In this document: positions 1 through 27,561 of the stretch, piece after piece | Position numbering within the stretch: position 1 is the stretch's first letter | How the letters are laid out: the number at the start of each line of letters is the position of its first letter | Assembly: GCA_964573185.1 (NCBI GenBank) | Contig: CAZNIQ010000007.1 | Location: 1-27,561 of the forward strand | DNA: 27,561 bases | Source of the DNA: Candidatus Woesearchaeota archaeon | GTDB lineage: Archaea > Nanobdellota > Nanobdellia > Nanobdellales > CAZNIQ01 | Direction: 5' to 3' | Notes under the pieces: model-generated | Databases searched by the model: none | Seen by the model: only the letters and a program-made list of their open reading frames with translations | Told to the model about the DNA's origin: nothing | Translations under genes and position numbers: made by a program

Positions 1-535
1 CGAATAATCTATATTTGTCTAACCCTTGTAATTCCATTAAAATTCTTTTTACAATAGCCTTCTTTATATCGATCCCGCATCTCCTTTTGAAATCTTCAAA
101 GGACTCAAACGGTTTCTCTTCTCTCTTTTCTAAAATTTCCCAAAGATGTTTCTTTCCTATACCAGGCAAAAGCTCTAACATATGTAATCTTGGTGTTATA
201 GCTTGAGCTCTATTTATCCAATTTATAAATCTCTTTTCATGCCTTTCTACTAATTTTTCAATTACTTTTGGTAGCAAATCTCTTGCAAAAGGCGTTAAAT
301 CTTCATATTTTAGTTTTCCTAAAACAGAATTTATTTTATCTCTTTGTCCCGGTCCTATATATACTTCTTCTTCAGGTTTTAATTCTACATTTGGTTTTGG
401 AGTTAATTCTAGTAGAATAAAATAATCTCTTCCTATCGCTTGGGCTACAGGGAAATTTCTACCTCTCTTCGCATCTCCATGAGGCAGAAAATCTAAGATT
501 ATAGCGTACTCTTCTTTAACTTGTATCCTTCTCAT
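1..535 (-). CDS. DUF655/COG1491-like nucleic-acid-binding protein, N-terminal ~178 codons (gene runs off the left edge)
   Basis: Own minus-strand translation from ATG (rc of 533-535): MRRIQVKEEYAIILDFLPHGDAKRGRNFPVAQAIG...LLPGIGKKHLWEILEKREEKPFESFEDF. Pattern is an OB-like N-terminus plus a helix-hairpin-helix GIG motif. Absent from the ORF track because it is truncated. Neighbours rpoF and L21e, as in many archaea. Confidence 0.6.
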   Translation of the reverse strand, partial: MRRIQVKEEYAIILDFLPHGDAKRGRNFPVAQAIGRDYFILLELTPKPNVELKPEEEVYIGPGQRDKINSVLGKLKYEDLTPFARDLLPKVIEKLVERHEKRFINWINRAQAITPRLHMLELLPGIGKKHLWEILEKREEKPFESFEDFKRRCGIDIKKAIVKRILMELQGLDKYRLF

Positions 536-543
536 GGTAAAAA

Positions 544-873
544 CTATTTGTATTTCTTAACTATTTCCAGAATTTTATCAAAAATTTCTTTATCAGTTAC
601 TTCTCCATAAAATATTACTCTCAAATCATCATTGTCTTCTGGTAATAAATCTACAATTTTTACAATATGATATGTTCTTACTCTTGGTAATTTCAATTCT
701 TCCAGCTCTTTTCTCAATTGAATTGCTTTATCATAAGGTAAAATATCTAAATTATTTAAATATTGTTTAACTTTGTTGGCTCTTACGTCTAGTTCTTTAT
801 CCCTTTCTTCTAGTTTCCTAAGTAGCTCTTTCACTTCTGCTAGCGTCAATGGTCTCTCTTCTAATACACGCAT
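544..873 (-). CDS. rpoF: DNA-directed RNA polymerase subunit F (Rpo4/Rpb4 homologue)
   Basis: 109 aa; MRVLEERPLTLAEVKELLRKLEERDKEL...; size and N-terminal pattern typical of archaeal RpoF; classic neighbourhood with L21e and DUF655. Confidence 0.7.
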   Translation of the reverse strand: MRVLEERPLTLAEVKELLRKLEERDKELDVRANKVKQYLNNLDILPYDKAIQLRKELEELKLPRVRTYHIVKIVDLLPEDNDDLRVIFYGEVTDKEIFDKILEIVKKYK

Positions 874-910
874 AAATAGATTTTAGAATGTTGTTTTATA
901 AAAGTAACTC

Positions 911-1261
911 ATGGTTGATAGGAAAAGGAAAGGTAAAAGAAGAAAGACAAGAGATAAATTATCTAAATCTCCCAGGGAAAGGGGAAAAGTTCCTATAAGA
1001 AAATTCTTACAAGAATTTGAAGTAGGAGATGCTGTACATATTAAAATAGAACCCTCTGTTCATTATGGATTGCCTCATCCAAGATATCATGGAAGAACCG
1101 GCGTTATTGTTGGAAAAAGAGGAAGATGTTATGAAGTTTTAATAAGAGATGGAAGCAAGCTGAAGATGCTTATAGTACATCCAGTACATTTAGAGAAAGC
1201 TCCCTATAAAATACCTCTAGAAGAAGTACAAAAAATGATTGCGGAATTTAATAGAACTTAA
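911..1261 (+). CDS. rpl21e: 50S ribosomal protein L21e
   Basis: [65 protein letters not shown] is the L21e signature region. Confidence 0.9.
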
Positions 1262-1446
1262 GACTTTAACAGCCTTTTTGCGTATTCATAAATTTTTATG
1301 TAAACATCTTCTGGAATGGTAACTTCTGTCTTAGTCTCCTCATTTCTGATATTTACAAATAATTTTCCTTTTCTATCTTTCAATATCCTTAAAGTAACAT
1401 TTTCGATCTTTTCTTCTTTTATTTTCCAAAAGTCTATTATAGCCAT
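1258..1446 (-). CDS. hypothetical small protein (62 aa)
   Basis: Intact ORF filling the gap between L21e and tRNA-Glu; no recognisable motif. Confidence 0.35.
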
Positions 1447-1480
1447 AACGGTTGTTTTGTAGCAAATTTTATAAAAGGCA

Positions 1481-1555
1481 TGCCGCCGCCGGGATTTGAA
1501 CCCGGGTCTCGGGGACGAGAACCCCGCATCCTTGACCTGGCTAGACGACGGCGGC
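1481..1555 (-). tRNA. tRNA-Glu(CUC): tRNA-Glu (anticodon CUC), contiguous, no intron, no encoded CCA
   Basis: rc reads GCCGCCG UC GUCU AGCCAGGUCAA GGAU G CGGGG UUCUCGU CCCCG AGAC CCGGG UUCAAAU CCCGG CGGCGGC A. Full cloverleaf with an all-GC acceptor stem. Confidence 0.9.
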
Positions 1556-1599
1556 TTTTGAATAAAACATTTATAAATCTTCTTTTAAAGCTTACTTTA

Positions 1600-1830
1600 A
1601 TGGTTGGCTCTTGGGAACATCTATTGAAACTTCACGCTCATAAACCTGGAACTTTAGCAAAAATACTTAAGCATAATAGACCTAAGAAAAGAAAATATGG
1701 AAAGGGAGCTAGGAAATGCATTATATGTGGAAGGCATAATGGATTAATAAGAAAATATGGAATTATGATGTGTAGGGAATGTTTCAAAAGATATGCTGAA
1801 CAGATGGGTTGGTTTAGATACGGAGAATGA
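1600..1830 (+). CDS. rps14: 30S ribosomal protein S14 (zinc-ribbon type)
   Basis: C-terminal KRKYGKGARKCIICGRHNGLIRKYGIMMCRECFKRYAEQMGWFRY is the S14 type-Z signature. Start moved to ATG 1600 because the track ORF start (1480) is antisense to tRNA-Glu. TATA TTTATAAAT lies at 1570-1578, about 26 nt upstream. Confidence 0.85.
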   Translation: MVGSWEHLLKLHAHKPGTLAKILKHNRPKKRKYGKGARKCIICGRHNGLIRKYGIMMCRECFKRYAEQMGWFRYGE

Positions 1831-2213
1831 GCGACATAGTTACAAACTTCTTCTCACATTTAACTAATTGTGCTAGAAGAGGGAAGAAAGAAGTATATTA
1901 CAGACCAATCTCAAAATTAATTTTGAATATCTTAGAAGTTATGAAAAGACATGGATATGTTGAAAGCTATGAGGTAGTTACTTGGGAGAAGGGAGGTGTT
2001 GTGAAGGTAGTTTTATCGGATAGTTTTAACAAAGCAGGTGCTATAAAGCCAAGATTTCCTGTACAGAAAAGAGATTGGGAATGGTATGAAAAAATATATT
2101 TACCTGCAAGAGATTTTGGAATCTTGATAGTTTCCACCTCTCAAGGTGTAATGTCAAATAAAGAAGCTAAAAAATTGGGAATTGGAGGCGTTTTGATAGG
2201 TTATGTGTATTAG
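1827..2213 (+). CDS. rps8: 30S ribosomal protein S8
   Basis: 128 aa; ends ...GILIVSTSQGVMSNKEAKKLGIGGVLIGYVY, typical of uS8; overlaps the S14 stop by 4 nt (ATGA). Confidence 0.9.
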   Translation: MSDIVTNFFSHLTNCARRGKKEVYYRPISKLILNILEVMKRHGYVESYEVVTWEKGGVVKVVLSDSFNKAGAIKPRFPVQKRDWEWYEKIYLPARDFGILIVSTSQGVMSNKEAKKLGIGGVLIGYVY

Positions 2214-2791
2214 CTTTCCAAAAGTTTTTCTAATTTAGATAGATCTCTTTCTATAGTTTCGATACTACTTCCATCAATATCTACGAACATTGCATATGGA
2301 AGTTCCTTTTTTAGAATTTCCATCAATACGCCCGATTCACCTTCTACTCTTTGCATATTTCCTTTAATTTCTTTGCTTCTATTTAAGTCTTGATTAACAG
2401 CATATGGCAATAATTTTTCCAATAAAGTTTTATCTTTCAATTTATAAGTACCGGTCACACCACATGTAGGAGAATATTTCTTTCCAACAATTATTACTTT
2501 TTCAGGTTTTAATTCTTCTACTAATTTCTTAATCCATTGTGTTATTATTATAGCTATCTTCTTCATACCAAGAGCTTCATACATTTCTTTTGAACAAGGA
2601 ACTCTAGGAGCGGATAATGTTAATAAAAACTCTGGACAAGGATATGGTCTAAAAATGACGTCTTTATATTTAGCTTTTATCTCTGCAAATCTCTGGTAAA
2701 GATATTTTACAGTTTCATAGTTTTCACTTTCAGGTCCTTTATATGTTACTGAAGGATTCTCTATACAAGGGGAATAAATTACTAGTTTCAT
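2210..2791 (-). CDS. DUF523 (TudS-like) family protein, tentative
   Basis: Cys-containing motifs YSPCIENPSVTYKG, PYPCPEFLLTLSAPR and KYSPTCGV resemble the three conserved Cys segments of DUF523 as I recall them. Confidence 0.4.
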   Translation of the reverse strand: MKLVIYSPCIENPSVTYKGPESENYETVKYLYQRFAEIKAKYKDVIFRPYPCPEFLLTLSAPRVPCSKEMYEALGMKKIAIIITQWIKKLVEELKPEKVIIVGKKYSPTCGVTGTYKLKDKTLLEKLLPYAVNQDLNRSKEIKGNMQRVEGESGVLMEILKKELPYAMFVDIDGSSIETIERDLSKLEKLLES

Positions 2792-2815
2792 AAAGTAATT
2801 GCTAAAAATAAAGCT

Positions 2816-3049
2816 TTAATACTTTTTCAAATCTTCTTCTATTTTAACATCCTTCAATTTTTCTTTTATTTCTTTTAATTCTTCTTTTATTTTTTGAATT
2901 TCTAAAAATAAAAAAGCTATAGCAACCCAGAGTTGCGCTATTCTGGGATCCTGAGATTTCATGTAAGCCTCCCTATATTCTAACGTTCTTTTTAACACCT
3001 CGTTTAGCCTCTCTTTTATTATAGGATCTAAATAATCTTTCCAATCCAT
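2816..3049 (-). CDS. hypothetical coiled-coil/hydrophobic small protein (77 aa)
   Basis: Intact ORF abutting the L18 stop; hydrophobic stretch IAQLWVAIAFLFLEI followed by a charged helix. Confidence 0.35.
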   Translation of the reverse strand: MDWKDYLDPIIKERLNEVLKRTLEYREAYMKSQDPRIAQLWVAIAFLFLEIQKIKEELKEIKEKLKDVKIEEDLKKY

Positions 3050-3789
3050 TAAACTTTAACTGTTAATGCCTTCTTATAAGCTAATGAAACTATTTGATCA
3101 AACTTTTCCTTATTAGGGTACAATTCCCTTGCCATCTGAATAGCCTCCTCTATAGTTATTTCACCTTTCTTCAATTTTTGTCCAATTTCCCACCAAGGTT
3201 TATATTTTTCTATTATTTTCTGTTTTACTTCCTCAAAATGTTCTGGTAATTTCTCAGGATCAAAACCTCTTTGTAGGTATCCTCCAAATTGTCGTTTGTA
3301 TTTTTCAGGATTCTGTTCTTTCAATAACTTAGCATAAGCTGCTATATGTTCTCCCCTTATTCTTTCTTCTGTTGGAAATATACCTTCTCCATGAGGTATT
3401 TGCATTCCTGCATCAACTGCACCTTTTAATGCAGCAAATAACCTACCTCCTTTATGAGGAACTTGTCTTCCAACATCCAAAACAGCAATAAAAATTCCTC
3501 TCTTAAAGGATTTTAATGCAGCAAGTAATCCAGTTAAATAAGCTGTAGGAATGTTTCCTCTATATCCTTTCCATCCAAAATCCCTTTCTAAAACTTTTGA
3601 ATGTACTGTAACTACAACCCAATCGCTTTCCGGTTTATATAAAACAGTTTGACAGACCATGTTATAAATAGTTTTTCTTACAACAAATCTTGGCTTACCA
3701 GATAATAATAATTTTAATCTTTTTCTATAATCGGTTTTTCCCTCCCTCCTTCTTCTGTAAGGTACTCTATATCTTGGACCATGTGCCAT
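3049..3789 (-). CDS. rpl18: 50S ribosomal protein L18 (uL18/L5e) with C-terminal extension
   Basis: [40 protein letters not shown] is the archaeal L18 N-terminus. At 246 aa it is about 50 aa longer than usual. Confidence 0.85.
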
Positions 3790-3799
3790 GGAAGAAGAC

Positions 3800-3807
3800 T
3801 TTTAAAT
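3800..3807 (+). promoter_or_regulatory. TATA-like box TTTTAAAT at -31..-24 of tRNA-Cys
   Basis: Position counted from G1 at 3831; same motif and spacing as upstream of tRNA-Ile and the sRNA at 16968. Confidence 0.6.
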
Positions 3808-3830
3808 TATAATTAAAAATCTTATTAAAA

Positions 3831-3904
3831 GCCGCGGTGCCCGAGCGGTCCAAGGGGCCGGGCTGCAGACCCGGTAATCCGGGGTTCGAATCCCCGCCGC
3901 GGCT
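3831..3904 (+). tRNA. tRNA-Cys(GCA): tRNA-Cys (anticodon GCA), discriminator U
   Basis: GCCGCGG UG CCCG AGCGGUCCA AGGG G CCGGG CUGCAGA CCCGG UAAUC CGGGG UUCGAAU CCCCG CCGCGGC U. Confidence 0.85.
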
Positions 3905-4240
3905 TTATAGCATTTCTGTAGGGAATTTCTTTGGAAAATCTATGCTTTGTGTTATTTTTGGTCCTATAAACCATTTAGCAACCCAAGTTCCACAAACTTT
4001 ACAATGTCCAGTATCTGTTATTAACTCGGGTGTTAATTTTATACCACAGAAAGGACACCTAATTTCTTTTTCTTTAACATATTCTCTTAATTCCTTTACA
4101 ATTTGATCTAAATGTTTCTTTAAAACATGTTCAATAGCTTTTTCCCTTATCTTTTTATAACTCCTCTTAAACTTCTTTACTTTTGTAACATCTATTTTAT
4201 ATTCAAATGTACAGTATGGGCAGCTGAAACCTTTGAGCAT
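3905..4240 (-). CDS. zinc-ribbon protein, function unknown (111 aa)
   Basis: Three Cys pairs: CPYC, CPFC and CKVC. The stop codon abuts the tRNA-Cys 3' end. Confidence 0.45.
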   Translation of the reverse strand: MLKGFSCPYCTFEYKIDVTKVKKFKRSYKKIREKAIEHVLKKHLDQIVKELREYVKEKEIRCPFCGIKLTPELITDTGHCKVCGTWVAKWFIGPKITQSIDFPKKFPTEML

Positions 4241-4288
4241 AAGATATCTAAGAAAAAAGCTTTAATAAATTAACATTGAAAGGTTCTA

Positions 4289-4909
4289 ATGCCAAAATAT
4301 GTAAAGCGTTACGCTGACTGGAAAAGAAAAATATGGTTTGAAATAGTAGCTCCTCAACAAATATTTAATGAAGCGCCTTTGGGGGAAACACCTGCTTATG
4401 AAGCTTCCCAAGTTATAGGAAGAAGAGTAGAATGGAACCTGGCTTTGTTAACCGGTAACTTCAGATTTCAAAATGCAAAAGTTATATTCAGAATTGTAAG
4501 AGTTCAGGGAACCAAAGCTTATACGGAATTAGAGGCTTACGAATTATACGAAGCTTATATTAGGAGAATTGTAAGAAGAGGAACGGACAGAATTGATGAT
4601 TCATTTGTTGTAAAAACAAGAGATGGAATAGAAGTAAGAGTAAAACCATTGGTAATTACAGCTTATAATACCACTAGATCTAGGAGAAAGGCTATTAGAA
4701 AGAAGTTTAGAGAGATAATAGAAAACGTTGCAAAGGAATTAGATTATTATGATTTTATGAGAAAAATCTTGTTCCAAGAGTTGCAAAATGAGGCAAGACC
4801 TATATTACATAAAATTTATCCTGTCGATAGAGTCGAAATAAGAAAAGCTATAAGAGTGACTCCATTTAAGGAGGTCTTAGAAATTTTGGGAATAGCTGCT
4901 AAAACTTAA
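4289..4909 (+). CDS. rps3ae: 30S ribosomal protein S3Ae (eS1)
   Basis: MPKYVKRYADWKRKIWFEIVAPQQIFNEAPLGETPA... is the typical S3Ae start; 206 aa. Confidence 0.9.
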   Translation: MPKYVKRYADWKRKIWFEIVAPQQIFNEAPLGETPAYEASQVIGRRVEWNLALLTGNFRFQNAKVIFRIVRVQGTKAYTELEAYELYEAYIRRIVRRGTDRIDDSFVVKTRDGIEVRVKPLVITAYNTTRSRRKAIRKKFREIIENVAKELDYYDFMRKILFQELQNEARPILHKIYPVDRVEIRKAIRVTPFKEVLEILGIAAKT

Positions 4910-4915
4910 TTTTTC

Positions 4916-4979
4916 TTATTTTTGATGATGAGCTACTAGGCTCCTGATCATGATGAACCAGACCTGCACTGAAAAATAA
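4916..4979 (+). ncRNA. box C/D sRNA
   Basis: Box C AUGAUGA 4925-4931; 12-nt guide gcuacuaggcuc; D' CUGA 4944-4947; C' AUGAUGA 4950-4956; 12-nt guide accagaccugca; D CUGA 4969-4972. Flanks UUAUUUU (4916-4922) and AAAAUAA (4973-4979) are complementary. Confidence 0.9.
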
Positions 4980-4987
4980 TTTTAATT
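4980..4987 (+). promoter_or_regulatory. TATA-like box TTTTAATT at -30..-23 of tRNA-Arg
   Basis: Counted from G1 at 5010; begins 8 nt after box D of the upstream sRNA. Confidence 0.55.
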
Positions 4988-5009
4988 TAAAGTAAATTTT
5001 AATTAAAAA

Positions 5010-5084
5010 GCCGCCGTAGCTCAGCTTGGATAGAGCGCCGGGTTGCGGACCCGGAGGTCCCGGGTTCAAATCCCGGCGGCGGCA
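5010..5084 (+). tRNA. tRNA-Arg(GCG): tRNA-Arg (anticodon GCG)
   Basis: GCCGCCG UA GCUC AGCUUGGAUA GAGC G CCGGG UUGCGGA CCCGG AGGUC CCGGG UUCAAAU CCCGG CGGCGGC A. Confidence 0.9.
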
Positions 5085-5140
5085 CAGCCATTGCCCTTCA
5101 TTCCTCTTTGAATTCGAAGTAGTCAAGTTTTTCGCCACCC

Positions 5141-5150
5141 TTTATAAATA
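5141..5150 (+). promoter_or_regulatory. TATA box TTTATAAATA for radA
   Basis: Box centre is about 25 nt upstream of ATG 5170; no Shine-Dalgarno-like sequence between them, implying a leaderless or near-leaderless mRNA. Confidence 0.55.
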
Positions 5151-5169
5151 TTAAAACCAATGTTATCAC

Positions 5170-6141
5170 ATGGCCAAGAAAAAAGAAATAAAAGATATAG
5201 AAGATTTACCAGGAGTTGGTCCAAAAACTGCTGAAAAGTTGAGATCTGCGGGGTATACTACTTTACTAGATATTGCATCTGCAACTCCTGAAGAACTTTC
5301 AGAAAGAGCAGGAATTGGTGAAAATGTTGCAAGGAAAATAATAGAAGCTGCAAGACAAGCTGTAGGTTTTGGTTTTATTACAGCAGATAAAGTATTAGAA
5401 ACTAGGCAGCAATCTGAAAGAATTACTACAGGCTCAAAGAATCTAGATTCGTTATTGGGTGGTGGGGTCGAAACACAAGCCATTACGGAAGCGTATGGAG
5501 AATTCGGATCTGGAAAAACACAATTAGGATTTCAATTAGCAGTAAATGTACAATTACCTAAAGAGAAGGGAGGGTTATCTGAACCAGATAATCCAGCAAA
5601 GGTAGTATTCATTGATACAGAGGGAACCTTTAGACCCGAAAGAATTATGCAAATGGCAAAAGCTGTAGGTCTAGATCCTCAACAAGTATTAAAGAATATA
5701 TTTGTTGCTAGAGCTTTAAATACAGATCATCAGATGGAACTAGTCAGAGAAATACCAAAATTAATCAAAGAAGGTCATAATATAAGGCTGGTTATAGTAG
5801 ATTCCATAACGGCACATTTCAGAGCAGAATATGTTGGAAGGGGAATGTTAGCAGAAAGGCAACAGAAATTAAATAAGCATATAAGAGATTTATTAAAAAT
5901 AGCTACGGCATATAACATTGCAGTTTATGTTACTAATCAAGTAATGGCAAAGCCAGAAGGTTTTTACGGATTTGAATTAGTACAAGCTATAGGTGGACAT
6001 GTATTAGCTCACGCAGTAACATATAGAGTATTCCTAAGGAAAGGTAAAGGAAATATAAGAATAGCAAGATTGGTAGATGCTCCTCATCTACCAGAAAGAG
6101 AGGTAACATTTAGAATCACTGACGAGGGGATACGTGACTAA
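5170..6141 (+). CDS. radA: DNA repair and recombination protein RadA
   Basis: N-terminal HhH ([17 protein letters not shown]), Walker [10 protein letters not shown] and Walker B LVIVDS; 323 aa. Confidence 0.95.
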
Positions 6142-6171
6142 ATTTTTTAATTATCTTTCTATTTTATTTTT

Positions 6172-6426
6172 ATGGAAAGATATTCTGCTAGGGATATAAT
6201 TGGTAAAACTGTTGTATCAAAGAGTGGTAGAAAATTTGGGGAGGTCGCTGATATAATCTTTGAAGTGAGAACTGGAGAGTTATTGCACTTAGTAGTTAGA
6301 AATCCCACACCTTATGCTTTAAGTTTAGATTTGGAAAAAACACCACAAGGAGAAATTTTAGTTCCGTTTACAGCTGTTATAGCAATAGGAGATTTCGTTA
6401 TAATTTCTGAGGAGGATTTAGTCTAA
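6172..6426 (+). CDS. PRC-barrel domain protein (84 aa)
   Basis: ARDIIGKTVVSKSGRKFGEVADIIFEVRTGELLHLVV is a typical PRC-barrel pattern. Confidence 0.6.
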   Translation: MERYSARDIIGKTVVSKSGRKFGEVADIIFEVRTGELLHLVVRNPTPYALSLDLEKTPQGEILVPFTAVIAIGDFVIISEEDLV

Positions 6427-8229
6427 TCTTTTTCTATCACAGAAGCCATTTGGTAAGCACATTTCAATTATTTTTCCATAAACGTTATACATCTTATTAA
6501 AGCACCATAACGATGGATAATAAGTTATTTCAATAACTTCTCCTGGTCTTAAAATATTTTTTGAAACGTTAGCATACAAATCCTCCTTAGAGCATAAAAT
6601 CCTTCCTGACGAATCTAATATTTTTACATAAATATCTTTTAGATTTATTGCTGTAGTTCCGGTATTTGAAATCGTTACCCTAATTGGATAGAATATGGAA
6701 TAGTTTGCGTAAAGAAGTTTTACCTCTTCTTGTGATAAAGCCCTTTTAAAGAGGTAGATTTCATCAATAGAAATATTAGCCCAACCATTACCAATCGGGC
6801 ATATTGCCTTATTTGGATGATTTATATACAAATCCTTATCATTATCCTTTATATACCCTCTAATATCTCCCCACGAAGCTCCTAAACTATATTGTCCATC
6901 CTTAAAAGGTTTTAATTCCCAATCTTGTGAAGAATATATAGCCGCAAGATGAGTCCATTTTGAGAAGGGAATAGCATAAGTCCACCTTCTTTCAGTATTT
7001 GTACCATTTCCTACAGAGAATCCTACTATTCCAAATTCTTCTAGTACTACACTAAATCCTGTCGAAGTACCAGCTGTAGATCCTTTGTGCATAATACTCC
7101 TCCAATTATTCTTTGAATCACAATTTGGATTATTATTTGGTTTCAACCAAAACGAAATCCCTAATTCTTTGATATTGTCTATACTAGGTGAATCCTTTAT
7201 TAGGATATAACTCCCAATGGGAGTGTTATTAAATTGCAAATAATATCCCCAAGGCCCTTTTTTGATAAAACTTAAATCATTCACATATTTTCCTTTTCCT
7301 TCATCAAAAGATAAATGCAAGACTAAAGAATCATCTCTTGGGCAATTTCTGATATCTTGATAACAAGCTTTAATTTCCTCATCTGAGAGAGGTTTATTAT
7401 AAATCAGTAACTCGTAAAAAATAGCCTTTATGCCACACTCATTTCCAGAACAATCTTCTCCTCCAATATAAAGATAAACTTGTGATGGGTATCCTTTTAC
7501 TTTGGTAAAACAATGGGGATTTTCCGCCTTTCCATTTATGTAGAAAATAATACAATTAGAAGAACTGTTATATACTGCTGCTATAAAGTTTGTTTTATTT
7601 AATATTATTTTACTAGAACTGACCAATACTTCTTTGTTCCCACCATCACCAATTTTAAATTGAATTCGATGGTCTTGTGTTATTGCTAGAGAATACCCTT
7701 CTGTCCCCCAACTAGTATCAGTTGTTGTAACAATAGTTGAGCAATTATTTTCTAATTGAATAGGTTTTAGAATCACTATAATCGTCTTGCTACCATTAAA
7801 TGCTGCTAAACTGTTAGATATTTTAATACAACCATCTTCTAGAAAGTTAACATATAATCCTTTGTCTTCCCACCTATAATCCCCTTTAGTACCTTTATAT
7901 ATTTCCCCCTTCAAATTTCCATAGAATATACCATCATTATGATAATTTGAAACATCCTTAAAAGTAACATTACACATTATATTATCACAGGTAAAGTACC
8001 AATCCTCAAAGTTCATCCCTAAAACTAAATCCGGATCTATATTTGCAAATGTCTCTAAAATACTAAATCTAGAGCCAGTAGTATAGATTATTCTTTCTGT
8101 TTGTTCCTGAGTTGCAGATTGAACAGAGGATTGTAGATGGGTTATAAATAGAAAAGCAGATATTCCAAAAGCAACAACAAGTAAAGATAATATCAATATA
8201 CCAACTACCGGAGAGATGGCTCTTTTCAT
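6418..8229 (-). CDS. secreted/surface protein: archaeal type IV pilin-like signal peptide plus two LamG (concanavalin-like lectin) domains plus a C-terminal beta-sandwich
   Basis: Start moved to ATG 8229, giving MKRAISPVVGILILSLLVVAFGISAFLF (class III signal/DUF1628-like K-R-A-I-SPVV motif). Two LamG-like blocks (LVLGMNFEDW... and LVLHLSFDEGKGKYVNDLS...LSQEEVKLLY). TATA on the minus strand lies about 25 nt upstream of ATG 8229. Confidence 0.65.
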   Translation of the reverse strand: MKRAISPVVGILILSLLVVAFGISAFLFITHLQSSVQSATQEQTERIIYTTGSRFSILETFANIDPDLVLGMNFEDWYFTCDNIMCNVTFKDVSNYHNDGIFYGNLKGEIYKGTKGDYRWEDKGLYVNFLEDGCIKISNSLAAFNGSKTIIVILKPIQLENNCSTIVTTTDTSWGTEGYSLAITQDHRIQFKIGDGGNKEVLVSSSKIILNKTNFIAAVYNSSSNCIIFYINGKAENPHCFTKVKGYPSQVYLYIGGEDCSGNECGIKAIFYELLIYNKPLSDEEIKACYQDIRNCPRDDSLVLHLSFDEGKGKYVNDLSFIKKGPWGYYLQFNNTPIGSYILIKDSPSIDNIKELGISFWLKPNNNPNCDSKNNWRSIMHKGSTAGTSTGFSVVLEEFGIVGFSVGNGTNTERRWTYAIPFSKWTHLAAIYSSQDWELKPFKDGQYSLGASWGDIRGYIKDNDKDLYINHPNKAICPIGNGWANISIDEIYLFKRALSQEEVKLLYANYSIFYPIRVTISNTGTTAINLKDIYVKILDSSGRILCSKEDLYANVSKNILRPGEVIEITYYPSLWCFNKMYNVYGKIIEMCLPNGFCDRKRLD

Positions 8230-8246
8230 AAAATTTATGAAATGTT

Positions 8247-8262
8247 TTATATAATATAAAAG
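8247..8262 (-). promoter_or_regulatory. TATA element CTTTTATATTATATAA for the LamG/pilin-like gene, embedded in the end of the upstream methyltransferase gene
   Basis: rc of 8247-8262; centre is about 25 nt upstream of ATG 8229. Confidence 0.5.
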
Positions 8263-8861
8263 CGTTCTGCCCTGATCCAAAAAGCATCAATCCTTTTAAT
8301 CTTTTTCTCATGAAACCAATATATGGCTTTTATAGGAAATTTTACTTCTTTCAAGATATCAACCTTAAAGCCCCTTTCTTTAAAGTACTCTAAAATTATC
8401 TTTTTCTTTGCTAAATCATGTATAGAATAAACGACATCAGAAATTTCCGTTGCTTTATCTAAAAACTTAAATAAAAGCTTTCTTTTTTGAACACCAAAAG
8501 GAGGATTCATTATAACAACATCAACTTTTTTATTAAACTCTGAAACATCTGTATTTAAAATTTCATAATTATTAAATTTCAATTTCGATAAATTTTCTTT
8601 TAAGATCTTTATAGCATCTGGGTCAATTTCAACAAAGTATACTTTCTTTGCACCTAAGATTAAAGCACCTATTCCTAAAATACCAGTACCGGCACCTAAA
8701 TCTGCTATTACTCTATTTTGAATATCTCCTTTCATAAAAGCCGTCCAAAGGATTTCAGAAGCAAGATCCGGATCTGTAGGATATTGTTCTAATTCTAATT
8801 TTGGTCTTTCAAAAGTTTTTAATTTAGAGAGAATAATTGCCAATTGTTTTTTAGTTATCAT
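8247..8861 (-). CDS. METTL5/COG2263-type RNA (N6-adenine) methyltransferase
   Basis: Motif I DLGAGTGILG, VYFVEID and catalytic NPPFG; 204 aa. Confidence 0.7.
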   Translation of the reverse strand: MITKKQLAIILSKLKTFERPKLELEQYPTDPDLASEILWTAFMKGDIQNRVIADLGAGTGILGIGALILGAKKVYFVEIDPDAIKILKENLSKLKFNNYEILNTDVSEFNKKVDVVIMNPPFGVQKRKLLFKFLDKATEISDVVYSIHDLAKKKIILEYFKERGFKVDILKEVKFPIKAIYWFHEKKIKRIDAFWIRAERFYII

Positions 8862-9223
8862 TTAAATTGCTTATAATATTTTTCTTGTTTTTCATCAAAA
8901 GTTATTAATTCCTTATTTAATCTTAAAGCTACAGATATTATTACAAAATCATTATAATCCGATAAATTCTTTGCGTTTCTTAAAGCGAATAGAATATCGC
9001 TTTCCGTAATTTCTATTATCTCTGTTTTTTCACAAAGTATCCAACTTAAAATAATATCTTTTGGAAGATTTTTTCTTCTAGCAAACCAAACCAACTCATG
9101 AATCGCTATCGTTGGAATATAAATTAGTTTCGTTTTTTCAAAAATCTCAATAGCCTTTTTATGATGAATGTCTTCCTTAATCGAATATGCTATTAAAAAA
9201 GAAGTATCTGCAACTATTTCCAT
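8858..9223 (-). CDS. vapC: PIN-domain ribonuclease toxin VapC
   Basis: MEIVADTSFLIAY (first acidic residue), HELVW, NDFVI and TFDEK acidic positions; 121 aa; overlaps the upstream AbrB-type gene. Confidence 0.75.
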   Translation of the reverse strand: MEIVADTSFLIAYSIKEDIHHKKAIEIFEKTKLIYIPTIAIHELVWFARRKNLPKDIILSWILCEKTEIIEITESDILFALRNAKNLSDYNDFVIISVALRLNKELITFDEKQEKYYKQFK

Positions 9224-9447
9224 TGTTCTGCTAGTCCTTCTTCAATATATTTTTCTACTTTCTTGTAATCAATCTCTTCTCCAATACTATAAATTTTCGG
9301 TCTTTTAATTTTTTTTGGATAAATTATTATTTTATCCTTTTCCAATACTAATACTACTTTTTCCCCTGGTTTTAGATTTAATTGTTCTAAAAACTGTTTA
9401 GGTATTGTTATCTGATTCGCCCTTGTAATCGTTACCTCAACCATCAT
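9214..9447 (-). CDS. vapB: AbrB/SpoVT-domain antitoxin VapB
   Basis: VTITRANQITIPKQFLEQLNLKPGEKVVL is a SpoVT-AbrB swapped-hairpin motif; 77 aa; 10-nt overlap with vapC. Confidence 0.7.
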   Translation of the reverse strand: MMVEVTITRANQITIPKQFLEQLNLKPGEKVVLVLEKDKIIIYPKKIKRPKIYSIGEEIDYKKVEKYIEEGLAEQWK

Positions 9448-9497
9448 TAATTATAATGTAAGAAATTATTTATAATGTTGCTTTCCTTTAAATTCTA

Positions 9498-10124
9498 ATG
9501 AAAATACTCAAAGAACTTGAGAAAGAAATAAAGGAATCTGGAGCAATACTTTTAGAAGAACGTTTTGCCCAGAACTTAGAATATATAATTGAAATTGATT
9601 TTACTAGAATACTTAAGGCTTTAAGAGCTTTTAGATATGGCAAACCAGATGAGATATATCTATTATTAGCAAAAATCCCTTCAGAAACAGCAAGAAAAAT
9701 ATATGAAAAATTTATTAAAATAAAAAATAAACTGATTAAGAAATATTTTTATTATGAATTAAACTTTACAATAATAGGAACTCATGAAGATTATCTAGAG
9801 GAGCTATATCAGTCTTTATTGAATGAGAAAAAAGAATGGCTGGAAAAATTAAAACCAACTCTTAATGAAATTAAGGAAAAAATAAAAGAGAAGTTTGGGA
9901 AAGAAGAAGTTTACTTAACAGGCTCTTTATCCCCAAAATCCGATAATATTTTCTTAGCATATGAATTCGAGAATACAGAAATTATATCTTCAATAGATTT
10001 CTTTATAAAGTCTGAAGAAATTTTGGATACAAAGGACTTCGAAAAGGAATTATCTTTAAAAAAAGGATTCAGGATAAATATAAAATATGGAAAAGATGTT
10101 CCAAAAAATGCTATTCCCTTATAG
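9498..10124 (+). CDS. hypothetical protein (208 aa), possibly a degenerate minimal nucleotidyltransferase fold
   Basis: C-terminal VYLTGSLSPKS...SSIDFFIK is weakly reminiscent of the G-S / D-x-D NTase motif; otherwise no motif. Confidence 0.3.
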   Translation: MKILKELEKEIKESGAILLEERFAQNLEYIIEIDFTRILKALRAFRYGKPDEIYLLLAKIPSETARKIYEKFIKIKNKLIKKYFYYELNFTIIGTHEDYLEELYQSLLNEKKEWLEKLKPTLNEIKEKIKEKFGKEEVYLTGSLSPKSDNIFLAYEFENTEIISSIDFFIKSEEILDTKDFEKELSLKKGFRINIKYGKDVPKNAIPL

Positions 10125-10656
10125 CCCCTACCTCTCTTAATTTCTTTTCTAAGAATTTTATAGCCTCCTCAATTTCTTTTTCAGATTTTGCACCTGCAAC
10201 AACTATTTTTCCATTTTTAAATATAAGAAATCTCACCTTTATTTCATTTGGCCTATAGATCAATCCGGGGAATTGTTCCGGTTCGTATTCTGCTTCTGGA
10301 AGTTTTTCTGCTAACTCCTCAAGATTTACTTGGAAATCCAACTTTCCGGAAGCAACCATATTTTGTATTTCTATTTTAGGTTCCCCTCCAACTTTAACAC
10401 CTAGTTTTTCTAATTTTTTAATAATCTCATCTAAAGCCTTTTTAATATCATCCATACTTTTAGCACCTGTTATAATTACTTTACCAGAGGAAAATAACAA
10501 AGCGGAAACTTTGGGGTTCTTTAATTTTAGCACCAAACCTGGGAATTGTTCTGGGTTGTATTCTGCTTCTGGCCACTCAATTGCAGCTTTTTCAAGAGGT
10601 ATAAAAGTATTTGGTAAAGTTACAGAAGCAACGATATTCTGTATTTCCCACTCCAT
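10111..10656 (-). CDS. tbp: TATA-box-binding protein
   Basis: Two direct repeats: IQNIVASVTL...PEQFPGLVLKL...LLFSSGKVIITGAKS and IQNMVASGKL...PEQFPGLIYRP...LIFKNGKIVVAGAKS. Confidence 0.95.
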   Translation of the reverse strand: MEWEIQNIVASVTLPNTFIPLEKAAIEWPEAEYNPEQFPGLVLKLKNPKVSALLFSSGKVIITGAKSMDDIKKALDEIIKKLEKLGVKVGGEPKIEIQNMVASGKLDFQVNLEELAEKLPEAEYEPEQFPGLIYRPNEIKVRFLIFKNGKIVVAGAKSEKEIEEAIKFLEKKLREVGAIRE

Positions 10657-10658
10657 TA

Positions 10659-13600
10659 TTATTTTAATATTGTTAGAAATATCTTTAAACGATACCCTTT
10701 GATTTTCTCTACCGATGAGTAATCATAATGATCTATTTCCTTTTCTGAAGACGTTATCTTCAATTCTATAGCGTTTACATGCTTAGAGATTTTATCTCTG
10801 AACTCTTCAATCCAAGATTTTGTTTTTTCTTCAGAAACAATAAATACTTTTATCTTTTGATCCTTGGTTAGCTTCAATTTCTTTCTTCCTTCTTGTATTC
10901 TCCTTATAACTTCCCTCACAAATCCTTCTTTAAATAAATCTTCGGTTATTTCTTTGTTTAAAGCTATAAATCCAAATGGTAACCTCTCTATAACGTACCT
11001 GTCATCTTTAGATAGGAATTCTACCATTACATTGGACCAGTTTAATTCTACCCCCTCCAGCTCATATTTTCCTTTTTCTAATAGCTCCTTGTATATTCTT
11101 TTATGATCAATTTCAGATAACTTTGTAACTAATTTAGGTAATTTCTCTTCGGGTATTTTTGAGTAATCTAGCTTTATTTTTATTTCAACAAAATCTGGTA
11201 GTTCCGTAACAATTTTAACATCTTTCACATTTAATTTTGATAATAATACTTTTCTAACTTCTTCAAGCAGTTCTTTTTCCTCTTCAGATTTAACATATAT
11301 TATTGCTTCCTTTAATGGCCATCTTATTCCATATCCTACTTTTTTATCTCTTAATCTCCAACCAGCTTCTAGAATTTCTTTAACCAAATTAAAAGCTTTT
11401 TCAATTCTTTCATCTATCCATTTTTCATCTTTTTCTGGCCAAGGCAATAAATGTACAGATTCGCCATCTAATCCAAATGCTTCTTTCAAGTTAAGAAATG
11501 TTTTTTCAGTTATGAATGGAGCTACTATTGAAAACATGTTTATAGTGTCTAATAAAACTCTGTATATTACATAGAGTATTGTAGGTCTCGCTTCTTCATC
11601 TTCTTGAAGTCTCTCTCTAATTACTTTTATATAAAATCTTGACAATTCTAACCACAAGTTTTCTAACAACCTTCCAACTTTCCATAATTCATATTTTTCT
11701 AAGGCTTCTTCTACTTCCTTTTTAGTTTTCTCTAAAAGATGTAGCATATATTTATCCTCTGGTTCTAATTTCAATTCCTTTACCTCTTTAGGATTAATTC
11801 CATAGAACTTTGCTTGATCTATTAAGTACCTATGTATATTCCATAAAACATTTAATGTAGCTTGCTTCTCTCTAATTTTATTTATATCAACTCTTATATC
11901 TTCGTAAGCCTTAGCTGCTGTAGATAGATAAAATCTTGTAACGTCAGCACCGAAGTTCCTTATTAAATCAAAGGGATCAATAACATTACCTAATGATTTT
12001 GACATTTTTCTTCCTAAAGGATCTAGCGTATAACCATGTACATATACATTCTTATAAGGTATTTTACCGAAGTATACTGTTCCTAACACTGCTAAAGAAT
12101 AGAACCAACCACGTAATTGATCCAAACCTTCTATTATAAAGTCCACAGGAAATACGGGGGGTTCTCTTGATGCATATGGAGCTGAGCCAGAATCTATCCA
12201 AACATCAACAACATCTGGTACCCTTCTCATCTCTTGACCACACACTGGACACTTAAATGTAAAGTTATCCACAAAGGGTCTGTGCAAATCAAAGTTGTAA
12301 ACTCTTATTAACTCAAAGTCTCTTTGTCCCAGAGATCTTACTATAAAGTATTTTTCTTTTATTTTTCTAACAGTTTCATCGGATATAGAATCAACAAATA
12401 TAAATGTGTTATCTTCTACTTTATCTAATAATTCTAGTAGTTCTTCTTCCTTTGCTTCTATTTTTCTCTCTATATTGTAATATTCTTTTAACATCTCTTC
12501 AGCATACTCTGATTTTCTAACAACTATATATATTTTCTTTAGTCTCTTTCCAGTCAACTCTTCCAATTCTTTTATAGAACCTACAACATGTATATGTCCG
12601 TTAGGGCATCTCCAAACAGGTAAGGGTATTCCCCAATATCTTTGTCTGGATACAACCCAATCCGGTGCAGTTTCAATTACATGTCTAAAAGCTTCTTTAG
12701 CAGAAGGTGGTATGAAATTGACGTTTTCTAAATCTTCTAACAATTTCTCTTTTAATTTCTGAACGTTCAAAAACCACTGTTTTGTGGTTCTTATTATTAA
12801 TCTCGTGCCACATCTCCAACATATAGGGTAATCGTGTTCGTACCATTCAAAGTAAACTAATATTTTCTTTTCCTTTAATAGATTTACCCATTTAAGATCA
12901 TCAAACTTGGCTCGCCATCCTTCAAAGTAAGGAAGATTTCTAATGTATCCTTCTTCATCAACAGTATTAAAGGGTTTTACATTATATTTCAGACCTACTT
13001 CGTAATCTTCTGGACCACAACCTGGTGCAGAATGTACCAATCCTGTACCCTCTTCTGTAGTTACATATTCTTCAGAAAGCCAAACGGTAAAAGCATTTGG
13101 ATTTTCTTTTTTGATTTTGTCTAATACTCCTTTTAGTTCCTCATAGAAAGGCGGTATATATTCCTTTCCTTCAAGTTCTCTACCTAAAAATGTCTTAACT
13201 ATCTTATAATTCTGTATACCGAATTTTGCCATTAAAGCATTAACCAGATCTTTCGCAACTATCCAATATTCTTTCTTATTCTCATATGCGAGCTTTTCCT
13301 TTAACACTTTCTTTTCTTTTTCATCTATTTCTAATTCCTTAACATACGTTTTCGGAACCTCAACTAGAACATACTCTATATTTGGATTTACCATTACACC
13401 CAAGTTATATGTCAGCGTCCAAGGTGTTGTAGTCCAAATAAGTAAGTAAGTATTAGGATCTTCCTTTAATCTAAATTTAACGAAAATTGAAGGATCTATA
13501 GCCGGTTTATATTTCGGATCTCCATATCCTAATTCTATTTCATGTTTTGCTAATGTAGTTTGGCATCTAGGGCACCACCAAACAGGTTTTTCGCCTTCAT

Positions 13601-14111
13601 AAAGCAAACCTTGCTCATAAGCTTTCTTAAACATAGACCAAACCTTTTCTATATATTCATTAGTTATAGGCAAGTAAGGATTGTCCGTATCTTGCCAATG
13701 TGCCAATCTATGATATAATTCTATAAAGGAAAGCATAGAGCCATAAGCAAACTTTTTACATTCCTCTATGAACTTTTGTATCCCAATTTTCTCTATTTCT
13801 TTTTTAGTTTTTATTCCTAACTTCTTCTCTACTTTCTCTTCTATAGGTAAACCGTGCATATCAAAACCAGATTGTACCCAAACATGATATCCTTTCTTAG
13901 CTCTGTATCTTAGAACTATATCCTTTAAAGATCTATTCCAAGTATGTCCTAAATGTGGATTCCCTGTAGTATAAGGGGGTCCCTCTAAGAAATTAAAATC
14001 AGGTTTTCCTCTTTGCATTAACCTCCACTTTTGATATATTTTATTTTCTTCCCAAAAAGACAATACATCTTCCTCTTGTTTAGGATCCCACCTTGAGGGT
14101 ATTTTATTCAT
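10659..14111 (-). CDS. ileS: isoleucyl-tRNA synthetase
   Basis: HIGH-type PHLGH, GFDMHGLPIE, editing-domain TTTPWTL, zinc Cys pairs and KMSKS. Start set at ATG 14111; the track uses TTG 14120. Stop lies 2 nt before the tbp start. Confidence 0.9.
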   Translation of the reverse strand: MNKIPSRWDPKQEEDVLSFWEENKIYQKWRLMQRGKPDFNFLEGPPYTTGNPHLGHTWNRSLKDIVLRYRAKKGYHVWVQSGFDMHGLPIEEKVEKKLGIKTKKEIEKIGIQKFIEECKKFAYGSMLSFIELYHRLAHWQDTDNPYLPITNEYIEKVWSMFKKAYEQGLLYEGEKPVWWCPRCQTTLAKHEIELGYGDPKYKPAIDPSIFVKFRLKEDPNTYLLIWTTTPWTLTYNLGVMVNPNIEYVLVEVPKTYVKELEIDEKEKKVLKEKLAYENKKEYWIVAKDLVNALMAKFGIQNYKIVKTFLGRELEGKEYIPPFYEELKGVLDKIKKENPNAFTVWLSEEYVTTEEGTGLVHSAPGCGPEDYEVGLKYNVKPFNTVDEEGYIRNLPYFEGWRAKFDDLKWVNLLKEKKILVYFEWYEHDYPICWRCGTRLIIRTTKQWFLNVQKLKEKLLEDLENVNFIPPSAKEAFRHVIETAPDWVVSRQRYWGIPLPVWRCPNGHIHVVGSIKELEELTGKRLKKIYIVVRKSEYAEEMLKEYYNIERKIEAKEEELLELLDKVEDNTFIFVDSISDETVRKIKEKYFIVRSLGQRDFELIRVYNFDLHRPFVDNFTFKCPVCGQEMRRVPDVVDVWIDSGSAPYASREPPVFPVDFIIEGLDQLRGWFYSLAVLGTVYFGKIPYKNVYVHGYTLDPLGRKMSKSLGNVIDPFDLIRNFGADVTRFYLSTAAKAYEDIRVDINKIREKQATLNVLWNIHRYLIDQAKFYGINPKEVKELKLEPEDKYMLHLLEKTKKEVEEALEKYELWKVGRLLENLWLELSRFYIKVIRERLQEDEEARPTILYVIYRVLLDTINMFSIVAPFITEKTFLNLKEAFGLDGESVHLLPWPEKDEKWIDERIEKAFNLVKEILEAGWRLRDKKVGYGIRWPLKEAIIYVKSEEEKELLEEVRKVLLSKLNVKDVKIVTELPDFVEIKIKLDYSKIPEEKLPKLVTKLSEIDHKRIYKELLEKGKYELEGVELNWSNVMVEFLSKDDRYVIERLPFGFIALNKEITEDLFKEGFVREVIRRIQEGRKKLKLTKDQKIKVFIVSEEKTKSWIEEFRDKISKHVNAIELKITSSEKEIDHYDYSSVEKIKGYRLKIFLTILK

Positions 14112-14123
14112 TAAAACCAAAAC

Positions 14124-14131
14124 TATATAAA
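14124..14131 (+). promoter_or_regulatory. TATA box TATATAAA for the 14153 gene
   Basis: Centre is about 25 nt upstream of ATG 14153. Confidence 0.5.
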
Positions 14132-14152
14132 TTTCTTAAAAAAGCTTTTGTT

Positions 14153-14662
14153 ATGTTATGGCTGGTCCTTGGCTTAGTTCTATTGGGAACTGTTGCAGGT
14201 ATTTATATCTTAAATCCAACAATTCAAACTGTAAAGATAGGTAATGAGACAATAAAAATTGGTGTTAAAGATGCTATCAATCTTTTAATAAATGCTATGA
14301 AACCTTTACCAGAAATGAAACATAATTATTCTTGCTTTCCATACTATGATAAAGTAATCTTACTCAACGGAACAAAAATATACGGAATTCCTAGAGAATT
14401 TTATAAATTAATGGGAGATACTATTGAAGTTTGCTATAAAAATTGTTGTATAAACGTTACTTTGAAAAATAAAATATTAATAAATATCAAACCCGCAAAT
14501 AAAACAATATACATCAAAGATAAGGAAATTTTAAATGAAATAATAAATCTTTTAGAAAAAGAAAACTATAATGGAGCCTTAAAAATAATAATAAAAGGAA
14601 TTATAGATGGAAAGATAAAGGGAGTTACAATTGAGGATATTAAAAGAATAGCAGGACTTTGA
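14153..14662 (+). CDS. membrane-anchored Cys-rich protein (KNCC family member 1)
   Basis: Start moved to ATG 14153 (MLWLVLGLVLLGTVAGIYIL signal/TM). The track start TTG 14093 overlaps the ileS start. Shares the YSC.P, KNCC and TIYIK motifs with the ORF at 17813. Confidence 0.55.
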   Translation: MLWLVLGLVLLGTVAGIYILNPTIQTVKIGNETIKIGVKDAINLLINAMKPLPEMKHNYSCFPYYDKVILLNGTKIYGIPREFYKLMGDTIEVCYKNCCINVTLKNKILINIKPANKTIYIKDKEILNEIINLLEKENYNGALKIIIKGIIDGKIKGVTIEDIKRIAGL

Positions 14663-15576
14663 GGGTATTTGTACAGTATCCAGAAGGCTTAAAGAACAAA
14701 CTTTGGGAAATAAAAAAGAAGTTAGAAGAACAAGGATATGAAGTCATTTTTGATAATGAACCGACGTATGGATTTTGTGATTTAAAGGATGATGAGGCTT
14801 TAAGATTAGGCTGTCAAGCTATAATACATATAGGGCATAATGCTTTTGGCTTTGAACATTTATTAAAGAAATCTAAAGTTAAAGTAATTATATGGGAATG
14901 GAAATATGATGTTGATAAAGAAAAAGTAGATAGAATACTTAAAAAAGAAATAAATAAGATTAGAGATTATAAGAGAGTCGGAATTGTATCTTCTTTACAA
15001 TATCTAAATTACGTTTATTATTTAAAGGAAAAACTTAAAGAATTGGGGTTTGAACCAATAGTACCAAAGAATCCGCAGATTTTAGGTTGTAATATTGCCA
15101 ATGCTAGAATAATAGAAAATAGAGTAGATATCTTTTTGGTTCCAACAGAAGGAAAATTTTATCCTTTAGGTTTAGCTTTAGAGACTGATAAACCGGTATT
15201 CGCTTTCGATTTAGAAAAAGAACAAATAATTTCAATGGAAAAGGAAAGGAAAAAATATTTAACTGTAAAATATTATTACTTAGAGAAATTTAAAGAAGCT
15301 AAGAAAGTTGCTTTGTTAGTATCATGGAAAAAGGGACAAATGTTTTATGATCCATTTAAAGTTAAAGAAGAATTGGAAAAAATGGGAAAAGAAGTTATTA
15401 TTCTAGCTATGGATGAAGTAGATGAAAGAAAATTAATTGGAATAGATGTGGATTTCTATATCAATTTAGCTTGTCCCAGGATCTTTGATGGGTTTGAAAG
15501 ATTTGAAAAACCAATACTAAATTGGAAAGATATTATTCAGTGGCGCCGCTCCCTTCATCAAAGTTCAGAGGACTGA
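14659..15576 (+). CDS. dph2: diphthamide synthase subunit Dph2 (2-(3-amino-3-carboxypropyl)histidine synthase)
   Basis: VQYPEGLKNKLWEIKKKLEEQGYEVIFDNEPTYGFCDL...IIHIGH, plus conserved Cys in LGCNI and LACPRI. Apparent TTG start overlaps the upstream stop. The last ~13 codons are antisense to a C/D sRNA. Confidence 0.8.
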   Translation: MRVFVQYPEGLKNKLWEIKKKLEEQGYEVIFDNEPTYGFCDLKDDEALRLGCQAIIHIGHNAFGFEHLLKKSKVKVIIWEWKYDVDKEKVDRILKKEINKIRDYKRVGIVSSLQYLNYVYYLKEKLKELGFEPIVPKNPQILGCNIANARIIENRVDIFLVPTEGKFYPLGLALETDKPVFAFDLEKEQIISMEKERKKYLTVKYYYLEKFKEAKKVALLVSWKKGQMFYDPFKVKEELEKMGKEVIILAMDEVDERKLIGIDVDFYINLACPRIFDGFERFEKPILNWKDIIQWRRSLHQSSED

Positions 15577-15587
15577 AAGCTCATCAT
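15537..15587 (-). ncRNA. box C/D sRNA (second unit of the tRNA-Leu array)
   Basis: Minus strand: C AUGAUGA 15587-15581; 12-nt guide gcuuucaguccu; D' CUGA 15568-15565; C' UGAUGA 15560-15555; 14-nt guide agggagcggcgcca; D CUGA 15540-15537. Confidence 0.85.
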
Positions 15588-15638
15588 TCAGTTAAGCCCG
15601 CCTTTCATCAAATTTCAGGGTCCCAGCTGTATCATCAT
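15588..15638 (-). ncRNA. box C/D sRNA (first unit, fused to the tRNA-Leu 3' end)
   Basis: Minus strand: C AUGAUGA 15638-15632, whose first A is the tRNA discriminator; 13-nt guide uacagcugggacc; D' CUGA 15618-15615; C' UGAUGA 15610-15605; 13-nt guide aaggcgggcuuaa; D CUGA 15591-15588. Confidence 0.88.
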
Positions 15639-15721
15639 GGGCCCGCCGGGATTTGAACCCGGGACGGCTCTACGCCATCGGGACCTGAACCCGACCCCTT
15701 TGGCCGCTCGGGCACGGGCCC
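15638..15721 (-). tRNA. tRNA-Leu(CAG): tRNA-Leu (anticodon CAG), class II with long variable arm
   Basis: rc: GGGCCCG UG CCCG AGCGGCCAA AGGG G UCGGG UUCAGGU CCCGA UGGCGUAGAGCCGUC CCGGG UUCAAAU CCCGG CGGGCCC A. Confidence 0.9.
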
Positions 15722-16936
15722 TTATGAAATTGCTTCTGCTATTATTATATTTCCCTTTATTTCTTTTATTCTTATCTTTTGAAAATTTTCGTTCTTTGAA
15801 TAAACAGATATTGTCCAATTTTTAAACTTCGTTAAATATTCATTTCTCCTCCTTCCTTCTACTATAGGTTCTGCTTTCAATACCATGCCTTTTCTAAAAG
15901 GATTCCTTATCATTTTTCCTTTCTTTATCCCTATTTCTCTTGGATCAAAATTTATCAATTTTATATTATATTTTTTCTCCAATTTTTTCAAGTAATCTAT
16001 AAATTCTTGTTTAGATATTCTTAGTTCTTTCCTCAATTTCCTTCCGTGCTTATAAACCATGTATATCTGCGGTACTATTTTTAATCTCCATTTATTCTTT
16101 AGTTTTTTAGCAAACTCAATTAATTTTTCCAGATCCTCTAAATTCCATTTAAAAATTACTGGAGTCAATGTTATTTCAACCTTTCCATTTATATTCTCAA
16201 TTATCCACAAAACTTTTTCTAAATCATAATCATGATTTCCTACTAATATTTTTGCCTTTTTAGGATCTAATGTATGAATTGAAAGGTTTATATAGGACAA
16301 TCCGGCTTCTATCCATCCTTCAACATCCTTCAAATCAACTCCTACTAATGTCGTTGTAATTCCAACCCTCCCAATTTCTGATAAGTCCTGTATAAGTTCT
16401 GTTAATTCTGGATACAATATTGGTTCCCCTTGAGGATTTATATAGAAATCTGGCTCATCAACTTCTTTTAGTTTTACAATTCTTTTTGCCTCTTCAACTA
16501 AATATTCTCTCTGAACTATAAAGTCCCTTATCCAGTATTTTTCTCTTGGTCCTTCACGAACAGAGCAAAAAATACATTGGTTTAAACATCCTGTAATTGG
16601 TCTTACCTCTATTACATTAGAAGGCCAATCTCTAAATCCAAAATATAAAGTTCCTAGCAAAGGTAAAAAGTCAAAATCTATATAGGTTGCTTTTCTTCCT
16701 GTAATTAAGGATTTCATTTCATAATGAATTTTATTGTAAAGAATGTCTAAAAATCTATTTTTCACATAATTTTCTTTTTTTGAATAAAAAATTATTACTC
16801 CATCTTTTACCTCAAATGGTGCTAAATCCCTTATTTCCTCCTTATATATTTCAAAATAAAACATATTATAGAAAATGCCTAGTATTTTATTTCCCCTTTC
16901 TTTGAATTTCAACGTTTTAAACTCAAATTTAAGCAT
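15722..16936 (-). CDS. radical SAM protein (COG2100-like Fe-S oxidoreductase)
   Basis: CxxxCxxC cluster motif GCLNQCIFCSV; 404 aa; stop TAA directly abuts G1 of tRNA-Leu. Confidence 0.7.
   Translation of the reverse strand: MLKFEFKTLKFKERGNKILGIFYNMFYFEIYKEEIRDLAPFEVKDGVIIFYSKKENYVKNRFLDILYNKIHYEMKSLITGRKATYIDFDFLPLLGTLYFGFRDWPSNVIEVRPITGCLNQCIFCSVREGPREKYWIRDFIVQREYLVEEAKRIVKLKEVDEPDFYINPQGEPILYPELTELIQDLSEIGRVGITTTLVGVDLKDVEGWIEAGLSYINLSIHTLDPKKAKILVGNHDYDLEKVLWIIENINGKVEITLTPVIFKWNLEDLEKLIEFAKKLKNKWRLKIVPQIYMVYKHGRKLRKELRISKQEFIDYLKKLEKKYNIKLINFDPREIGIKKGKMIRNPFRKGMVLKAEPIVEGRRRNEYLTKFKNWTISVYSKNENFQKIRIKEIKGNIIIAEAIS
15741..15752 (-). promoter_or_regulatory. TATA-like AAATATAATAAT at -31..-20 of tRNA-Leu, inside the last codons of the radical-SAM CDS
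   Basis: rc of 15741-15752; encodes the N-I-I-I of the CDS C-terminus. Confidence 0.5.
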
Positions 16937-16944
16937 TTTTAAAT
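16937..16944 (+). promoter_or_regulatory. TATA-like box TTTTAAAT at -31..-24 of the sRNA starting at G16968
   Basis: Identical motif and spacing to the tRNA-Cys promoter; starts 1 nt beyond the divergent radical-SAM ATG. Confidence 0.55.
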
Positions 16945-16967
16945 AATCTTACGTTAAAAAGTTTTAA

Positions 16968-17018
16968 GTGTAGAGGACGGTGTGTGCTGAATTATGATGA
17001 CGTTACCCGGCGTCCTGA
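16968..17018 (+). ncRNA. box C/D sRNA with degenerate 5' box C
   Basis: GUGUAGA 16968-16974 (alternative register UAGAGGA 16971-16977); guide ggacggugugug 16975-16986; D' CUGA 16987-16990; C' AUGAUGA 16994-17000; 14-nt guide cguuacccggcguc; D CUGA 17015-17018. Confidence 0.65.
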
Positions 17019-17048
17019 ATTTAAATTTTAATTTTAGTGTTCTTCTAA

Positions 17049-17097
17049 ATGATGATGAGTGGGTTTGCTGAAAATGATGAATGGCATGGGACACTGA
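17049..17097 (+). ncRNA. box C/D sRNA lying inside the 5' end of the UDG ORF
   Basis: C AUGAUGA 17049-17055; 12-nt guide ugaguggguuug; D' CUGA 17068-17071; C' AUGAUGA 17074-17080; 13-nt guide auggcaugggaca; D CUGA 17094-17097. Confidence 0.85.
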
Positions 17098-17705
17098 AAG
17101 AATTAGAAAAAGTTCATCAAGAGATCTTAAAATGTCAAAGATGTCCTTTATACAAATACATTACAAACAAAGTCCCCGGAGAAGGAGATCCCACTTCTGG
17201 AATAATGTTTATCGGAGAAGCCCCCGGGAGAGAAGAAGATAAACAAGGTAGACCTTTTGTCGGACCAGCTGGTAAACTATTAACAAAGATGATTGAAGAA
17301 AAATTGGGAATTCAAAGATCAAAAGTTTATATCACAAATGTTTTGAAATGTAGACCCCCAAATAATAGAGATCCTAAACCAGAAGAAATAGAAGCCTGCT
17401 CAATATGGTTAAAGAAACAGTTAGAGATTATAAAACCAAGAGTGGTTGTAACATTGGGTAGATACTCTACAGAATGGATATTCAAATATTTCGGTTTAAA
17501 ATTCACAAAAATTTCAGAAGTTAGAGGAAAAGTATATACTGTTAAAAAATGGGATCATGTAACTTATATAATTCCTACATATCATCCTGCAGCAGTTTTA
17601 TATCATCCGCAATGGAAAGAAGCTTTCGAAAGAGATTTTGAATTGATTAAGAAAGTTATAGAAGGAAAAGAAAAGAAGCCTAAAACATTGGTAGATTTCT
17701 TTTAA
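17049..17705 (+). CDS. udg: family 4 uracil-DNA glycosylase (Fe-S type)
   Basis: CQRCPL...GEGDPTSGIMFIGEAPGREEDKQGRPFVGPAGKLL...VYITNVLKCRPPNNRDP...HPAAVLY. The only in-frame ATGs upstream of the CxxC motif lie in the sRNA C box, so the true start is uncertain. Confidence 0.85.
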   Translation: MMMSGFAENDEWHGTLKELEKVHQEILKCQRCPLYKYITNKVPGEGDPTSGIMFIGEAPGREEDKQGRPFVGPAGKLLTKMIEEKLGIQRSKVYITNVLKCRPPNNRDPKPEEIEACSIWLKKQLEIIKPRVVVTLGRYSTEWIFKYFGLKFTKISEVRGKVYTVKKWDHVTYIIPTYHPAAVLYHPQWKEAFERDFELIKKVIEGKEKKPKTLVDFF

Positions 17706-17778
17706 GCCGCGGCCGGGATTTGAACCCGGGACCTGCGGGTTACGAGCCCGCCGCTCTACCGGGCTGAGCTACCGCGGC
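17705..17778 (-). tRNA. tRNA-Thr(CGU): tRNA-Thr (anticodon CGU), discriminator U
   Basis: rc: GCCGCGG UA GCUC AGCCCGGUA GAGC G GCGGG CUCGUAA CCCGC AGGUC CCGGG UUCAAAU CCCGG CCGCGGC U. The discriminator shares 1 nt with the UDG stop codon on the opposite strand. Confidence 0.9.
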
Positions 17779-17812
17779 ACAAAATATATCTTGTTTTAAC
17801 CCTTTTATATTT

Positions 17813-18190
17813 ATGCAGCGGTTACTCTTGTTTTTACTCTTACTGGCGATTTTAATTTTTCTCCCTATATTTTTGACCAAACTATATACAGAAGAAAACC
17901 ACGTAGAAATAAAATTTTCATATTGTGTACCATTAATAATAAGGCCAAAAGCAATATATTATAAAAATAACCACACTTTGCAAATATTTGTAAATAAAAA
18001 TTGTTGTAATACATATCTATCTGTAGAAACCTTTGATGAAACAATATACATAAAGGAAATTAAAAATGGTACTATCTGCAGATGTTTTTGTACAGCGATT
18101 GTAAACGTAATTTCTAATAGGCAGTGGAAGAACATCTATTTCGAAGATTTTACAGGAGAAAGAATAAAAATAAACATATTATATAAATAA
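17813..18190 (+). CDS. membrane-anchored Cys-rich protein (KNCC family member 2)
   Basis: MQRLLLFLLLLAILIFLPIFL signal/TM; SYCVP, NKNCCNTYL and ETIYIKE motifs shared with the 14153 gene; extra CRCFC. Confidence 0.5.
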   Translation: MQRLLLFLLLLAILIFLPIFLTKLYTEENHVEIKFSYCVPLIIRPKAIYYKNNHTLQIFVNKNCCNTYLSVETFDETIYIKEIKNGTICRCFCTAIVNVISNRQWKNIYFEDFTGERIKINILYK

Positions 18191-18220
18191 ATTATACAAT
18201 TTGAGTTAGAGTTTGGAAAA

Positions 18221-18549
18221 ATGAAAATAGATGGTAAGGATTTAATACTGATATAGTTTTGTATTCAAATGGAGGGTAGAAAGAAGACTAAAGGAGCTCT
18301 CAAAACATAAAAAGGAGAAATACATACATACCCTTAATAAGAGAAAAATTAGAAGCTATTATAAAAGAAAATTATAATTAAATTTTAATTGGAACGGGAA
18401 TTTATGGTTATTTACCTATAGAAAAAGGAGCTATAGATTATTTGAAAGAAAAAACAAAGTACATAATTATTGGAAAAAAGCAGAGATATCTTAGATTTGA
18501 TTAAAGATTTAAATAAAGTATAGTAGCAATAATTCGCATCACATGTTAA
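18221..18549 (+). pseudogene. decayed Mth938-domain (DUF498-like) gene
   Basis: No long ORF in the 383-nt gap. ATG 18221 gives MKIDGKDLILI then a stop. After a frameshift, one frame from 18271 reads GG*KED*RSSQNIKRRNTYIPLIREKLEAIIKENYN*ILIGTGIYGYLPIEKGAIDYLKEKTKYIIIGKKQRYLRFD*RFK*SIVAIIRITC*. The IDG start, IGTG core and C-terminal VAxIxxTC match my recollection of the Mth938 family. Confidence 0.6.
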
Positions 18550-18573
18550 AAAGTTTAAGGATTAAAGATTAAA

Positions 18574-19689
18574 ATGGATATAGAAAAGGCGATAGAGTTA
18601 ATAAAAAGGCCACCAACAGAAGAAGTTTTAACTGAGGAACTTTTAAGAGAATATTTAGAGCAAGGAGTAAAACTTAAGCATTATATAGGTTTTGAAATAT
18701 CGGGTTTTGTTCATTTAGGAACAGGTTTAATTTCTATGAAAAAAGTAGCGGACTTTCAGAAAGCTAAAATAGAAACGACTTTGTTTTTAGCAGATTATCA
18801 TTCCTGGATTAATAGAAAATTGGGAGGGGATTTGGAAACTATAAGAAAGGTTGCTAAAGGTTATTTTGCAGAGGCATTAAAGAAATCCTTAGAAATTGTA
18901 GGTGGGGATCCCGATAAAGTAAAAGTAATATTAGCATCAGAATTTTATGAGAAAATAGGAGTTGAATATTTTGAATATGTTTTGAGAGTTTCCATGAATA
19001 CCACATTATCAAGGATTAAAAAGAGTATTACAATTTTAGGTAGAAAACAAGGAGAATCAATATCCTTTGCACAGTTATTATATGTGCCAATGCAGGTTGC
19101 AGATATATTTGCTTTAAATGTTAACTTAGCTCATGGAGGAATGGATCAAAGAAAAGCTCATGTTATTGCTATAGAGGTTTCTGATGAATTTGGTTATAAA
19201 CCTGTAGCAGTACATCACCATCTACTTATGGGTTTGAATTTAACCGGAGAACAGGTTAAAGCTTTGAAAGAAAATAAAGAAGATGTTATTATTGATATAA
19301 AAATGTCTAAATCCAAACCGGATTCTGCAATATTTATACATGATACTCCTGAGGAAATTAGAAGGAAAATCAGAAAAGCTTATTGTCCTATAGGGGAAAT
19401 AGAATATAATCCTGTAATAGAGATATTAGAATACATAGTTTATCCCTATTTGAAGGAAAAAGAAGAGGAAATAGAAATTATTAATAAAAAGACAGGGGAA
19501 AGAAAAGTATTTGAAAATATTGAACAATTTAAGCAAGCATATAAGAACAAAGATGTGCATCCTTTAGATCTCAAAGAATTTGTAGCAGAAAAATTAATAG
19601 AGATGTTAGAACCGGCTAGAAAGTATTTCCTAGAAGGACCTGGAAAAAGATATTTAGAAGAGTTAAAGGAAATTAGAATCACAAGGTAA
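18574..19689 (+). CDS. tyrS: tyrosyl-tRNA synthetase (long archaeal type)
   Basis: [13 protein letters not shown] (HIGH region), [17 protein letters not shown], and AYCP...NPV near the C-terminus, paralleling M. jannaschii TyrRS. TrpRS not fully excluded. Confidence 0.8.
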
Positions 19690-19739
19690 TCAGACAGGGC
19701 CTCAGCTCATCATATTCAGCGTCGGTGTAGAATCATCAT
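19690..19739 (-). ncRNA. box C/D sRNA filling the gap between two convergent genes
   Basis: Minus strand: C AUGAUGA 19739-19733; 13-nt guide uucuacaccgacg; D' CUGA 19719-19716; C' AUGAUGA 19713-19707; 13-nt guide gcugaggcccugu; D CUGA 19693-19690. Confidence 0.88.
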
Positions 19740-19942
19740 TTTACTAATTTTATTTTTCCTGGAGAAACTTCTAAAACCTCCCCATTTTCTATAAGCAATT
19801 GCAAAAGAAAATTAAAATCTTCTTCTGGTAATCCCATTAATTCTTTTAGCTCTTCTATTGAAACACCATCTCCTCTGTCCAAATCCTCTATCAAAAATCT
19901 TAATTGTTCTAAATACTTCTTTACCTCTTTATCATCAAGCAT
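19736..19942 (-). CDS. small winged-helix-like protein (68 aa), function unknown
   Basis: GVSIEELKELMGLPEEDFNFLLQLLIENGEVLEV resembles a wHTH. The stop codon TGA (19738-19736) lies inside box C of the downstream sRNA. Confidence 0.45.
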   Translation of the reverse strand: MLDDKEVKKYLEQLRFLIEDLDRGDGVSIEELKELMGLPEEDFNFLLQLLIENGEVLEVSPGKIKLVK

Positions 19943-19950
19943 TATAAAAT

Positions 19951-19958
19951 TTTTAAAG
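19951..19958 (+). promoter_or_regulatory. TATA-like box TTTTAAAG at -31..-24 of tRNA-Ile
   Basis: Counted from G1 at 19982. Confidence 0.55.
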
Positions 19959-19981
19959 AAAACTAAATTTAAATACTATAC

Positions 19982-20073
19982 GGGCCCGTAGCTCAGCCTG
20001 GTTAGAGCGCCGGCCTTATAAGGCCGGGCTCTAAGACAGCCGGAGGTCCCGGGTTCAAATCCCGGCGGGCCCA
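19982..20073 (+). tRNA. tRNA-Ile(UAU): tRNA-Ile (anticodon UAU) with a 17-nt intron at the canonical 37/38 position
   Basis: GGGCCCG UA GCUC AGCCUGGUUA GAGC G CCGGC CUUAUA[intron]A GCCGG AGGUC CCGGG UUCAAAU CCCGG CGGGCCC A; mature length 75 nt. Confidence 0.85.
20021..20037 (+). other. tRNA intron with bulge-helix-bulge motif
   Basis: Intron AGGCCGGGCUCUAAGAC. C32-U33-U34-A35 pair with intron UAAG (20032-20035). The 3-nt bulges U36-A37-A and A-C-A38 flank this 4-bp helix, with both splice sites between bulge nucleotides 2 and 3. Confidence 0.75.
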
Positions 20074-20826
20074 TTAAATTTTGAACATACCAACGATCTT
20101 ACCTCTATTTACGATGACTATGGGAACGCTTTTCATAAGATAATACTTCTCCATCTTTTTATACAACTTTTCAAGCTTCTCTGGATTACTCAAAAGAATG
20201 TAAATAGGGTGTAAATGTGAATAACCTACAATTACTGCTATACTATCAAATTTCTGAGTTAGTTTATAAACATTATATGCCATGCCAATGTCTCGAGCTA
20301 AGCCCTTAGAATATAAAGAGGATAATACTCTTGCCCTTAAATTTTCCACAAAATTACTTATCATTAAAATATATTTATCCTGTTTCTCCATCATTCCTTG
20401 GGTAGCATTGAATACGGCTTTAAACTTTTGTAACCTATATAGTATTTCCATTAGAAAGTATACAAAAACGCCATAAGTGGCGTATAAATCTTCTTTGTTA
20501 AAATTTCCAAATAAAAGCTTCATTTGTGTATAAGCCCCAACACCCATCAATAATGCAATTTTCCAGTTAAAACTTCTTTTTCTTTCGAGGTAAACAGGAT
20601 CTATTTTCGCTAAGTATTTGTAATTCATATTCATTAATTCTTCTATACTAAAAAATGCTAGCAAGGTCTCAGGGCAGAACTCTGCATCGGCACAACCTTC
20701 AAACGCCACAACCTCTGCTTCTTCTATTATCTTTTCTAAATCTCTGCTTCTTTTGATAAACGGTAAATGTACTATTCCAGCGATTTTAATTTCCTTTCCA
20801 TTAAGTTCCAGCTCTTTTATTATCAT
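20074..20826 (-). CDS. TraB/PrgY-family-like protein, tentative (250 aa)
   Basis: N-terminal IKIAGIVHLPF and C-terminal RDIGMAYNV...IAVIVGYSHLHPI resemble the GTAHV and RD..M....VvG.gHl motifs of the TraB family. Stop abuts the tRNA-Ile 3' end. Confidence 0.35.
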   Translation of the reverse strand: MIIKELELNGKEIKIAGIVHLPFIKRSRDLEKIIEEAEVVAFEGCADAEFCPETLLAFFSIEELMNMNYKYLAKIDPVYLERKRSFNWKIALLMGVGAYTQMKLLFGNFNKEDLYATYGVFVYFLMEILYRLQKFKAVFNATQGMMEKQDKYILMISNFVENLRARVLSSLYSKGLARDIGMAYNVYKLTQKFDSIAVIVGYSHLHPIYILLSNPEKLEKLYKKMEKYYLMKSVPIVIVNRGKIVGMFKI

Positions 20827-20868
20827 AGCGAAGTAAAATTTATCAAAAAATTTTTTTAAAAGTTTTAA

Positions 20869-21417
20869 ATGAAATGCTACATCTGCAAAAGAAATGAAGG
20901 AAAGTTACACCCTATCTATGGATATCCTTTGTGTAGAAATTGCGCAAAAAAACTAATTTTTAGAAAGATTGGAAATAATCTAAGAAGATTAAAAATTAGA
21001 AAAAAAGAGGAAATTAAGGTCTTTATATGGGAAAGTTCTTTAAGTAACTTAGCTTTAGAATATTTAAAAGGAGTTATAGAAAAATGGAAGCCAAGACCTA
21101 AAATAATTTCTGTAAAAAATGACCCAGATGTAAAAATAGTCCCTGCAGAAGTTTTATTAGTTTATTTAATAGCCTCTTTTTATGATAAAAAATATTTCAA
21201 CGAATTCAAATACTTTTTTGAGAAAAATATTACCTGGAACGTTACAGAAAAAGAAGCAGAGTTCGTTACTGGACAATATTTAATCTCCTTTGAAAACGAA
21301 TTCCTAAATGATATATTTTTAAAGATGAAAGAAGTGCTAGATAAAAAACCAAGTTACTATAAAACGTACATAAATTTCTTAAGGTTCACATATGAAAATA
21401 ATATCTTTTTCCTCTAG
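20869..21417 (+). CDS. hypothetical protein with N-terminal zinc ribbon (182 aa)
   Basis: CYIC...CRNC; the 3' end overlaps the convergent methyltransferase gene by 39 nt. Confidence 0.4.
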   Translation: MKCYICKRNEGKLHPIYGYPLCRNCAKKLIFRKIGNNLRRLKIRKKEEIKVFIWESSLSNLALEYLKGVIEKWKPRPKIISVKNDPDVKIVPAEVLLVYLIASFYDKKYFNEFKYFFEKNITWNVTEKEAEFVTGQYLISFENEFLNDIFLKMKEVLDKKPSYYKTYINFLRFTYENNIFFL

Positions 21418-21900
21418 GATCTTTTCCTTAATTTTAAAATATCTTTTAATTAATTCCTCCCAGTTTTTCTTTCCCCTATTTAAAACAGATATAATAGCAA
21501 TACCGTCTTTCTTTATAGCCTCTTTTAATTTGGCTAGTATTTTCTCTGGTTGGGGATCATCCTGCAAAACAGTAATACAAAATATTAAGTCAAATTCTTC
21601 TTTAAAATTCATTTCTTTTAGATCCATTTTTAGAAATTTTACTTTTTTATTCTTTATTCTTTCTTTAGCTTTCCTTAACATATTTTCTGAAATATCTATA
21701 GCTATAATTTCATTACATATGCTCAAAAGATATTCTGTTGAAATCCCAGTACCGCAACCCGCATCCAAACACTTATTAAATCTCTTTTTCAAAAATCTCT
21801 TAATAATCTCAAGTTTTCTTCTCTGCTCCTCTCCGTATAACTCATCATAAATGTTCGCTAAATGATTGTACCACTCCTCAGCCCCTGCTCCAGTCATCAT
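21379..21900 (-). CDS. class I SAM-dependent methyltransferase
   Basis: Motif I LDAGCGTGIST and IAIDISENM. Start placed at ATG 21900 (MMTGAGAEEWYNHLANIYDELYG), which is the C' box of an sRNA. The track start GTG 21912 lies in the sRNA guide. Confidence 0.7.
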   Translation of the reverse strand: MMTGAGAEEWYNHLANIYDELYGEEQRRKLEIIKRFLKKRFNKCLDAGCGTGISTEYLLSICNEIIAIDISENMLRKAKERIKNKKVKFLKMDLKEMNFKEEFDLIFCITVLQDDPQPEKILAKLKEAIKKDGIAIISVLNRGKKNWEELIKRYFKIKEKILEEKDIIFICEP

Positions 21901-21925
21901 AATCAGGAGCACACAAGTTCATCAC
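21878..21925 (-). ncRNA. box C/D sRNA overlapping the methyltransferase start
   Basis: Minus strand: C GUGAUGA 21925-21919; 12-nt guide acuugugugcuc; D' CUGA 21906-21903; C' AUGAUGA 21900-21894; 12-nt guide cuggagcagggg; D CUGA 21881-21878. Confidence 0.85.
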
Positions 21926-21935
21926 TTATAAAAAT
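21926..21935 (+). promoter_or_regulatory. TATA box TTATAAAAAT for the HD-domain gene
   Basis: Centre is about 25 nt upstream of ATG 21955; directly adjacent to box C of the divergent sRNA. Confidence 0.5.
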
Positions 21936-21954
21936 AGTAATCAAAAATATTTTA

Positions 21955-23067
21955 ATGATAATTGCAGATCCGATCTACAACGTTATAGAATTGCCGGATG
22001 AACTTGAAAAACTTATAGATACTCCTGTAGTTCAAAGGTTAAGGAGGATCAAACAATTAGCTTTTGCAAATTTAGTATATCCATCTGCAAATCATACTAG
22101 ATTTGAACATTCTCTAGGAGTTGCTTTTCTTTCTGGAAAAATTGCGGAAAAGGTAAATGAAGATAAATTATTTTATCAGATCTGCGGTTTGTTGCATGAC
22201 GTTGGACATGGACCTTTCTCCCATGCATCAGAAGACGTTTTTCATGTTATTACGAATAAAACTCATGAAGATTTATCCGAATATTGGATAAAACAAATAA
22301 AAGACGTTATTTCTGAACTCGGATATGATTATAAAAAAGTTATAAAGGAAATTAAAGGAAAGGGTTTGGGGATTGTTAATTCTGAACTTGACGCTGATAG
22401 ATTGGATTATTTACAAAGAGATGCGCACCACACAGGAAATTACTTTGGAAAAATCTCTATCTGGTATTTAATAAATAACATTGCGAAAAGAGATGGGAAA
22501 ATTGTTTTTAAAGAAAAAGCAGTGCCAACAATAGAGCAAATATTAATAGCTAGAGGATTAATGTATAATACGGTTTATTTGCATAAAACCACAATATCAG
22601 CAACAGTCTTATTTTATGATGCTTTATTCAACTTAATTGAAAAAGGATATAAAATAGAGGAAATAATGAGGTTAGATGACTATAGATTGATAAAATTATT
22701 TATAGAGGAAGAAATAGAAGAATGGAAGAGAATTGAAAATAGAGATCTTCCAAAACTACTTTTGGAGTTTTATCCTTCCAAGGAATTAACATTCAAGGAA
22801 ATATTAGAAATTAGAGAAGAAATAGAAAGTAAAATTAACGTAAAAATCTATATTTGGCCATTAGAGTTGAAAGAGAAAAGAAAGAAATGGAAAATACATA
22901 TTCTATTAAATGATAATATTGTATCGTTATCTCGAGTTTCTAAAGTCACCCCTTATTTAAGTTTTTTAGAAAAGAGAGTAAAAGCAATAAGAATCTATGT
23001 AGATAAGAAATTTAAAAAAGAAGAAATAAAAGAAAGTATCCTTAAAATTTTAGATAGTTATCAGTAA
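21955..23067 (+). CDS. HD-domain phosphohydrolase (COG1078, dNTPase/SAMHD1-like)
   Basis: RFEHSLGVAFL...GLLHDVGHGPFSH...ELDADRLDYLQRDAHHTG. Start moved to ATG 21955 because the track start 21862 reads antisense through the sRNA. Confidence 0.8.
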   Translation: MIIADPIYNVIELPDELEKLIDTPVVQRLRRIKQLAFANLVYPSANHTRFEHSLGVAFLSGKIAEKVNEDKLFYQICGLLHDVGHGPFSHASEDVFHVITNKTHEDLSEYWIKQIKDVISELGYDYKKVIKEIKGKGLGIVNSELDADRLDYLQRDAHHTGNYFGKISIWYLINNIAKRDGKIVFKEKAVPTIEQILIARGLMYNTVYLHKTTISATVLFYDALFNLIEKGYKIEEIMRLDDYRLIKLFIEEEIEEWKRIENRDLPKLLLEFYPSKELTFKEILEIREEIESKINVKIYIWPLELKEKRKKWKIHILLNDNIVSLSRVSKVTPYLSFLEKRVKAIRIYVDKKFKKEEIKESILKILDSYQ

Positions 23068-23108
23068 CCTACCCTTTCATCACACTCAGACCACACAGCT
23101 ATCATCAT
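23061..23108 (-). ncRNA. box C/D sRNA
   Basis: Minus strand: C AUGAUGA 23108-23102; 12-nt guide uagcuguguggu; D' CUGA 23089-23086; C' UGAUGA 23082-23077; 12-nt guide aaggguagguua; D CUGA 23064-23061 (antisense to the last codons of the HD gene). Confidence 0.88.
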
Positions 23109-23135
23109 TTAAATCTTTAGTTCAAGAATTATTTT

Positions 23136-23549
23136 ATGAAAATCTATTTTAAGGAAATTACCATAGAAACTAATCAAAGAAGAGAGTTAATAAATATCAC
23201 CGAAAAAGTTGAAGAGGTTGTTAAAGAATCTAATATAAAAAATGGTGTTGTCTTGATTTTTGTTCCTCATGCAACAGCAGCATTAATTACTAACGAGGAT
23301 GAACCAAACATTAAGAAAGATTATCTCAATTTATTTGAGAAATTAGTTCCGGAAAATGGAAATTATTATCATAATTTAATAGACAATAATGCAGATGCAC
23401 ATTTACTAAGTGTATTATTGAAGCCTTTCTTGATATTTCCTATTAAAGATAATAGGGTCGTAAGAGGCACTTGGCAAGAGATATTCTTAGTAGAGTTGGA
23501 TGGACCCAGAATAAGAAGAATTATTATAGAAGTTCTGGGTCAGGGGTGA
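23136..23549 (+). CDS. YjbQ/UPF0047 family protein (secondary thiamine-phosphate synthase-like)
   Basis: 137 aa; INITEKVEEVV...GVVLIFVPHATAALITNEDEP...NADAHL...GTWQEIFLVELDGPR is the UPF0047 pattern. Confidence 0.75.
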   Translation: MKIYFKEITIETNQRRELINITEKVEEVVKESNIKNGVVLIFVPHATAALITNEDEPNIKKDYLNLFEKLVPENGNYYHNLIDNNADAHLLSVLLKPFLIFPIKDNRVVRGTWQEIFLVELDGPRIRRIIIEVLGQG

Positions 23550-23587
23550 CCGTGCTCATCATTTTCAGCTCTGTCAACGATCATCAT
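23540..23587 (-). ncRNA. box C/D sRNA
   Basis: Minus strand: C AUGAUGA 23587-23581; 12-nt guide ucguugacagag; D' CUGA 23568-23565; C' AUGAUGA 23562-23556; 12-nt guide gcacggucaccc; D CUGA 23543-23540 (antisense to the last codons of yjbQ-like). Confidence 0.88.
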
Positions 23588-23624
23588 TTTTTTAAACGTT
23601 GTATTACAAGGTATAAATAGATTT

Positions 23625-23696
23625 GGGGCCGTAGTCTAGCGGCATGACGCCGCCCTGACGAGGCGGAGGTCCGGGGTTCGAATCCCCGCGGCCCCA
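23625..23696 (+). tRNA. tRNA-Val(GAC): tRNA-Val (anticodon GAC)
   Basis: GGGGCCG UA GUCU AGCGGCA UGAC G CCGCC CUGACGA GGCGG AGGUC CGGGG UUCGAAU CCCCG CGGCCCC A. Confidence 0.88.
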
Positions 23697-23780
23697 GCCG
23701 CGGTGCCCGAGCGGTCCAAGGGGTCGGTCTGGAGAGCCGATGGCCGTAAGGCCTCCGGGGTTCGAATCCCCGCCGCGGCG
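23697..23780 (+). tRNA. tRNA-Ser(GGA): tRNA-Ser (anticodon GGA), class II, discriminator G
   Basis: GCCGCGG UG CCCG AGCGGUCCA AGGG G UCGGU CUGGAGA GCCGA UGGCCGUAAGGCCUC CGGGG UUCGAAU CCCCG CCGCGGC G. Starts at the base after the tRNA-Val discriminator. Confidence 0.88.
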
Positions 23781-25445
23781 CTAGGATAAAGCATTTTTTA
23801 AGACAAGCTTCAATAAATCTTCAGAATCTATTTTATAATTATATCTTCTCCAATCGTACTCAACTATTTCCTTTTCTTTGATAATTGTTATGTCTAGTTT
23901 TTCTAAGGGAATATATTTTTTTAAAACATTAAATAACAAATTGAAATCACCCTGTATTATTTTTCTTTTTTCTATCTTTACCTTTCCCTTCCATTTTGGA
24001 TTAAAACTTTCAGGAAATTTCTCTTCAACGGAATACATAAATTCTTTTTTAACATATACTTTTCCTATAGGAGTATAAAAATAAACAATTTCTCCCATTT
24101 CTAAACCCTTTTTTAAAGCTTCCCTTACTTCTCTTAAGGTAGCTCCTGTAATTTCCTTAATCCATTCCTCTGGCAGTGGTTCTGTAAGAATATCTAAAAT
24201 CTTTGAAATTCTACTTTTCATCCAAACTTCTTTTAATAAATCAGCAGATATTCCTATGTCAATATATCTTTTTACATGTTCCAAGCCTAACAAAAATAGA
24301 TCGGTATCAATAGTATTTGGGGTAATTATGTAAGTTGCAAATTTCAATGGTTTTGAAGGTCTCATAATTCTTCCGTGTCTTTGAATAAATCTTAAAGGAT
24401 TAGAGGTATGCGACCAAATTATTAGCAAATCTGCTTCAGGTAGATCAACACCTTCCTCACCAGCAGAAGTAGAGATTATTATCTTAGATTTCTTAGCCTC
24501 CTCAAGCTTTTCTCTCATTTTTTCTCTTAACTTACCAACTATTAATGTGACGGAATATTCTTTACTTAGAATTTCATACAGTTTCTTTGCAATAATAACT
24601 CTATCAACAAAAATTATAGCTTTTTCAAAACCTTCATAGACATTCAATATTTTGAAAAGGGTAGGTAATTTATGTAAATCCCTTAATTGGATTATTTTTT
24701 CTTTCAAATCTTCTAATTTTTCAGATAGCTTTGTTCTTTTGGATAAGCTTTCTTTTAGAGCTAAAGCACCATCTGACGAAAAATATTTCAGAGCCAAAGT
24801 ATAAATAAGCTTTTCAGTTCCTTTTGCTTTTTTTCTTCTTTCATCAATTATATCGTATATCTCTTGTTCTTCTTTATTAAAGGGTGCTTCAAAGATATCT
24901 CCAATCCAAGAGGGAACGTATTTTGAAACTAATGGGTGTGTAGCCGGGTATTCCTTTATAATTCCTATTAATTCTTCCAATTCTTTTCTTCTCTTTTTAG
25001 GAATGAAAGCCGTTAAACCCAAAGCATATTCAAAATCTATATTTTTTAATACTTTTACGTAAGCATCTTCTCCAACAGCATGGTGACATTCATCAACTAC
25101 AACAATCTTAAAGTCTTTAGCAAACTCTAAATCATAATAAACTGTTTCAGGAGTTGCTATAACTATTTTTGCTTTCTTCCAAAGTTCTTTTCTTTTCTCT
25201 TTCCTATAAATCCCGTAAATTTTTATAGCATTTAAACCCCAATCTTTATACATCCTTTCAGTTTGTTCAACTAAAATTCTTGTTGGAACAAGAACTAAAG
25301 CCTTATAATCTGGGTGTTTTTTTAGAAGCTCTTTAACAAAATGTATACCAACTATAGTCTTACCTGTTCCTGTGGGTAAAACGATAATGCTTTTCTTTTG
25401 TTTTAAAGCAAAATCGAGAGCTTCTTTTTGATATTCTCTAAGCAT
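23781..25445 (-). CDS. SF2 DEAD/DEAH-box helicase, Hef/FANCM-like helicase module
   Basis: REYQKEAL...VLPTGTGKT (motif I), VVDECHHAVGEDAY (motif II, resembles Hef DEAHRAVGNYAY) and QRHGRIMR (motif VI). 554 aa; no nuclease domain seen. Confidence 0.7.
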   Translation of the reverse strand: MLREYQKEALDFALKQKKSIIVLPTGTGKTIVGIHFVKELLKKHPDYKALVLVPTRILVEQTERMYKDWGLNAIKIYGIYRKEKRKELWKKAKIVIATPETVYYDLEFAKDFKIVVVDECHHAVGEDAYVKVLKNIDFEYALGLTAFIPKKRRKELEELIGIIKEYPATHPLVSKYVPSWIGDIFEAPFNKEEQEIYDIIDERRKKAKGTEKLIYTLALKYFSSDGALALKESLSKRTKLSEKLEDLKEKIIQLRDLHKLPTLFKILNVYEGFEKAIIFVDRVIIAKKLYEILSKEYSVTLIVGKLREKMREKLEEAKKSKIIISTSAGEEGVDLPEADLLIIWSHTSNPLRFIQRHGRIMRPSKPLKFATYIITPNTIDTDLFLLGLEHVKRYIDIGISADLLKEVWMKSRISKILDILTEPLPEEWIKEITGATLREVREALKKGLEMGEIVYFYTPIGKVYVKKEFMYSVEEKFPESFNPKWKGKVKIEKRKIIQGDFNLLFNVLKKYIPLEKLDITIIKEKEIVEYDWRRYNYKIDSEDLLKLVLKNALS

Positions 25446-25458
25446 TAAAAAAGAAAAA

Positions 25459-26340
25459 TCATTTGAGATAGGGTACTACTTCTTGCATTATTGCAGAATA
25501 AAGCTTAATTGTATCTTGATATTTAGTTTGTGGAATACCGGTATATATCAAATGCATCTTAACATTCAATCCTTTTTCATATACTTCTTTTATCATAAAT
25601 CTTGCTAGAGCTTTTGCTAATGGTTCTAAAGGTGGATATCCCATACCTAGGGGAACTCTCTTCTTAACTACAAAGCCCCTTAACTTAACACCAGTTACTT
25701 GTGCAAATCTCAATGAAAGATAACCATTACCTAACTCTAATCCTGCTTTCAATATCCTATACCAGAAGTCTTCTGTGGCATACTGTGCAGCTTTATGGAA
25801 TTGTCCTGTTCTATAAACTTCGAACTCTCTCATCCAATCATTTTCTAATTGTAAAGATATTAATACTCTATCAGAATTTACAGCTTCTATTACTGCTCTT
25901 ATATCTTCTATTGAACCAAATAGATATCCAGAATATGTTGTCTCTAGTGAAAACTTAATATCTTTAGTATTTTGTATTAAGTATTTTAAGACATCAGAAA
26001 CTATTTCTACATCCTTATCTTTATCCCCAGTTTTACCACCTATATGCATATTTAGTATCTCTGCACCTGCTGTCTTTGCTTTTATGGCAACATCTAACAT
26101 TATTTTCTTTATTTTTTCTAACTGTCTAAGATCCCTTGGGATTAAAGAATAATATGGTGCATGTGCCGTAATTGTGGTAAAAGCTCTCCTTGCTAACTCA
26201 CCGTATTCTTTAAAATAATCAATTGTGTATCTTTTTCTAGCAAAGTCGTAAGGTGGTATTTCTGTTAATTTCATTCCTAATAGTTCTGCTGCGTATAATT
26301 TTGTTTTTCCATTATAAGTTCCCCAGTCAAAGAGTACCAT
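25459..26340 (-). CDS. xylose-isomerase-like TIM-barrel protein, endonuclease IV (AP endonuclease 2)-like
   Basis: ITAHAPYY, ILNMHIGG and FSLETT resemble the metal-ligand segments of EndoIV-type TIM barrels. 13 nt downstream of the helicase gene on the same strand. Confidence 0.45.
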   Translation of the reverse strand: MVLFDWGTYNGKTKLYAAELLGMKLTEIPPYDFARKRYTIDYFKEYGELARRAFTTITAHAPYYSLIPRDLRQLEKIKKIMLDVAIKAKTAGAEILNMHIGGKTGDKDKDVEIVSDVLKYLIQNTKDIKFSLETTYSGYLFGSIEDIRAVIEAVNSDRVLISLQLENDWMREFEVYRTGQFHKAAQYATEDFWYRILKAGLELGNGYLSLRFAQVTGVKLRGFVVKKRVPLGMGYPPLEPLAKALARFMIKEVYEKGLNVKMHLIYTGIPQTKYQDTIKLYSAIMQEVVPYLK

Positions 26341-26378
26341 AAAAAGCTATTTACTTTTTAATTTTTAAATTTATCCTT

Positions 26379-27101
26379 ATGAAAGTACTACAGATACTCA
26401 AAGAAAGATATCCTGATACTTATGAAAAGATAATTAAAGGAGAAGTAGACAAGATAAAGCCAAAAGACGAGATTGAAAAGATGCTTCTTGAAATTTTCTT
26501 TTCTAATGATAGGAGGAGTTCAAAATACATTGATGAATTTTTTAGATTAAAATGTGCAAAAGATATAGTTGAAATTTTAGGTAAGAATCTTTCAGCAAAA
26601 GAAATTACTGAAGCAATGAGTATTAGAGACAGATTAAGGAAATTAGATATAAAGGATGCTATTGTTTTTGATTTTTGTGCAGGAAAAGCAATATTTTCTT
26701 TATTAGTAGCATTTACTTTACCAGTTAGAAAAGTTATCGCAATAGATATCAAAAAACCGAATATAGATTTTTCAGGAGTAAGAAAATTTGAGTACTATGA
26801 GGTTAATTTATTTGATAAAGAAGTTGAGGAGATTATAGAAAAAGAAGAAGGTAGGAAAATTTTTGTTGGAATCCATTGTTGTAAAAATTTATCTATAAGA
26901 GTAATAGAGTTATTCAATAAATATGGAGATTATTTATTTTTAATGCCTTGTTGTGTTTTAAGAACTTTTAAGAACGATTTCTGGGGATATATAGATTGGG
27001 TAAAGTTCCTAGTATCAAAAGTTAAAAAGGGGAAGGTTAAAGTAGAATGGGATTGGGATGTGTGGTCCGAAAGAAATGCTATAATTCAGGTGATGACCTG
27101 A
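26379..27101 (+). CDS. putative Rossmann-fold methyltransferase-like protein (weak)
   Basis: VFDFCAGKAIFSLL...VIAIDIK resembles MTase motifs I/II; paired Cys motifs HCCKN and MPCC. The last codons GTG ATG ACC form box C of the following sRNA. Confidence 0.4.
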   Translation: MKVLQILKERYPDTYEKIIKGEVDKIKPKDEIEKMLLEIFFSNDRRSSKYIDEFFRLKCAKDIVEILGKNLSAKEITEAMSIRDRLRKLDIKDAIVFDFCAGKAIFSLLVAFTLPVRKVIAIDIKKPNIDFSGVRKFEYYEVNLFDKEVEEIIEKEEGRKIFVGIHCCKNLSIRVIELFNKYGDYLFLMPCCVLRTFKNDFWGYIDWVKFLVSKVKKGKVKVEWDWDVWSERNAIIQVMT

Positions 27102-27139
27102 TAGGCAAACAGAGAAATGAAGAACCTACCCGTAACTGA
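27090..27139 (+). ncRNA. box C/D sRNA (unit 1 of 3)
   Basis: C GUGAUGA 27090-27096; 13-nt guide ccugauaggcaaa; D' CAGA 27110-27113; C' AUGAAGA 27117-27123; 12-nt guide accuacccguaa; D CUGA 27136-27139. Confidence 0.75.
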
Positions 27140-27187
27140 TGATGAGCCTGTTACCATCAGATTTATGAAGACACCGCGAGGTGCTGA
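27139..27187 (+). ncRNA. box C/D sRNA (unit 2 of 3)
   Basis: C AUGAUGA 27139-27145 (first A shared with the preceding box D); 12-nt guide gccuguuaccau; D' CAGA 27158-27161; C' AUGAAGA 27165-27171; 12-nt guide caccgcgaggug; D CUGA 27184-27187. Confidence 0.8.
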
Positions 27188-27237
27188 ATGATGAATTTTC
27201 CTGCTACTGAAAATTGATGAAAGGTCCCATTCACTGA
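27188..27237 (+). ncRNA. box C/D sRNA (unit 3 of 3)
   Basis: C AUGAUGA 27188-27194; 12-nt guide auuuuccugcua; D' CUGA 27207-27210; C' UGAUGA 27215-27220; 13-nt guide aaggucccauuca; D CUGA 27234-27237. Confidence 0.88.
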
Positions 27238-27561
27238 TTATACTCTCCTACCTCTCTTACCTCCTTTTCTTCTACAACCGTCATGTGGAATTGGTGTAAC
27301 ATCCTCTATTATCCCAATTTTTAATCCTGCGTTAATCAAAGCCTTTATAGCAGCTTGAGCACCAGGACCTGGATGTTTCGGTCCGTTATGACCACCAGGG
27401 CCCCTTACTTTGACATGTACAGCGTTTATTCCTCTTTCCAAGGCTAATTCGGCTGCTTTTCTTGCAGCAAGCATGGCAGCAGTAGGTGTTCCTTCCAATC
27501 TATCAGCATCTACTACTTGACCACCCGAAGCTAAAGCAATTGTTTCTGCTCCTGTTATATC
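27238..27561 (-). CDS. rps11: 30S ribosomal protein S11 (C-terminal part; gene continues beyond the right edge)
   Basis: ...[57 protein letters not shown]...[44 protein letters not shown]. The frame stays open upstream of the track's TTG start. Confidence 0.9.

Follow-up and report, generated by a model that had tools for sequence, protein, structure and literature searches.

The tRNA-Cys of a nanoarchaeal genome has the body of its serine tRNAs, an old and widespread trait

The window, meaning the whole stretch of DNA analyzed here (27,561 nt), is contig 7 of a genome assembly of 593,553 bases in 37 contigs, with a G+C content of 30% and an estimated completeness of 89%. The family to which this genome belongs has no second member among the genomes that we compared. 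tRNA genes were called with ARAGORN and with the Rfam tRNA model RF00005 (gathering score 29); ARAGORN reported eight tRNA genes in the window and 43 tRNA calls in the whole genome. The features of the window that concern us are the following:

Positions 3800..3807, plus strand: promoter-like A/T box, ~24–31 nt upstream of position 1 of tRNA-Cys
Positions 3831..3904, plus strand: tRNA-Cys(GCA), 74 nt (Rfam RF00005, 62.2 bits; ARAGORN)
Positions 17705..17778, minus strand: tRNA-Thr(CGU), with the acceptor stem and U73 of tRNA-Cys and a class I D arm
Positions 23625..23696, plus strand: tRNA-Val(GAC), abutting tRNA-Ser(GGA) with no spacer (Rfam coordinates, adjacency check)
Positions 23697..23780, plus strand: tRNA-Ser(GGA), 84 nt (ARAGORN; Rfam, 51.8 bits)

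ARAGORN places the limits of tRNA-Cys at 3830–3905 and those of tRNA-Ser(GGA) at 23697–23781.

The acceptor stem of tRNA-Cys consists of seven base pairs, all of them G/C. Its D arm is of the class II (Ser/Leu) type, with a 3-bp stem, a G13/A22 mismatch that leaves positions 13 and 22 unpaired and a long, enlarged D loop. The variable loop measures 5 nt, far from the class II long arm, which exceeds 10 nt and has a stem of its own. Both the GCA anticodon and U73 expected of a cysteine tRNA are present, and this gene is the only tRNA-Cys found among the 43 ARAGORN calls from the 89% complete genome. The A/T box lies at a predicted promoter position that would yield a leaderless tRNA-Cys transcript.

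Because the minimum-energy fold of the bare tRNA-Cys sequence is not a cloverleaf, we relied on the covariance-model score, which at 62.2 bits is well above the gathering score, and on covariation. Across 13 distinct tRNA-Cys orthologs, compensatory changes occur in all four stems, and the variable loops are A/U-rich and 5–7 nt long. The compensatory changes indicate, at the level of sequence comparison, that tRNA-Cys is a maintained, functional tRNA. The genome encodes both a SerRS and a CysRS (397.8 bits, an open frame of 481 aa). A profile search of the genome for SepRS gave a best score of 58.6 bits against a cut-off of 380.65 bits; with CysRS present and no SepRS at the cut-off, cysteine is probably attached directly.

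In tRNA-Ser(GGA), the variable arm is 15 nt long and the discriminator is G73. The gene follows tRNA-Val(GAC) without a spacer, which leaves no room for a separate promoter, and the two genes are presumably co-transcribed. None of the relatives sampled has this spacer-free Val–Ser arrangement; a comparable spacer-free pair, Cys–Leu(UAG), occurs in one genome of the comparison, G010. Another local arrangement of tRNA-Ser(GGA) is conserved in nine Nanopusillus-type genomes, which are otherwise scrambled: its distance to tRNA-His(GUG) is ~1,031–1,038 nt in each. We found no archaeal RNase P RNA (RF00373) in the study genome, at 89% completeness, and RNase P has been reported absent from Nanoarchaeum equitans. 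If RNase P is absent here too, a single cut at the 3′ end of tRNA-Val would also create the 5′ end of tRNA-Ser.

An earlier note on this DNA, made from the sequence alone, had claimed that tRNA-Cys and tRNA-Ser(GGA) are identical in their first 27 nt and in the 26 nt before the discriminator. Reading the two sequences bears this out letter for letter, so that, of the 74 nt in tRNA-Cys, 53 belong to identical blocks. What differs is likewise what had been listed: the anticodon arm, the variable region (5 versus 15 nt) and position 73 (U versus G). We then compared tRNA bodies, defined as the acceptor stem, nt 8–27 and the T arm (~51 positions). The body of tRNA-Cys is at distance 0 from all three tRNA-Ser (UGA, GGA and GCU) and at distance 2 from tRNA-Leu(CAA), with a median of 15 over the 42 other calls in the genome. 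Its D arm is letter-identical to those of the three tRNA-Ser and of tRNA-Leu(CAA), as expected from the Ser/Leu-type assignment in the note, and its unpaired D loop is likewise identical to that of tRNA-Ser. The Ser family is the only one in the study genome that matches tRNA-Cys in all three arms. The tRNA-Thr(CGU) gene of the window, for example, is at distance 0 in the acceptor stem, 10 in the D region and 3 in the T arm, which means that the acceptor stem by itself is not unique to Cys and Ser.

The note had named equal sharing of these arms among all tRNAs of the genome as an outcome that would point to GC-driven uniformity. With Ser at 0 and the median at 15, the arms are not equally shared, and the Cys–Ser likeness is specific rather than a product of general GC uniformity. 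A related explanation is convergence under heat and GC constraint, by which a hyperthermophile such as this archaeon would have few all-G/C stems at its disposal and two tRNAs would come to resemble each other without being specially related. The genome does use only about a dozen acceptor-stem sequences for its 43 tRNA calls, other families have stems in common (Arg and Ile, for instance, in all three of the complete tRNA sets described below), and distances between tRNAs for different amino acids are low in hyperthermophilic archaea (PMC4810243). GC pressure on stems, however, leaves the unpaired D loop unconstrained, yet this loop is identical too, and a distance of 0 from tRNA-Cys is reached by Ser only. 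Convergence is therefore already disfavored, and we consider it quite improbable; the lineage-specific acceptor stems reported below add to the case against it.

The note had also raised the reuse of tRNA halves, by which Cys and Ser would be assembled, or would descend, from common 5′ and 3′ half-genes in the manner of Nanoarchaeum. The setting gives the idea some appeal: the genome is nanoarchaeal, others of its tRNA genes have long inserts closed by GC-rich helices, and the origin of archaeal tRNAs by combination of halves has been proposed (PMC2237900). The position of the differences speaks against it. The differing block (~nt 27–47) is central and runs across the 37/38 junction, which leaves neither the 1–37 half nor the 38–73 half common in full. 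Furthermore, split tRNAs are encoded in separate pieces with GC-rich complementary junctions, whereas each of the two genes here is contiguous and lacks an insert, a leader and a complementary clamp. We regard half-gene reuse as extremely improbable.

The interrupted tRNA genes of the study genome do not involve Cys or Ser. On contig 25 (5080–6243), tRNA-Gln(UUG) contains a 1089-nt insert that is nearly filled by a 354-aa open frame, for which a Pfam scan returned no match; the insert is closed by a 13-nt GC-rich helix resembling split-tRNA leaders. On contig 4 (34915–35594), a tRNA gene called Lys(UUU) by ARAGORN is interrupted by 585 nt, and an 18-nt GC helix closes this insert; a frame of 205 aa on its opposite strand matches the LAGLIDADG_3 domain (E = 2.4e-9). 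A third tRNA gene with a long insert (419 nt according to ARAGORN) lies on contig 26 (8021–8515), and its assignment as Pro(GGG) is a miscall.

BLAST-type searches of relatives, followed by sequence retrieval and re-annotation, yielded tRNA-Cys from 14 further genomes of the order. The relatives, several of whose genomes are incomplete, include Nanoarchaeum equitans Kin4-M, Nanopusillus acidilobi, Nanobdella aerobiophila, Nanoarchaeota archaeon YN1 and a genome that is probably that of Nanoclepta minutus, judging by its matching tRNA-Cys and adjacent tRNA gene. Complete tRNA sets were available for three genomes, namely the study genome and, as rebuilt sets, N. equitans and G027, a DPANN genome of another order that is labeled Woesearchaeota. 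All 14 order genomes have the Ser/Leu-type D arm on tRNA-Cys. Ser-like tRNA-Cys occurs in N. equitans, Nanopusillus, Nanobdella and probably Nanoclepta, and it is also found in the sister DPANN lineage of G027 and in some Thermoprotei. The tRNA-Cys of N. equitans is at distance 1–3 from its own Ser tRNAs (median to others, 18) and that of G027 at distance 6–7 (median, 19), with Ser the nearest family in both. In G034, a genome from another order of the same class, Cys and Ser have the D-arm architecture and T arm in common, and their acceptor stems are two pairs apart.

We also scanned one genome per species, covering 185,579 species, for an exact pattern joining a Ser-type D arm to a Cys anticodon loop. 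Of the 26 matches, 21 fell in tRNA-Cys genes, including a single bacterial gene, and the other five were bacterial matches without a tRNA call. The taxa with tRNA-Cys matches are Nanoarchaeales, two ‘Woesearchaeota’ genomes, four Thermoprotei-type genomes and one Chloroflexia bacterium, a set that underestimates the spread of the trait because the exact pattern is strict. A relaxed pattern matched 15 of 201 sampled Thermoprotei-class genomes. Acceptor stem and D arm are common to Cys and Ser in all six Thermoprotei genomes with both genes, and the T arm as well in three, in a sample that was picked by its Ser-type D-arm pattern and thus speaks only for Thermoprotei with that arm. In the Chloroflexia bacterium, the acceptor stems of Cys and Ser differ. 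Two further observations concern the Thermoprotei genes themselves (loci L213–L226): all Ser-like tRNA-Cys genes carry an anticodon-loop intron, and several adjoin an almost invariant tRNA-Glu(UUC).

The note had called a class II D arm on tRNA-Cys unusual. Given its presence in 14 order members, the sister lineage and some Thermoprotei, this D arm is normal for these lineages, and it is found on one bacterial tRNA-Cys as well. In Pyrococcus furiosus, tRNA-Cys is similar to tRNA-Thr and its D arm is an ordinary one, a type from which the D arm of the study genome differs (PMC13206607). Ser-like tRNA-Cys is old and widespread, and it is not universal.

This distribution also bears on the recent derivation that the note had proposed. 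In the version that we weighed, the old tRNA-Cys of the study genome gave way to a tRNA-Ser copy that had shed its variable arm. Two measurements would fit: tRNA-Cys shows no differences from its own tRNA-Ser and two from the nearest foreign tRNA-Cys, and its anticodon stem is a single base pair away from that of tRNA-Ser(UGA). The type itself, however, long predates the genome, being present throughout the order members, G027 and Thermoprotei, and none of the 14 order genomes keeps an unremolded tRNA-Cys. We rejected a recent origin in the study genome on these grounds and judge this derivation very unlikely. The Cys–Ser sharing is real and specific, and it is neither recent nor confined to one genome.

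Protein-level synteny around tRNA-Cys gave no matches between the study genome and its relatives, which made positional orthology unusable. On contig 55 of G027 (4,259 bases), tRNA-Cys also occupies 3831–3904; the flanks have no similarity to those in the window, and the shared position is a coincidence of coordinates.

Among the 22 genomes from which both genes were recovered, the acceptor stems of Cys and Ser are identical in 20. The stem comes in three variants that follow lineage:

GCCGCGG: study genome and Nanopusillaceae
GCCGCCG: Cys and each of the four Ser in N. equitans
GCCGGGG: G027 and six Thermoprotei

The two exceptions each involve one pair, which changed in Ser in Nanobdella aerobiophila and in Cys in G010. 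Of 78 family pairs, Cys–Ser is the only one whose stem is common in all three complete sets and has a different sequence in each; Arg and Ile, by comparison, have one invariant stem in common in all three. Convergence on a single optimum would not be expected to yield three variants, each common to Cys and Ser within its lineage. Independent drift can also hardly account for double compensatory changes that affect Cys and all Ser isoacceptors together along the same branches.

Such joint change might reflect a shared selective constraint rather than gene conversion, if one protein that handles both Ser- and Cys-tRNA reads their acceptor and T helices and both families track the same optimum as this partner evolves. 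Candidates would be an elongation factor tuned to side chains that are both small and polar, an enzyme of tRNA modification or a factor involved in proofreading. Besides the concerted change of Cys and all Ser isoacceptor stems between lineages, the presence of the same stem on one tRNA-Thr, which carries another small hydroxyl amino acid, in both the study genome and N. equitans is in line with this proposal. The Cys and Ser T arms, however, have diverged freely in Nanopusillus-type genomes, N. aerobiophila and G010 tolerate a Cys/Ser stem mismatch, and the partner is hypothetical; we consider the constraint unlikely. A more speculative proposal, to which we give little credence, is that the lock-step change seen in DPANN and TACK archaea marks a functional link, either through an unrecognized protein that reads the acceptor helix of the two tRNAs or as the trace of cysteine entering the code on an arm-less serine tRNA, as in the coevolution theory.

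A maximum-likelihood tree of the bodies, poorly resolved over its 51 columns, groups the Cys bodies with the Ser bodies of their own lineage in the study genome, N. equitans and Thermoprotei, and the Nanopusillaceae Cys genes form a separate group. A single clade of all tRNA-Cys bodies was not rejected by the AU test (p = 0.105, with only 51 columns). We therefore do not claim several origins as proven, and a single origin of tRNA-Cys followed by parallel change is compatible with the test. In Nanopusillus-type genomes, the T arm of Cys matches tRNA-Leu and not tRNA-Ser, and the Cys genes lie closer among themselves than to the Ser genes of their respective genomes. Homogenization is thus not uniform, and the T-arm match suggests mosaic exchange between Cys and long-arm tRNAs rather than a strict Cys–Ser link.

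What separates the two tRNAs of the study genome agrees with what is known of their recognition. Published cysteine identity depends chiefly on U73 and the GCA anticodon, and in archaeal systems the G30–C40 pair contributes, more weakly, to serine identity (PMC9976931). Because G30–C40 is present in both tRNA-Cys and tRNA-Ser here, discrimination would have to rest on position 73, the variable arm and the anticodon. The proposal in the note that the differing modules coincide with the CysRS and SerRS determinants is upheld by the literature (PMC9976931).

We favor, with moderate confidence, an old Ser-type scaffold that is common to Cys and Ser by descent, is kept alike by concerted evolution and leaves identity to three modules. 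This reading starts from what we observed, namely the identity of the arms, its distribution, the co-variation of the stems and the presence of both CysRS and SerRS. The two genes would be ordinary, separately encoded, working tRNA genes belonging to one old family of ‘serine-type’ bodies. In Nanoarchaeales, the sister DPANN lineage and part of the Thermoprotei, tRNA-Cys would use the Ser acceptor stem, D arm and, usually, T arm, with a short variable loop in place of the long arm of Ser. By analogy with other organisms, from whose study the identity rules are taken, CysRS would read U73 and the GCA anticodon, and SerRS would read G73 and the long variable arm. The choice of amino acid would then be set by three small modules and the common scaffold would be neutral for identity, which would explain how Cys and Ser can have it in common. 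As the homogenizing mechanism, we infer that the likeliest is gene conversion between tRNA-Ser copies and tRNA-Cys at their 5′ and 3′ ends, with selection protecting the three identity modules during conversion. Concerted evolution is the best supported of the inferences that we draw, short of a demonstration.

One genome thus uses serine and cysteine adaptors that differ only in the discriminator, the anticodon arm and the presence of one arm, a contrast that may be useful in thinking about identity switches and in the design of orthogonal tRNAs. If the stem co-variation holds in a full survey, it would provide evidence for concerted evolution between archaeal tRNAs for different amino acids.

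Sharing of this kind had already been noted. In a phylogeny of 1953 archaeal tRNAs that included N. equitans, Fujishima et al. (2008) listed Cys–Ser among the pairs clustering ‘indistinguishably’ and took the clustering to favor the coevolution theory of the genetic code; this is a one-line remark on a neighbor-joining tree (PMC2237900). The passages that we consulted do not mention the arm-by-arm identity, the missing variable arm as the chief contrast or the co-variation of stems by lineage (PMC2237900). We found no description of the arm-by-arm identity or of the acceptor-stem co-variation in the open-access literature, and the co-variation appears to be a new detail. Bernhardt (2016) held that tRNA-Cys, as a class I tRNA, had apparently not evolved from tRNA-Ser (PMC4810241); for these lineages, our data speak against that view.

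Several known systems resemble the Cys–Ser pair in part. In alloacceptor remolding, described in metazoan mitochondria (PMC4783518) and as anticodon shifts in eukaryotes (PMC3923123), a tRNA is nearer to another family of its own genome than to its orthologs. The same holds, by small margins, for the study genome (0 to its own Ser versus 2 to the nearest foreign Cys) and for N. equitans (1 versus 5). Remolding itself proceeds by recent duplication and anticodon change within one structural class (PMC4783518, PMC3923123), whereas Ser-like tRNA-Cys is ancient and lineage-wide and, having lost the long arm, crosses the boundary between class II and class I. The bacterial selC*-type tRNA-Cys and allo-tRNAs (Mukai et al. 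2017, reviewed in PMC7609411) also combine a Sec/Ser-type body with U73 and GCA, and the selC*-type tRNA-Cys is charged by CysRS; they are extra tRNAs that retain a long variable arm and whose acceptor/T geometry is 8/4 or 9/3 (PMC7609411). By contrast, the tRNA-Cys studied here combines 7/5 geometry with a variable loop of 5 nt, and no second tRNA-Cys was found in its genome. An earlier case of a class II body that turned into a class I tRNA is tRNA-Tyr, which kept its amino-acid identity, whereas here the short-arm form serves another amino acid than the long-arm form. A likeness in process may lie with the serine tRNA genes of fission yeast, dispersed genes in concerted evolution by gene conversion, with their identity-critical parts preserved. 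Known cases of tRNA gene conversion involve genes for the same amino acid. The likeness is that unlinked tRNA genes are kept alike, and the difference is that the conversion proposed here, between Cys and Ser, would run across amino acids.

Follow-up and report, generated by a model that had tools for sequence, protein, structure and literature searches.

The window, a stretch of 27,561 nucleotides, carried on its minus strand a tRNA-Leu(CAG) (15638-15721) followed by two C/D box sRNAs, sRNA1 (15588-15638) and sRNA2 (15537-15587). The three RNA genes were confirmed as genuine and abutted as first described. Together they took up 185 nt, the spacers being 0, -1 and 0 nt, which agreed with the spacer-free arrangement given in the preliminary description; all of its coordinates proved correct against the sequence, the ORF list, ARAGORN and Rfam. 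The array probably is a co-transcribed unit of tRNA-Leu(CAG) and two C/D sRNAs from a Nanopusillaceae-like archaeon, brought about by genome compaction and processed by RNase Z. The tricistronic combination of a tRNA with two sRNAs is new but incremental; each element has published precedent.

Organization of the array

The TAA stop codon (15724-15722) of the radical-SAM protein CDS (15722-16936, minus strand, from the ORF list; Pfam PF04055, E = 3.8e-18) directly adjoined G1 of tRNA-Leu at 15721, both positions as claimed. The CDS was 82% identical to its homologue P0005 over the full length, including the C-terminus. ARAGORN and Rfam (RF00005; 52.4 bits against a threshold of 29, full model covered) placed the tRNA termini at 15721 and 15638, flush with the boxes. 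The tRNA was 84 nt long; its acceptor stem paired perfectly over 7 bp, its variable arm was long, and its discriminator (A73) was A15638; CCA was not encoded. Box C of sRNA1 began with the same A15638, which bore out the double use proposed for it. sRNA1 and sRNA2 adjoined with no nucleotide between them, box D of the first (15591-15588) standing directly before box C of the second (15587-15581), again as described. The tRNA-to-box-C pattern had no match in 100 shuffles.

At its distal end, the array overlapped dph2 (diphthamide synthesis; 14659-15576, plus strand; Pfam PF01866 Diphthamide_syn, E = 1.8e-50) by 40 nt, the antisense overlap having been put at approximately 40 nt, and the last 13 dph2 codons were antisense to sRNA2. 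Homology to Dph2 of a relative stopped at residue 292, and a 19-nt deletion with respect to L004 had removed the ancestral dph2 stop codon. In the relative, sRNA2 stood alone behind its own TTTAAAT box, and the fusion is therefore recent. Synteny searches with the radical-SAM, UDG, IleRS and dph2 homologues found the neighbourhood not conserved, and recovered only sRNA2, in the closest relative. The locus further illustrates how the partner with which an sRNA gene is transcribed can change from one close relative to the next.

The contig was established by sequence comparison as that of an AT-rich, Nanopusillaceae-like nanoarchaeon, probably of hyperthermophile type. Its GC content was 31.6%, and identity of its IleRS was 67% with Candidatus Nanopusillus sp., 58% with Nanoarchaeota NZ13-N and 42% with Nanoarchaeum equitans. 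Zero spacing occurred at 25 of the 47 junctions on the contig, where spacers measured either 0 nt or approximately 37 nt (just a promoter), and tRNA-Val and tRNA-Ser also adjoined. The genome is tiny and densely packed, and the locus shows the extent of gene packing possible in nanoarchaea.

Boxes, conservation and identity of the sRNAs

Both sRNAs were 51 nt long, with perfect AUGAUGA and CUGA terminal boxes, CUGA as D', UGAUGA as C', guides of 12-14 nt and a linker of 4 nt, in line with archaeal box C/D sRNAs, which have RUGAUGA as 5' box C, CUGA as 3' box D, guides of approximately 12 nt and a length of approximately 50-60 nt. The boxes of sRNA1 were C (AUGAUGA, 15638-15632), D' (CUGA, 15618-15615), C' (UGAUGA, 15610-15605) and D (CUGA, 15591-15588), with guides UACAGCUGGGACC (D') and AAGGCGGGCUUAA (D). 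Those of sRNA2 were C (15587-15581), D' (15568-15565), C' (15560-15555) and D (15540-15537), with guides GCUUUCAGUCCU (D') and AGGGAGCGGCGCCA (D). The strict four-box pattern occurred 9 times in the window and the relaxed pattern 11 times (0.005-0.01 expected; 200 shuffles).

sRNA2 was identical at 49 of 51 positions to L004:7462-7511 of the relative (GCA_054017035.1), where its flanks were unrelated (upstream) or approximately 80% identical. For sRNA1, neither the related loci examined nor a metagenome scan gave an orthologue, the scan for its D-guide pattern TGATGANNGGCGGGCTTAACTGA returning one chance match on a human-gut contig and no relatives. Rfam gave no C/D family at the gathering threshold, and sub-threshold matches only. 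The best match of sRNA1 was to RF01141 (Pyrococcus sR18; E = 3.9e-5 locally and 0.0027 over the whole window), with which it had guide residues ACAGC..GG.CC and GG.GGGCUUA in common, in both guides. sRNA1 thus resembled sR18 but could not be filed as a member, because 30.9 bits fell below the gathering score of 45. A literature search on the targets of Pyrococcus sR18 returned nothing usable.

Predicted rRNA targets

Targets were searched for in the 3' 2,446 nt of the 23S rRNA of the relative. Archaeal guides are expected to form at least 9-10 bp with rRNA or tRNA, the fifth nucleotide before D or D' facing the one to be methylated. The D' guide of sRNA2 formed 12 bp (11 Watson-Crick and 1 GU; p = 0.002) at the E. 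coli-equivalent positions 2735-2746, and its D guide formed 9 Watson-Crick bp (p = 0.21) 123 nt beyond the D' site, with 4 unpaired nt beside box D. The D guide of sRNA1 formed 10 bp (8 Watson-Crick and 2 GU; p = 0.065) at a candidate site that adjoined the sarcin-ricin helix, and its D' guide had no match in the 3' 2,446 nt. A statistically secure target was hence obtained for one of the four guides (sRNA2 D') within the region searched. The candidate targets of three guides (D of sRNA1 and both guides of sRNA2) fell within one stretch of approximately 230 nt in domain VI. With the same 23S rRNA, a positive-control sRNA (19690-19739) gave two target sites separated by 33 nt. An rRNA-guide function of the two sRNAs was thereby partly shown: it was shown for the D' guide of sRNA2 and suggested for the D guide of sRNA1. 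Both sRNAs would direct 2'-O-methylation of 23S rRNA in its 3'-terminal domain, or act there as folding chaperones.

E. coli rRNA was without power as a target set, 17 of 22 real and 15 of 22 shuffled guides reaching the threshold. The search of E. coli rRNA had pointed to 23S positions 2735-2746, later confirmed on the rRNA of the relative. tRNA targets were rejected: the 8 tRNAs of the window gave at most 8 contiguous bp, in generic GC-rich T-arms.

The sub-threshold Rfam scores would agree with box patterns that arose by chance in AT-rich DNA or belong to decaying pseudogenes there. This explanation, which retains almost no credibility, was effectively refuted by the pattern counts (11 matches against 0.01 expected), the conservation of sRNA2 (96%) between flanks that were not conserved, the 12-bp rRNA complementarity (p = 0.002) and the guide-level likeness of sRNA1 to sR18. 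sRNA2 is, as its conservation and pairing indicate, under selection, with a predicted rRNA target.

Promoters and co-transcription

A promoter weight matrix was built from 16 other promoters of the lineage, in place of a sigma-70 scanner, because sigma-70 is not applicable to archaea; true promoters averaged 5.5 bits with leave-one-out scoring. The TATA-like element AAATATAATAAT (15741-15752, minus strand) lay at -31 to -20 from tRNA +1 within the last radical-SAM codons, as reported in the preliminary description, but as a promoter it was indistinguishable from the AT-rich background (0.61 bits at 15752-15741; background quantile 0.47). The 45 nt upstream of sRNA1, which fall in the GC-rich tRNA, scored -7.5 bits (background quantile 0.005), and the region upstream of sRNA2 scored 2.2 bits (background quantile 0.67). 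The matrix found no promoter between tRNA-Leu and sRNA1. Because no promoter can lie between them, tRNA-Leu and sRNA1 must, on the matrix scores, be co-transcribed and then cut apart. Units with their own promoter on the contig were preceded by a spacer of approximately 27-48 nt, and units without one by 0 nt.

Transcription of the array would start at G1 of the tRNA, from the weak TATA-like box, or continue from the radical-SAM mRNA, and the two are equally possible. In the case of read-through, the array would belong to the radical-SAM transcript as its 3' portion, with no promoter of its own, and RNase P would cut right after the stop codon, between TAA and G1. This explanation, to which somewhat less than an even chance was given, is favoured by the 0 nt between stop codon and G1, by the background score of the TATA-like box, by the RNase P proteins and short RNase P RNA reported in the Nanopusillaceae member Nst1 (PMC3655853), and by a triple sRNA array (27090-27237) that likewise begins within the end of a CDS with no promoter. 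Relatives also have an sRNA 4 nt upstream of tRNA-Leu(TAG) (L001) and of tRNA-Leu(GAG) (L119), and tRNA 5' processing would be needed there too. The position of AAATATAATAAT argues for a start at the tRNA instead, being at the same distance as the TTTAAA boxes of other tRNAs; the element also resembles the tRNA-Thr box AAATATAAAA, and it is missing in the relative, which has GGTGGTATTGTTATC at the orthologous codons, with no TATA-like box and no tRNA after the gene. RNase P RNA was not detected on the contig, which counts against read-through but says little about the whole genome. A different proposal, regarded as very improbable, is that sRNA2 has a weak promoter of its own in the AT-rich D'-C' linker of sRNA1 (CUGAAAUUUGAUGA, -31 to -18 from A15587), and no cut would therefore be needed at the sRNA1-sRNA2 junction. 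The distance would be right, the +1 would be a purine, and the equivalent linker before 27188 was AGATTTATGA; these linkers, however, scored 2.2 and 2.9 bits (quantiles 0.67 and 0.74), with real promoters averaging 5.5, and the ancestral sRNA2 promoter, seen in the relative, had been replaced and not retained.

Proposed maturation of the precursor

If the array is a co-transcribed unit processed by RNase Z, genome compaction would have deleted every spacer. tRNase Z would, following the published model, cut after A15638, leaving the tRNA 3' end for CCA addition, and the same cut would free a 5'-monophosphate sRNA1-sRNA2 piece starting with UGAUGA. On each sRNA, the box C/D and C'/D' motifs would be the assembly sites for L7Ae, Nop5 and fibrillarin, and trimming would remove a 3' trailer of approximately 30 nt as far as box D of sRNA2. 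To our knowledge, no enzyme is known for the junction between sRNA1 and sRNA2 (CUGA/AUGAUGA). A hairpin, CCAAU-UUAGU-AUUGG followed by U5 (15506-15525, minus strand; present in the MFE and centroid folds), lay 12-31 nt downstream of box D of sRNA2, within the dph2 coding sequence, and may be the transcription stop of the array; its T5 was not conserved in the relative. The fold of the array contained no cleavage signal, bulge-helix-bulge or other (z = 0). A Pfam scan of 27 ORFs of at least 90 aa, with 4 antisense-embedded ORFs and the IleRS (10659-14120) set aside, detected no gene for RNase Z, L7Ae, Nop (Nop5) or fibrillarin on the contig. Genes for Nop5 and fibrillarin were present in related Nanopusillaceae loci. 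The IleRS was identified by homology instead of Pfam.

RNase Z as the nuclease that makes the sRNA 5' end is a published model for N. equitans tRNA-Val/sRNA8 (PMC3491384), for Ignicoccus hospitalis and T. tenax (PMC7994747), and also for plants. The 'one cut makes two ends' logic, proposed as general in the preliminary description, is already in print (PMC3491384, PMC7994747) and not new. Zero spacing, as the general state of the contig (25/47), need not mean a special maturation logic. The dicistronic tRNA-C/D sRNA precursors that it ascribed to N. equitans are in the literature (PMC3491384). The RNase Z site as the predicted 5' end of sRNA1 is possibly wrong in detail, because N. equitans sRNA3 is listed as starting within tRNA-Gly: its RNA-seq interval (54028-54085) begins 5 nt inside the tRNA (Randau 2012; checked on L042).

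A rather unlikely alternative has the ends set by exonuclease trimming against the sRNP, with no common cut. Without a spacer, the tRNA and sRNA1 would then exclude each other as products of any one precursor, sRNA1 retaining a few nucleotides of the tRNA, and sRNA1-sRNA2 could stay one four-guide RNA of approximately 101 nt or require a further endonuclease. Trimming agrees with the published model in which the sRNP shields the body and the ends are nibbled (PMC7994747), and with the flanks usual in processed N. equitans sRNAs, of 3-5 nt ahead of box C and 2-4 nt beyond box D. sRNA3, the exact precedent, is listed from GGCGCA followed by UGAUGA, within tRNA-Gly, and had a coverage of 3,800, the second-lowest of 26 N. 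equitans sRNAs (sRNA10: 3,200), although plentiful tRNA reads may have blurred the boundary that the supplement gives for it. The authors who reported the 4-nt overlap of Pyrobaculum sR34/sR40 called its effect on maturation unclear (PMC6009581). Many sRNAs of the lineage and of N. equitans, however, seem to begin exactly at box C, with their own promoter, and a 5' flank is therefore not required. The three candidate targets within approximately 230 nt of domain VI would suit a linked multi-guide RNA, but two of the three assignments were not significant. If the array is one transcript, it offers a compact natural substrate for the maturation of a tRNA and a guide RNA with a common boundary base, and for how linker-free C/D sRNA pairs are separated.

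Comparison with known systems

The array is not a new kind of system, and is a new example of gene fusions known from related archaea. N. equitans is of the same phylum and has the same GC content (approximately 31%), with C/D sRNAs directly 3' of tRNAs; in its tRNA-Gly(TCC)/sRNA3 box C (AUGAUGA) opens with the discriminator A of the tRNA, precisely the arrangement in the window. The N. equitans cases differ in having one sRNA each and not two, in the tRNAs fused (Gly and Val, against Leu), and in the UUUU spacer of tRNA-Val/sRNA8. N. equitans is also without RNase P and dph2, whereas the present lineage probably has RNase P (PMC3655853). A scan of 185,579 species genomes with a pattern allowing at most 4 nt after the discriminator found 18 units of tRNA plus C/D sRNA, in Micrarchaeota, Archaeoglobaceae, Acidianus, a Desulfurococcales MAG, an unclassified archaeon MAG (L051) and N. 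equitans. Except in N. equitans, the sRNA followed the discriminator by 1-4 nt, against -1 in the window, and none of the 18 units had a second sRNA directly after the first.

tRNA-C/D sRNA fusions in other archaea, and archaeal C/D sRNA gene clusters of two or three, are described in Tripp 2017 as far as summarised in PMC7994747. In such fusions the sRNA lies a few nt after the tRNA with no separate promoter, as in the window, and Pyrobaculum tRNA-Met/sR44 has a spacing of 8 nt by the count of the paper (PMC6009581). Polycistronic or overlapping archaeal C/D sRNAs, such as sR34/sR40 of Pyrobaculum neutrophilum with a 4-nt overlap of boxes D and C (PMC6009581), resemble sRNA1-sRNA2 in that the neighbours share a strand, have zero or negative spacers and are co-transcribed; sRNA1-sRNA2 is additionally fused to a tRNA. 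In plant tRNA-Gly/snoR43, tRNA 3' processing by RNase Z frees a box C/D RNA (Kruszka 2003, as reported in PMC3491384). That unit, unlike the present array, is eukaryotic, has a Pol III tRNA promoter and a spacer, and contains a single snoRNA. In animal mitochondrial tRNA punctuation, reportedly set out by Ojala et al. in 1981, CDS stops abut tRNAs and tRNAs abut tRNAs, and tRNA excision therefore defines the neighbouring ends. Read-through from the radical-SAM gene would be alike in that the tRNA 5' end is cut exactly after a stop codon; the present genome, however, is that of a cellular archaeon and has many individual promoters, and polycistronic transcription of the array is a proposal.

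TIGR arrays (PMC12045711) have two alternating short repeats between short guides, the same layout as the array, in which the 'edge' (CUGA plus AUGAUGA) measured 10-11 nt, the 'loop' (CUGA-N3-4-UGAUGA) 13-14 nt and the guides 12-14 nt. TIGR arrays usually comprise 5-15 units of 36 nt with 9-nt spacers (PMC12045711), whereas those on the contig had 2-3 units of 48-51 nt with canonical K-turn boxes; the target is DNA in TIGR and would be rRNA here. No Tas (Nop-domain) gene was found among the 27 ORFs of at least 90 aa scanned on the contig, and membership in TIGR-Tas was rejected, unit number and length also differing. We know of no processing nuclease for either TIGR arrays or zero-spacer C/D arrays. 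It is improbable, if conceivable, that spacer-free C/D sRNA runs are miniature arrays cut by a dedicated nuclease between D and C, or linked multi-guide sRNPs acting on domain VI. On either reading, no cellular system would stand closer to TIGR arrays, and the runs would offer a natural setting in which to study the cutting of such arrays; cutting by tRNase Z (or RNase P) at zero-spacer tRNA-sRNA and tRNA-tRNA junctions would be part of the same economy. Spacer-free C/D sRNA runs recurred behind a tRNA, behind a CDS and in the relative, with further junctions of this kind at 27139 and 27187/27188 on the contig and at L001:10957 in the relative.

Array Layout

Within 15400-15900, the minus strand read, across the boundaries of the array, ...GCA ATT TCA TAA / GGGCCCG...CGGGCCC A/UGAUGA.... 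The C-terminus of the radical-SAM protein ORF (15722-16936, minus; stop TAA at 15724-15722) aligned up to the end of its homologue (82% identical), so the stop codon is genuine and adjoins G1 of tRNA-Leu(CAG). ARAGORN and Rfam's model for tRNA (52.4 bits) agreed on the ends of this tRNA (15638-15721, minus), as claimed in the preliminary description. Beginning at A15638, sRNA1 (15638-15588, minus; AUGAUGA-13 nt-CUGA-AAUU-UGAUGA-13 nt-CUGA) and sRNA2 (15587-15537, minus; AUGAUGA-12 nt-CUGA-ACUU-UGAUGA-14 nt-CUGA) both had the full archaeal C/D layout. Spacers were 0 (CDS/tRNA), -1 (tRNA/sRNA1) and 0 nt (sRNA1/sRNA2), and the three RNA genes occupied 185 nt; dph2 (14659-15576, plus) overlapped sRNA2 by 40 nt. 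The four-box C/D pattern matched 9 (strict) or 11 (relaxed) times in the window vs 0.005-0.01 in shuffles. Sequence reading, ARAGORN, Rfam, ORF and box pattern bore out all coordinates previously given for the array, and the observation is confirmed.

Packing on the Contig and Fusion of sRNA2

Spacing was zero or negative at 25 of the 47 junctions between neighbouring features on the contig; the remaining junctions were mostly ~27-48 nt (just promoter-sized) or >200 nt, and seven gaps of 219-383 nt each held no annotated feature. On the plus strand, discriminator A23696 of tRNA-Val(GAC) (23625-23696) was followed by G23697 of tRNA-Ser(GGA) (23697-23780) with zero spacer. Box patterns delimited a triple C/D sRNA array (27090-27139, 27139-27187 and 27188-27237, plus) that started 12 nt inside the 3' end of a methyltransferase-domain CDS (26379-27101), shared one base at its first junction (CUGAUGAUGA) and had zero spacer at the second. 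The relative (GCA_054017035.1) carried an sRNA pair with one common base (L001:10957). Because zero spacing is general on the contig, the tRNA-Leu/sRNA1/sRNA2 array is one case of extreme packing. CDS ends also exactly adjoined the ends of opposite-strand tRNAs or sRNAs (3904/3905, 17705, 19689/19690, 20073/20074, 23780/23781 and 27237/27238).

The relative, the closest genome to hand, had an sRNA2 orthologue (L004:7462-7511; 49/51 identical) with unrelated DNA upstream and ~80% identity in the flanking dph2 DNA. There sRNA2 sits alone behind a TTTAAAT box of its own, with box D adjoining the dph2 stop, which shows that the fusion of sRNA2 into the array is recent. In the window, sRNA1 stands where the relative's sRNA2 promoter stands, and a 19-nt deletion vs the relative took out the dph2 stop, so that the last 13 dph2 codons come from the antisense strand of sRNA2. 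Neither sRNA nor tRNA was present at the more distant dph2 loci compared.

Transcription and Maturation

A promoter weight matrix was built from 16 regions upstream of tRNAs and stand-alone sRNAs in the window and the relative (core TTTAAA, start ~-37..-26; leave-one-out mean 5.5 bits; background mean 0.9 bits, 95th percentile 5.7 bits). Scores upstream of sRNA1 (-7.5 bits) and of tRNA-Ser at 23697 (-10.4 bits) leave no possible promoter, which forces co-transcription of each with its preceding tRNA. Scores were at background upstream of sRNA2 (2.2 bits) and of the sRNAs at 27139 (1.4 bits) and 27188 (2.9 bits), and no significant promoter preceded any of the three sRNAs at 27090-27237. With zero spacer and no promoter between tRNA-Val and tRNA-Ser, one RNase Z or RNase P cut would generate the 3' end of tRNA-Val and the 5' end of tRNA-Ser at once.

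The TATA-like element before tRNA-Leu (AAATATAATAAT, -31..-20), pointed out in the preliminary description, is correctly spaced and similar to the tRNA-Thr box, and the matching codons of the relative, whose gene precedes RtcB and no tRNA, read differently (GGTGGTATTGTTATC). Its score (0.61 bits) equalled the background median, and it is therefore a possible promoter, but unproven. Alternatively, the array may well derive from read-through of the radical-SAM mRNA, with RNase P cutting it free; this enzyme is reported from Nst1, a member of the Nanopusillaceae, and as missing only from N. equitans (PMC3655853). For the steps downstream, the best-supported reading is that a single transcript would cover tRNA-Leu, sRNA1 and sRNA2, RNase Z would cut after A15638 to leave the tRNA 3' end and an sRNA1-sRNA2 piece beginning UGAUGA, sRNP assembly would shield the sRNA bodies, and the ~30-nt trailer 3' of sRNA2, which contains a small hairpin and U5 (15525-15506), would be trimmed off. 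We know of no enzyme that cuts the CUGA/AUGAUGA junction; the fold of the array gave no cleavage signal, and adjacent sRNPs would block exonuclease access to the junction. The sRNA1-sRNA2 piece may persist as a stable ~101-nt four-guide RNA, or its junction may be cut by some endonuclease.

In the PMC3491384 supplement, the RNA-seq interval of N. equitans sRNA3 (54028-54085; coordinates matched to the N. equitans locus L042) begins 5 nt within tRNA-Gly, and its read coverage is second-lowest among 26 sRNAs; both hint at possible competition between the maturation of tRNA and of sRNA where the boundary base is common to the two. Plentiful tRNA reads could blur the sRNA3 boundary. The sRNA3 interval and the junction with no known cutter weaken the neat picture in which one cut makes two ends. 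That earlier interpretation held in part, as sRNA1 is co-transcribed with the tRNA, but the idea at its centre had been published before.

Known tRNA-sRNA Units

Dicistronic tRNA-sRNA precursors of N. equitans were described by Randau 2012 (PMC3491384), whose supplement lists sRNA3 beside tRNA-Gly. On the N. equitans locus L042, as in the window, box C of the sRNA opens with the discriminator A of the tRNA. Tripp 2017, as cited by Breuer 2021 (PMC7994747), found sRNA genes clustered in twos or threes, and tRNAs fused to sRNAs in I. hospitalis, T. tenax and N. equitans. Pyrobaculum sR34/sR40 are co-transcribed with a 4-nt D/C overlap, and sR44 lies 8 nt 3' of tRNA-Met (Lui 2018, PMC6009581).

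One genome per species (185,579 species; the window's own genome lies outside the collection) was scanned with GTTCRAATC-N11-16-RTGATGA-N17-24-TGAWGA. The 110 matches included 18 true tRNA-sRNA units, a lower bound because the pattern is restrictive: tRNA-Gln (9 units) and tRNA-Val (1 unit) in Micrarchaeota, tRNA-Ser in Archaeoglobaceae, tRNA-Ala(CGC) in Acidianus and a Desulfurococcales MAG, tRNA-Ala(GGC) in an unclassified archaeon MAG (L051), and tRNA-Gly in N. equitans. The sRNA lay 1-4 nt past the discriminator (4 being the pattern's maximum) in all but N. equitans, and none of the 18 units had a second sRNA directly after the first. The locus belongs both with the tRNA-C/D sRNA dicistrons and with the polycistronic sRNA clusters already described, and is notable for combining the two without any spacer.

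Nine Micrarchaeota genomes (L019, L022, L053, L062, L063, L067, L095, L097, L110; GC 44-52%, not obviously hyperthermophiles) shared a dicistron in which a C/D sRNA follows tRNA-Gln(UUG) after a 3-4-nt spacer; its guides (GACGAGGUAUU.. / ..AGAGAGUC.) are conserved. TIGR arrays of TIGR-Tas systems, with alternating 'edge' and 'loop' repeats and short guides, resemble a spacer-free C/D array in layout (PMC12045711); this identity was ruled out by the size of the units, the lengths of spacers and array, and the lack of a Tas gene among the 27 ORFs of at least 90 aa scanned.

Guides and rRNA Targets

The target search covered only the relative's 23S rRNA, over the 3' 2,446 nt present on L004 (all but the 5' 555 nt). 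The sRNA2 D' guide formed a 12-bp duplex (11 WC + 1 GU) at E. coli-equivalent 2735-2746, equalled by just 0.17% of shuffled guides; the matching 23S region is the predicted target of N. equitans sRNA25 in the PMC3491384 supplement. The sRNA2 D guide formed 9 WC bp 123 nt downstream of the D' site (p = 0.21, not significant alone). The sRNA1 D guide paired over 10 bp (8 WC + 2 GU) directly 5' of the sarcin-ricin helix (p = 0.065), and its D' guide had no match in the 2,446 nt searched. Pyrococcus sR18 was the best Rfam match of sRNA1 (30.9 bits vs threshold 45), with similarity within both guides. Predicted sites of 2'-O-methylation in the 23S rRNA are the C equivalent to E. coli 2739 (L004:2293) and, less surely, the G at L004:2199. 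A control sRNA (19690-19739) found two neighbouring targets (13 bp and 10 bp, 33 nt apart), therefore the method works.

Other RNA Genes and Organism

The uracil-DNA glycosylase gene contained a complete C/D sRNA (17049-17097, plus) within its first 16 codons, with box C AUGAUGA providing the two initial Met codons; TTTAAAT near -30 suggests a leaderless transcript. This sRNA and its guides were kept in the relative (L004:9998-10046; box C GUGAUGA), where the box D ends of two opposite-strand C/D sRNAs (L004:8488-8579; 8488-8535 plus, 8531-8579 minus) overlapped by 5 nt. The reverse order, a C/D sRNA 4 nt before tRNA-Leu, occurred in the relative (L001:11456-11593, TAG) and in Nanoarchaeota NZ13-N (L119:18862-18998, GAG); such a tRNA would need 5' processing, consistent with RNase P kept in Nanopusillaceae. 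The tRNA at 19982-20073 (plus), whose type ARAGORN did not name, is interrupted after position 37 by an 18-nt intron, and its anticodon loop CUUAUA suggests tRNA-Ile(UAU); a tRNA-Ile intron is reportedly common to Nanoarchaeota (PMC3655853).

Among the IleRS homologues compared, identity was 67% for 'Candidatus Nanopusillus sp.', 58% for Nanoarchaeota NZ13-N, 48% for Nanobdella and 42% for N. equitans NEQ230, from which the host is, on sequence grounds, a Nanopusillaceae-like nanoarchaeon. The window, an entire contig of 27,561 bp, had 31.6% GC, and the contig's genes had housekeeping functions only. At 1150-1153 aa vs 1064-1078 aa in its closest homologues, IleRS (10659-14120, minus) was ~80 residues longer, which suggests a lineage-specific insertion.

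Follow-up and report, generated by a model that had tools for sequence, protein, structure and literature searches.

A uracil-DNA glycosylase (UDG) gene whose first 16 codons coincide with a complete box C/D sRNA raises two questions: whether the sRNA is a genuine guide gene, and how a guide RNA and an mRNA could be drawn from the same nucleotides. We addressed them in a window of 27,561 nucleotides (nt), by which we mean the whole stretch of DNA that was analysed. The window has a GC content of 31.6% and carries eight G+C-rich tRNAs together with housekeeping genes for RpoF, L21e, S8, L18, S3Ae, RadA, TBP, IleRS, Dph2, and a Trp/Tyr-type tRNA synthetase. Its UDG has its best named relatives in Nanoclepta and Nanopusillaceae. 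Based on this gene content and these relatives, the window is a chromosomal piece of an uncultured nanoarchaeon. Compact C/D sRNAs are known to be plentiful in nanoarchaea (PMC3491384). The sequence of the sRNA/UDG junction was identical in two independent assemblies, indicating that the junction is neither chimeric nor an assembly artefact.

The sRNA was defined by reading the sequence and by a regular-expression scan. Positions 17049–17097 of the plus strand consist of ATGATGA, 12 nt, CTGA, AAA, TGATGA, 13 nt, and CTGA. Box C (ATGATGA; AUGAUGA in RNA, 17049–17055) is followed by the 12-nt D′ guide TGAGTGGGTTTG (RNA UGAGUGGGUUUG, 17056–17067), which contains the core GGGUUUG, and by box D′ (CTGA; CUGA, 17068–17071). 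Behind the 3-nt AAA linker lie box C′ (TGATGA; UGAUGA, 17075–17080), the 13-nt D guide ATGGCATGGGACA (RNA AUGGCAUGGGACA, 17081–17093), which ends in ACA, and box D (CTGA; CUGA, 17094–17097), which is read as codon L16 (CTG) and the first base of K17 of the UDG. With all four boxes perfect and a spacing of 12/3/13, the complete C/D sRNA with 12- and 13-nt guides that the earlier note had described was confirmed. By box criteria, namely C, D′, C′, D, a short linker, and guides of ~12 nt, it is a textbook archaeal box C/D sRNA.

The strict C/D pattern occurred nine times in the 27.5-kb window and in none of 300 dinucleotide-preserving shuffles. Two further sRNAs were found if one mismatch was tolerated in D′ and C′, bringing the total to 11. 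The guide spacers of the other window sRNAs were 12–14 nt long. Folding gave a z of about −0.9, which is indistinguishable from shuffled sequences, and neither a terminal stem nor a special fold was seen; C/D sRNAs usually have no secondary structure above chance.

The overlapping ORF (17049–17705, plus strand) encodes 218 amino acids and matched PF03167 with E = 1.5e-39, the core of the domain beginning at about residue 16; against PDB entry 4zbx the match had E = 4.7e-70. In an alignment of 31 sequences, comprising the window protein and 30 homologues, C29, C32, C101, C117, G56-E-A-P-G60, and H179-P-A181 were invariant. The AlphaFold model had a mean pLDDT of 93 and a value of about 61 for residues 1–10. 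Judged from these comparisons, the ORF is an intact family-4 (thermostable, 4Fe-4S) UDG.

All 49 nt of the sRNA lie inside the UDG ORF on the coding strand, where they form codons 1–16 with the start codon in box C; both guides are therefore under coding constraint. The ORF cannot extend further upstream because an in-frame TAA stop (17046–17048, plus strand) directly precedes the first ATG. The run AUGAUGAUGA (17049–17058, plus strand), which begins with box C, carries three in-frame start codons. Ahead of the C29/C32 (CxxC) motif, the three ATGs of ATGATGATGA are the only in-frame starts, with no GTG or TTG among them, and the next Met is residue 53. The 30 homologues, including the closest ones, begin at query residues 14–18, and residue 3 of the solved family-4 UDGs aligns to query residue 18–19. 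Hence, two further claims held, namely that box C provides the only AUGs before the Cys motif and that the residues encoded by the sRNA, MMMSGFAENDEWHGT, form an N-terminal extension, which is 15 residues long.

We translated all 11 window sRNAs in the frame of box C. Only the sRNA at 17049–17097 remained open through box D. The three sRNAs with the canonical 12/3/12 layout ran into the TGA of box D in frame, and that at 23540–23587, for example, gives MMIVDRAENDEHGHP followed by a stop. In the sRNA on the UDG gene, the 13-nt D spacer places the UGA of box D out of frame and thereby keeps the UDG reading open. The fusion therefore needed, or selected, a D spacer one base above the canonical length.

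A TATA/box A-like promoter element, TTTAAATT (17020–17027, plus strand), precedes the sRNA and the ORF, with its TTTAAA (17020–17025) at −29 from A17049. TATA-like hexamers located before the tRNAs, the sRNAs with their own promoters, and the ATGs of first genes in the window had a mode of −30 to −28. The AT-rich box that had been noted about 25 nt upstream is thus a TTTAAA at the modal promoter distance of the window. In N. equitans, the box A TTTAAA is located ~26–27 nt before the transcription start (PMC3491384). Shine-Dalgarno-like leaders were not seen before the window genes. Given the TTTAAA at the window-modal spacing, the UDG/sRNA transcript is most probably leaderless, its first nucleotide being the first A of box C or one no more than 2 nt away from it.

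A single TATA-like box stood at −29, and neither an internal promoter nor a terminator was recognised in the sequence. Between 17049 and 17800, no T5 run that could serve as a terminator was present. A separate short sRNA transcript is therefore unlikely, and the sRNA would need to be trimmed from the mRNA. The UDG stop codon (17703–17705) shares one base with the 3′ end of the convergent tRNA-Thr (17705–17778, minus strand), which leaves no room for a terminator of UDG's own. Support is best for the proposal that a single promoter serves both products, a leaderless UDG mRNA and, alternatively, an sRNA, since the TATA spacing is that of other leaderless genes and tRNAs and no T5 run is present.

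To place the fusion in time, the four loci with the closest orthologues of the UDG (L003–L006; 68–78% identity) were compared with the window in a codon alignment. At these four loci, no sRNA was found at or before the UDG start codon, and the neighbours of UDG differ from those in the window. The ATG of the orthologues aligns with ACA (17091–17093) at the end of the D guide of the window. Box D spans codons 2–3 of the orthologues, with its CTG standing opposite their codon 2 (TTA or CTA). As the sRNA is absent from all four loci, the sRNA-UDG fusion is, by this comparison, recent and confined to this lineage. Because the ancestral ATG is now ACA, translation of UDG depends on the AUGs of box C.

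The loss of the ancestral ATG could also mean that UDG lost its native start to the sRNA insertion and fell silent, leaving a young pseudogene that is still open; indeed, 5′ overlap may yield pseudogenes downstream of sRNA genes (PMC7994747). This is very unlikely here, however, as the ORF is full length, retains every invariant residue, and has a confident predicted fold. Moreover, its frame is open across all four boxes, compared with none of the 10 other sRNAs, and the gene has a promoter of the leaderless type.

The presence of the start codons inside box C could also point to an evolved translational switch, in which an sRNP or L7Ae on the 5′-terminal k-turn would set UDG dosage, for example via the supply of L7Ae, Nop5, and fibrillarin or via temperature. 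L7Ae has been reported to repress translation via k-turns in 5′ UTRs and just after the start codon (Daume 2017, PMC5539422), and the 13-nt spacer, by holding the frame open, suggests selection for both products. We nevertheless consider a switch unlikely, because the arrangement is missing from all four closest orthologue loci and is therefore not conserved. In addition, in the part of PMC7994747 that summarises reporter work and Tripp 2017, a 5′ overlap does no more than lower the expression of the gene downstream, and natural cases are rare, such overlaps being given for 7% of sRNA genes. The earlier note had itself held that orthologues lacking the box pattern would speak against its proposal. 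The pattern is lacking in the four closest loci and the arrangement is not a conserved regulatory device; the sRNA itself is unaffected by this result.

A related possibility is that selection kept the fusion as an either/or transcript, yielding a tRNA-Trp guide RNP or a UDG mRNA. The pool of L7Ae, Nop5, and fibrillarin would then set the UDG level, and the 13-nt spacer and the triple AUG would be adaptations to dual use. We judge this to be improbable. The overlap is instead regarded as a tolerated by-product of the mobility of sRNA genes and not as an evolved switch.

The question of whether the sRNA is a genuine guide gene was approached through its family. Its best Rfam match was sR3 (RF01133) with 32.3 bits (E = 1.2e-6 locally and 9.5e-5 window-wide), which is below the sR3 gathering threshold of 41 bits. 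Other C/D families scored mostly 10–17 bits on the same sRNA, owing to the boxes alone, and sR20 scored 28.1 bits. We then scanned a genome collection, with one genome per species, for the pattern TGATGA-N5-7-GGGTYTGCTGA-N2-6-TGATGA. The scan returned 90 loci, nearly all of them (Archaeoglobi, Methanomicrobiales) C/D RNAs within tRNA-Trp introns. The core GGGTYTG stood next to box D′ in 88 of the returned loci, and the window has GGGTTTG-CTGA. The tRNA-Trp genes at the scan loci are laid out as exon 1, ending in GGGCUCCAG, the intron, and exon 2, beginning with ACCCGU. The intron copies matched Rfam sR3 with 65–66 bits, nested in the tRNA match.

Stand-alone copies were found at two of the scan loci. 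One (L007, 3442–3502, minus strand; 43.1 bits) comes from an Anstonellales DPANN MAG and the other (L036, 6221–6280, minus strand; 29.3 bits) from a 36%-GC MAG labelled Desulfurococcaceae; both are located directly upstream of a same-strand ORF. The L036 sequence may be a mis-binned nanoarchaeal contig, and another C/D match was seen on it at 6331–6383. From its sequence, the sRNA at 17049–17097 appears to be a divergent stand-alone relative of sR3, that is, a relocated tRNA-Trp guide.

According to the N+5 rule, the D guide of the sR3 family (..UUGGAGC.) addresses C34 and the D′ guide (..GGGUCUG) addresses position 39. The tRNA-Trp intron guides Cm34 and Um39 (PMC7994747), and the trans-acting guide for C34 of tRNA-Trp in Pyrobaculum is sR26. 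In the window sRNA, the complement of the D′ guide, CAAACCCAC, fits positions 35–43 of a generic archaeal tRNA-Trp (CA[A/G]ACCC..; C35-A36-R37-A38-C39-C40-C41) with position 39 at N+5. Based on this homology, position 39 of tRNA-Trp is the predicted target of the D′ guide. The core of the D guide is UGGGAC (..UGGGACA) compared with UGGAGC in the family (..UGGAGCA, the complement of the anticodon-loop GCUCCA), and for C34 to be placed at N+5, the tRNA would need U32, position 33 would have to form a G.U pair, and position 37 would be mismatched.

Target sites were sought in the eight tRNAs of the window, in the whole window, in the 16S and 23S rRNAs of E. coli, and in an archaeal 23S rRNA (L083), and nothing convincing was found but the generic CAGACCC of anticodon arms. 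A two-guide pattern scan of metagenome contigs for the cognate pre-tRNA-Trp gave 27 chance matches in high-GC bacterial DNA and no tRNA, and two scans of viral contigs for the cognate tRNA-Trp gave nothing relevant. With ARAGORN in intron mode, neither the window nor the nanoarchaeal loci yielded a tRNA-Trp. A pairing of the D guide with a site matching N. equitans 23S-2086 (CUGUCC..) was rejected because only 6 nt match and N+5 is off by one. None of the 26 published N. equitans sRNAs shares these guides (PMC3491384). In Pyrobaculum, 88% of the guides overlapped by the 5′ end of an ORF are without a target (PMC6009581); thus, one or both guides of the window sRNA may be orphan.

The score below the sR3 threshold, the divergence of the D guide from the family core, and the fact that overlapped guides are usually orphan (PMC6009581) would all be expected of a relic, a C/D sequence that is no longer processed and survives only as a 5′ coding extension donating the start codon. 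We consider such a relic to be rather unlikely. The four boxes are perfect with canonical spacing, although the residues that they encode are unconserved in any homologue, so that coding selection would not keep the boxes. The core of the D′ guide is, moreover, conserved with distant members of the family.

A second C/D sRNA-like element was found 30 nt upstream of the UDG sRNA (16968–17018, plus strand). It consists of GUGUAGA, 12 nt, CUGA, AUUA, UGAUGA, 14 nt, and CUGA; its D′, C′, and D boxes are perfect, and its box C, GUGUAGA, is non-canonical in having UA in place of the central AU. A TTTAAA of its own lies at 16938–16943 (−30). The complement of its D guide, GACGCCGGGUAACG, resembles the target of N. 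equitans sRNA22 at 16S-945, GACGCmCGGGAAC (PMC3491384), and that of its D′ guide, CACACACCGUCC, resembles the 1400 region of 16S rRNA. The spacer between the two sRNAs (17019–17048) is T-rich and bears the TATA box of UDG. An upstream sRNA was also sought in the four orthologue loci, and none was found. The second promoter and the sRNA-like element (16938–17018) could give a longer, leadered transcript of the locus.

On the minus strand at 15537–15721, tRNA-Leu (15638–15721) is followed without a spacer by tandem C/D sRNAs at 15588–15638 and 15537–15587. This array looks polycistronic, like tRNA-Val/sRNA8 of N. equitans, and its last sRNA (15537–15587) lies antisense over the 3′ end of the Dph2 ORF, which ends at 15576. 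Three C/D sRNAs stand head to tail on the plus strand at 27090–27237. The D box of the first shares one base with box C of the next (CTGATGATGA), and the D box of the second abuts box C of the third; the first two sRNAs have CAGA/TGAAGA internal boxes. The array begins within the last codons of the ORF at 26379–27101. The sRNAs at 23061–23108 and 23540–23587 lie antisense over ORF 3′ ends, and the Trp/Tyr-type tRNA synthetase ORF, on the opposite strand, has its 3′ end directly next to the sRNA at 19690–19739. The sRNA at 21878–21925 (minus strand) lies antisense over codons 6–21 of a mechanically called HD-domain ORF (21862–23067, plus strand). [quoted passage not shown]

Two tRNA arrangements were also observed. 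On the plus strand at 23624–23781, tRNA-Val abuts tRNA-Ser without a spacer, and the ARAGORN coordinates of the two share 3 nt; with cleavage at the 3′ side of tRNA-Val, the 5′ end of tRNA-Ser would be formed. This junction would matter if the organism is without RNase P, like N. equitans. An intron-containing tRNA at 19982–20073 (plus strand) was left unnamed by ARAGORN and was read by hand as a tRNA-Ile whose anticodon is UAU and whose 17-nt intron sits at the canonical position 37/38. In N. equitans and Korarchaeum, a UAU isoleucine tRNA takes the place of the agmatidine system.

Taken together, we favour, with a probability of roughly 0.6, the reading that a genuine sR3-related guide sRNA gene lies on the 5′ end of UDG, and that the two share a leaderless transcript with two fates and a UDG start in box C. 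In this lineage, a divergent stand-alone relative of sR3 would have become positioned precisely on the 5′ end of UDG; in this fusion, the ancestral ATG would have given way to the present ACA, and the UDG start would have moved to the AUGs of box C. The single promoter (TTTAAA at −29) would then produce a leaderless RNA starting at or next to A17049. In the first fate, L7Ae, Nop5, and fibrillarin would assemble on the C/D and C′/D′ k-turns and shield the first ~50 nt, and the unshielded body of the mRNA would decay, leaving the sRNA behind. As far as PMC7994747 and PMC6009581 deal with maturation, it requires intact k-turns only, whatever the transcribed context. In the second fate, the ribosome would reach the 5′-terminal AUG first, giving UDG with a poorly ordered, 15-residue N-terminal extension. 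As box C is the start site, RNP assembly would hide the start codons and UDG output should fall; for other sRNA genes, a lowering of downstream gene expression by 5′ overlap is attributed to Tripp 2017 in the summary given in PMC7994747. With the start codon identical to box C, the sRNA and mRNA fates would be mutually exclusive for each molecule.

The elements of this reading have been described in other archaea. Lui et al. 2018 (PMC6009581) reported sense overlap of sRNAs with the 5′ ends of ORFs, co-transcription, and possible interference with initiation via L7Ae, Nop56/58, and fibrillarin. The window sRNA resembles their category 1, for which an overlap of 5 nt or more is required, and the overlaps of Tripp 2017 in its coding-strand orientation, its position at the 5′ end of the ORF, here with all 49 nt inside, and the start codon that it contains. 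In the Pyrobaculum overlaps, however, the start codon is located in box C′ or the D guide (PMC6009581), and in the overlaps of a six-species survey, as far as PMC7994747 describes them, it is mostly found either within a guide or 3′ of box D; here, it is located in box C and the whole sRNA is coding.

Compared with sR3 (RF01133; pre-tRNA-Trp intron, Cm34/Nm39), the window sRNA shares the box architecture, the D′ core GGGUYUG by box D′, and the UGG..CA portion of the D guide, but it is located outside a tRNA intron, its score is below the threshold, and its D guide core is altered. The stand-alone relatives at L007 and L036 are upstream of a same-strand ORF, whereas the window sRNA is inside one. 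The locus has in common with the L7Ae control of Daume 2017 (PMC5539422) a sequence with the potential to form a k-turn at the translation start; the k-turns in that study are in 5′ UTRs or mRNA bodies, whereas here a complete guide sRNA is present. As in N. equitans (Randau 2012, PMC3491384), the sRNA is a compact RNA of ~50 nt without a terminal stem, and the two genomes further have in common that promoters carry TTTAAA, that tRNAs and sRNAs occur as dicistrons, and that sRNAs often overlap mRNAs.

The shared promoter, the sense 5′ overlap, and the possible occlusion of initiation by L7Ae are thus already published (Tripp 2017, Lui 2018, Daume 2017). The locus is a clean, extreme example of the described archaeal sRNA/ORF sense 5′ overlap and not a new mechanism; it differs in degree. 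It offers a natural setting of unusual clarity in which to test two published proposals, namely that archaeal C/D sRNAs are carved from mRNAs solely by RNP protection and that sRNP or L7Ae assembly at the 5′ end of an mRNA competes with leaderless initiation. For the sR3 family, the locus would show a tRNA-Trp guide, which is intronic in many Euryarchaeota, as a free gene that landed on a protein gene in a DPANN-type genome.

Follow-up and report, generated by a model that had tools for sequence, protein, structure and literature searches.

At one site of the window, i.e., the whole stretch of DNA analysed here (27,561 nucleotides of a Candidatus Woesearchaeota archaeon contig, CAZNIQ010000007.1), an earlier note had placed a box C/D sRNA gene over the 5' end of a SAM methyltransferase (MTase) gene of the same strand. 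The questions raised by this locus are: (i) whether the 48 nucleotides are a genuine guide RNA gene; (ii) whether the ORF really opens inside it; (iii) how a guide RNA and an mRNA may be obtained from the same bases.

Box anatomy of the sRNA gene

By its boxes, the minus-strand segment 21925-21878 is a canonical compact archaeal box C/D sRNA gene, with the layout GUGAUGA-12 nt-CUGA-UU-AUGAUGA-12 nt-CUGA. Its 5' end carries box C (RUGAUGA) and its 3' end box D (CUGA), the two elements of the k-turn. The internal D' and C' boxes, the short spacer and the two guides of exactly 12 nt reproduce the layout of the other units of the window. All the coordinates proposed before for the sRNA, its boxes and its guides are correct to the base. 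The features are as follows.

21878-21925, minus strand: box C/D sRNA gene, 48 nt, recognised by box anatomy, sub-threshold Rfam matches and orthologues in N. equitans and in L001 and L124 (two related uncultured nanoarchaeotes)
21919-21925, minus strand: box C, GUGAUGA; in the MTase frame, two TGA stops (21924-21919) that close the frame upstream
21907-21918, minus strand: D' guide, ACTTGTGTGCTC (RNA ACUUGUGUGCUC), holding the alternative start GTG 21912-21910
21903-21906, minus strand: box D', CUGA; the mRNA start predicted from geometry (about 21904-21903) falls inside
Between box D' (ends 21903) and box C' (begins 21900), minus strand: spacer TT
21894-21900, minus strand: box C', AUGAUGA, encoding Met-Met; most likely MTase start, ATG 21900
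21882-21893, minus strand: D guide, CTGGAGCAGGGG (RNA CUGGAGCAGGGG), also coding for Thr-Gly-Ala-Gly-(Ala)
21878-21881, minus strand: box D, CUGA, read (GC)U-GA(G), at the beginning of the conserved protein core EEWYN
21379-21900, minus strand: class I SAM-dependent methyltransferase CDS, 173 aa from ATG 21900 (Pfam Methyltransf_11/25/31)

The unit has sub-threshold Rfam matches to the archaeal C/D families sR2, sR12, sR1 and snoPyro_CD, with exactly coincident coordinates. At the gathering thresholds only tRNAs are found in the window and no C/D family passes, as expected for guide-specific models. Folding of the unit is unremarkable (z-score −1.4), which fits unstructured ends as in N. equitans.

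ATGAT-type starts are common in this DNA (e.g., at 8861, 9447, 20826 and 21955), and AT-rich codon usage might by itself yield AUGAUGA...CUGA at an ORF start. Such a chance resemblance is hardly credible for the complete unit. The full four-box pattern with 12-nt spacings was found in none of 20 shuffles of the window, while the window itself contains 9 similar units by a strict regular expression and 11 distinct ones by a looser scan; a twelfth (about 16965-17018) was spotted by eye, giving at least 12. Moreover, the guides are homologous to those of an experimentally detected sRNA of N. equitans and a stand-alone orthologue exists in L124. Taken together, these results refute a chance origin of the unit.

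The companion case of the earlier note, i.e., a UDG gene fused to another sRNA, is real: ORF 17049-17705 begins on a box C, and its frame offers no second start ahead of the conserved core. The argument that two such fusions within 5 kb speak against coincidence is weak, because the window has 12 or more sRNAs and the genome is very compact, so that 2 overlaps out of 12 are unremarkable. N. equitans suggested looking for an H/ACA RNA upstream of the TyrRS-like gene, but none was found there.

Orthologues and predicted rRNA target

By homology of both guides, the sRNA is the orthologue of N. equitans sRNA17, which is verified by RNA-seq with 49,200 reads (Randau 2012, Genome Biol 13:R63; PMC3491384, Additional file 2). 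The D' guides are UAUUGUGUGCUU in sRNA17 and ACUUGUGUGCUC in the window, and the D guides are AAGGAGCAGGAA and CUGGAGCAGGGG, respectively. In the alignment, the D' core UUGUGUGCU and the D core GGAGCAGG are invariant across the window, L001, L124 and N. equitans. The earlier note was thus right to call this a genuine C/D sRNA, conserved as it is in relatives. Both RNAs are compact, have the same predicted 16S target and a D' guide that is an orphan by prediction, and each adjoins a methyltransferase gene. They differ in that the boxes of sRNA17 are degenerate (C AUGAAGA, D CAGA) with a spacer of 4 nt, whereas those of the window are perfect. Besides, sRNA17 lies between NEQ384 (SpoU-type methylase) and NEQ386, where a role as start codon is not reported, whereas the C' box of the window opens an ORF.

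The sRNA of L001 is identical to that of the window at 45/48 positions, to be compared with 22-43/48 for the downstream 48-nt bins and with synonymous sites near saturation (pS 0.74). The three differences fall at the two guide ends and in the spacer, i.e., at positions free of sRNA constraint. The four-fold third positions of the D guide are all unchanged (5/5), the synonymous-site test being marginal (P about 0.04-0.07). In L124 the sRNA is a stand-alone copy located 4 nt from the orthologous HD gene. Since the sRNA stands alone beside the same HD gene in a relative where the MTase gene is located elsewhere, in an operon (SpoU-DUF371-MTase where such an operon is seen), the sRNA is older than the fusion.

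No sRNA is found near the HD orthologues of greater distance (L127, L128), and L126 is uninformative because it is a 99.93%-identical strain. The taxonomic placement of the window comes from matches of RadA to named entries. Exact look-ups of two 99%-identical proteins (P0001, P0022) gave no contig on record. Among the listed genome-contig matches of the pattern TGATGAN{1,4}GGAGCAGGGNCTGA, the only archaeal one (L087) lies inside a coding region and was rejected; this pattern is too loose and returns bacterial chance matches. The two-guide pattern has no match in the metagenome contigs scanned, and the sole match of a looser architecture pattern in metagenome contigs (L129) is a coding tandem repeat of 24 nt, also rejected.

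The target predicted for the D guide of sRNA17 is U1349 of 16S rRNA (CCCUmGCUCCUUGCAC), and none is predicted for its D' guide (PMC3491384). For archaeal guides, a pairing of about 9 bp or more with rRNA or tRNA is expected, the modified nucleotide facing position 5 upstream of box D or D'. With the 16S sequence UCCCUGCUCC, taken from the N. equitans segment and the archaeal consensus rather than from the host itself, the D guide of the window forms a contiguous duplex of 10 bp (9 Watson-Crick and 1 G-U). In the same N. equitans/consensus segment, position 5 of the guide counted from box D faces a U, i.e., U1349 in N. equitans. The archaeal primer GCGGTGTGTGCAAGGAGC confirms the 16S consensus GCUCCUUGCACACACCGC. 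In the D guide of the window CU replaces AA, with the loss of two distal pairs of the N. equitans duplex. From this pairing, the D guide is predicted to direct 2'-O-methylation at a U; the conserved 16S stretch that holds it, CCCUGCUCC, lies immediately 5' of the universal region GCACACACCGCCCGUC.

The D' guide pairs over only 7 bp with 16S GCACACA, directly 3' of the D-guide target in the N. equitans/consensus segment. A search for its targets in the window and the related loci, G-U pairs allowed, yielded nothing but non-specific AT-rich matches, of which none lies in a tRNA. No match to the 16S target segment was found in the viral contigs scanned.

Start of the methyltransferase reading frame

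The product of the ORF has a Rossmann-like SAM-binding domain, with matches to Methyltransf_11 (4e-21), Methyltransf_25 and Methyltransf_31, and its SAM motif (D/ExGxGxG), DAGCGTG, is invariant in the orthologue alignment. No NCBIfam model, equivalogs included, reaches its cutoff for this protein, hence a substrate is not indicated. With a dN/dS of about 0.05 against L001, i.e., purifying selection, the gene is to be considered as functional.

Across the sRNA, the frame of the ORF reads K, stop, stop, TCVLLIMMTGAGAEEWYNHLANIYDE. In other words, box C provides two successive stops, the AUGAUGA of box C' would be read as Met-Met, and the D guide and box D would encode TGAGA-E; the conserved N-terminus follows directly, in agreement with the earlier reading of this segment. 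Ahead of the conserved core there are three candidate starts, GTG 21912, ATG 21900 and ATG 21897, and no further in-frame start is found before the SAM motif. Because of the two TGA stops of box C and of the conserved core that begins at box D, the MTase must start inside the sRNA.

The start is most likely the C' AUG at 21900. The 173-aa product as called in other assemblies begins there, and in MTase orthologues that lack the sRNA, EWYN is preceded by no more than 4-6 residues, which are variable. On a longer transcript, GUG 21912 of the D' guide is a possible start, since 8 nt upstream of it box C has a GUGAU that could pair with the 3' end of 16S rRNA (anti-Shine-Dalgarno sequence AUCAC). 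The proposal of the earlier note thus stands for a start inside the sRNA, with the C' AUG as the most probable codon and GTG as the only non-ATG alternative; it has to leave room for GUG 21912.

The sRNA and the ORF are on the same strand with the start codon within the sRNA, which overlaps the first eight MTase codons. This is a sense 5' overlap. As the ORF opens inside the sRNA, 21 nt would serve as both guide RNA and coding sequence. In the lineage of the window and L001, the MTase gene would have come to lie directly downstream of the sRNA.

It could be argued that the sRNA is now a relic, its guide function having been lost after the MTase was placed there and its sequence being kept as promoter-proximal and N-terminal coding sequence. 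The two lost distal pairs of the D guide would fit, as would the Pyrobaculum guides lying under ORF 5' ends, of which, in the account of these overlaps in PMC6009581, only 2/17 keep a predicted target. We consider this very improbable: (i) all four boxes are perfect; (ii) both guide cores are the same in the window, L001, N. equitans and the stand-alone copy of L124; (iii) the 45/48 identity is retained despite near-saturated synonymous sites, with changes at unconstrained positions only; (iv) box C and the D' guide are conserved though they lie outside the ATG-started ORF; (v) the N-terminal residues are variable in the orthologues without the sRNA, so that protein selection cannot explain the conservation of the sRNA.

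Predicted promoters and transcripts, and known overlaps

The upstream signals and the divergent gene are the following.

21926-21932, between the divergent starts, either strand: TATA-like TTATAAA/TTTATAA, at −29 of the HD ATG and −32 of the MTase ATG
21948-21955, minus strand: candidate box A of the sRNA, TTAAAATA, with −30 from box C as the position of its first T; shares sequence with the HD start codon of the other strand
21955-23067, plus strand: HD-domain phosphohydrolase CDS, 370 aa (ATG 21955-21957; Pfam HD and HD_assoc_2), probably leaderless

On the plus strand, positions 21926-21935 read TTATAAAAAT and abut box C, as had been described; the TATA-like element stands at the canonical −29 of the HD start. 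In L001, box C is preceded by these 7 nt as well. The HD N-terminus MIIADPIYN is common to a 70%-identical orthologue. For a leaderless archaeal mRNA, a TATA/box A about 26-29 nt upstream of the start codon is expected. Of 28 ORF starts, 11 have a TATA-like motif that begins at −29/−28, the background being 0.011 per nt, and the genome looks overwhelmingly leaderless. No Shine-Dalgarno sequence is found before AUG 21900. Other divergent gene pairs of the window have one central TATA and 48-50 nt between their ATGs. For the MTase, the TATA at −32 exceeds the genomic mode by 3 nt, and no BRE tells in which orientation it works. In L124, TTATATATT is found at the same −30 from box C, there within the HD ORF.

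This geometry suggests two nested minus-strand promoters, one for the sRNA and one for a near-leaderless MTase mRNA. The sRNA precursor would start from the box A located 30 nt upstream of box C. There is no run of five T or more until 82 nt past box D; without oligo-T between sRNA and ORF, the precursor would read into the MTase gene and would then be trimmed to the 48 nt protected by the RNP. The central TATA (21932-21926), common to the divergent HD gene, would start the MTase mRNA at about 21904-21903. Start sites, sRNA ends, processing, RNP association, the start codon used, the protein N-terminus and the methylation itself are here predictions. As a whole, a working sRNA17-orthologous guide gene of a thermophilic nanoarchaeote, with a captured MTase start and nested promoters, is probably the right explanation of the locus.

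A single bifunctional transcript, started at box C from one promoter (box A, 21955-21948), is rather unlikely. It would have two fates: either L7Ae, Nop5 and fibrillarin assemble on it and it is trimmed to the sRNA with destruction of the mRNA, or it is translated from the C' AUG (leader of 25 nt) or from GUG 21912 (leader of 13 nt), with the GUGAU of box C as a weak Shine-Dalgarno sequence for the latter. RNP assembly on the AUG would repress the MTase. The position of TTAAAATA, kept in L124, and the late first T5 run agree with this scheme, and the descriptions of such overlaps in Lui et al. 2018 (PMC6009581) and, as summarised in PMC7994747, in Tripp et al. 2017 infer co-transcription, the release of the sRNA being proposed to occur through RNP protection. 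In reporters, L7Ae bound to k-turns at or just after the start codon represses translation (PMC5539422). On the other hand, the apparent leaderless habit of the genome, the lack of a Shine-Dalgarno sequence before the AUG and a TATA at a distance suiting a leaderless start at AUG 21900 argue against it. Moreover, 5' overlap lowers the expression of the downstream gene in reporters, according to the summary in PMC7994747, while an MTase under strong purifying selection needs reasonably efficient expression. The single fused transcript implied by the earlier note was overstated: the geometry also allows, and in our view favours, a separate near-leaderless mRNA starting inside the sRNA gene.

With nested promoters, the choice of start site might act as a switch, the same 21 nt giving either guide RNA or leaderless mRNA, and L7Ae/Nop5 on the C'/D half-unit could tie MTase output to the supply of sRNP proteins. 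This extension is tentative and on the doubtful side. If true, a conserved rRNA target and a protein N-terminus would be encoded by the same bases. L7Ae is known for translational feedback via k-turns in 5' UTRs or near start codons (Daume et al. 2017, mBio 8:e00730-17; PMC5539422), and a k-turn or k-loop at the start codon could likewise let it block initiation here. That system relies on a k-turn dedicated to regulation, placed in a 5' UTR that has a Shine-Dalgarno sequence, whereas the window has a complete guide RNA and regulation is speculative.

Sense overlap of an sRNA with an ORF 5' end is already described in other archaea; the locus is not a new phenomenon and adds one case. In the overlap classification of Lui et al. 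(2018, NAR 46:5678; PMC6009581), sense-overlapping sRNAs whose C' box or D guide holds the start codon form the explicit "Category 1" of Pyrobaculum. The summary of Tripp et al. (2017, Mol Microbiol 103:151) in PMC7994747 gives 5' overlaps for about 7% of 300 archaeal sRNA genes, and most N. equitans C/D sRNAs are reported to overlap mRNAs (Randau 2012; PMC3491384). The locus resembles these cases by its sense 5' overlap with the start codon in C'. It differs from them in two respects. The overlapped guides of Pyrobaculum, as tallied in that classification, are mostly orphans, whereas the D guide of the window keeps a predicted target conserved to N. equitans. A second TATA for a leaderless start inside the sRNA is plausible in the window and was not found in those accounts of Lui 2018 and Tripp 2017. 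Both accounts (PMC6009581; PMC7994747) also contain 3' overlaps in which box C is the stop codon of an upstream ORF; in L124, the box C of a neighbouring sRNA is likewise the stop of ORF 5691-5903. As in these cases a box sequence of the window is a translation signal (UGAUGA closes the MTase frame), but the window uses C' as a start.

For annotation, it must be kept in mind that many C/D sRNAs of nanoarchaeal MAGs are missed by the Rfam thresholds, and that ORF starts on AUGAUGA should be checked for such sRNAs. Only an experimental proof of the nested-promoter or regulatory reading would alter the understanding of C/D sRNA biology. To the overlaps of Pyrobaculum, for which 2/17 guides with targets are counted in the classification cited above, the locus adds a guide that lies under the 5' end of an ORF and yet retains a conserved predicted target in rRNA. 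It is a clean and comparatively dated case of function layering in a compact archaeal genome: a guide for rRNA methylation that already existed was recruited to provide the start of translation for a gene that had moved, with both guide cores unchanged.

A minimal box C/D sRNA and its predicted rRNA target

The locus comprises three features:
21925-21878, minus strand: box C/D sRNA
21900-21379, minus strand: class I SAM methyltransferase (MTase) ORF
21955-23067, plus strand: HD-domain phosphohydrolase (HD) gene, divergent from the MTase

Read on the minus strand, the sRNA is GTGATGA / ACTTGTGTGCTC / CTGA / TT / ATGATGA / CTGGAGCAGGGG / CTGA, i.e., box C, D' guide (12 nt), box D', spacer (2 nt), box C', D guide (12 nt) and box D. 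This is the minimal archaeal box C/D layout, with the box order and coordinates proposed in the earlier note. Self-pairing is possible, as the 3'-terminal UGCUCC of the D' guide complements the core of the D guide (GGAGCA; 21882-21912, minus strand); the sRNA folds no better than shuffled sequences (z = -1.4).

A strict regular expression finds 9 C/D units in the 27.5-kb window, and a looser scan 11 distinct units versus 0 in 20 shuffles. A twelfth (~16965-17018) has a degenerate box C. At curated thresholds, Rfam reports eight tRNAs in the window and nothing else. At permissive thresholds, sR2, sR12, sR1 and snoPyro_CD align at 21876-21929 (minus strand), all below gathering scores, as expected since archaeal C/D models are specific to particular guides. 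No C/D sRNA of the window reaches a gathering score, thus standard annotation would miss them. They are packed very densely, with at least 12 C/D sRNAs plus 8 tRNAs per 27.5 kb, versus 26 sRNAs per 490 kb in N. equitans.

The D guide pairs over 10 contiguous positions (9 Watson-Crick and 1 G-U) with the 16S segment UCCCUGCUCCUUGCACACACCG. This segment is a composite: its left part is from Randau 2012, and GCUCCUUGCACACACCGC on the right complements a primer that occurs in 39 papers with archaeal or methanogen-community titles. On the same segment, the D guides of N. equitans and of L124 (the locus in GCA_054017035.1) form 11 pairs each. Counting upstream from box D, the fifth nucleotide faces the U given as U1349 in N. 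equitans, the predicted target. The D' guide pairs with GCACACA only, a 7-bp match that directly adjoins the D target on its 3' side; the D' guide of N. equitans sRNA17 has no predicted target (Randau 2012, PMC3491384).

Reading frame, promoters and the MTase start codon

In the MTase frame the region reads K stop stop T C V L L I M M T G A G A E E W Y N H L A N I Y D E, with both stops supplied by UGAUGA in box C. Only three codons can serve as starts: GTG 21912, within the D' guide, and ATG 21900 and ATG 21897, within C'. No further in-frame Met occurs until past the SAM-binding motif. Pfam Methyltransf_11 (4e-21) identifies the product as a class I SAM-dependent methyltransferase, and no NCBIfam model scores above its own cutoff. 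The core conserved among the aligned proteins starts at EWYN, corresponding to box D, and two orthologues without the sRNA begin MVDAKEWYN and MIKDIKEWYN. Given the stops in box C, a core that begins at box D and the short N-termini of these orthologues before EWYN, the MTase start must lie inside the sRNA. The earlier note had placed the start there, with the conserved N-terminus directly after the guide and box D. Overlap as an artefact of ORF extension was rejected, the core being at box D and the starts only inside the sRNA. On the opposite strand, the HD gene starts at ATG 21955 (MIIADPIYN...), and a 70%-identical orthologue has an identical N-terminus.

TATA-like hexamers start at -29 or -28 in 11 of the 28 ORF starts of the window (background 0.011 per nt), from which the genome is judged predominantly leaderless. 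N. equitans is likewise leaderless, with box A ~26-27 nt upstream of start sites (Randau 2012, PMC3491384). Other divergent pairs (873/911, 4240/4289, 9447/9498, 20826/20869, 26340/26379) have a single central TATA-like element. Their ATGs are 37-50 nt apart, and 48-50 nt in the pairs set against the MTase/HD pair, where the distance is 54 nt. The -29/-28 peak and the shared elements indicate that promoters of divergent pairs would be bidirectional and mRNAs mostly leaderless.

TATA-like elements relative to candidate starts
HD ATG 21955: TTATAAA, first T at -29
MTase ATG 21900: same element as the HD gene, minus-strand TTTATAA 21932-21926, first T at -32
MTase ATG 21897: TTTATAA 21932-21926 (minus), first T at -35
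MTase GTG 21912: TTTATAA 21932-21926 (minus), first T at -20
sRNA box C 21925: TTAAAATA 21955-21948, first T at -30

Box C lies beside the TATA-like element of the divergent HD gene, as had been noted. The sRNA would have its own promoter and its transcript would continue into the MTase gene; a stretch of at least five T first appears 82 nt past box D. The central TATA, shared with the HD gene, could start the MTase mRNA at ~21904-21903 with a leader of 3-4 nt, and on this motif geometry AUG 21900 is the likeliest start. A possible alternative is one minus-strand transcript that undergoes either processing or translation; translation might then begin at GUG 21912, 8 nt past the GUGAU of box C. 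The assignment of the start to a C' AUG is therefore kept as the most likely one, with GUG 21912 as a possible start.

Orthologous loci, age of the fusion and constraint

The best named relatives of the window RadA are Nanoarchaeota, Nanopusillaceae and Nanobdella (67-70% identity); the window is a complete MAG contig of 27,561 bp, and its source an uncultured nanoarchaeote. Its tRNAs have ~70% G+C versus ~30% overall, which suggests a thermophile. The strain L126 is 99.93% identical to the window.

N. equitans sRNA17 (...AUGAAGA UAUUGUGUGCUU CUGA ACUA AUGAUGA AAGGAGCAGGAA CAGA...; Additional file 2) lies between NEQ384 (SpoU-type methylase) and NEQ386, has 49,200 RNA-seq reads, and its D guide is predicted to target 16S-1349, CCCUmGCUCCUUGCAC (Randau 2012, PMC3491384). 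Its two guide cores correspond to those of the window sRNA. L001, a metagenome scaffold of a relative, has an MTase 75% identical and the same fusion: tttataa GTGATGA GCTTGTGTGCTT CTGA TC ATGATGA CTGGAGCAGGGG CTGA, then ...EEWYN. In L124 (HD protein 70% and RadA 97% identical) the orthologue, ATGATGA GCTTGTGTGCTC CTGA AC ATGATGA TAGGAGCAGGGG CTGA, is stand-alone, 4 nt from the orthologous HD start and convergent with another sRNA. A TATA-like TTATATATT lies at -30 from its box C, inside the HD ORF; the HD gene lacks its own TATA, and transcription probably reaches it by read-through from upstream. The MTase of this genome is on a separate contig, in a SpoU-DUF371-MTase operon without the sRNA. 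It must be noted that the two convergent sRNAs of L124 (5900-5996) are 1 nt apart, and that ORF 5691-5903 stops on the TGA in box C of the plus-strand one.

In alignment A2, window, L001, L124 and N. equitans agree without exception in the boxes, in UUGUGUGCU and in GGAGCAGG. By this comparison the sRNA and its HD linkage are older than the fusion, and the MTase came to lie downstream of the sRNA in the lineage leading to the window and L001.

Between window and L001, 45 of 48 sRNA nucleotides are identical (22-43/48 in downstream 48-nt bins), the three differences being at both D' guide ends and in the spacer. The MTase is under strong purifying selection (dN/dS ~0.05), with synonymous sites near saturation (pS 0.74). 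Four-fold third positions are unchanged at 5/5 sites in the D guide and box D versus 12/23 elsewhere in the MTase (P ~0.04; Fisher 0.06), suggestive of sRNA constraint, though weak if taken alone. Two points are more telling: box C and the D' guide are conserved outside an ATG-started ORF, and the corresponding N-terminal residues are not conserved in sRNA-less orthologues.

Other sRNAs of the window and known overlaps

The companion case of the earlier note is borne out: the UDG (family 4-like) ORF 17049-17705 can start only on ATGATGATGA of box C of the sRNA 17049-17097 (plus), with TTTAAA at -29. One start site would be common to the sRNA and a leaderless mRNA, the whole sRNA encoding the first 16 residues. 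The argument that two cases in 5 kb speak against coincidence is weak, as the window has at least 12 sRNAs. Directly upstream lies the sRNA with the degenerate box C (GTGTAGA; ~16965-17018, plus), whose D' guide GGACGGTGTGTG matches 16S CACACACCGCCC at 11/12 positions; CACACACCGCCC adjoins the target of the MTase-linked sRNA.

The tRNA-Leu 15721-15638 (minus) is followed without gap by two tandem C/D sRNAs, 15638-15588, whose box C begins on the last tRNA base assigned by ARAGORN, and 15587-15537, which overlaps the 3' end of an opposite-strand diphthamide-synthesis ORF. By analogy with the tRNA-sRNA dicistrons of N. equitans (Randau 2012, PMC3491384), 15721-15537 looks like a tRNA-sRNA-sRNA precursor. 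Three C/D sRNAs in direct tandem (27090-27139, 27139-27187 and 27188-27237, plus) have a methyltransferase-like ORF (26379-27101) on one side and the end of ORF 27238-27498 on the other; in the first two, box D' is CAGA and box C' is AUGAAGA. The sRNAs 23061-23108 and 23540-23587 (both minus) flank the YjbQ/UPF0047 gene. The former has its box C against TTTAAAT, the -28 TATA of YjbQ, back-to-back as at the HD gene, and at its 3' end it runs antisense to the HD stop; the latter covers the final 10 nt of the YjbQ ORF in antisense and has TTTATA at -30. The tRNA 19982-20073 (plus) has an 18-nt intron in its anticodon loop, its anticodon not named by ARAGORN, and tRNA-Val and tRNA-Ser (23624-23781) are directly adjacent. 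A 384-nt AT-rich gap (18191-18573) precedes a TyrRS-like gene; in N. equitans an H/ACA sRNA adjoins TyrRS. Rfam matched nothing in the gap at E<=1, and G+C-rich hairpins were not visible.

An sRNA supplying the start of a sense ORF is an established category (Lui et al. 2018; Tripp et al. 2017), with start codons in the C' box or D guide in Pyrobaculum. Most N. equitans C/D sRNAs overlap mRNAs, several of them methyltransferase genes (Randau 2012, PMC3491384). According to the review of Breuer et al. 2021 (PMC7994747), Tripp et al. 2017 found that 7% of 300 sRNA genes overlap in this 5' manner, and that the downstream reporter is then expressed less. K-turns near start codons give L7Ae-dependent translational repression (Daume et al. 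2017, PMC5539422), and L7Ae interference with initiation is among the points discussed by Lui et al. 2018 (PMC6009581). The arrangement pointed out in the earlier note is thus not new, being already described in other archaea; what stands is a real sRNA with the start codon within it, GUG included among the possible starts. In the account of Lui et al., only 2/17 ORF-5'-end-overlapped guides kept targets, whereas the overlapped guide of the window keeps a deeply conserved predicted rRNA target. Also specific to this locus are an order of events recoverable from relatives and a second TATA placed for a possible leaderless mRNA starting inside the sRNA gene.

Follow-up and report, generated by a model that had tools for sequence, protein, structure and literature searches.

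tRNase Z cuts tRNA precursors after the discriminator base and RNase P cuts them before position +1, and both enzymes leave a 3′-hydroxyl and a 5′-phosphate. [quoted passage not shown] The same account describes tRNA-Ser(AGY) as lacking a D-arm and as not being a substrate of RNase P, and the joint as conserved across mammals. In Nanoarchaeum equitans, a promoter-less C/D box sRNA, sRNA8, abuts the discriminator of tRNA-Val(TAC), and RNase Z (NEQ064) has been proposed as the maker of its 5′ end (Randau 2012, PMC3491384). This organism is described as free of RNase P and its tRNAs as leaderless, each having its promoter 26/27 nt upstream (Randau 2008, as relayed in PMC10100707), and both of its tRNA-Glu species are trans-spliced (PMC3655853). 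The nanoarchaeon Nst1 retains a reduced RNase P and has no split tRNAs (PMC3655853, PMC4919917).

Here, we analyze a pair of tRNA genes, tRNA-Val(GAC) and tRNA-Ser(GGA), that abut on an archaeal chromosome within a stretch of 27,561 nt, referred to below as the window. No earlier report of a zero-spacer tRNA–tRNA pair in Archaea was found in limited literature searches. With the mitochondrial pair, as that pair is relayed, the locus shares the absence of a spacer between two tRNA genes on the same strand, the absence of a promoter for the downstream tRNA, and, by prediction, one precursor in which one cut serves both tRNAs. It differs in that the downstream tRNA is not aberrant but a canonical class II tRNA, that the joint is absent from a sister genome, and that it lies on a cellular chromosome rather than in an organelle; the cut, established in mitochondria, is predicted here. 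The N. equitans sRNA8 dicistron is similar in phylum, in having tRNA-Val upstream, and in the promoter-less RNA that abuts the discriminator. Its downstream partner, however, is a C/D sRNA and not a second tRNA, and every N. equitans tRNA is reported with its own promoter, whereas tRNA-Ser(GGA) has none.

The leaderless system, as far as its relayed description goes, is found in a related organism with a compact genome and likewise places A/T-rich TATA boxes a short distance before G+C-rich tRNA genes, but neither its fixed promoter distance nor its rule of one promoter per tRNA gene is observed in the lineage studied here. In bacterial tandem tRNA clusters of the Aquifex type, a promoter-less tRNA implies endonucleolytic maturation of the 5′ end, an argument made for a hidden RNase P, HARP (PMC10941002), that applies equally to tRNA-Ser(GGA). 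Those clusters have spacers, so that RNase Z alone is insufficient to complete the 5′ end, whereas the zero spacer of the Val–Ser pair would make RNase Z sufficient in principle.

tRNA-Val(GAC) and tRNA-Ser(GGA) Abut without Intergenic Nucleotides

Searches with Rfam cmscan place tRNA-Val(GAC) at 23625–23696 on the plus strand (72 nt; 69.1 bits, full model 1–71) and tRNA-Ser(GGA) at 23697–23780 on the same strand (84 nt; 51.8 bits, full model). The last base of each match is the discriminator, A23696 in tRNA-Val and G23780 in tRNA-Ser, and the spacer between the two genes is 0 nt. A first-pass annotation, made from the sequence alone, had placed the Val discriminator at 23696 and G1 of tRNA-Ser at 23697, and the full-model matches bear out this assignment. 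tRNA-Val has a 7-bp acceptor stem. tRNA-Ser folds as a canonical class II cloverleaf with a long variable arm, and its D-arm and T-arm are present in both the Rfam and the ARAGORN predictions.

ARAGORN assigns the same anticodons, GAC and GGA, with coordinates (23624–23699 and 23697–23781) that overlap by 3 nt. In its drawing of tRNA-Val, an eighth acceptor pair (T23624–A23696) is added and the next three bases, GCC, are printed as a 3′ tail, and its tRNA-Ser call is one base longer than that of Rfam. The overlap reflects the extension habit of the program and leaves the gene model unchanged; a canonical 7-bp stem followed by A73 leads to the Rfam boundaries, which agree with those originally drawn.

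Neither gene encodes CCA, as had been noted, the bases past the discriminators being GCC (Val) and CTA (Ser). A convergent gene for a DEAD/ResIII helicase of the NEQ369 family occupies 23781–25445 on the minus strand, and its stop codon (23781–23783) adjoins G23780, again as first described. The junction is identical in an independent assembly, an ENA contig of 11,510 nt (L009) that is 99.948% identical to the window over 11.5 kb, with 6 mismatches that are SNPs; it is therefore not an assembly artifact. Among the ORFs of the window, UCU and UCC together account for 51% of Ser codons, and GUU and GUC for 54% of Val codons. Both tRNAs are major isoacceptors, and tRNA-Ser(GGA) is therefore not a dispensable relic.

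The two genes also share an identical 19-nt T-arm segment, CCGGGGTTCGAATCCCCGC, at 23672–23690 in tRNA-Val and at 23756–23774 in tRNA-Ser. This direct repeat, with its copies 84 nt apart, could serve as a substrate for deletion or mispairing.

tRNA-Ser(GGA) Has No Promoter of Its Own

Promoters were scored with a TATA position weight matrix (PWM) trained on the mRNA promoters of the window itself, the calls being soft because they are made in DNA of 70% A+T. Within 45 nt upstream of tRNA-Ser, no TATA-like 8-mer was found: the richest 8-mer, in the T-loop of tRNA-Val, has only 5 of 8 positions A or T, and the best PWM score, 1.4 bits, also falls in the T-loop (TTCGAATC, centered at −16.5). With the same matrix, tRNAs with a TTTAAA-type box, tRNA-Val included, score 5.9–7.7 bits, and no clear TATA site was found upstream of the Leu and Thr tRNAs. 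tRNA-Ser(GGA) thus lacks a promoter of its own, in agreement with the earlier argument that none could fit between the two genes.

The best PWM site upstream of tRNA-Val, TTTTAAAC at 23590–23597 on the plus strand (6.8 bits), starts 35 nt before Val +1 and is the only candidate promoter for the Val–Ser unit. A TATA box occupies the same −35 position before the identical tRNA-Val in contig L010 of a sister MAG (GCA_054017035.1, contigs L010 and L004), the proteins of which are 80–87% identical to those of the window. Divergent from tRNA-Val lies a C/D box sRNA (23538–23591, minus strand; boxes C ATGATGA, D′ CTGA, C′ TGATGA, and D CTGA; weak Rfam C/D matches), whose TATA box (23612–23619, minus strand) is situated between the sRNA and tRNA-Val. 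Downstream of the pair, a T6 run (23794–23799, plus strand) that lies antisense to the helicase ORF, within its 3′ end, is a candidate archaeal terminator, and T6 is also found downstream of tRNA-Ser(TGA) in L004.

Since there is neither room nor signal for a promoter and no encoded CCA, tRNA-Ser would have to come from a dicistronic precursor, and the earlier reasoning to this effect holds. Such a Val–Ser precursor, with a single predicted cut at 23696/23697, is well supported by the single TATA box before tRNA-Val and the T6 run after tRNA-Ser. When the 156-nt Val–Ser RNA is folded at 37, 70, or 85 °C, it forms two domains with separate closing acceptor stems, and A23696 is the sole unpaired base between these stems. 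In the minimum free energy structure of a longer construct with flanks, the two identical T-arms pair with each other, which makes this prediction uninformative.

In the explanation that we propose, the two tRNAs would belong to a single transcription unit, set in a highly compact nanoarchaeal genome. RNA synthesis would start a few nucleotides upstream of tRNA-Val, directed by the TATA box at 23590–23597, proceed through both genes, and presumably end at the T6 run, 14–19 nt past tRNA-Ser. The precursor would adopt two independent cloverleaves, separated only by the Val discriminator A. One hydrolytic cut between A23696 and G23697 would then produce a Val 3′-hydroxyl ready for CCA addition and a Ser 5′-phosphate, which upholds the original suggestion that one endonucleolytic event generates both ends.

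Exact Butt Joints Abound in This Genome

The Val–Ser junction is not the only one of its kind in the window. On the minus strand, the stop codon of a radical-SAM ORF (15722–15724), tRNA-Leu(CAG) (15721–15638), and two C/D sRNAs (15637–15588 and 15587–15537) follow one another without spacers, the joints reading …TAA/GGGCCC…CCCA/TGATGA…CTGA/ATGATGA…CTGA. At 15638/15637, the discriminator of tRNA-Leu(CAG) meets the C box with no promoter between them, the hallmark of the tRNA–C/D sRNA dicistrons of N. equitans and plants. The region 15537–15724 looks like a punctuated mRNA–tRNA–sRNA–sRNA array similar to the tRNA–sRNA dicistrons of N. equitans, its tRNA-Leu–sRNA–sRNA portion being of the same type as tRNA-Val–sRNA8.

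Three further C/D box sRNAs are arranged head to tail at 27087–27240 (plus strand), with the D box CTGA directly before the next C box. Additional C/D sRNA candidates are located at 4921–4975 (plus strand), 17045–17099 (plus strand, overlapping the UDG start codon), 19687–19743 (minus strand), and 23058–23112 (minus strand); the C/D sRNA candidates score below the Rfam gathering thresholds, yet have clear C, D′, C′, and D boxes. Four of the eight tRNAs have at their 3′ end the stop codon of a convergent ORF, namely Cys (3904/3905), Thr (17703–17705, a 1-nt overlap), the tRNA with anticodon CAT (20073/20074), and Ser (23780/23781). Exact butt joints, in the ORF–tRNA–sRNA–sRNA series as in the sRNA arrays, are the rule in this genome, and the zero spacing of the Val–Ser pair therefore needs no cause other than compaction together with selection against damage to either gene.

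The Junction Coincides with a Synteny Breakpoint

The window has a G+C content of 31.6%, whereas its tRNAs reach 67–75%, as expected for a hyperthermophile. The arrangement of an AP endonuclease gene, a helicase gene, and an abutting tRNA is common to the window and N. equitans, and the helicase is 55% identical to a Nanopusillus protein. Because the helicase is only 57% identical to N. equitans NEQ369 and tRNA-Glu(CTC) is contiguous (unsplit) in the window, the organism is, as judged from these sequences, a marine nanoarchaeote other than N. equitans. The related contigs come from hydrothermal-vent metagenomes. A helicase search of the genome collection returned only unrelated bacterial loci. 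Pattern scans of metagenomes gave 0 matches for the Ser 5′ end within 0–20 nt downstream of any tRNA T-loop and 0 matches for the Ser(GGA) anticodon arm, and a tRNA-Val scan of viral contigs likewise gave 0 matches.

Comparison with the relatives points to the origin of the junction. In L010, an HD–YjbQ block is followed by tRNA-Val(GAC), 100% identical in sequence to that of the window, and then by the ATG of a different helicase of 509 aa. In L004, the AP-endonuclease–helicase block ends against tRNA-Ser(TGA), which has its own promoter in a 35-nt A/T spacer with TATA boxes, beyond which lies a divergent tRNA-Ala. By blastn, the homology of L010 to the window ends at 23696 and that of L004 at 23696/7. 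Another relative (L013) carries the same tRNA-Val, also 100% identical, with unrelated sequence after it; in N. equitans, tRNA-Gly(CCC) lies beside the helicase gene and the Val–Ser pair is lacking; and two other contigs (L006 and L014) have no tRNA at the corresponding place. Among the sequences compared, the window and its near-identical counterpart L009 alone have the butt joint, the two genes not being adjacent in L010, L004, L013, or N. equitans.

The absence of the pair from the relatives and the meeting of two homology blocks at the junction indicate that the joint is derived. It is the product of a recent rearrangement, with a breakpoint that matches both tRNA boundaries to the base. 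Blocks from two different sister-MAG contigs end exactly there, a coincidence of position that exceeds chance. The abutment of the helicase stop on a tRNA has been kept although the tRNA differs, being Gly-CCC in N. equitans, Ser-TGA in L004, and Ser-GGA in the window.

Two other features of L010 deserve description. At 10440–10514, the discriminator of its tRNA-Val(GAC) (10511) adjoins the ATG (10512) of the 509-aa DEAD helicase, so that a promoter would have no space, and a cut at the tRNA-Val 3′ end would free a leaderless mRNA starting at AUG. Relative to L010, the window contains at 6418–9223 extra genes for a 620-aa Laminin_G_3/ConA-like protein and a 121-aa PIN (VapC-like) protein, which sit within an otherwise collinear IleRS–TBP–methyltransferase–PRC–RadA block.

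Promoter Geometry and the Enzyme at the Junction

[quoted passage not shown] The first-pass annotation had left the choice of enzyme open, which was the right position. It had also pictured tRNase Z as maturing the downstream 5′ end in a lineage that lacks RNase P. The principle of this proposal is already established elsewhere (PMC3790967, PMC3491384), but the RNase P–less setting is unsupported here, given that the organism is not N. equitans, that another nanoarchaeon, Nst1, has RNase P, and that the tRNA promoters do not keep to a fixed 26/27 nt.

The spacing of these promoters was compared with that of mRNA promoters. For mRNAs in the window, the TATA box starts with a mode of −29 relative to the ATG, as would fit leaderless mRNAs. 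The tRNA starts are −30, −30, −30, −34, and −35 within the window and range from −30 to −35 among the relatives: boxes at −30/−31 belong to Cys, Arg, the tRNA with anticodon CAT, and two tRNAs of relatives, and boxes at −33 to −35 to Glu, Val (in both genomes), and the L004 tRNAs for Ile, Ser, and Ala. The boxes of Val, Glu, and L004 Ser, Ala, and Ile thus lie 4–6 nt farther out than those of mRNAs, and neither Val nor Glu has a TATA-like sequence at the leaderless position. The TATA box of an L004 tRNA-Gln was placed at −27 by eye. As a control, the same matrix puts the TATA box at −26/−27 for the two N. equitans tRNAs scored, in line with the published distance. Mature tRNAs with a 5′-triphosphate and an extra purine at −1 on C1 tRNAs are further features of the N. 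equitans system; the window contains no tRNA-Tyr, tRNA-His, or tRNA-iMet.

A TATA box at −35 predicts that tRNA-Val probably carries a leader of 5–8 nt, and some 5′-processing activity would be needed for its removal. Since the tRNA promoters keep no fixed, leaderless distance and tRNA-Val apparently has a leader, we propose that, in contrast to N. equitans, this lineage has retained an activity that removes 5′ leaders; that such 5′-processing activity exists in the lineage is quite likely.

RNase P itself was sought in the available sequence. Rfam searches for RNase P RNA, at gathering and permissive thresholds, found none in the window and four relative loci, nor did a motif regular expression for CR-I/IV/V, and a scan for G+C-rich islands yielded only tRNAs, rRNA, and C/D sRNAs. 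Pfam and NCBIfam searches of every window ORF, six ORFs of unknown function among them, and of the exosome-adjacent ORFs of L010 returned no Rpp21, Rpp29, Rpp30, or Pop5. Two candidates were considered and rejected, the 121-aa PIN protein as HARP, since it is VapC-like, and a 111-aa zinc-ribbon ORF (3905–4240) as Rpp21, since its Cys spacing is wrong. As they cover the 27.6-kb window and ~58 kb of close relatives, against a genome of 0.5–0.8 Mb, these searches say little either way.

An alternative is a lineage free of RNase P, in which the other tRNAs would be primary transcripts from +1 and tRNase Z cleavage after tRNA-Val would be the only route to the Ser 5′ end. In such a cell, selection would have demanded the zero spacing, and no tRNA other than Ser(GGA) would carry a 5′-monophosphate. 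The spacing is indeed exactly zero, and in the absence of RNase P a spacer of any length would persist as a 5′ extension; the lack of an RNase P component in the sequence searched, the comparable role proposed for NEQ064 at sRNA8, and the N. equitans–like split or clamped tRNAs of relatives all fit this alternative. About half of the tRNA TATA starts, those at −30/−31, are displaced by only 1–2 nt from the mRNA mode, which fits leaderless starts, but the positions as a whole are variable, and the more distant boxes lie 4–6 nt beyond those of mRNAs, with the leaderless position before Val and Glu empty. The unsplit state of tRNA-Glu(CTC) is shared with Nst1, a nanoarchaeon that has RNase P. Furthermore, butt joints involving many feature types mean that zero spacing needs no special selection, and the Val–Ser joint is not conserved in the relatives.

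On balance, a lineage without RNase P in which zero spacing is a necessity seems doubtful, and an RNase P bypass at the junction is possible but disfavored. Also unlikely is the variant in which RNase P has been lost, as it was in N. equitans, and a promoter-less tRNA survived the rearrangement thanks to the exact zero spacer. The junction is no evidence that the organism lacks RNase P. If RNase P had nevertheless been lost, a canonical cellular tRNA would depend strictly on tRNase Z for the maturation of its 5′ end, one 5′-monophosphate tRNA would stand among 5′-triphosphate ones, and the locus would provide a natural test case for tRNA operons in RNase P–free cells. We favor instead, as a reasonably probable account, a dicistron resolved by a single cut that arose by compaction and a recent rearrangement, and not an obligatory bypass of RNase P.

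Other Readings of the Junction

Three further explanations were rejected, on the PWM, second-assembly and cloverleaf, and fold evidence. In the first, an element within tRNA-Val would drive independent transcription of tRNA-Ser from a separate start site. This is a formal possibility only, and the T-loop motif TTCGAAT is the most A+T-rich stretch available, but the site there is both too weak and too close to tRNA-Ser, within a Val gene of 74% G+C, which makes an internal promoter very improbable.

The coincidence of the junction with a synteny breakpoint could also suggest a chimeric assembly, or a Ser(GGA) pseudogene left without a promoter by the rearrangement. The former is countered by the second assembly, which carries an identical junction and differs from the window by 6 SNPs. 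A decaying gene is difficult to reconcile with an intact cloverleaf, whose arms match those of the L004 tRNA-Ser except for the anticodon arm and one D-loop base, or with the decoding of 51% of the Ser codons in the window ORFs, and artifact or decay is accordingly rated as highly unlikely. Finally, a cut by the splicing endonuclease at a bulge–helix–bulge across the junction, as for split tRNA halves, is hardly credible even though this enzyme is widely used in Nanoarchaeota and CCGCGGC at the Val end is complementary to GCCGCGG at the Ser start, because the formed cloverleaves leave one unpaired nucleotide at the junction and no 3-nt bulges, and because of its products, a 2′,3′-cyclic phosphate and a 5′-hydroxyl, the former would block CCA addition to tRNA-Val.

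Interrupted and Split tRNA Genes in the Window and Its Relatives

Several tRNA genes encountered in this analysis are interrupted or incomplete. The window tRNA with anticodon CAT (19982–20073, plus strand; Rfam 65.3 bits), unnamed by ARAGORN, has an 18-nt intron beside the anticodon; it may be elongator Met or Ile2. In L004, a tRNA-Gln(UUG) gene at 6459–6992 (minus strand) is split at 37/38 by an intron of 461 nt, with exons at 6992–6955 (5′) and 6493–6459 (3′). The intron ends carry complementary G+C clamps, GCCGCCGCCCGC and GCGGGCGGCGGC, like the leaders and trailers of N. equitans split halves, and an antisense LAGLIDADG_3 ORF lies inside the intron. ARAGORN recognizes the joined exons as tRNA-Gln, whereas the unspliced gene is missed by both ARAGORN and Rfam. 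This gene may be a cis-encoded intermediate toward a split tRNA.

A second case is an orphan tRNA 3′ half in another relative (L012, GCA_054016815.1) at 9660–9740 (plus strand), which comprises the 3′ strand of the anticodon stem, the T-arm, and the 3′ strand of the acceptor. It is preceded by a G+C-rich leader, CACCGCCACCGG, and is a candidate trans-spliced half; no partner was found among the relative loci examined. With such N. equitans–like traits in its relatives, the lineage could share more of N. equitans RNA biology than assumed.

Discussion

The Val–Ser joint adds a recent case, in a new setting, to a known principle of RNA processing. tRNA punctuation operates, or can operate, between two canonical tRNAs on a cellular archaeal chromosome, and butt joints of the tRNA–sRNA and tRNA–mRNA types occur in the same clade. 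Because the joint is recent and lies at a synteny breakpoint, it illustrates how compaction and rearrangement at tRNA genes make new operons, which existing processing enzymes would tolerate at once. The 5′ chemistry of a single tRNA, tRNA-Ser(GGA), would offer a simple handle on the presence of RNase P in vent nanoarchaeotes beyond N. equitans.

Follow-up and report, generated by a model that had tools for sequence, protein, structure and literature searches.

Three probable box C/D sRNA genes set head to tail without spacers at the 3′ end of a methyltransferase-like gene in a relative of Nanoarchaeum equitans

Between a methyltransferase-like ORF and the convergent gene for ribosomal protein S11, an uncultured hyperthermophilic relative of Nanoarchaeum equitans probably has three genuine box C/D sRNA genes, which may be expressed as the tail of the ORF's mRNA. 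They follow one another head to tail with zero spacers, at 27090-27139, 27139-27187 and 27188-27237 of the + strand of the window, by which is meant the whole 27,561-nucleotide stretch of DNA that was analysed. The units, here U1, U2 and U3, and what lies on either side of them are as follows.

26341-26378, + strand: putative promoter of the ORF-plus-array transcript, A/T-rich with the TATA-like TTTTTAATTTTTAAATTTATCC, which stops a few bases short of the ATG, placed by position only.
26379-27101, + strand: upstream ORF of 240 aa, methyltransferase-like host gene (Pfam Methyltransf_32, E = 1.1e-6).
27090-27139, + strand: U1, GUGAUGA / CCUGAUAGGCAAA / CAGA / GAA / AUGAAGA / ACCUACCCGUAA / CUGA, i.e., box C 27090-27096, D′ guide 27097-27109, D′ CAGA 27110-27113, C′ AUGAAGA 27117-27123, D guide 27124-27135, box D 27136-27139.
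27139-27187, + strand: U2, AUGAUGA / GCCUGUUACCAU / CAGA / UUU / AUGAAGA / CACCGCGAGGUG / CUGA, i.e., box C 27139-27145, D′ guide 27146-27157, D′ CAGA 27158-27161, C′ AUGAAGA 27165-27171, D guide 27172-27183, box D 27184-27187.
27188-27237, + strand: U3, AUGAUGA / AUUUUCCUGCUA / CUGA / AAA / UUGAUGA / AAGGUCCCAUUCA / CUGA, i.e., box C 27188-27194, D′ guide 27195-27206, D′ CUGA 27207-27210, C′ UUGAUGA 27214-27220, D guide 27221-27233, box D 27234-27237.
27238-27561, − strand: convergent gene for ribosomal protein S11, 3′ part (Pfam Ribosomal_S11, E = 1e-31), within which the window ends.

The architecture is as a preliminary description of this DNA had it. Each unit has box C, a guide of 12–13 nt, D′, C′, a second guide of 12–13 nt and box D, the lengths being 50, 49 and 50 nt for U1, U2 and U3 and the guides 13/12, 12/12 and 12/13 nt. 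Box C is an exact RUGAUGA and box D an exact CUGA in all three. The double use of A27139, final base of U1 box D and initial base of U2 box C, makes the first junction −1 nt, and as U3 starts directly after U2 the second is 0 nt; both had been described, and both stand. The internal boxes of U3 are CUGA/UUGAUGA and those of U1 and U2 the variant pair CAGA/AUGAAGA, which by box content is K-loop-capable. Since the 3′ end of the upstream ORF reads GTG ATG ACC TGA, U1 box C encodes V-M-T, and the stop TGA (27099-27101) is inside the U1 D′ guide, again in agreement with the earlier account. So too is the other end, where the complement of the S11 stop is at 27238-27240 and is immediately preceded by the last base of U3, so that the array directly adjoins the S11 stop. 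A hairpin, UCAGGU-GAUG-ACCUGA at 27086-27101, could sequester U1 box C, and this counts against the explanation preferred here. The S11 protein has a full-length identical copy, P0007.

Are such short boxes more than a coincidence of letters? A scanner for boxes and their spacing found 11 complete units in the 27.5-kb window, as against a mean of 0.005 per shuffle with dinucleotide-style shuffling; in its calibration on 20.9 kb of N. equitans it had recovered four of five RNA-seq-verified sRNAs with no false positives. A profile model, R1, built solely from 23 RNA-seq-verified N. equitans sRNAs, matches all three units over their full length on the + strand (E = 1.2e-5 for U2, 4e-5 for U3 and 4.8e-4 for U1), and in a control on 80 kb of related and unrelated loci gave two other sRNAs only and no false matches. 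At gathering thresholds Rfam yields tRNAs only and no match to the array, a null that is expected because archaeal C/D families are guide-specific; below threshold, on the + strand, U3 matches snoPyro_CD (33.9 bits, E = 1.8e-5) and U1 and U2 match sR5 and sR23 at ~23 bits. The identity of U1–U3 as three archaeal box C/D sRNA genes thus rests on box arrangement, enrichment, an independent profile test and the conserved U1 orthologue described below. The array lies between two convergent genes and the antisense strand is T-rich 20–45 nt past the S11 stop, so it might be supposed that box-like motifs have arisen by chance in a convergent 3′ UTR or bidirectional terminator region. Set against three units in exact register where 0.005 are expected per window, low profile E-values and the conservation pattern of the U1 orthologue, that supposition is scarcely credible.

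To what organism do the genes belong? A gene neighbouring the array is 86% identical to N. equitans NEQ368, and the tRNAs have 73% G+C as against 32% for the window; judged from these two features the source organism is a hyperthermophilic Nanoarchaeum relative. N. equitans itself has abundant C/D sRNAs together with fibrillarin (NEQ125) and Nop56 (NEQ342) (PMC3491384). The genes for L7Ae, Nop5 and fibrillarin are absent from the window. Counting one at 16969 in addition to the 11 from the scanner, there are twelve units across it, and they include a second zero-spacer array, tRNA-Leu-G-H, in which unit G begins with the discriminator base of tRNA-Leu.

Three independent assemblies contain the array, namely the window, L001 (identical) and L007 (98.5% identical). 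A comparison of greater depth comes from L005, a related MAG in which U1 has an orthologue and the rest of the array has none. The two features concerned are these.

L005 (MAG GCA_054017035.1) 10403-10452, − strand: U1 orthologue, 44/50 identical, box spacing identical.
Window 27140-27237, + strand: 98-nt block, U2 and U3 minus the shared A, absent at the orthologous place in L005.

The six changes in the 50 nt of the U1 orthologue affect the box C purine (R), both guides at their distal ends, the D′-C′ spacer and D-guide positions 1-2, and five of the six fall at the nine positions expected to be free. The adjacent S11 differs between window and L005 at 33 of 108 third-codon positions (31%) and nowhere else. 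An unrelated ORF in L005 runs into the U1 orthologue and stops at the same TGA, and therefore it is the sRNA, not the ORF, that is the conserved element. The earlier proposal to compare orthologous loci for conserved box spacing was in this way borne out for U1 and found no counterpart for U2 and U3, whose orthologues were seen in none of the loci examined; scans of viral contigs for orthologues of U1, U2 and U3 gave no match. Nor did a homologue search find a close orthologue of the upstream methyltransferase. When its homologues were tried as locus anchors there were four distant matches only, in phage-like or bacterial contexts, and these are therefore not orthologous loci.

The 98-nt block is bounded by a 5-nt direct repeat, CTGAT, at 27136-27140 and 27234-27238, and a synteny break coincides exactly with the 5′ boundary of a box C. 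U1 would then be the older element, anchored against the S11 stop, and U2 plus U3 a cassette that recombination at the CTGAT box microhomology either brought in here or removed from the relative. Might only U1 be functional and conserved, with U2 and U3 forming a cassette of recent insertion or duplication, its guides being orphans or without function? That the related MAG has the U1 orthologue alone, the block lying between CTGAT repeats, is in keeping with this, as are the missing U2 and U3 orthologues and the want of a candidate target for the U3 D guide. It is nevertheless improbable: in box matches and in profile score U2 and U3 surpass U1, the 1.5% diverged L007 strain retains the array with a single change, at a free guide position, and the one statistically supported target, in 16S, is that of the U2 D′ guide. 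Absence from a relative also has to be read beside the fast turnover of sRNA repertoires even among relatives, just one of 11 window units (unit E, with none of U1–U3) having an N. equitans orthologue.

A related question is whether U2 arose from U1. The preliminary description had pointed out that the two have common internal boxes, CAGA/AUGAAGA, and unrelated guides, and so much is correct, the guides being 21% identical, below the mean of 27% for all unit pairs. The further step, of taking the shared boxes as a sign of tandem duplication followed by guide divergence, does not follow. In N. equitans CAGA is paired with UGAAGA in 12 of 12 cases and with UGAUGA in none of 29, and given such strict pairing the two boxes are one covarying K-turn/K-loop variant, which the L005 orthologue of U1, standing alone, already has. 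Duplication as such is neither shown nor excluded.

How would the array be expressed? It adjoins and overlaps the 3′ end of the upstream ORF on the same strand with no promoter or terminator between them, the arrangement by which such clusters are recognised. Nothing TATA-like was read at −25/−30 of U1 and there is a TATA-like box before the ATG of the ORF, for which reason read-through from the ORF is, from the sequence, the most plausible route of expression. An internal promoter or promoters could in principle drive real sRNA genes instead, e.g., TATAAT at 27080-27085, within the TATA-like CTATAATT at 27079-27086, or stretches rich in A/T that lie farther upstream within the ORF's 3′ end. 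TATA-like boxes are to be seen at ~−25 to −35 of units C, D and the twelfth unit at 16969, and some archaeal sRNA genes, only ~20% according to Tripp et al. 2017 (Mol Microbiol 103:151) as summarised in PMC7994747, have promoters of their own. Yet the CTATAATT element is only 4–11 nt upstream of box C, so a start ~25 nt downstream of it would truncate U1, and TATA-like strings are common at 32% G+C, all of which makes internal initiation unlikely. That same figure of ~20%, with the sR34/sR40 overlap in Pyrobaculum (PMC6009581), leaves unsupported the earlier statement that archaeal C/D sRNAs are normally independent genes.

With read-through as the preferred route, transcription would begin at a promoter at ~26350-26378, pass the ORF stop at 27101 and end in the T-rich stretch antisense to S11. 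By analogy with the published model, L7Ae would bind each terminal K-turn (C plus D) and internal K-loop (C′ plus D′), Nop5 and fibrillarin would then assemble, and protected bodies of ~50 nt would persist as the ends and the mRNA portion are broken down. In that model sRNP assembly sets the ends and flanking sequence is irrelevant (PMC7994747), and the need for a precise processing activity that the preliminary description had seen in the array does not arise from it in general. The junctions are a different matter. Because spacers are absent, endonucleolytic cutting would be required there, and at both U1/U2 and U2/U3 it would be at or beside CUGA^(A)UGAUGA; we know of no nuclease that explains junction cleavage at zero spacers. 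U2 would in consequence start at UGAUGA, without a leading purine. For unit G the same loss of the leading base is expected, with RNase Z releasing it after the discriminator base of tRNA-Leu. [quoted passage not shown]

Much of this has precedent. The clusters of Tripp et al. 2017, as far as they are summarised in PMC7994747, have like the array two or three same-strand sRNA genes lacking their own promoter, include as with U1 an sRNA overlapping the 3′ end of the upstream ORF and carrying its stop codon, and are thought to mature in dependence on the box motifs alone; the array differs from the clusters so summarised in having junctions of −1 and 0 nt and an abutted convergent gene. Closest to U1-U2 is the sR34-sR40 pair of Pyrobaculum neutrophilum (Lui et al. 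2018, PMC6009581), co-transcribed and with the first box D within the second box C. It is, however, a pair not a triple, with an overlap of 4 nt in place of 1 nt and a crenarchaeal host; its spacing among species ranges from −4 to 78 nt, and the maturation of both RNAs was called unclear by the authors (PMC6009581). In N. equitans, as in the window, the sRNAs are compact, ~50 nt and without terminal stems, the AUGAAGA/CAGA variant occurs, some overlap mRNAs and others abut tRNAs, RNase Z making the sRNA 5′ end, but none of the 26 published sRNAs is adjacent to another (Randau 2012, PMC3491384). Outside archaea, the polycistronic snoRNA clusters of plants and yeast likewise have several C/D guide RNAs per precursor. 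There, though, spacers are present and are cut by RNase III-type enzymes with subsequent exonuclease trimming, whereas the array has no spacer and archaea, to our knowledge, lack the eukaryotic RNase III-type snoRNA cluster pathway.

One other class of tandem guide array has to be considered. TIGR systems are related to C/D RNPs and are found in archaeal viruses and reduced-genome organisms (PMC12045711), and their arrays, with two short guides per unit processed from one transcript as is proposed here, could be thought to have a counterpart in head-to-tail dual-guide units with zero spacers that serve a DNA-targeting Nop-domain (Tas) effector. The anatomy is quite different. TIGR arrays have alternating edge and loop repeats of 8–12 nt, spacers of 9 nt (at most 12 nt), 36-nt units usually numbering 5–15, CCA/UG motifs instead of K-turn boxes and an adjacent Tas gene (PMC12045711), as against three units of 49–50 nt with RUGAUGA/CUGA boxes (7 + 4 nt) and guides of 12–13 nt. 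A scan of 23 window ORFs revealed no Nop domain; the neighbours encode a methyltransferase, an AP endonuclease, a helicase and S11, and stand-alone units of identical architecture are scattered through the window. On unit anatomy and the absent Nop-domain gene a TIGR-Tas identity was rejected; the chance of it is minute.

As sRNA clusters of two or three, overlaps with ORF 3′ ends, dicistrons of tRNA and sRNA, and a box D lying within the following box C are already published for archaea, the array of C/D sRNA genes is a tidy new example and no new kind, and the current picture of archaeal C/D sRNAs is unchanged by it. What it adds, for an uncultured relative of Nanoarchaeum, is three methylation-guide RNAs, and window-wide twelve, that had not been listed before, and a very clean natural test case for the separation of units that have no linker and a base common to box D and the next box C. 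The units also behave as modules, a 98-nt block being present or absent between CTGAT repeats and synteny breaking at the edge of a box C, in keeping with previous proposals that rearrangement borders in Nanoarchaeum are marked by C/D sRNA genes, which have been reported to occur at such borders there (PMC3491384). It is doubtful, from two cases in 27.5 kb, that zero-spacer arrays are regular in the lineage, with gain and loss of cassettes and a record sRNA density. Were that so, there would be a junction-specific endonucleolytic step at CUGA^(A)UGAUGA, outside the model of sRNP protection plus trimming, or alternatively covalently linked units acting as multi-sRNP particles; sRNA cassettes would be exchanged at CUGA(U) box microhomology with breakpoints exactly at box edges; and the RNA-gene island would be the densest described, with 12 units in 27.5 kb compared to 27 in the whole 491-kb N. 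equitans genome.

What do the guides pair with? The reference panel consisted of distant archaeal rRNAs with none from Nanoarchaeales, and E. coli rRNA was rejected as too distant. The retrieved Nanoarchaeal loci have no rRNA genes. A three-site 16S pattern derived from the guides had no match in genome contigs or metagenome contigs, and a 23S sarcin-ricin/H98 pattern none in metagenome contigs; a pattern around 16S position 125 gave 120 loci, mostly of Acidobacteria and methanogens and none of Nanoarchaeales, among them a Woesearchaeal 16S that is AT-rich, a complete methanogen 23S and several incomplete ones. Taken one at a time and scored on distant archaeal rRNAs, the six guides of the array do no better than shuffled guides (p ~0.3–0.97) in a whole-guide best-score test that is powerless, even the clear positives E-D and G-D being non-significant in it, and contiguous runs and abutment were therefore used instead. 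Sixteen tRNAs gave no match, and a tRNA and mRNA search nothing beyond 9-nt chance runs. As DNA letters the six guides are absent from the supplements of Randau 2012 and Dennis 2015, and as RNA letters, checked in the first of these only, from that of Randau 2012. The U1 D′ and U3 D guides have no convincing site in the distant panel. The former overlaps the ORF 3′ end in sense, which counts against the preferred explanation; of Pyrobaculum guides so placed 61% are without targets (PMC6009581). Non-significant candidate sites, all in E. coli numbering, are 16S 1362-1373 for U2-D, 23S 1049-1060 for U1-D, and 16S 686-697 or 23S 1267-1278 for U3-D′.

The U2 D′ guide is the only one in the array with statistical support. 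It forms 10 contiguous Watson-Crick pairs with the Woesearchaeal 16S at E. coli 1096-1107, and its site exactly adjoins that of the B D′ guide on the same 16S, with 19/24 identity overall, a result equalled by 47 of 5000 shuffles (p ~0.009). From this pairing, 16S ~1096-1107 is provisionally the best supported candidate target. Guides of other units in the window match known sites. A Bathyarchaeal 16S has perfect matches to both guides of unit G, separated by 72 nt; N. equitans sRNA17, with 16S-1349 as its target, has its orthologue in unit E; and the D′ guide of unit H matches the site of N. equitans sRNA25.

The three units near the end of the window are a real, well-formed tricistronic array of C/D box sRNAs, and a reading of 26700-27561 bore out, base by base, the anatomy proposed for them in the preliminary description (a guide is named here by the box that it precedes, e.g., U2-D').

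26379-27101, + strand: upstream ORF, 240 aa, weak match to Methyltransf_32
27090-27139, + strand: unit U1, GUGAUGA-CCUGAUAGGCAAA-CAGA-GAA-AUGAAGA-ACCUACCCGUAA-CUGA
27139-27187, + strand: unit U2, AUGAUGA-GCCUGUUACCAU-CAGA-UUU-AUGAAGA-CACCGCGAGGUG-CUGA
27188-27237, + strand: unit U3, AUGAUGA-AUUUUCCUGCUA-CUGA-AAA-UUGAUGA-AAGGUCCCAUUCA-CUGA

As also described there, A27139 is common to box D of U1 and box C of U2, U3 follows U2 without a gap, the end of the upstream ORF as listed (GTG-ATG-ACC-TGA) falls within U1, and the array adjoins the convergent S11 gene, the complement of whose stop codon (27238-27240) comes directly after box D of U3. An inverted repeat at 27086-27101 (+), UCAGGU-GAUG-ACCUGA, surrounds box C of U1 and the ORF stop codon, and is predicted to form a hairpin when the array is folded to minimum free energy (z = -2.3 over all 161 nt).

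Could such units arise by chance? Complete units, in which box C, D', C' and box D follow in order with guides of 10-14 nt after C and C' and a spacer between D' and C', were counted by a scanner: the window has 11, where 200 shuffles gave 0.005 on average. A relaxed version of the scanner recovered 4 of 5 RNA-seq-verified sRNAs in 20.9 kb of the Nanoarchaeum equitans genome with 0 false positives. None of U1-U3 reached the gathering score of an Rfam family; each has sub-threshold + strand matches to archaeal C/D families. An independent profile, made only from 23 published N. equitans sRNAs, matched all three at full length (E = 1.2e-5 for U2, 4e-5 for U3 and 4.8e-4 for U1), among its four best matches in the window; in 80 kb of other loci its sole matches were the U1 orthologue considered below and one further sRNA. 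Three independent assemblies contain the array, which rules out an assembly artefact.

Precedents exist for every element of the arrangement, among them a box D within the next box C (PMC6009581), and the TIGR-Tas paper (PMC12045711) also cites clustered snoRNA arrays in archaea. A reading as TIGR itself is ruled out by unit length, motifs, guide length, copy number and the lack of a Nop-domain gene. The array thus comprises new sRNAs of an already known type from a poorly sampled lineage, and what remains of interest is that the junctions lack spacers, that units 2 and 3 are present or absent in the manner of a cassette, and that guide-RNA genes are locally very dense. Tandem duplication had been suggested from the likeness of the internal boxes of U1 and U2. 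However, in N. equitans CAGA is paired with UGAAGA in 12/12 cases and with UGAUGA in 0/29, so that the CAGA/AUGAAGA boxes common to U1 and U2 are one covarying variant. Between U1 and U2 the guides resemble each other no more than in random unit pairs, and duplication thus lacks support.

Comparison with orthologous loci had been proposed. At locus L005 of the related MAG GCA_054017035.1, where the S11 protein is identical and its DNA ~90% identical (33 differences in 324 nt, 33/33 at third codon positions), one sRNA only stands against the S11 stop, ATGATGA-TCTGATAGGCAAA-CAGA-AAA-ATGAAGA-GCCTACCCGTTG-CTGA. It is the U1 orthologue, with identical box spacing; units 2 and 3 are absent. Six bases distinguish it from U1: the R of box C, one base in the D'-C' spacer, the first two positions of the D guide and, in each guide, the distal base; the other box positions and the guide cores are unchanged. 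The 27086-27101 repeat is not conserved in it. The ORF that enters it is unrelated: its product is a hydrophobic protein, and it ends MMI-stop at the same TGA. The sRNA is therefore the conserved element, in which ORFs merely end. Upstream, synteny is lost precisely at the 5' edge of box C, and the window differs by exactly 98 nt (27140-27237, units 2 and 3), which lie between two CTGAT repeats. In more distant relatives no sRNA follows S11, ThrRS or rpoD being directly next, and an N. equitans orthologue is known for one window unit only (sRNA17, for E): the sRNA repertoire turns over quickly.

How would the array be expressed? U1 has no TATA-like element at the canonical distance and an A/T-rich one stands directly before the methyltransferase ATG, so that read-through from the ORF would be the most economical route, one that a review passage summarising Tripp et al. 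2017 gives for a quarter of archaeal sRNA genes (PMC7994747). In the maturation model outlined in that review, the box motifs are where L7Ae, Nop5 and fibrillarin assemble, shielding the sRNA body while flanks, of irrelevant sequence, are trimmed (PMC7994747). The preliminary description held that a precise processing activity is needed; on this model no dedicated precise excision signal would be required, but the model does not explain the separation of linkerless units, a question that Lui et al. did not settle for their pair with a -4-nt junction (PMC6009581). The antisense of the D'/C' part is T-rich both in the window, 27195-27225 (-), and in L005, 10415-10440 (+), e.g., TCTTCATTTTTCTG in L005; lying 20-45 nt past the S11 stop, it raises the possibility that the sRNA genes may double as S11 terminator.

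With 12 C/D sRNA units plus 8 tRNA genes in its 27.5 kb, the window forms an RNA-gene island; N. equitans has 27 sRNAs in 491 kb, and the related MAG shows only one unit in 20 kb at L005 and one in 13.5 kb at L135.

15537-15721, - strand: second zero-spacer array, tRNA-Leu(CAG) 15638-15721, sRNA G 15588-15638, sRNA H 15537-15587
16969-17018, + strand: twelfth sRNA, box C GUGUAGA, GGACGGTGTGTG-CUGA-AUU-AUGAUGA-CGTTACCCGGCGTC-CUGA
17049-17097, + strand: sRNA B, starting at the ATG of a uracil-DNA-glycosylase ORF (17049-17705)
19982-20073, + strand: tRNA gene, 92 nt, Rfam tRNA 65 bits, no anticodon assigned by ARAGORN

The second array has geometry like the first: G and H abut without a gap, and A15638 serves both as tRNA-Leu discriminator base and as the start of box C in G. 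Evidently this lineage accepts sRNAs that begin at UGAUGA. The unusual box C of the twelfth sRNA made the strict scan miss it; a TATA-like box lies ~25-33 nt upstream of this sRNA. Box C of B, AUGAUGA, encodes Met-Met, such 5' overlap being reportedly rarer and said to lower expression of the downstream gene. The 92-nt tRNA gene probably contains an intron.

Targets were sought on a panel of distant archaeal rRNAs from a genome scan, not rRNA of the host lineage or N. equitans; three specific guide-derived rRNA patterns had no match in contig scans, and the Nanoarchaeal loci reached held no rRNA. With references so distant a whole-guide score test has no power. On this panel the guides outside the array look, from their complementarity, as real guides should: both guides of G match Bathyarchaeal 16S (E. 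coli 802-814 and 870-882), E-D and H-D' match at the sites of N. equitans sRNA17 (16S) and sRNA25 (23S), and the twelfth unit has guides complementary to the 16S decoding centre (CACACACCG) and to the 16S-945 site of N. equitans (GACGCCGGG). H seems to have guides flanking the 23S sarcin-ricin region and H98. The guide A-D' (GCTACTAGGCTC, 4932-4943 (+)) makes 10 contiguous pairs, including one G-U, with the tRNA D-arm AGCCUGGUAG of the related genomes (L005 3975-4048, L135 9724-9797), and may be a tRNA guide or target 23S ~1253-1264. Within the array, one guide has a supported candidate target on these distant references: U2-D' forms an unbroken run of 10 Watson-Crick pairs with Woesearchaeal 16S at GGUAACAGGC (E. 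coli 1096-1107). There its footprint adjoins, with no base between, the footprint of B-D', an unrelated guide (window AUGGUAACAGGC/CAAACCCACUCA versus CAGGUAACAGGC/AAAACCCACACU), a result reached by only 47/5000 shuffled guide sets. Not significant alone are U2-D at a conserved ...CGCGGUG/AAUACG site (16S 1362-1373) and U3-D' at 16S 686-697 or at 23S 1267-1278, 14 nt from the A-D' site (each 10 Watson-Crick pairs and 1 GU of 12), and U1-D with 10 contiguous paired positions at 23S 1049-1060. U1-D' and U3-D had no convincing rRNA site on the panel, and array guides had 0 matches to 16 tRNAs and the other sequences examined.

The host is a DPANN archaeon, hyperthermophilic and Nanoarchaeum-like: the window has informational genes of archaeal type, with ribosomal protein genes scattered among them, and G+C is 73% in tRNA versus 32% in the window as a whole. 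Beside the methyltransferase lies an AP-endonuclease-like gene that is 86% identical to NEQ368 of N. equitans, 95% to a GCA_054017035.1 protein and 78% to a Nanopusillus one; the pairing of this AP-endonuclease-like gene with the helicase gene is kept in N. equitans. In N. equitans, C/D sRNAs are abundantly expressed, overlap mRNAs and abut tRNAs (PMC3491384). The methyltransferase ORF had no close orthologue among 5.8 billion proteins, and its position is a variable spot. Its distant relatives are in phage-like or bacterial contexts, and the corresponding flank of the AP-endonuclease gene holds a LAGLIDADG fragment in the related MAG (L135 6547-6910) and a different gene in N. equitans. The window (27561) and an independent ENA contig stop at the same base within S11, and a 124-kb MAG contig with identical S11 protein goes on into different neighbours, which suggests that a strain-level rearrangement there breaks assemblies.
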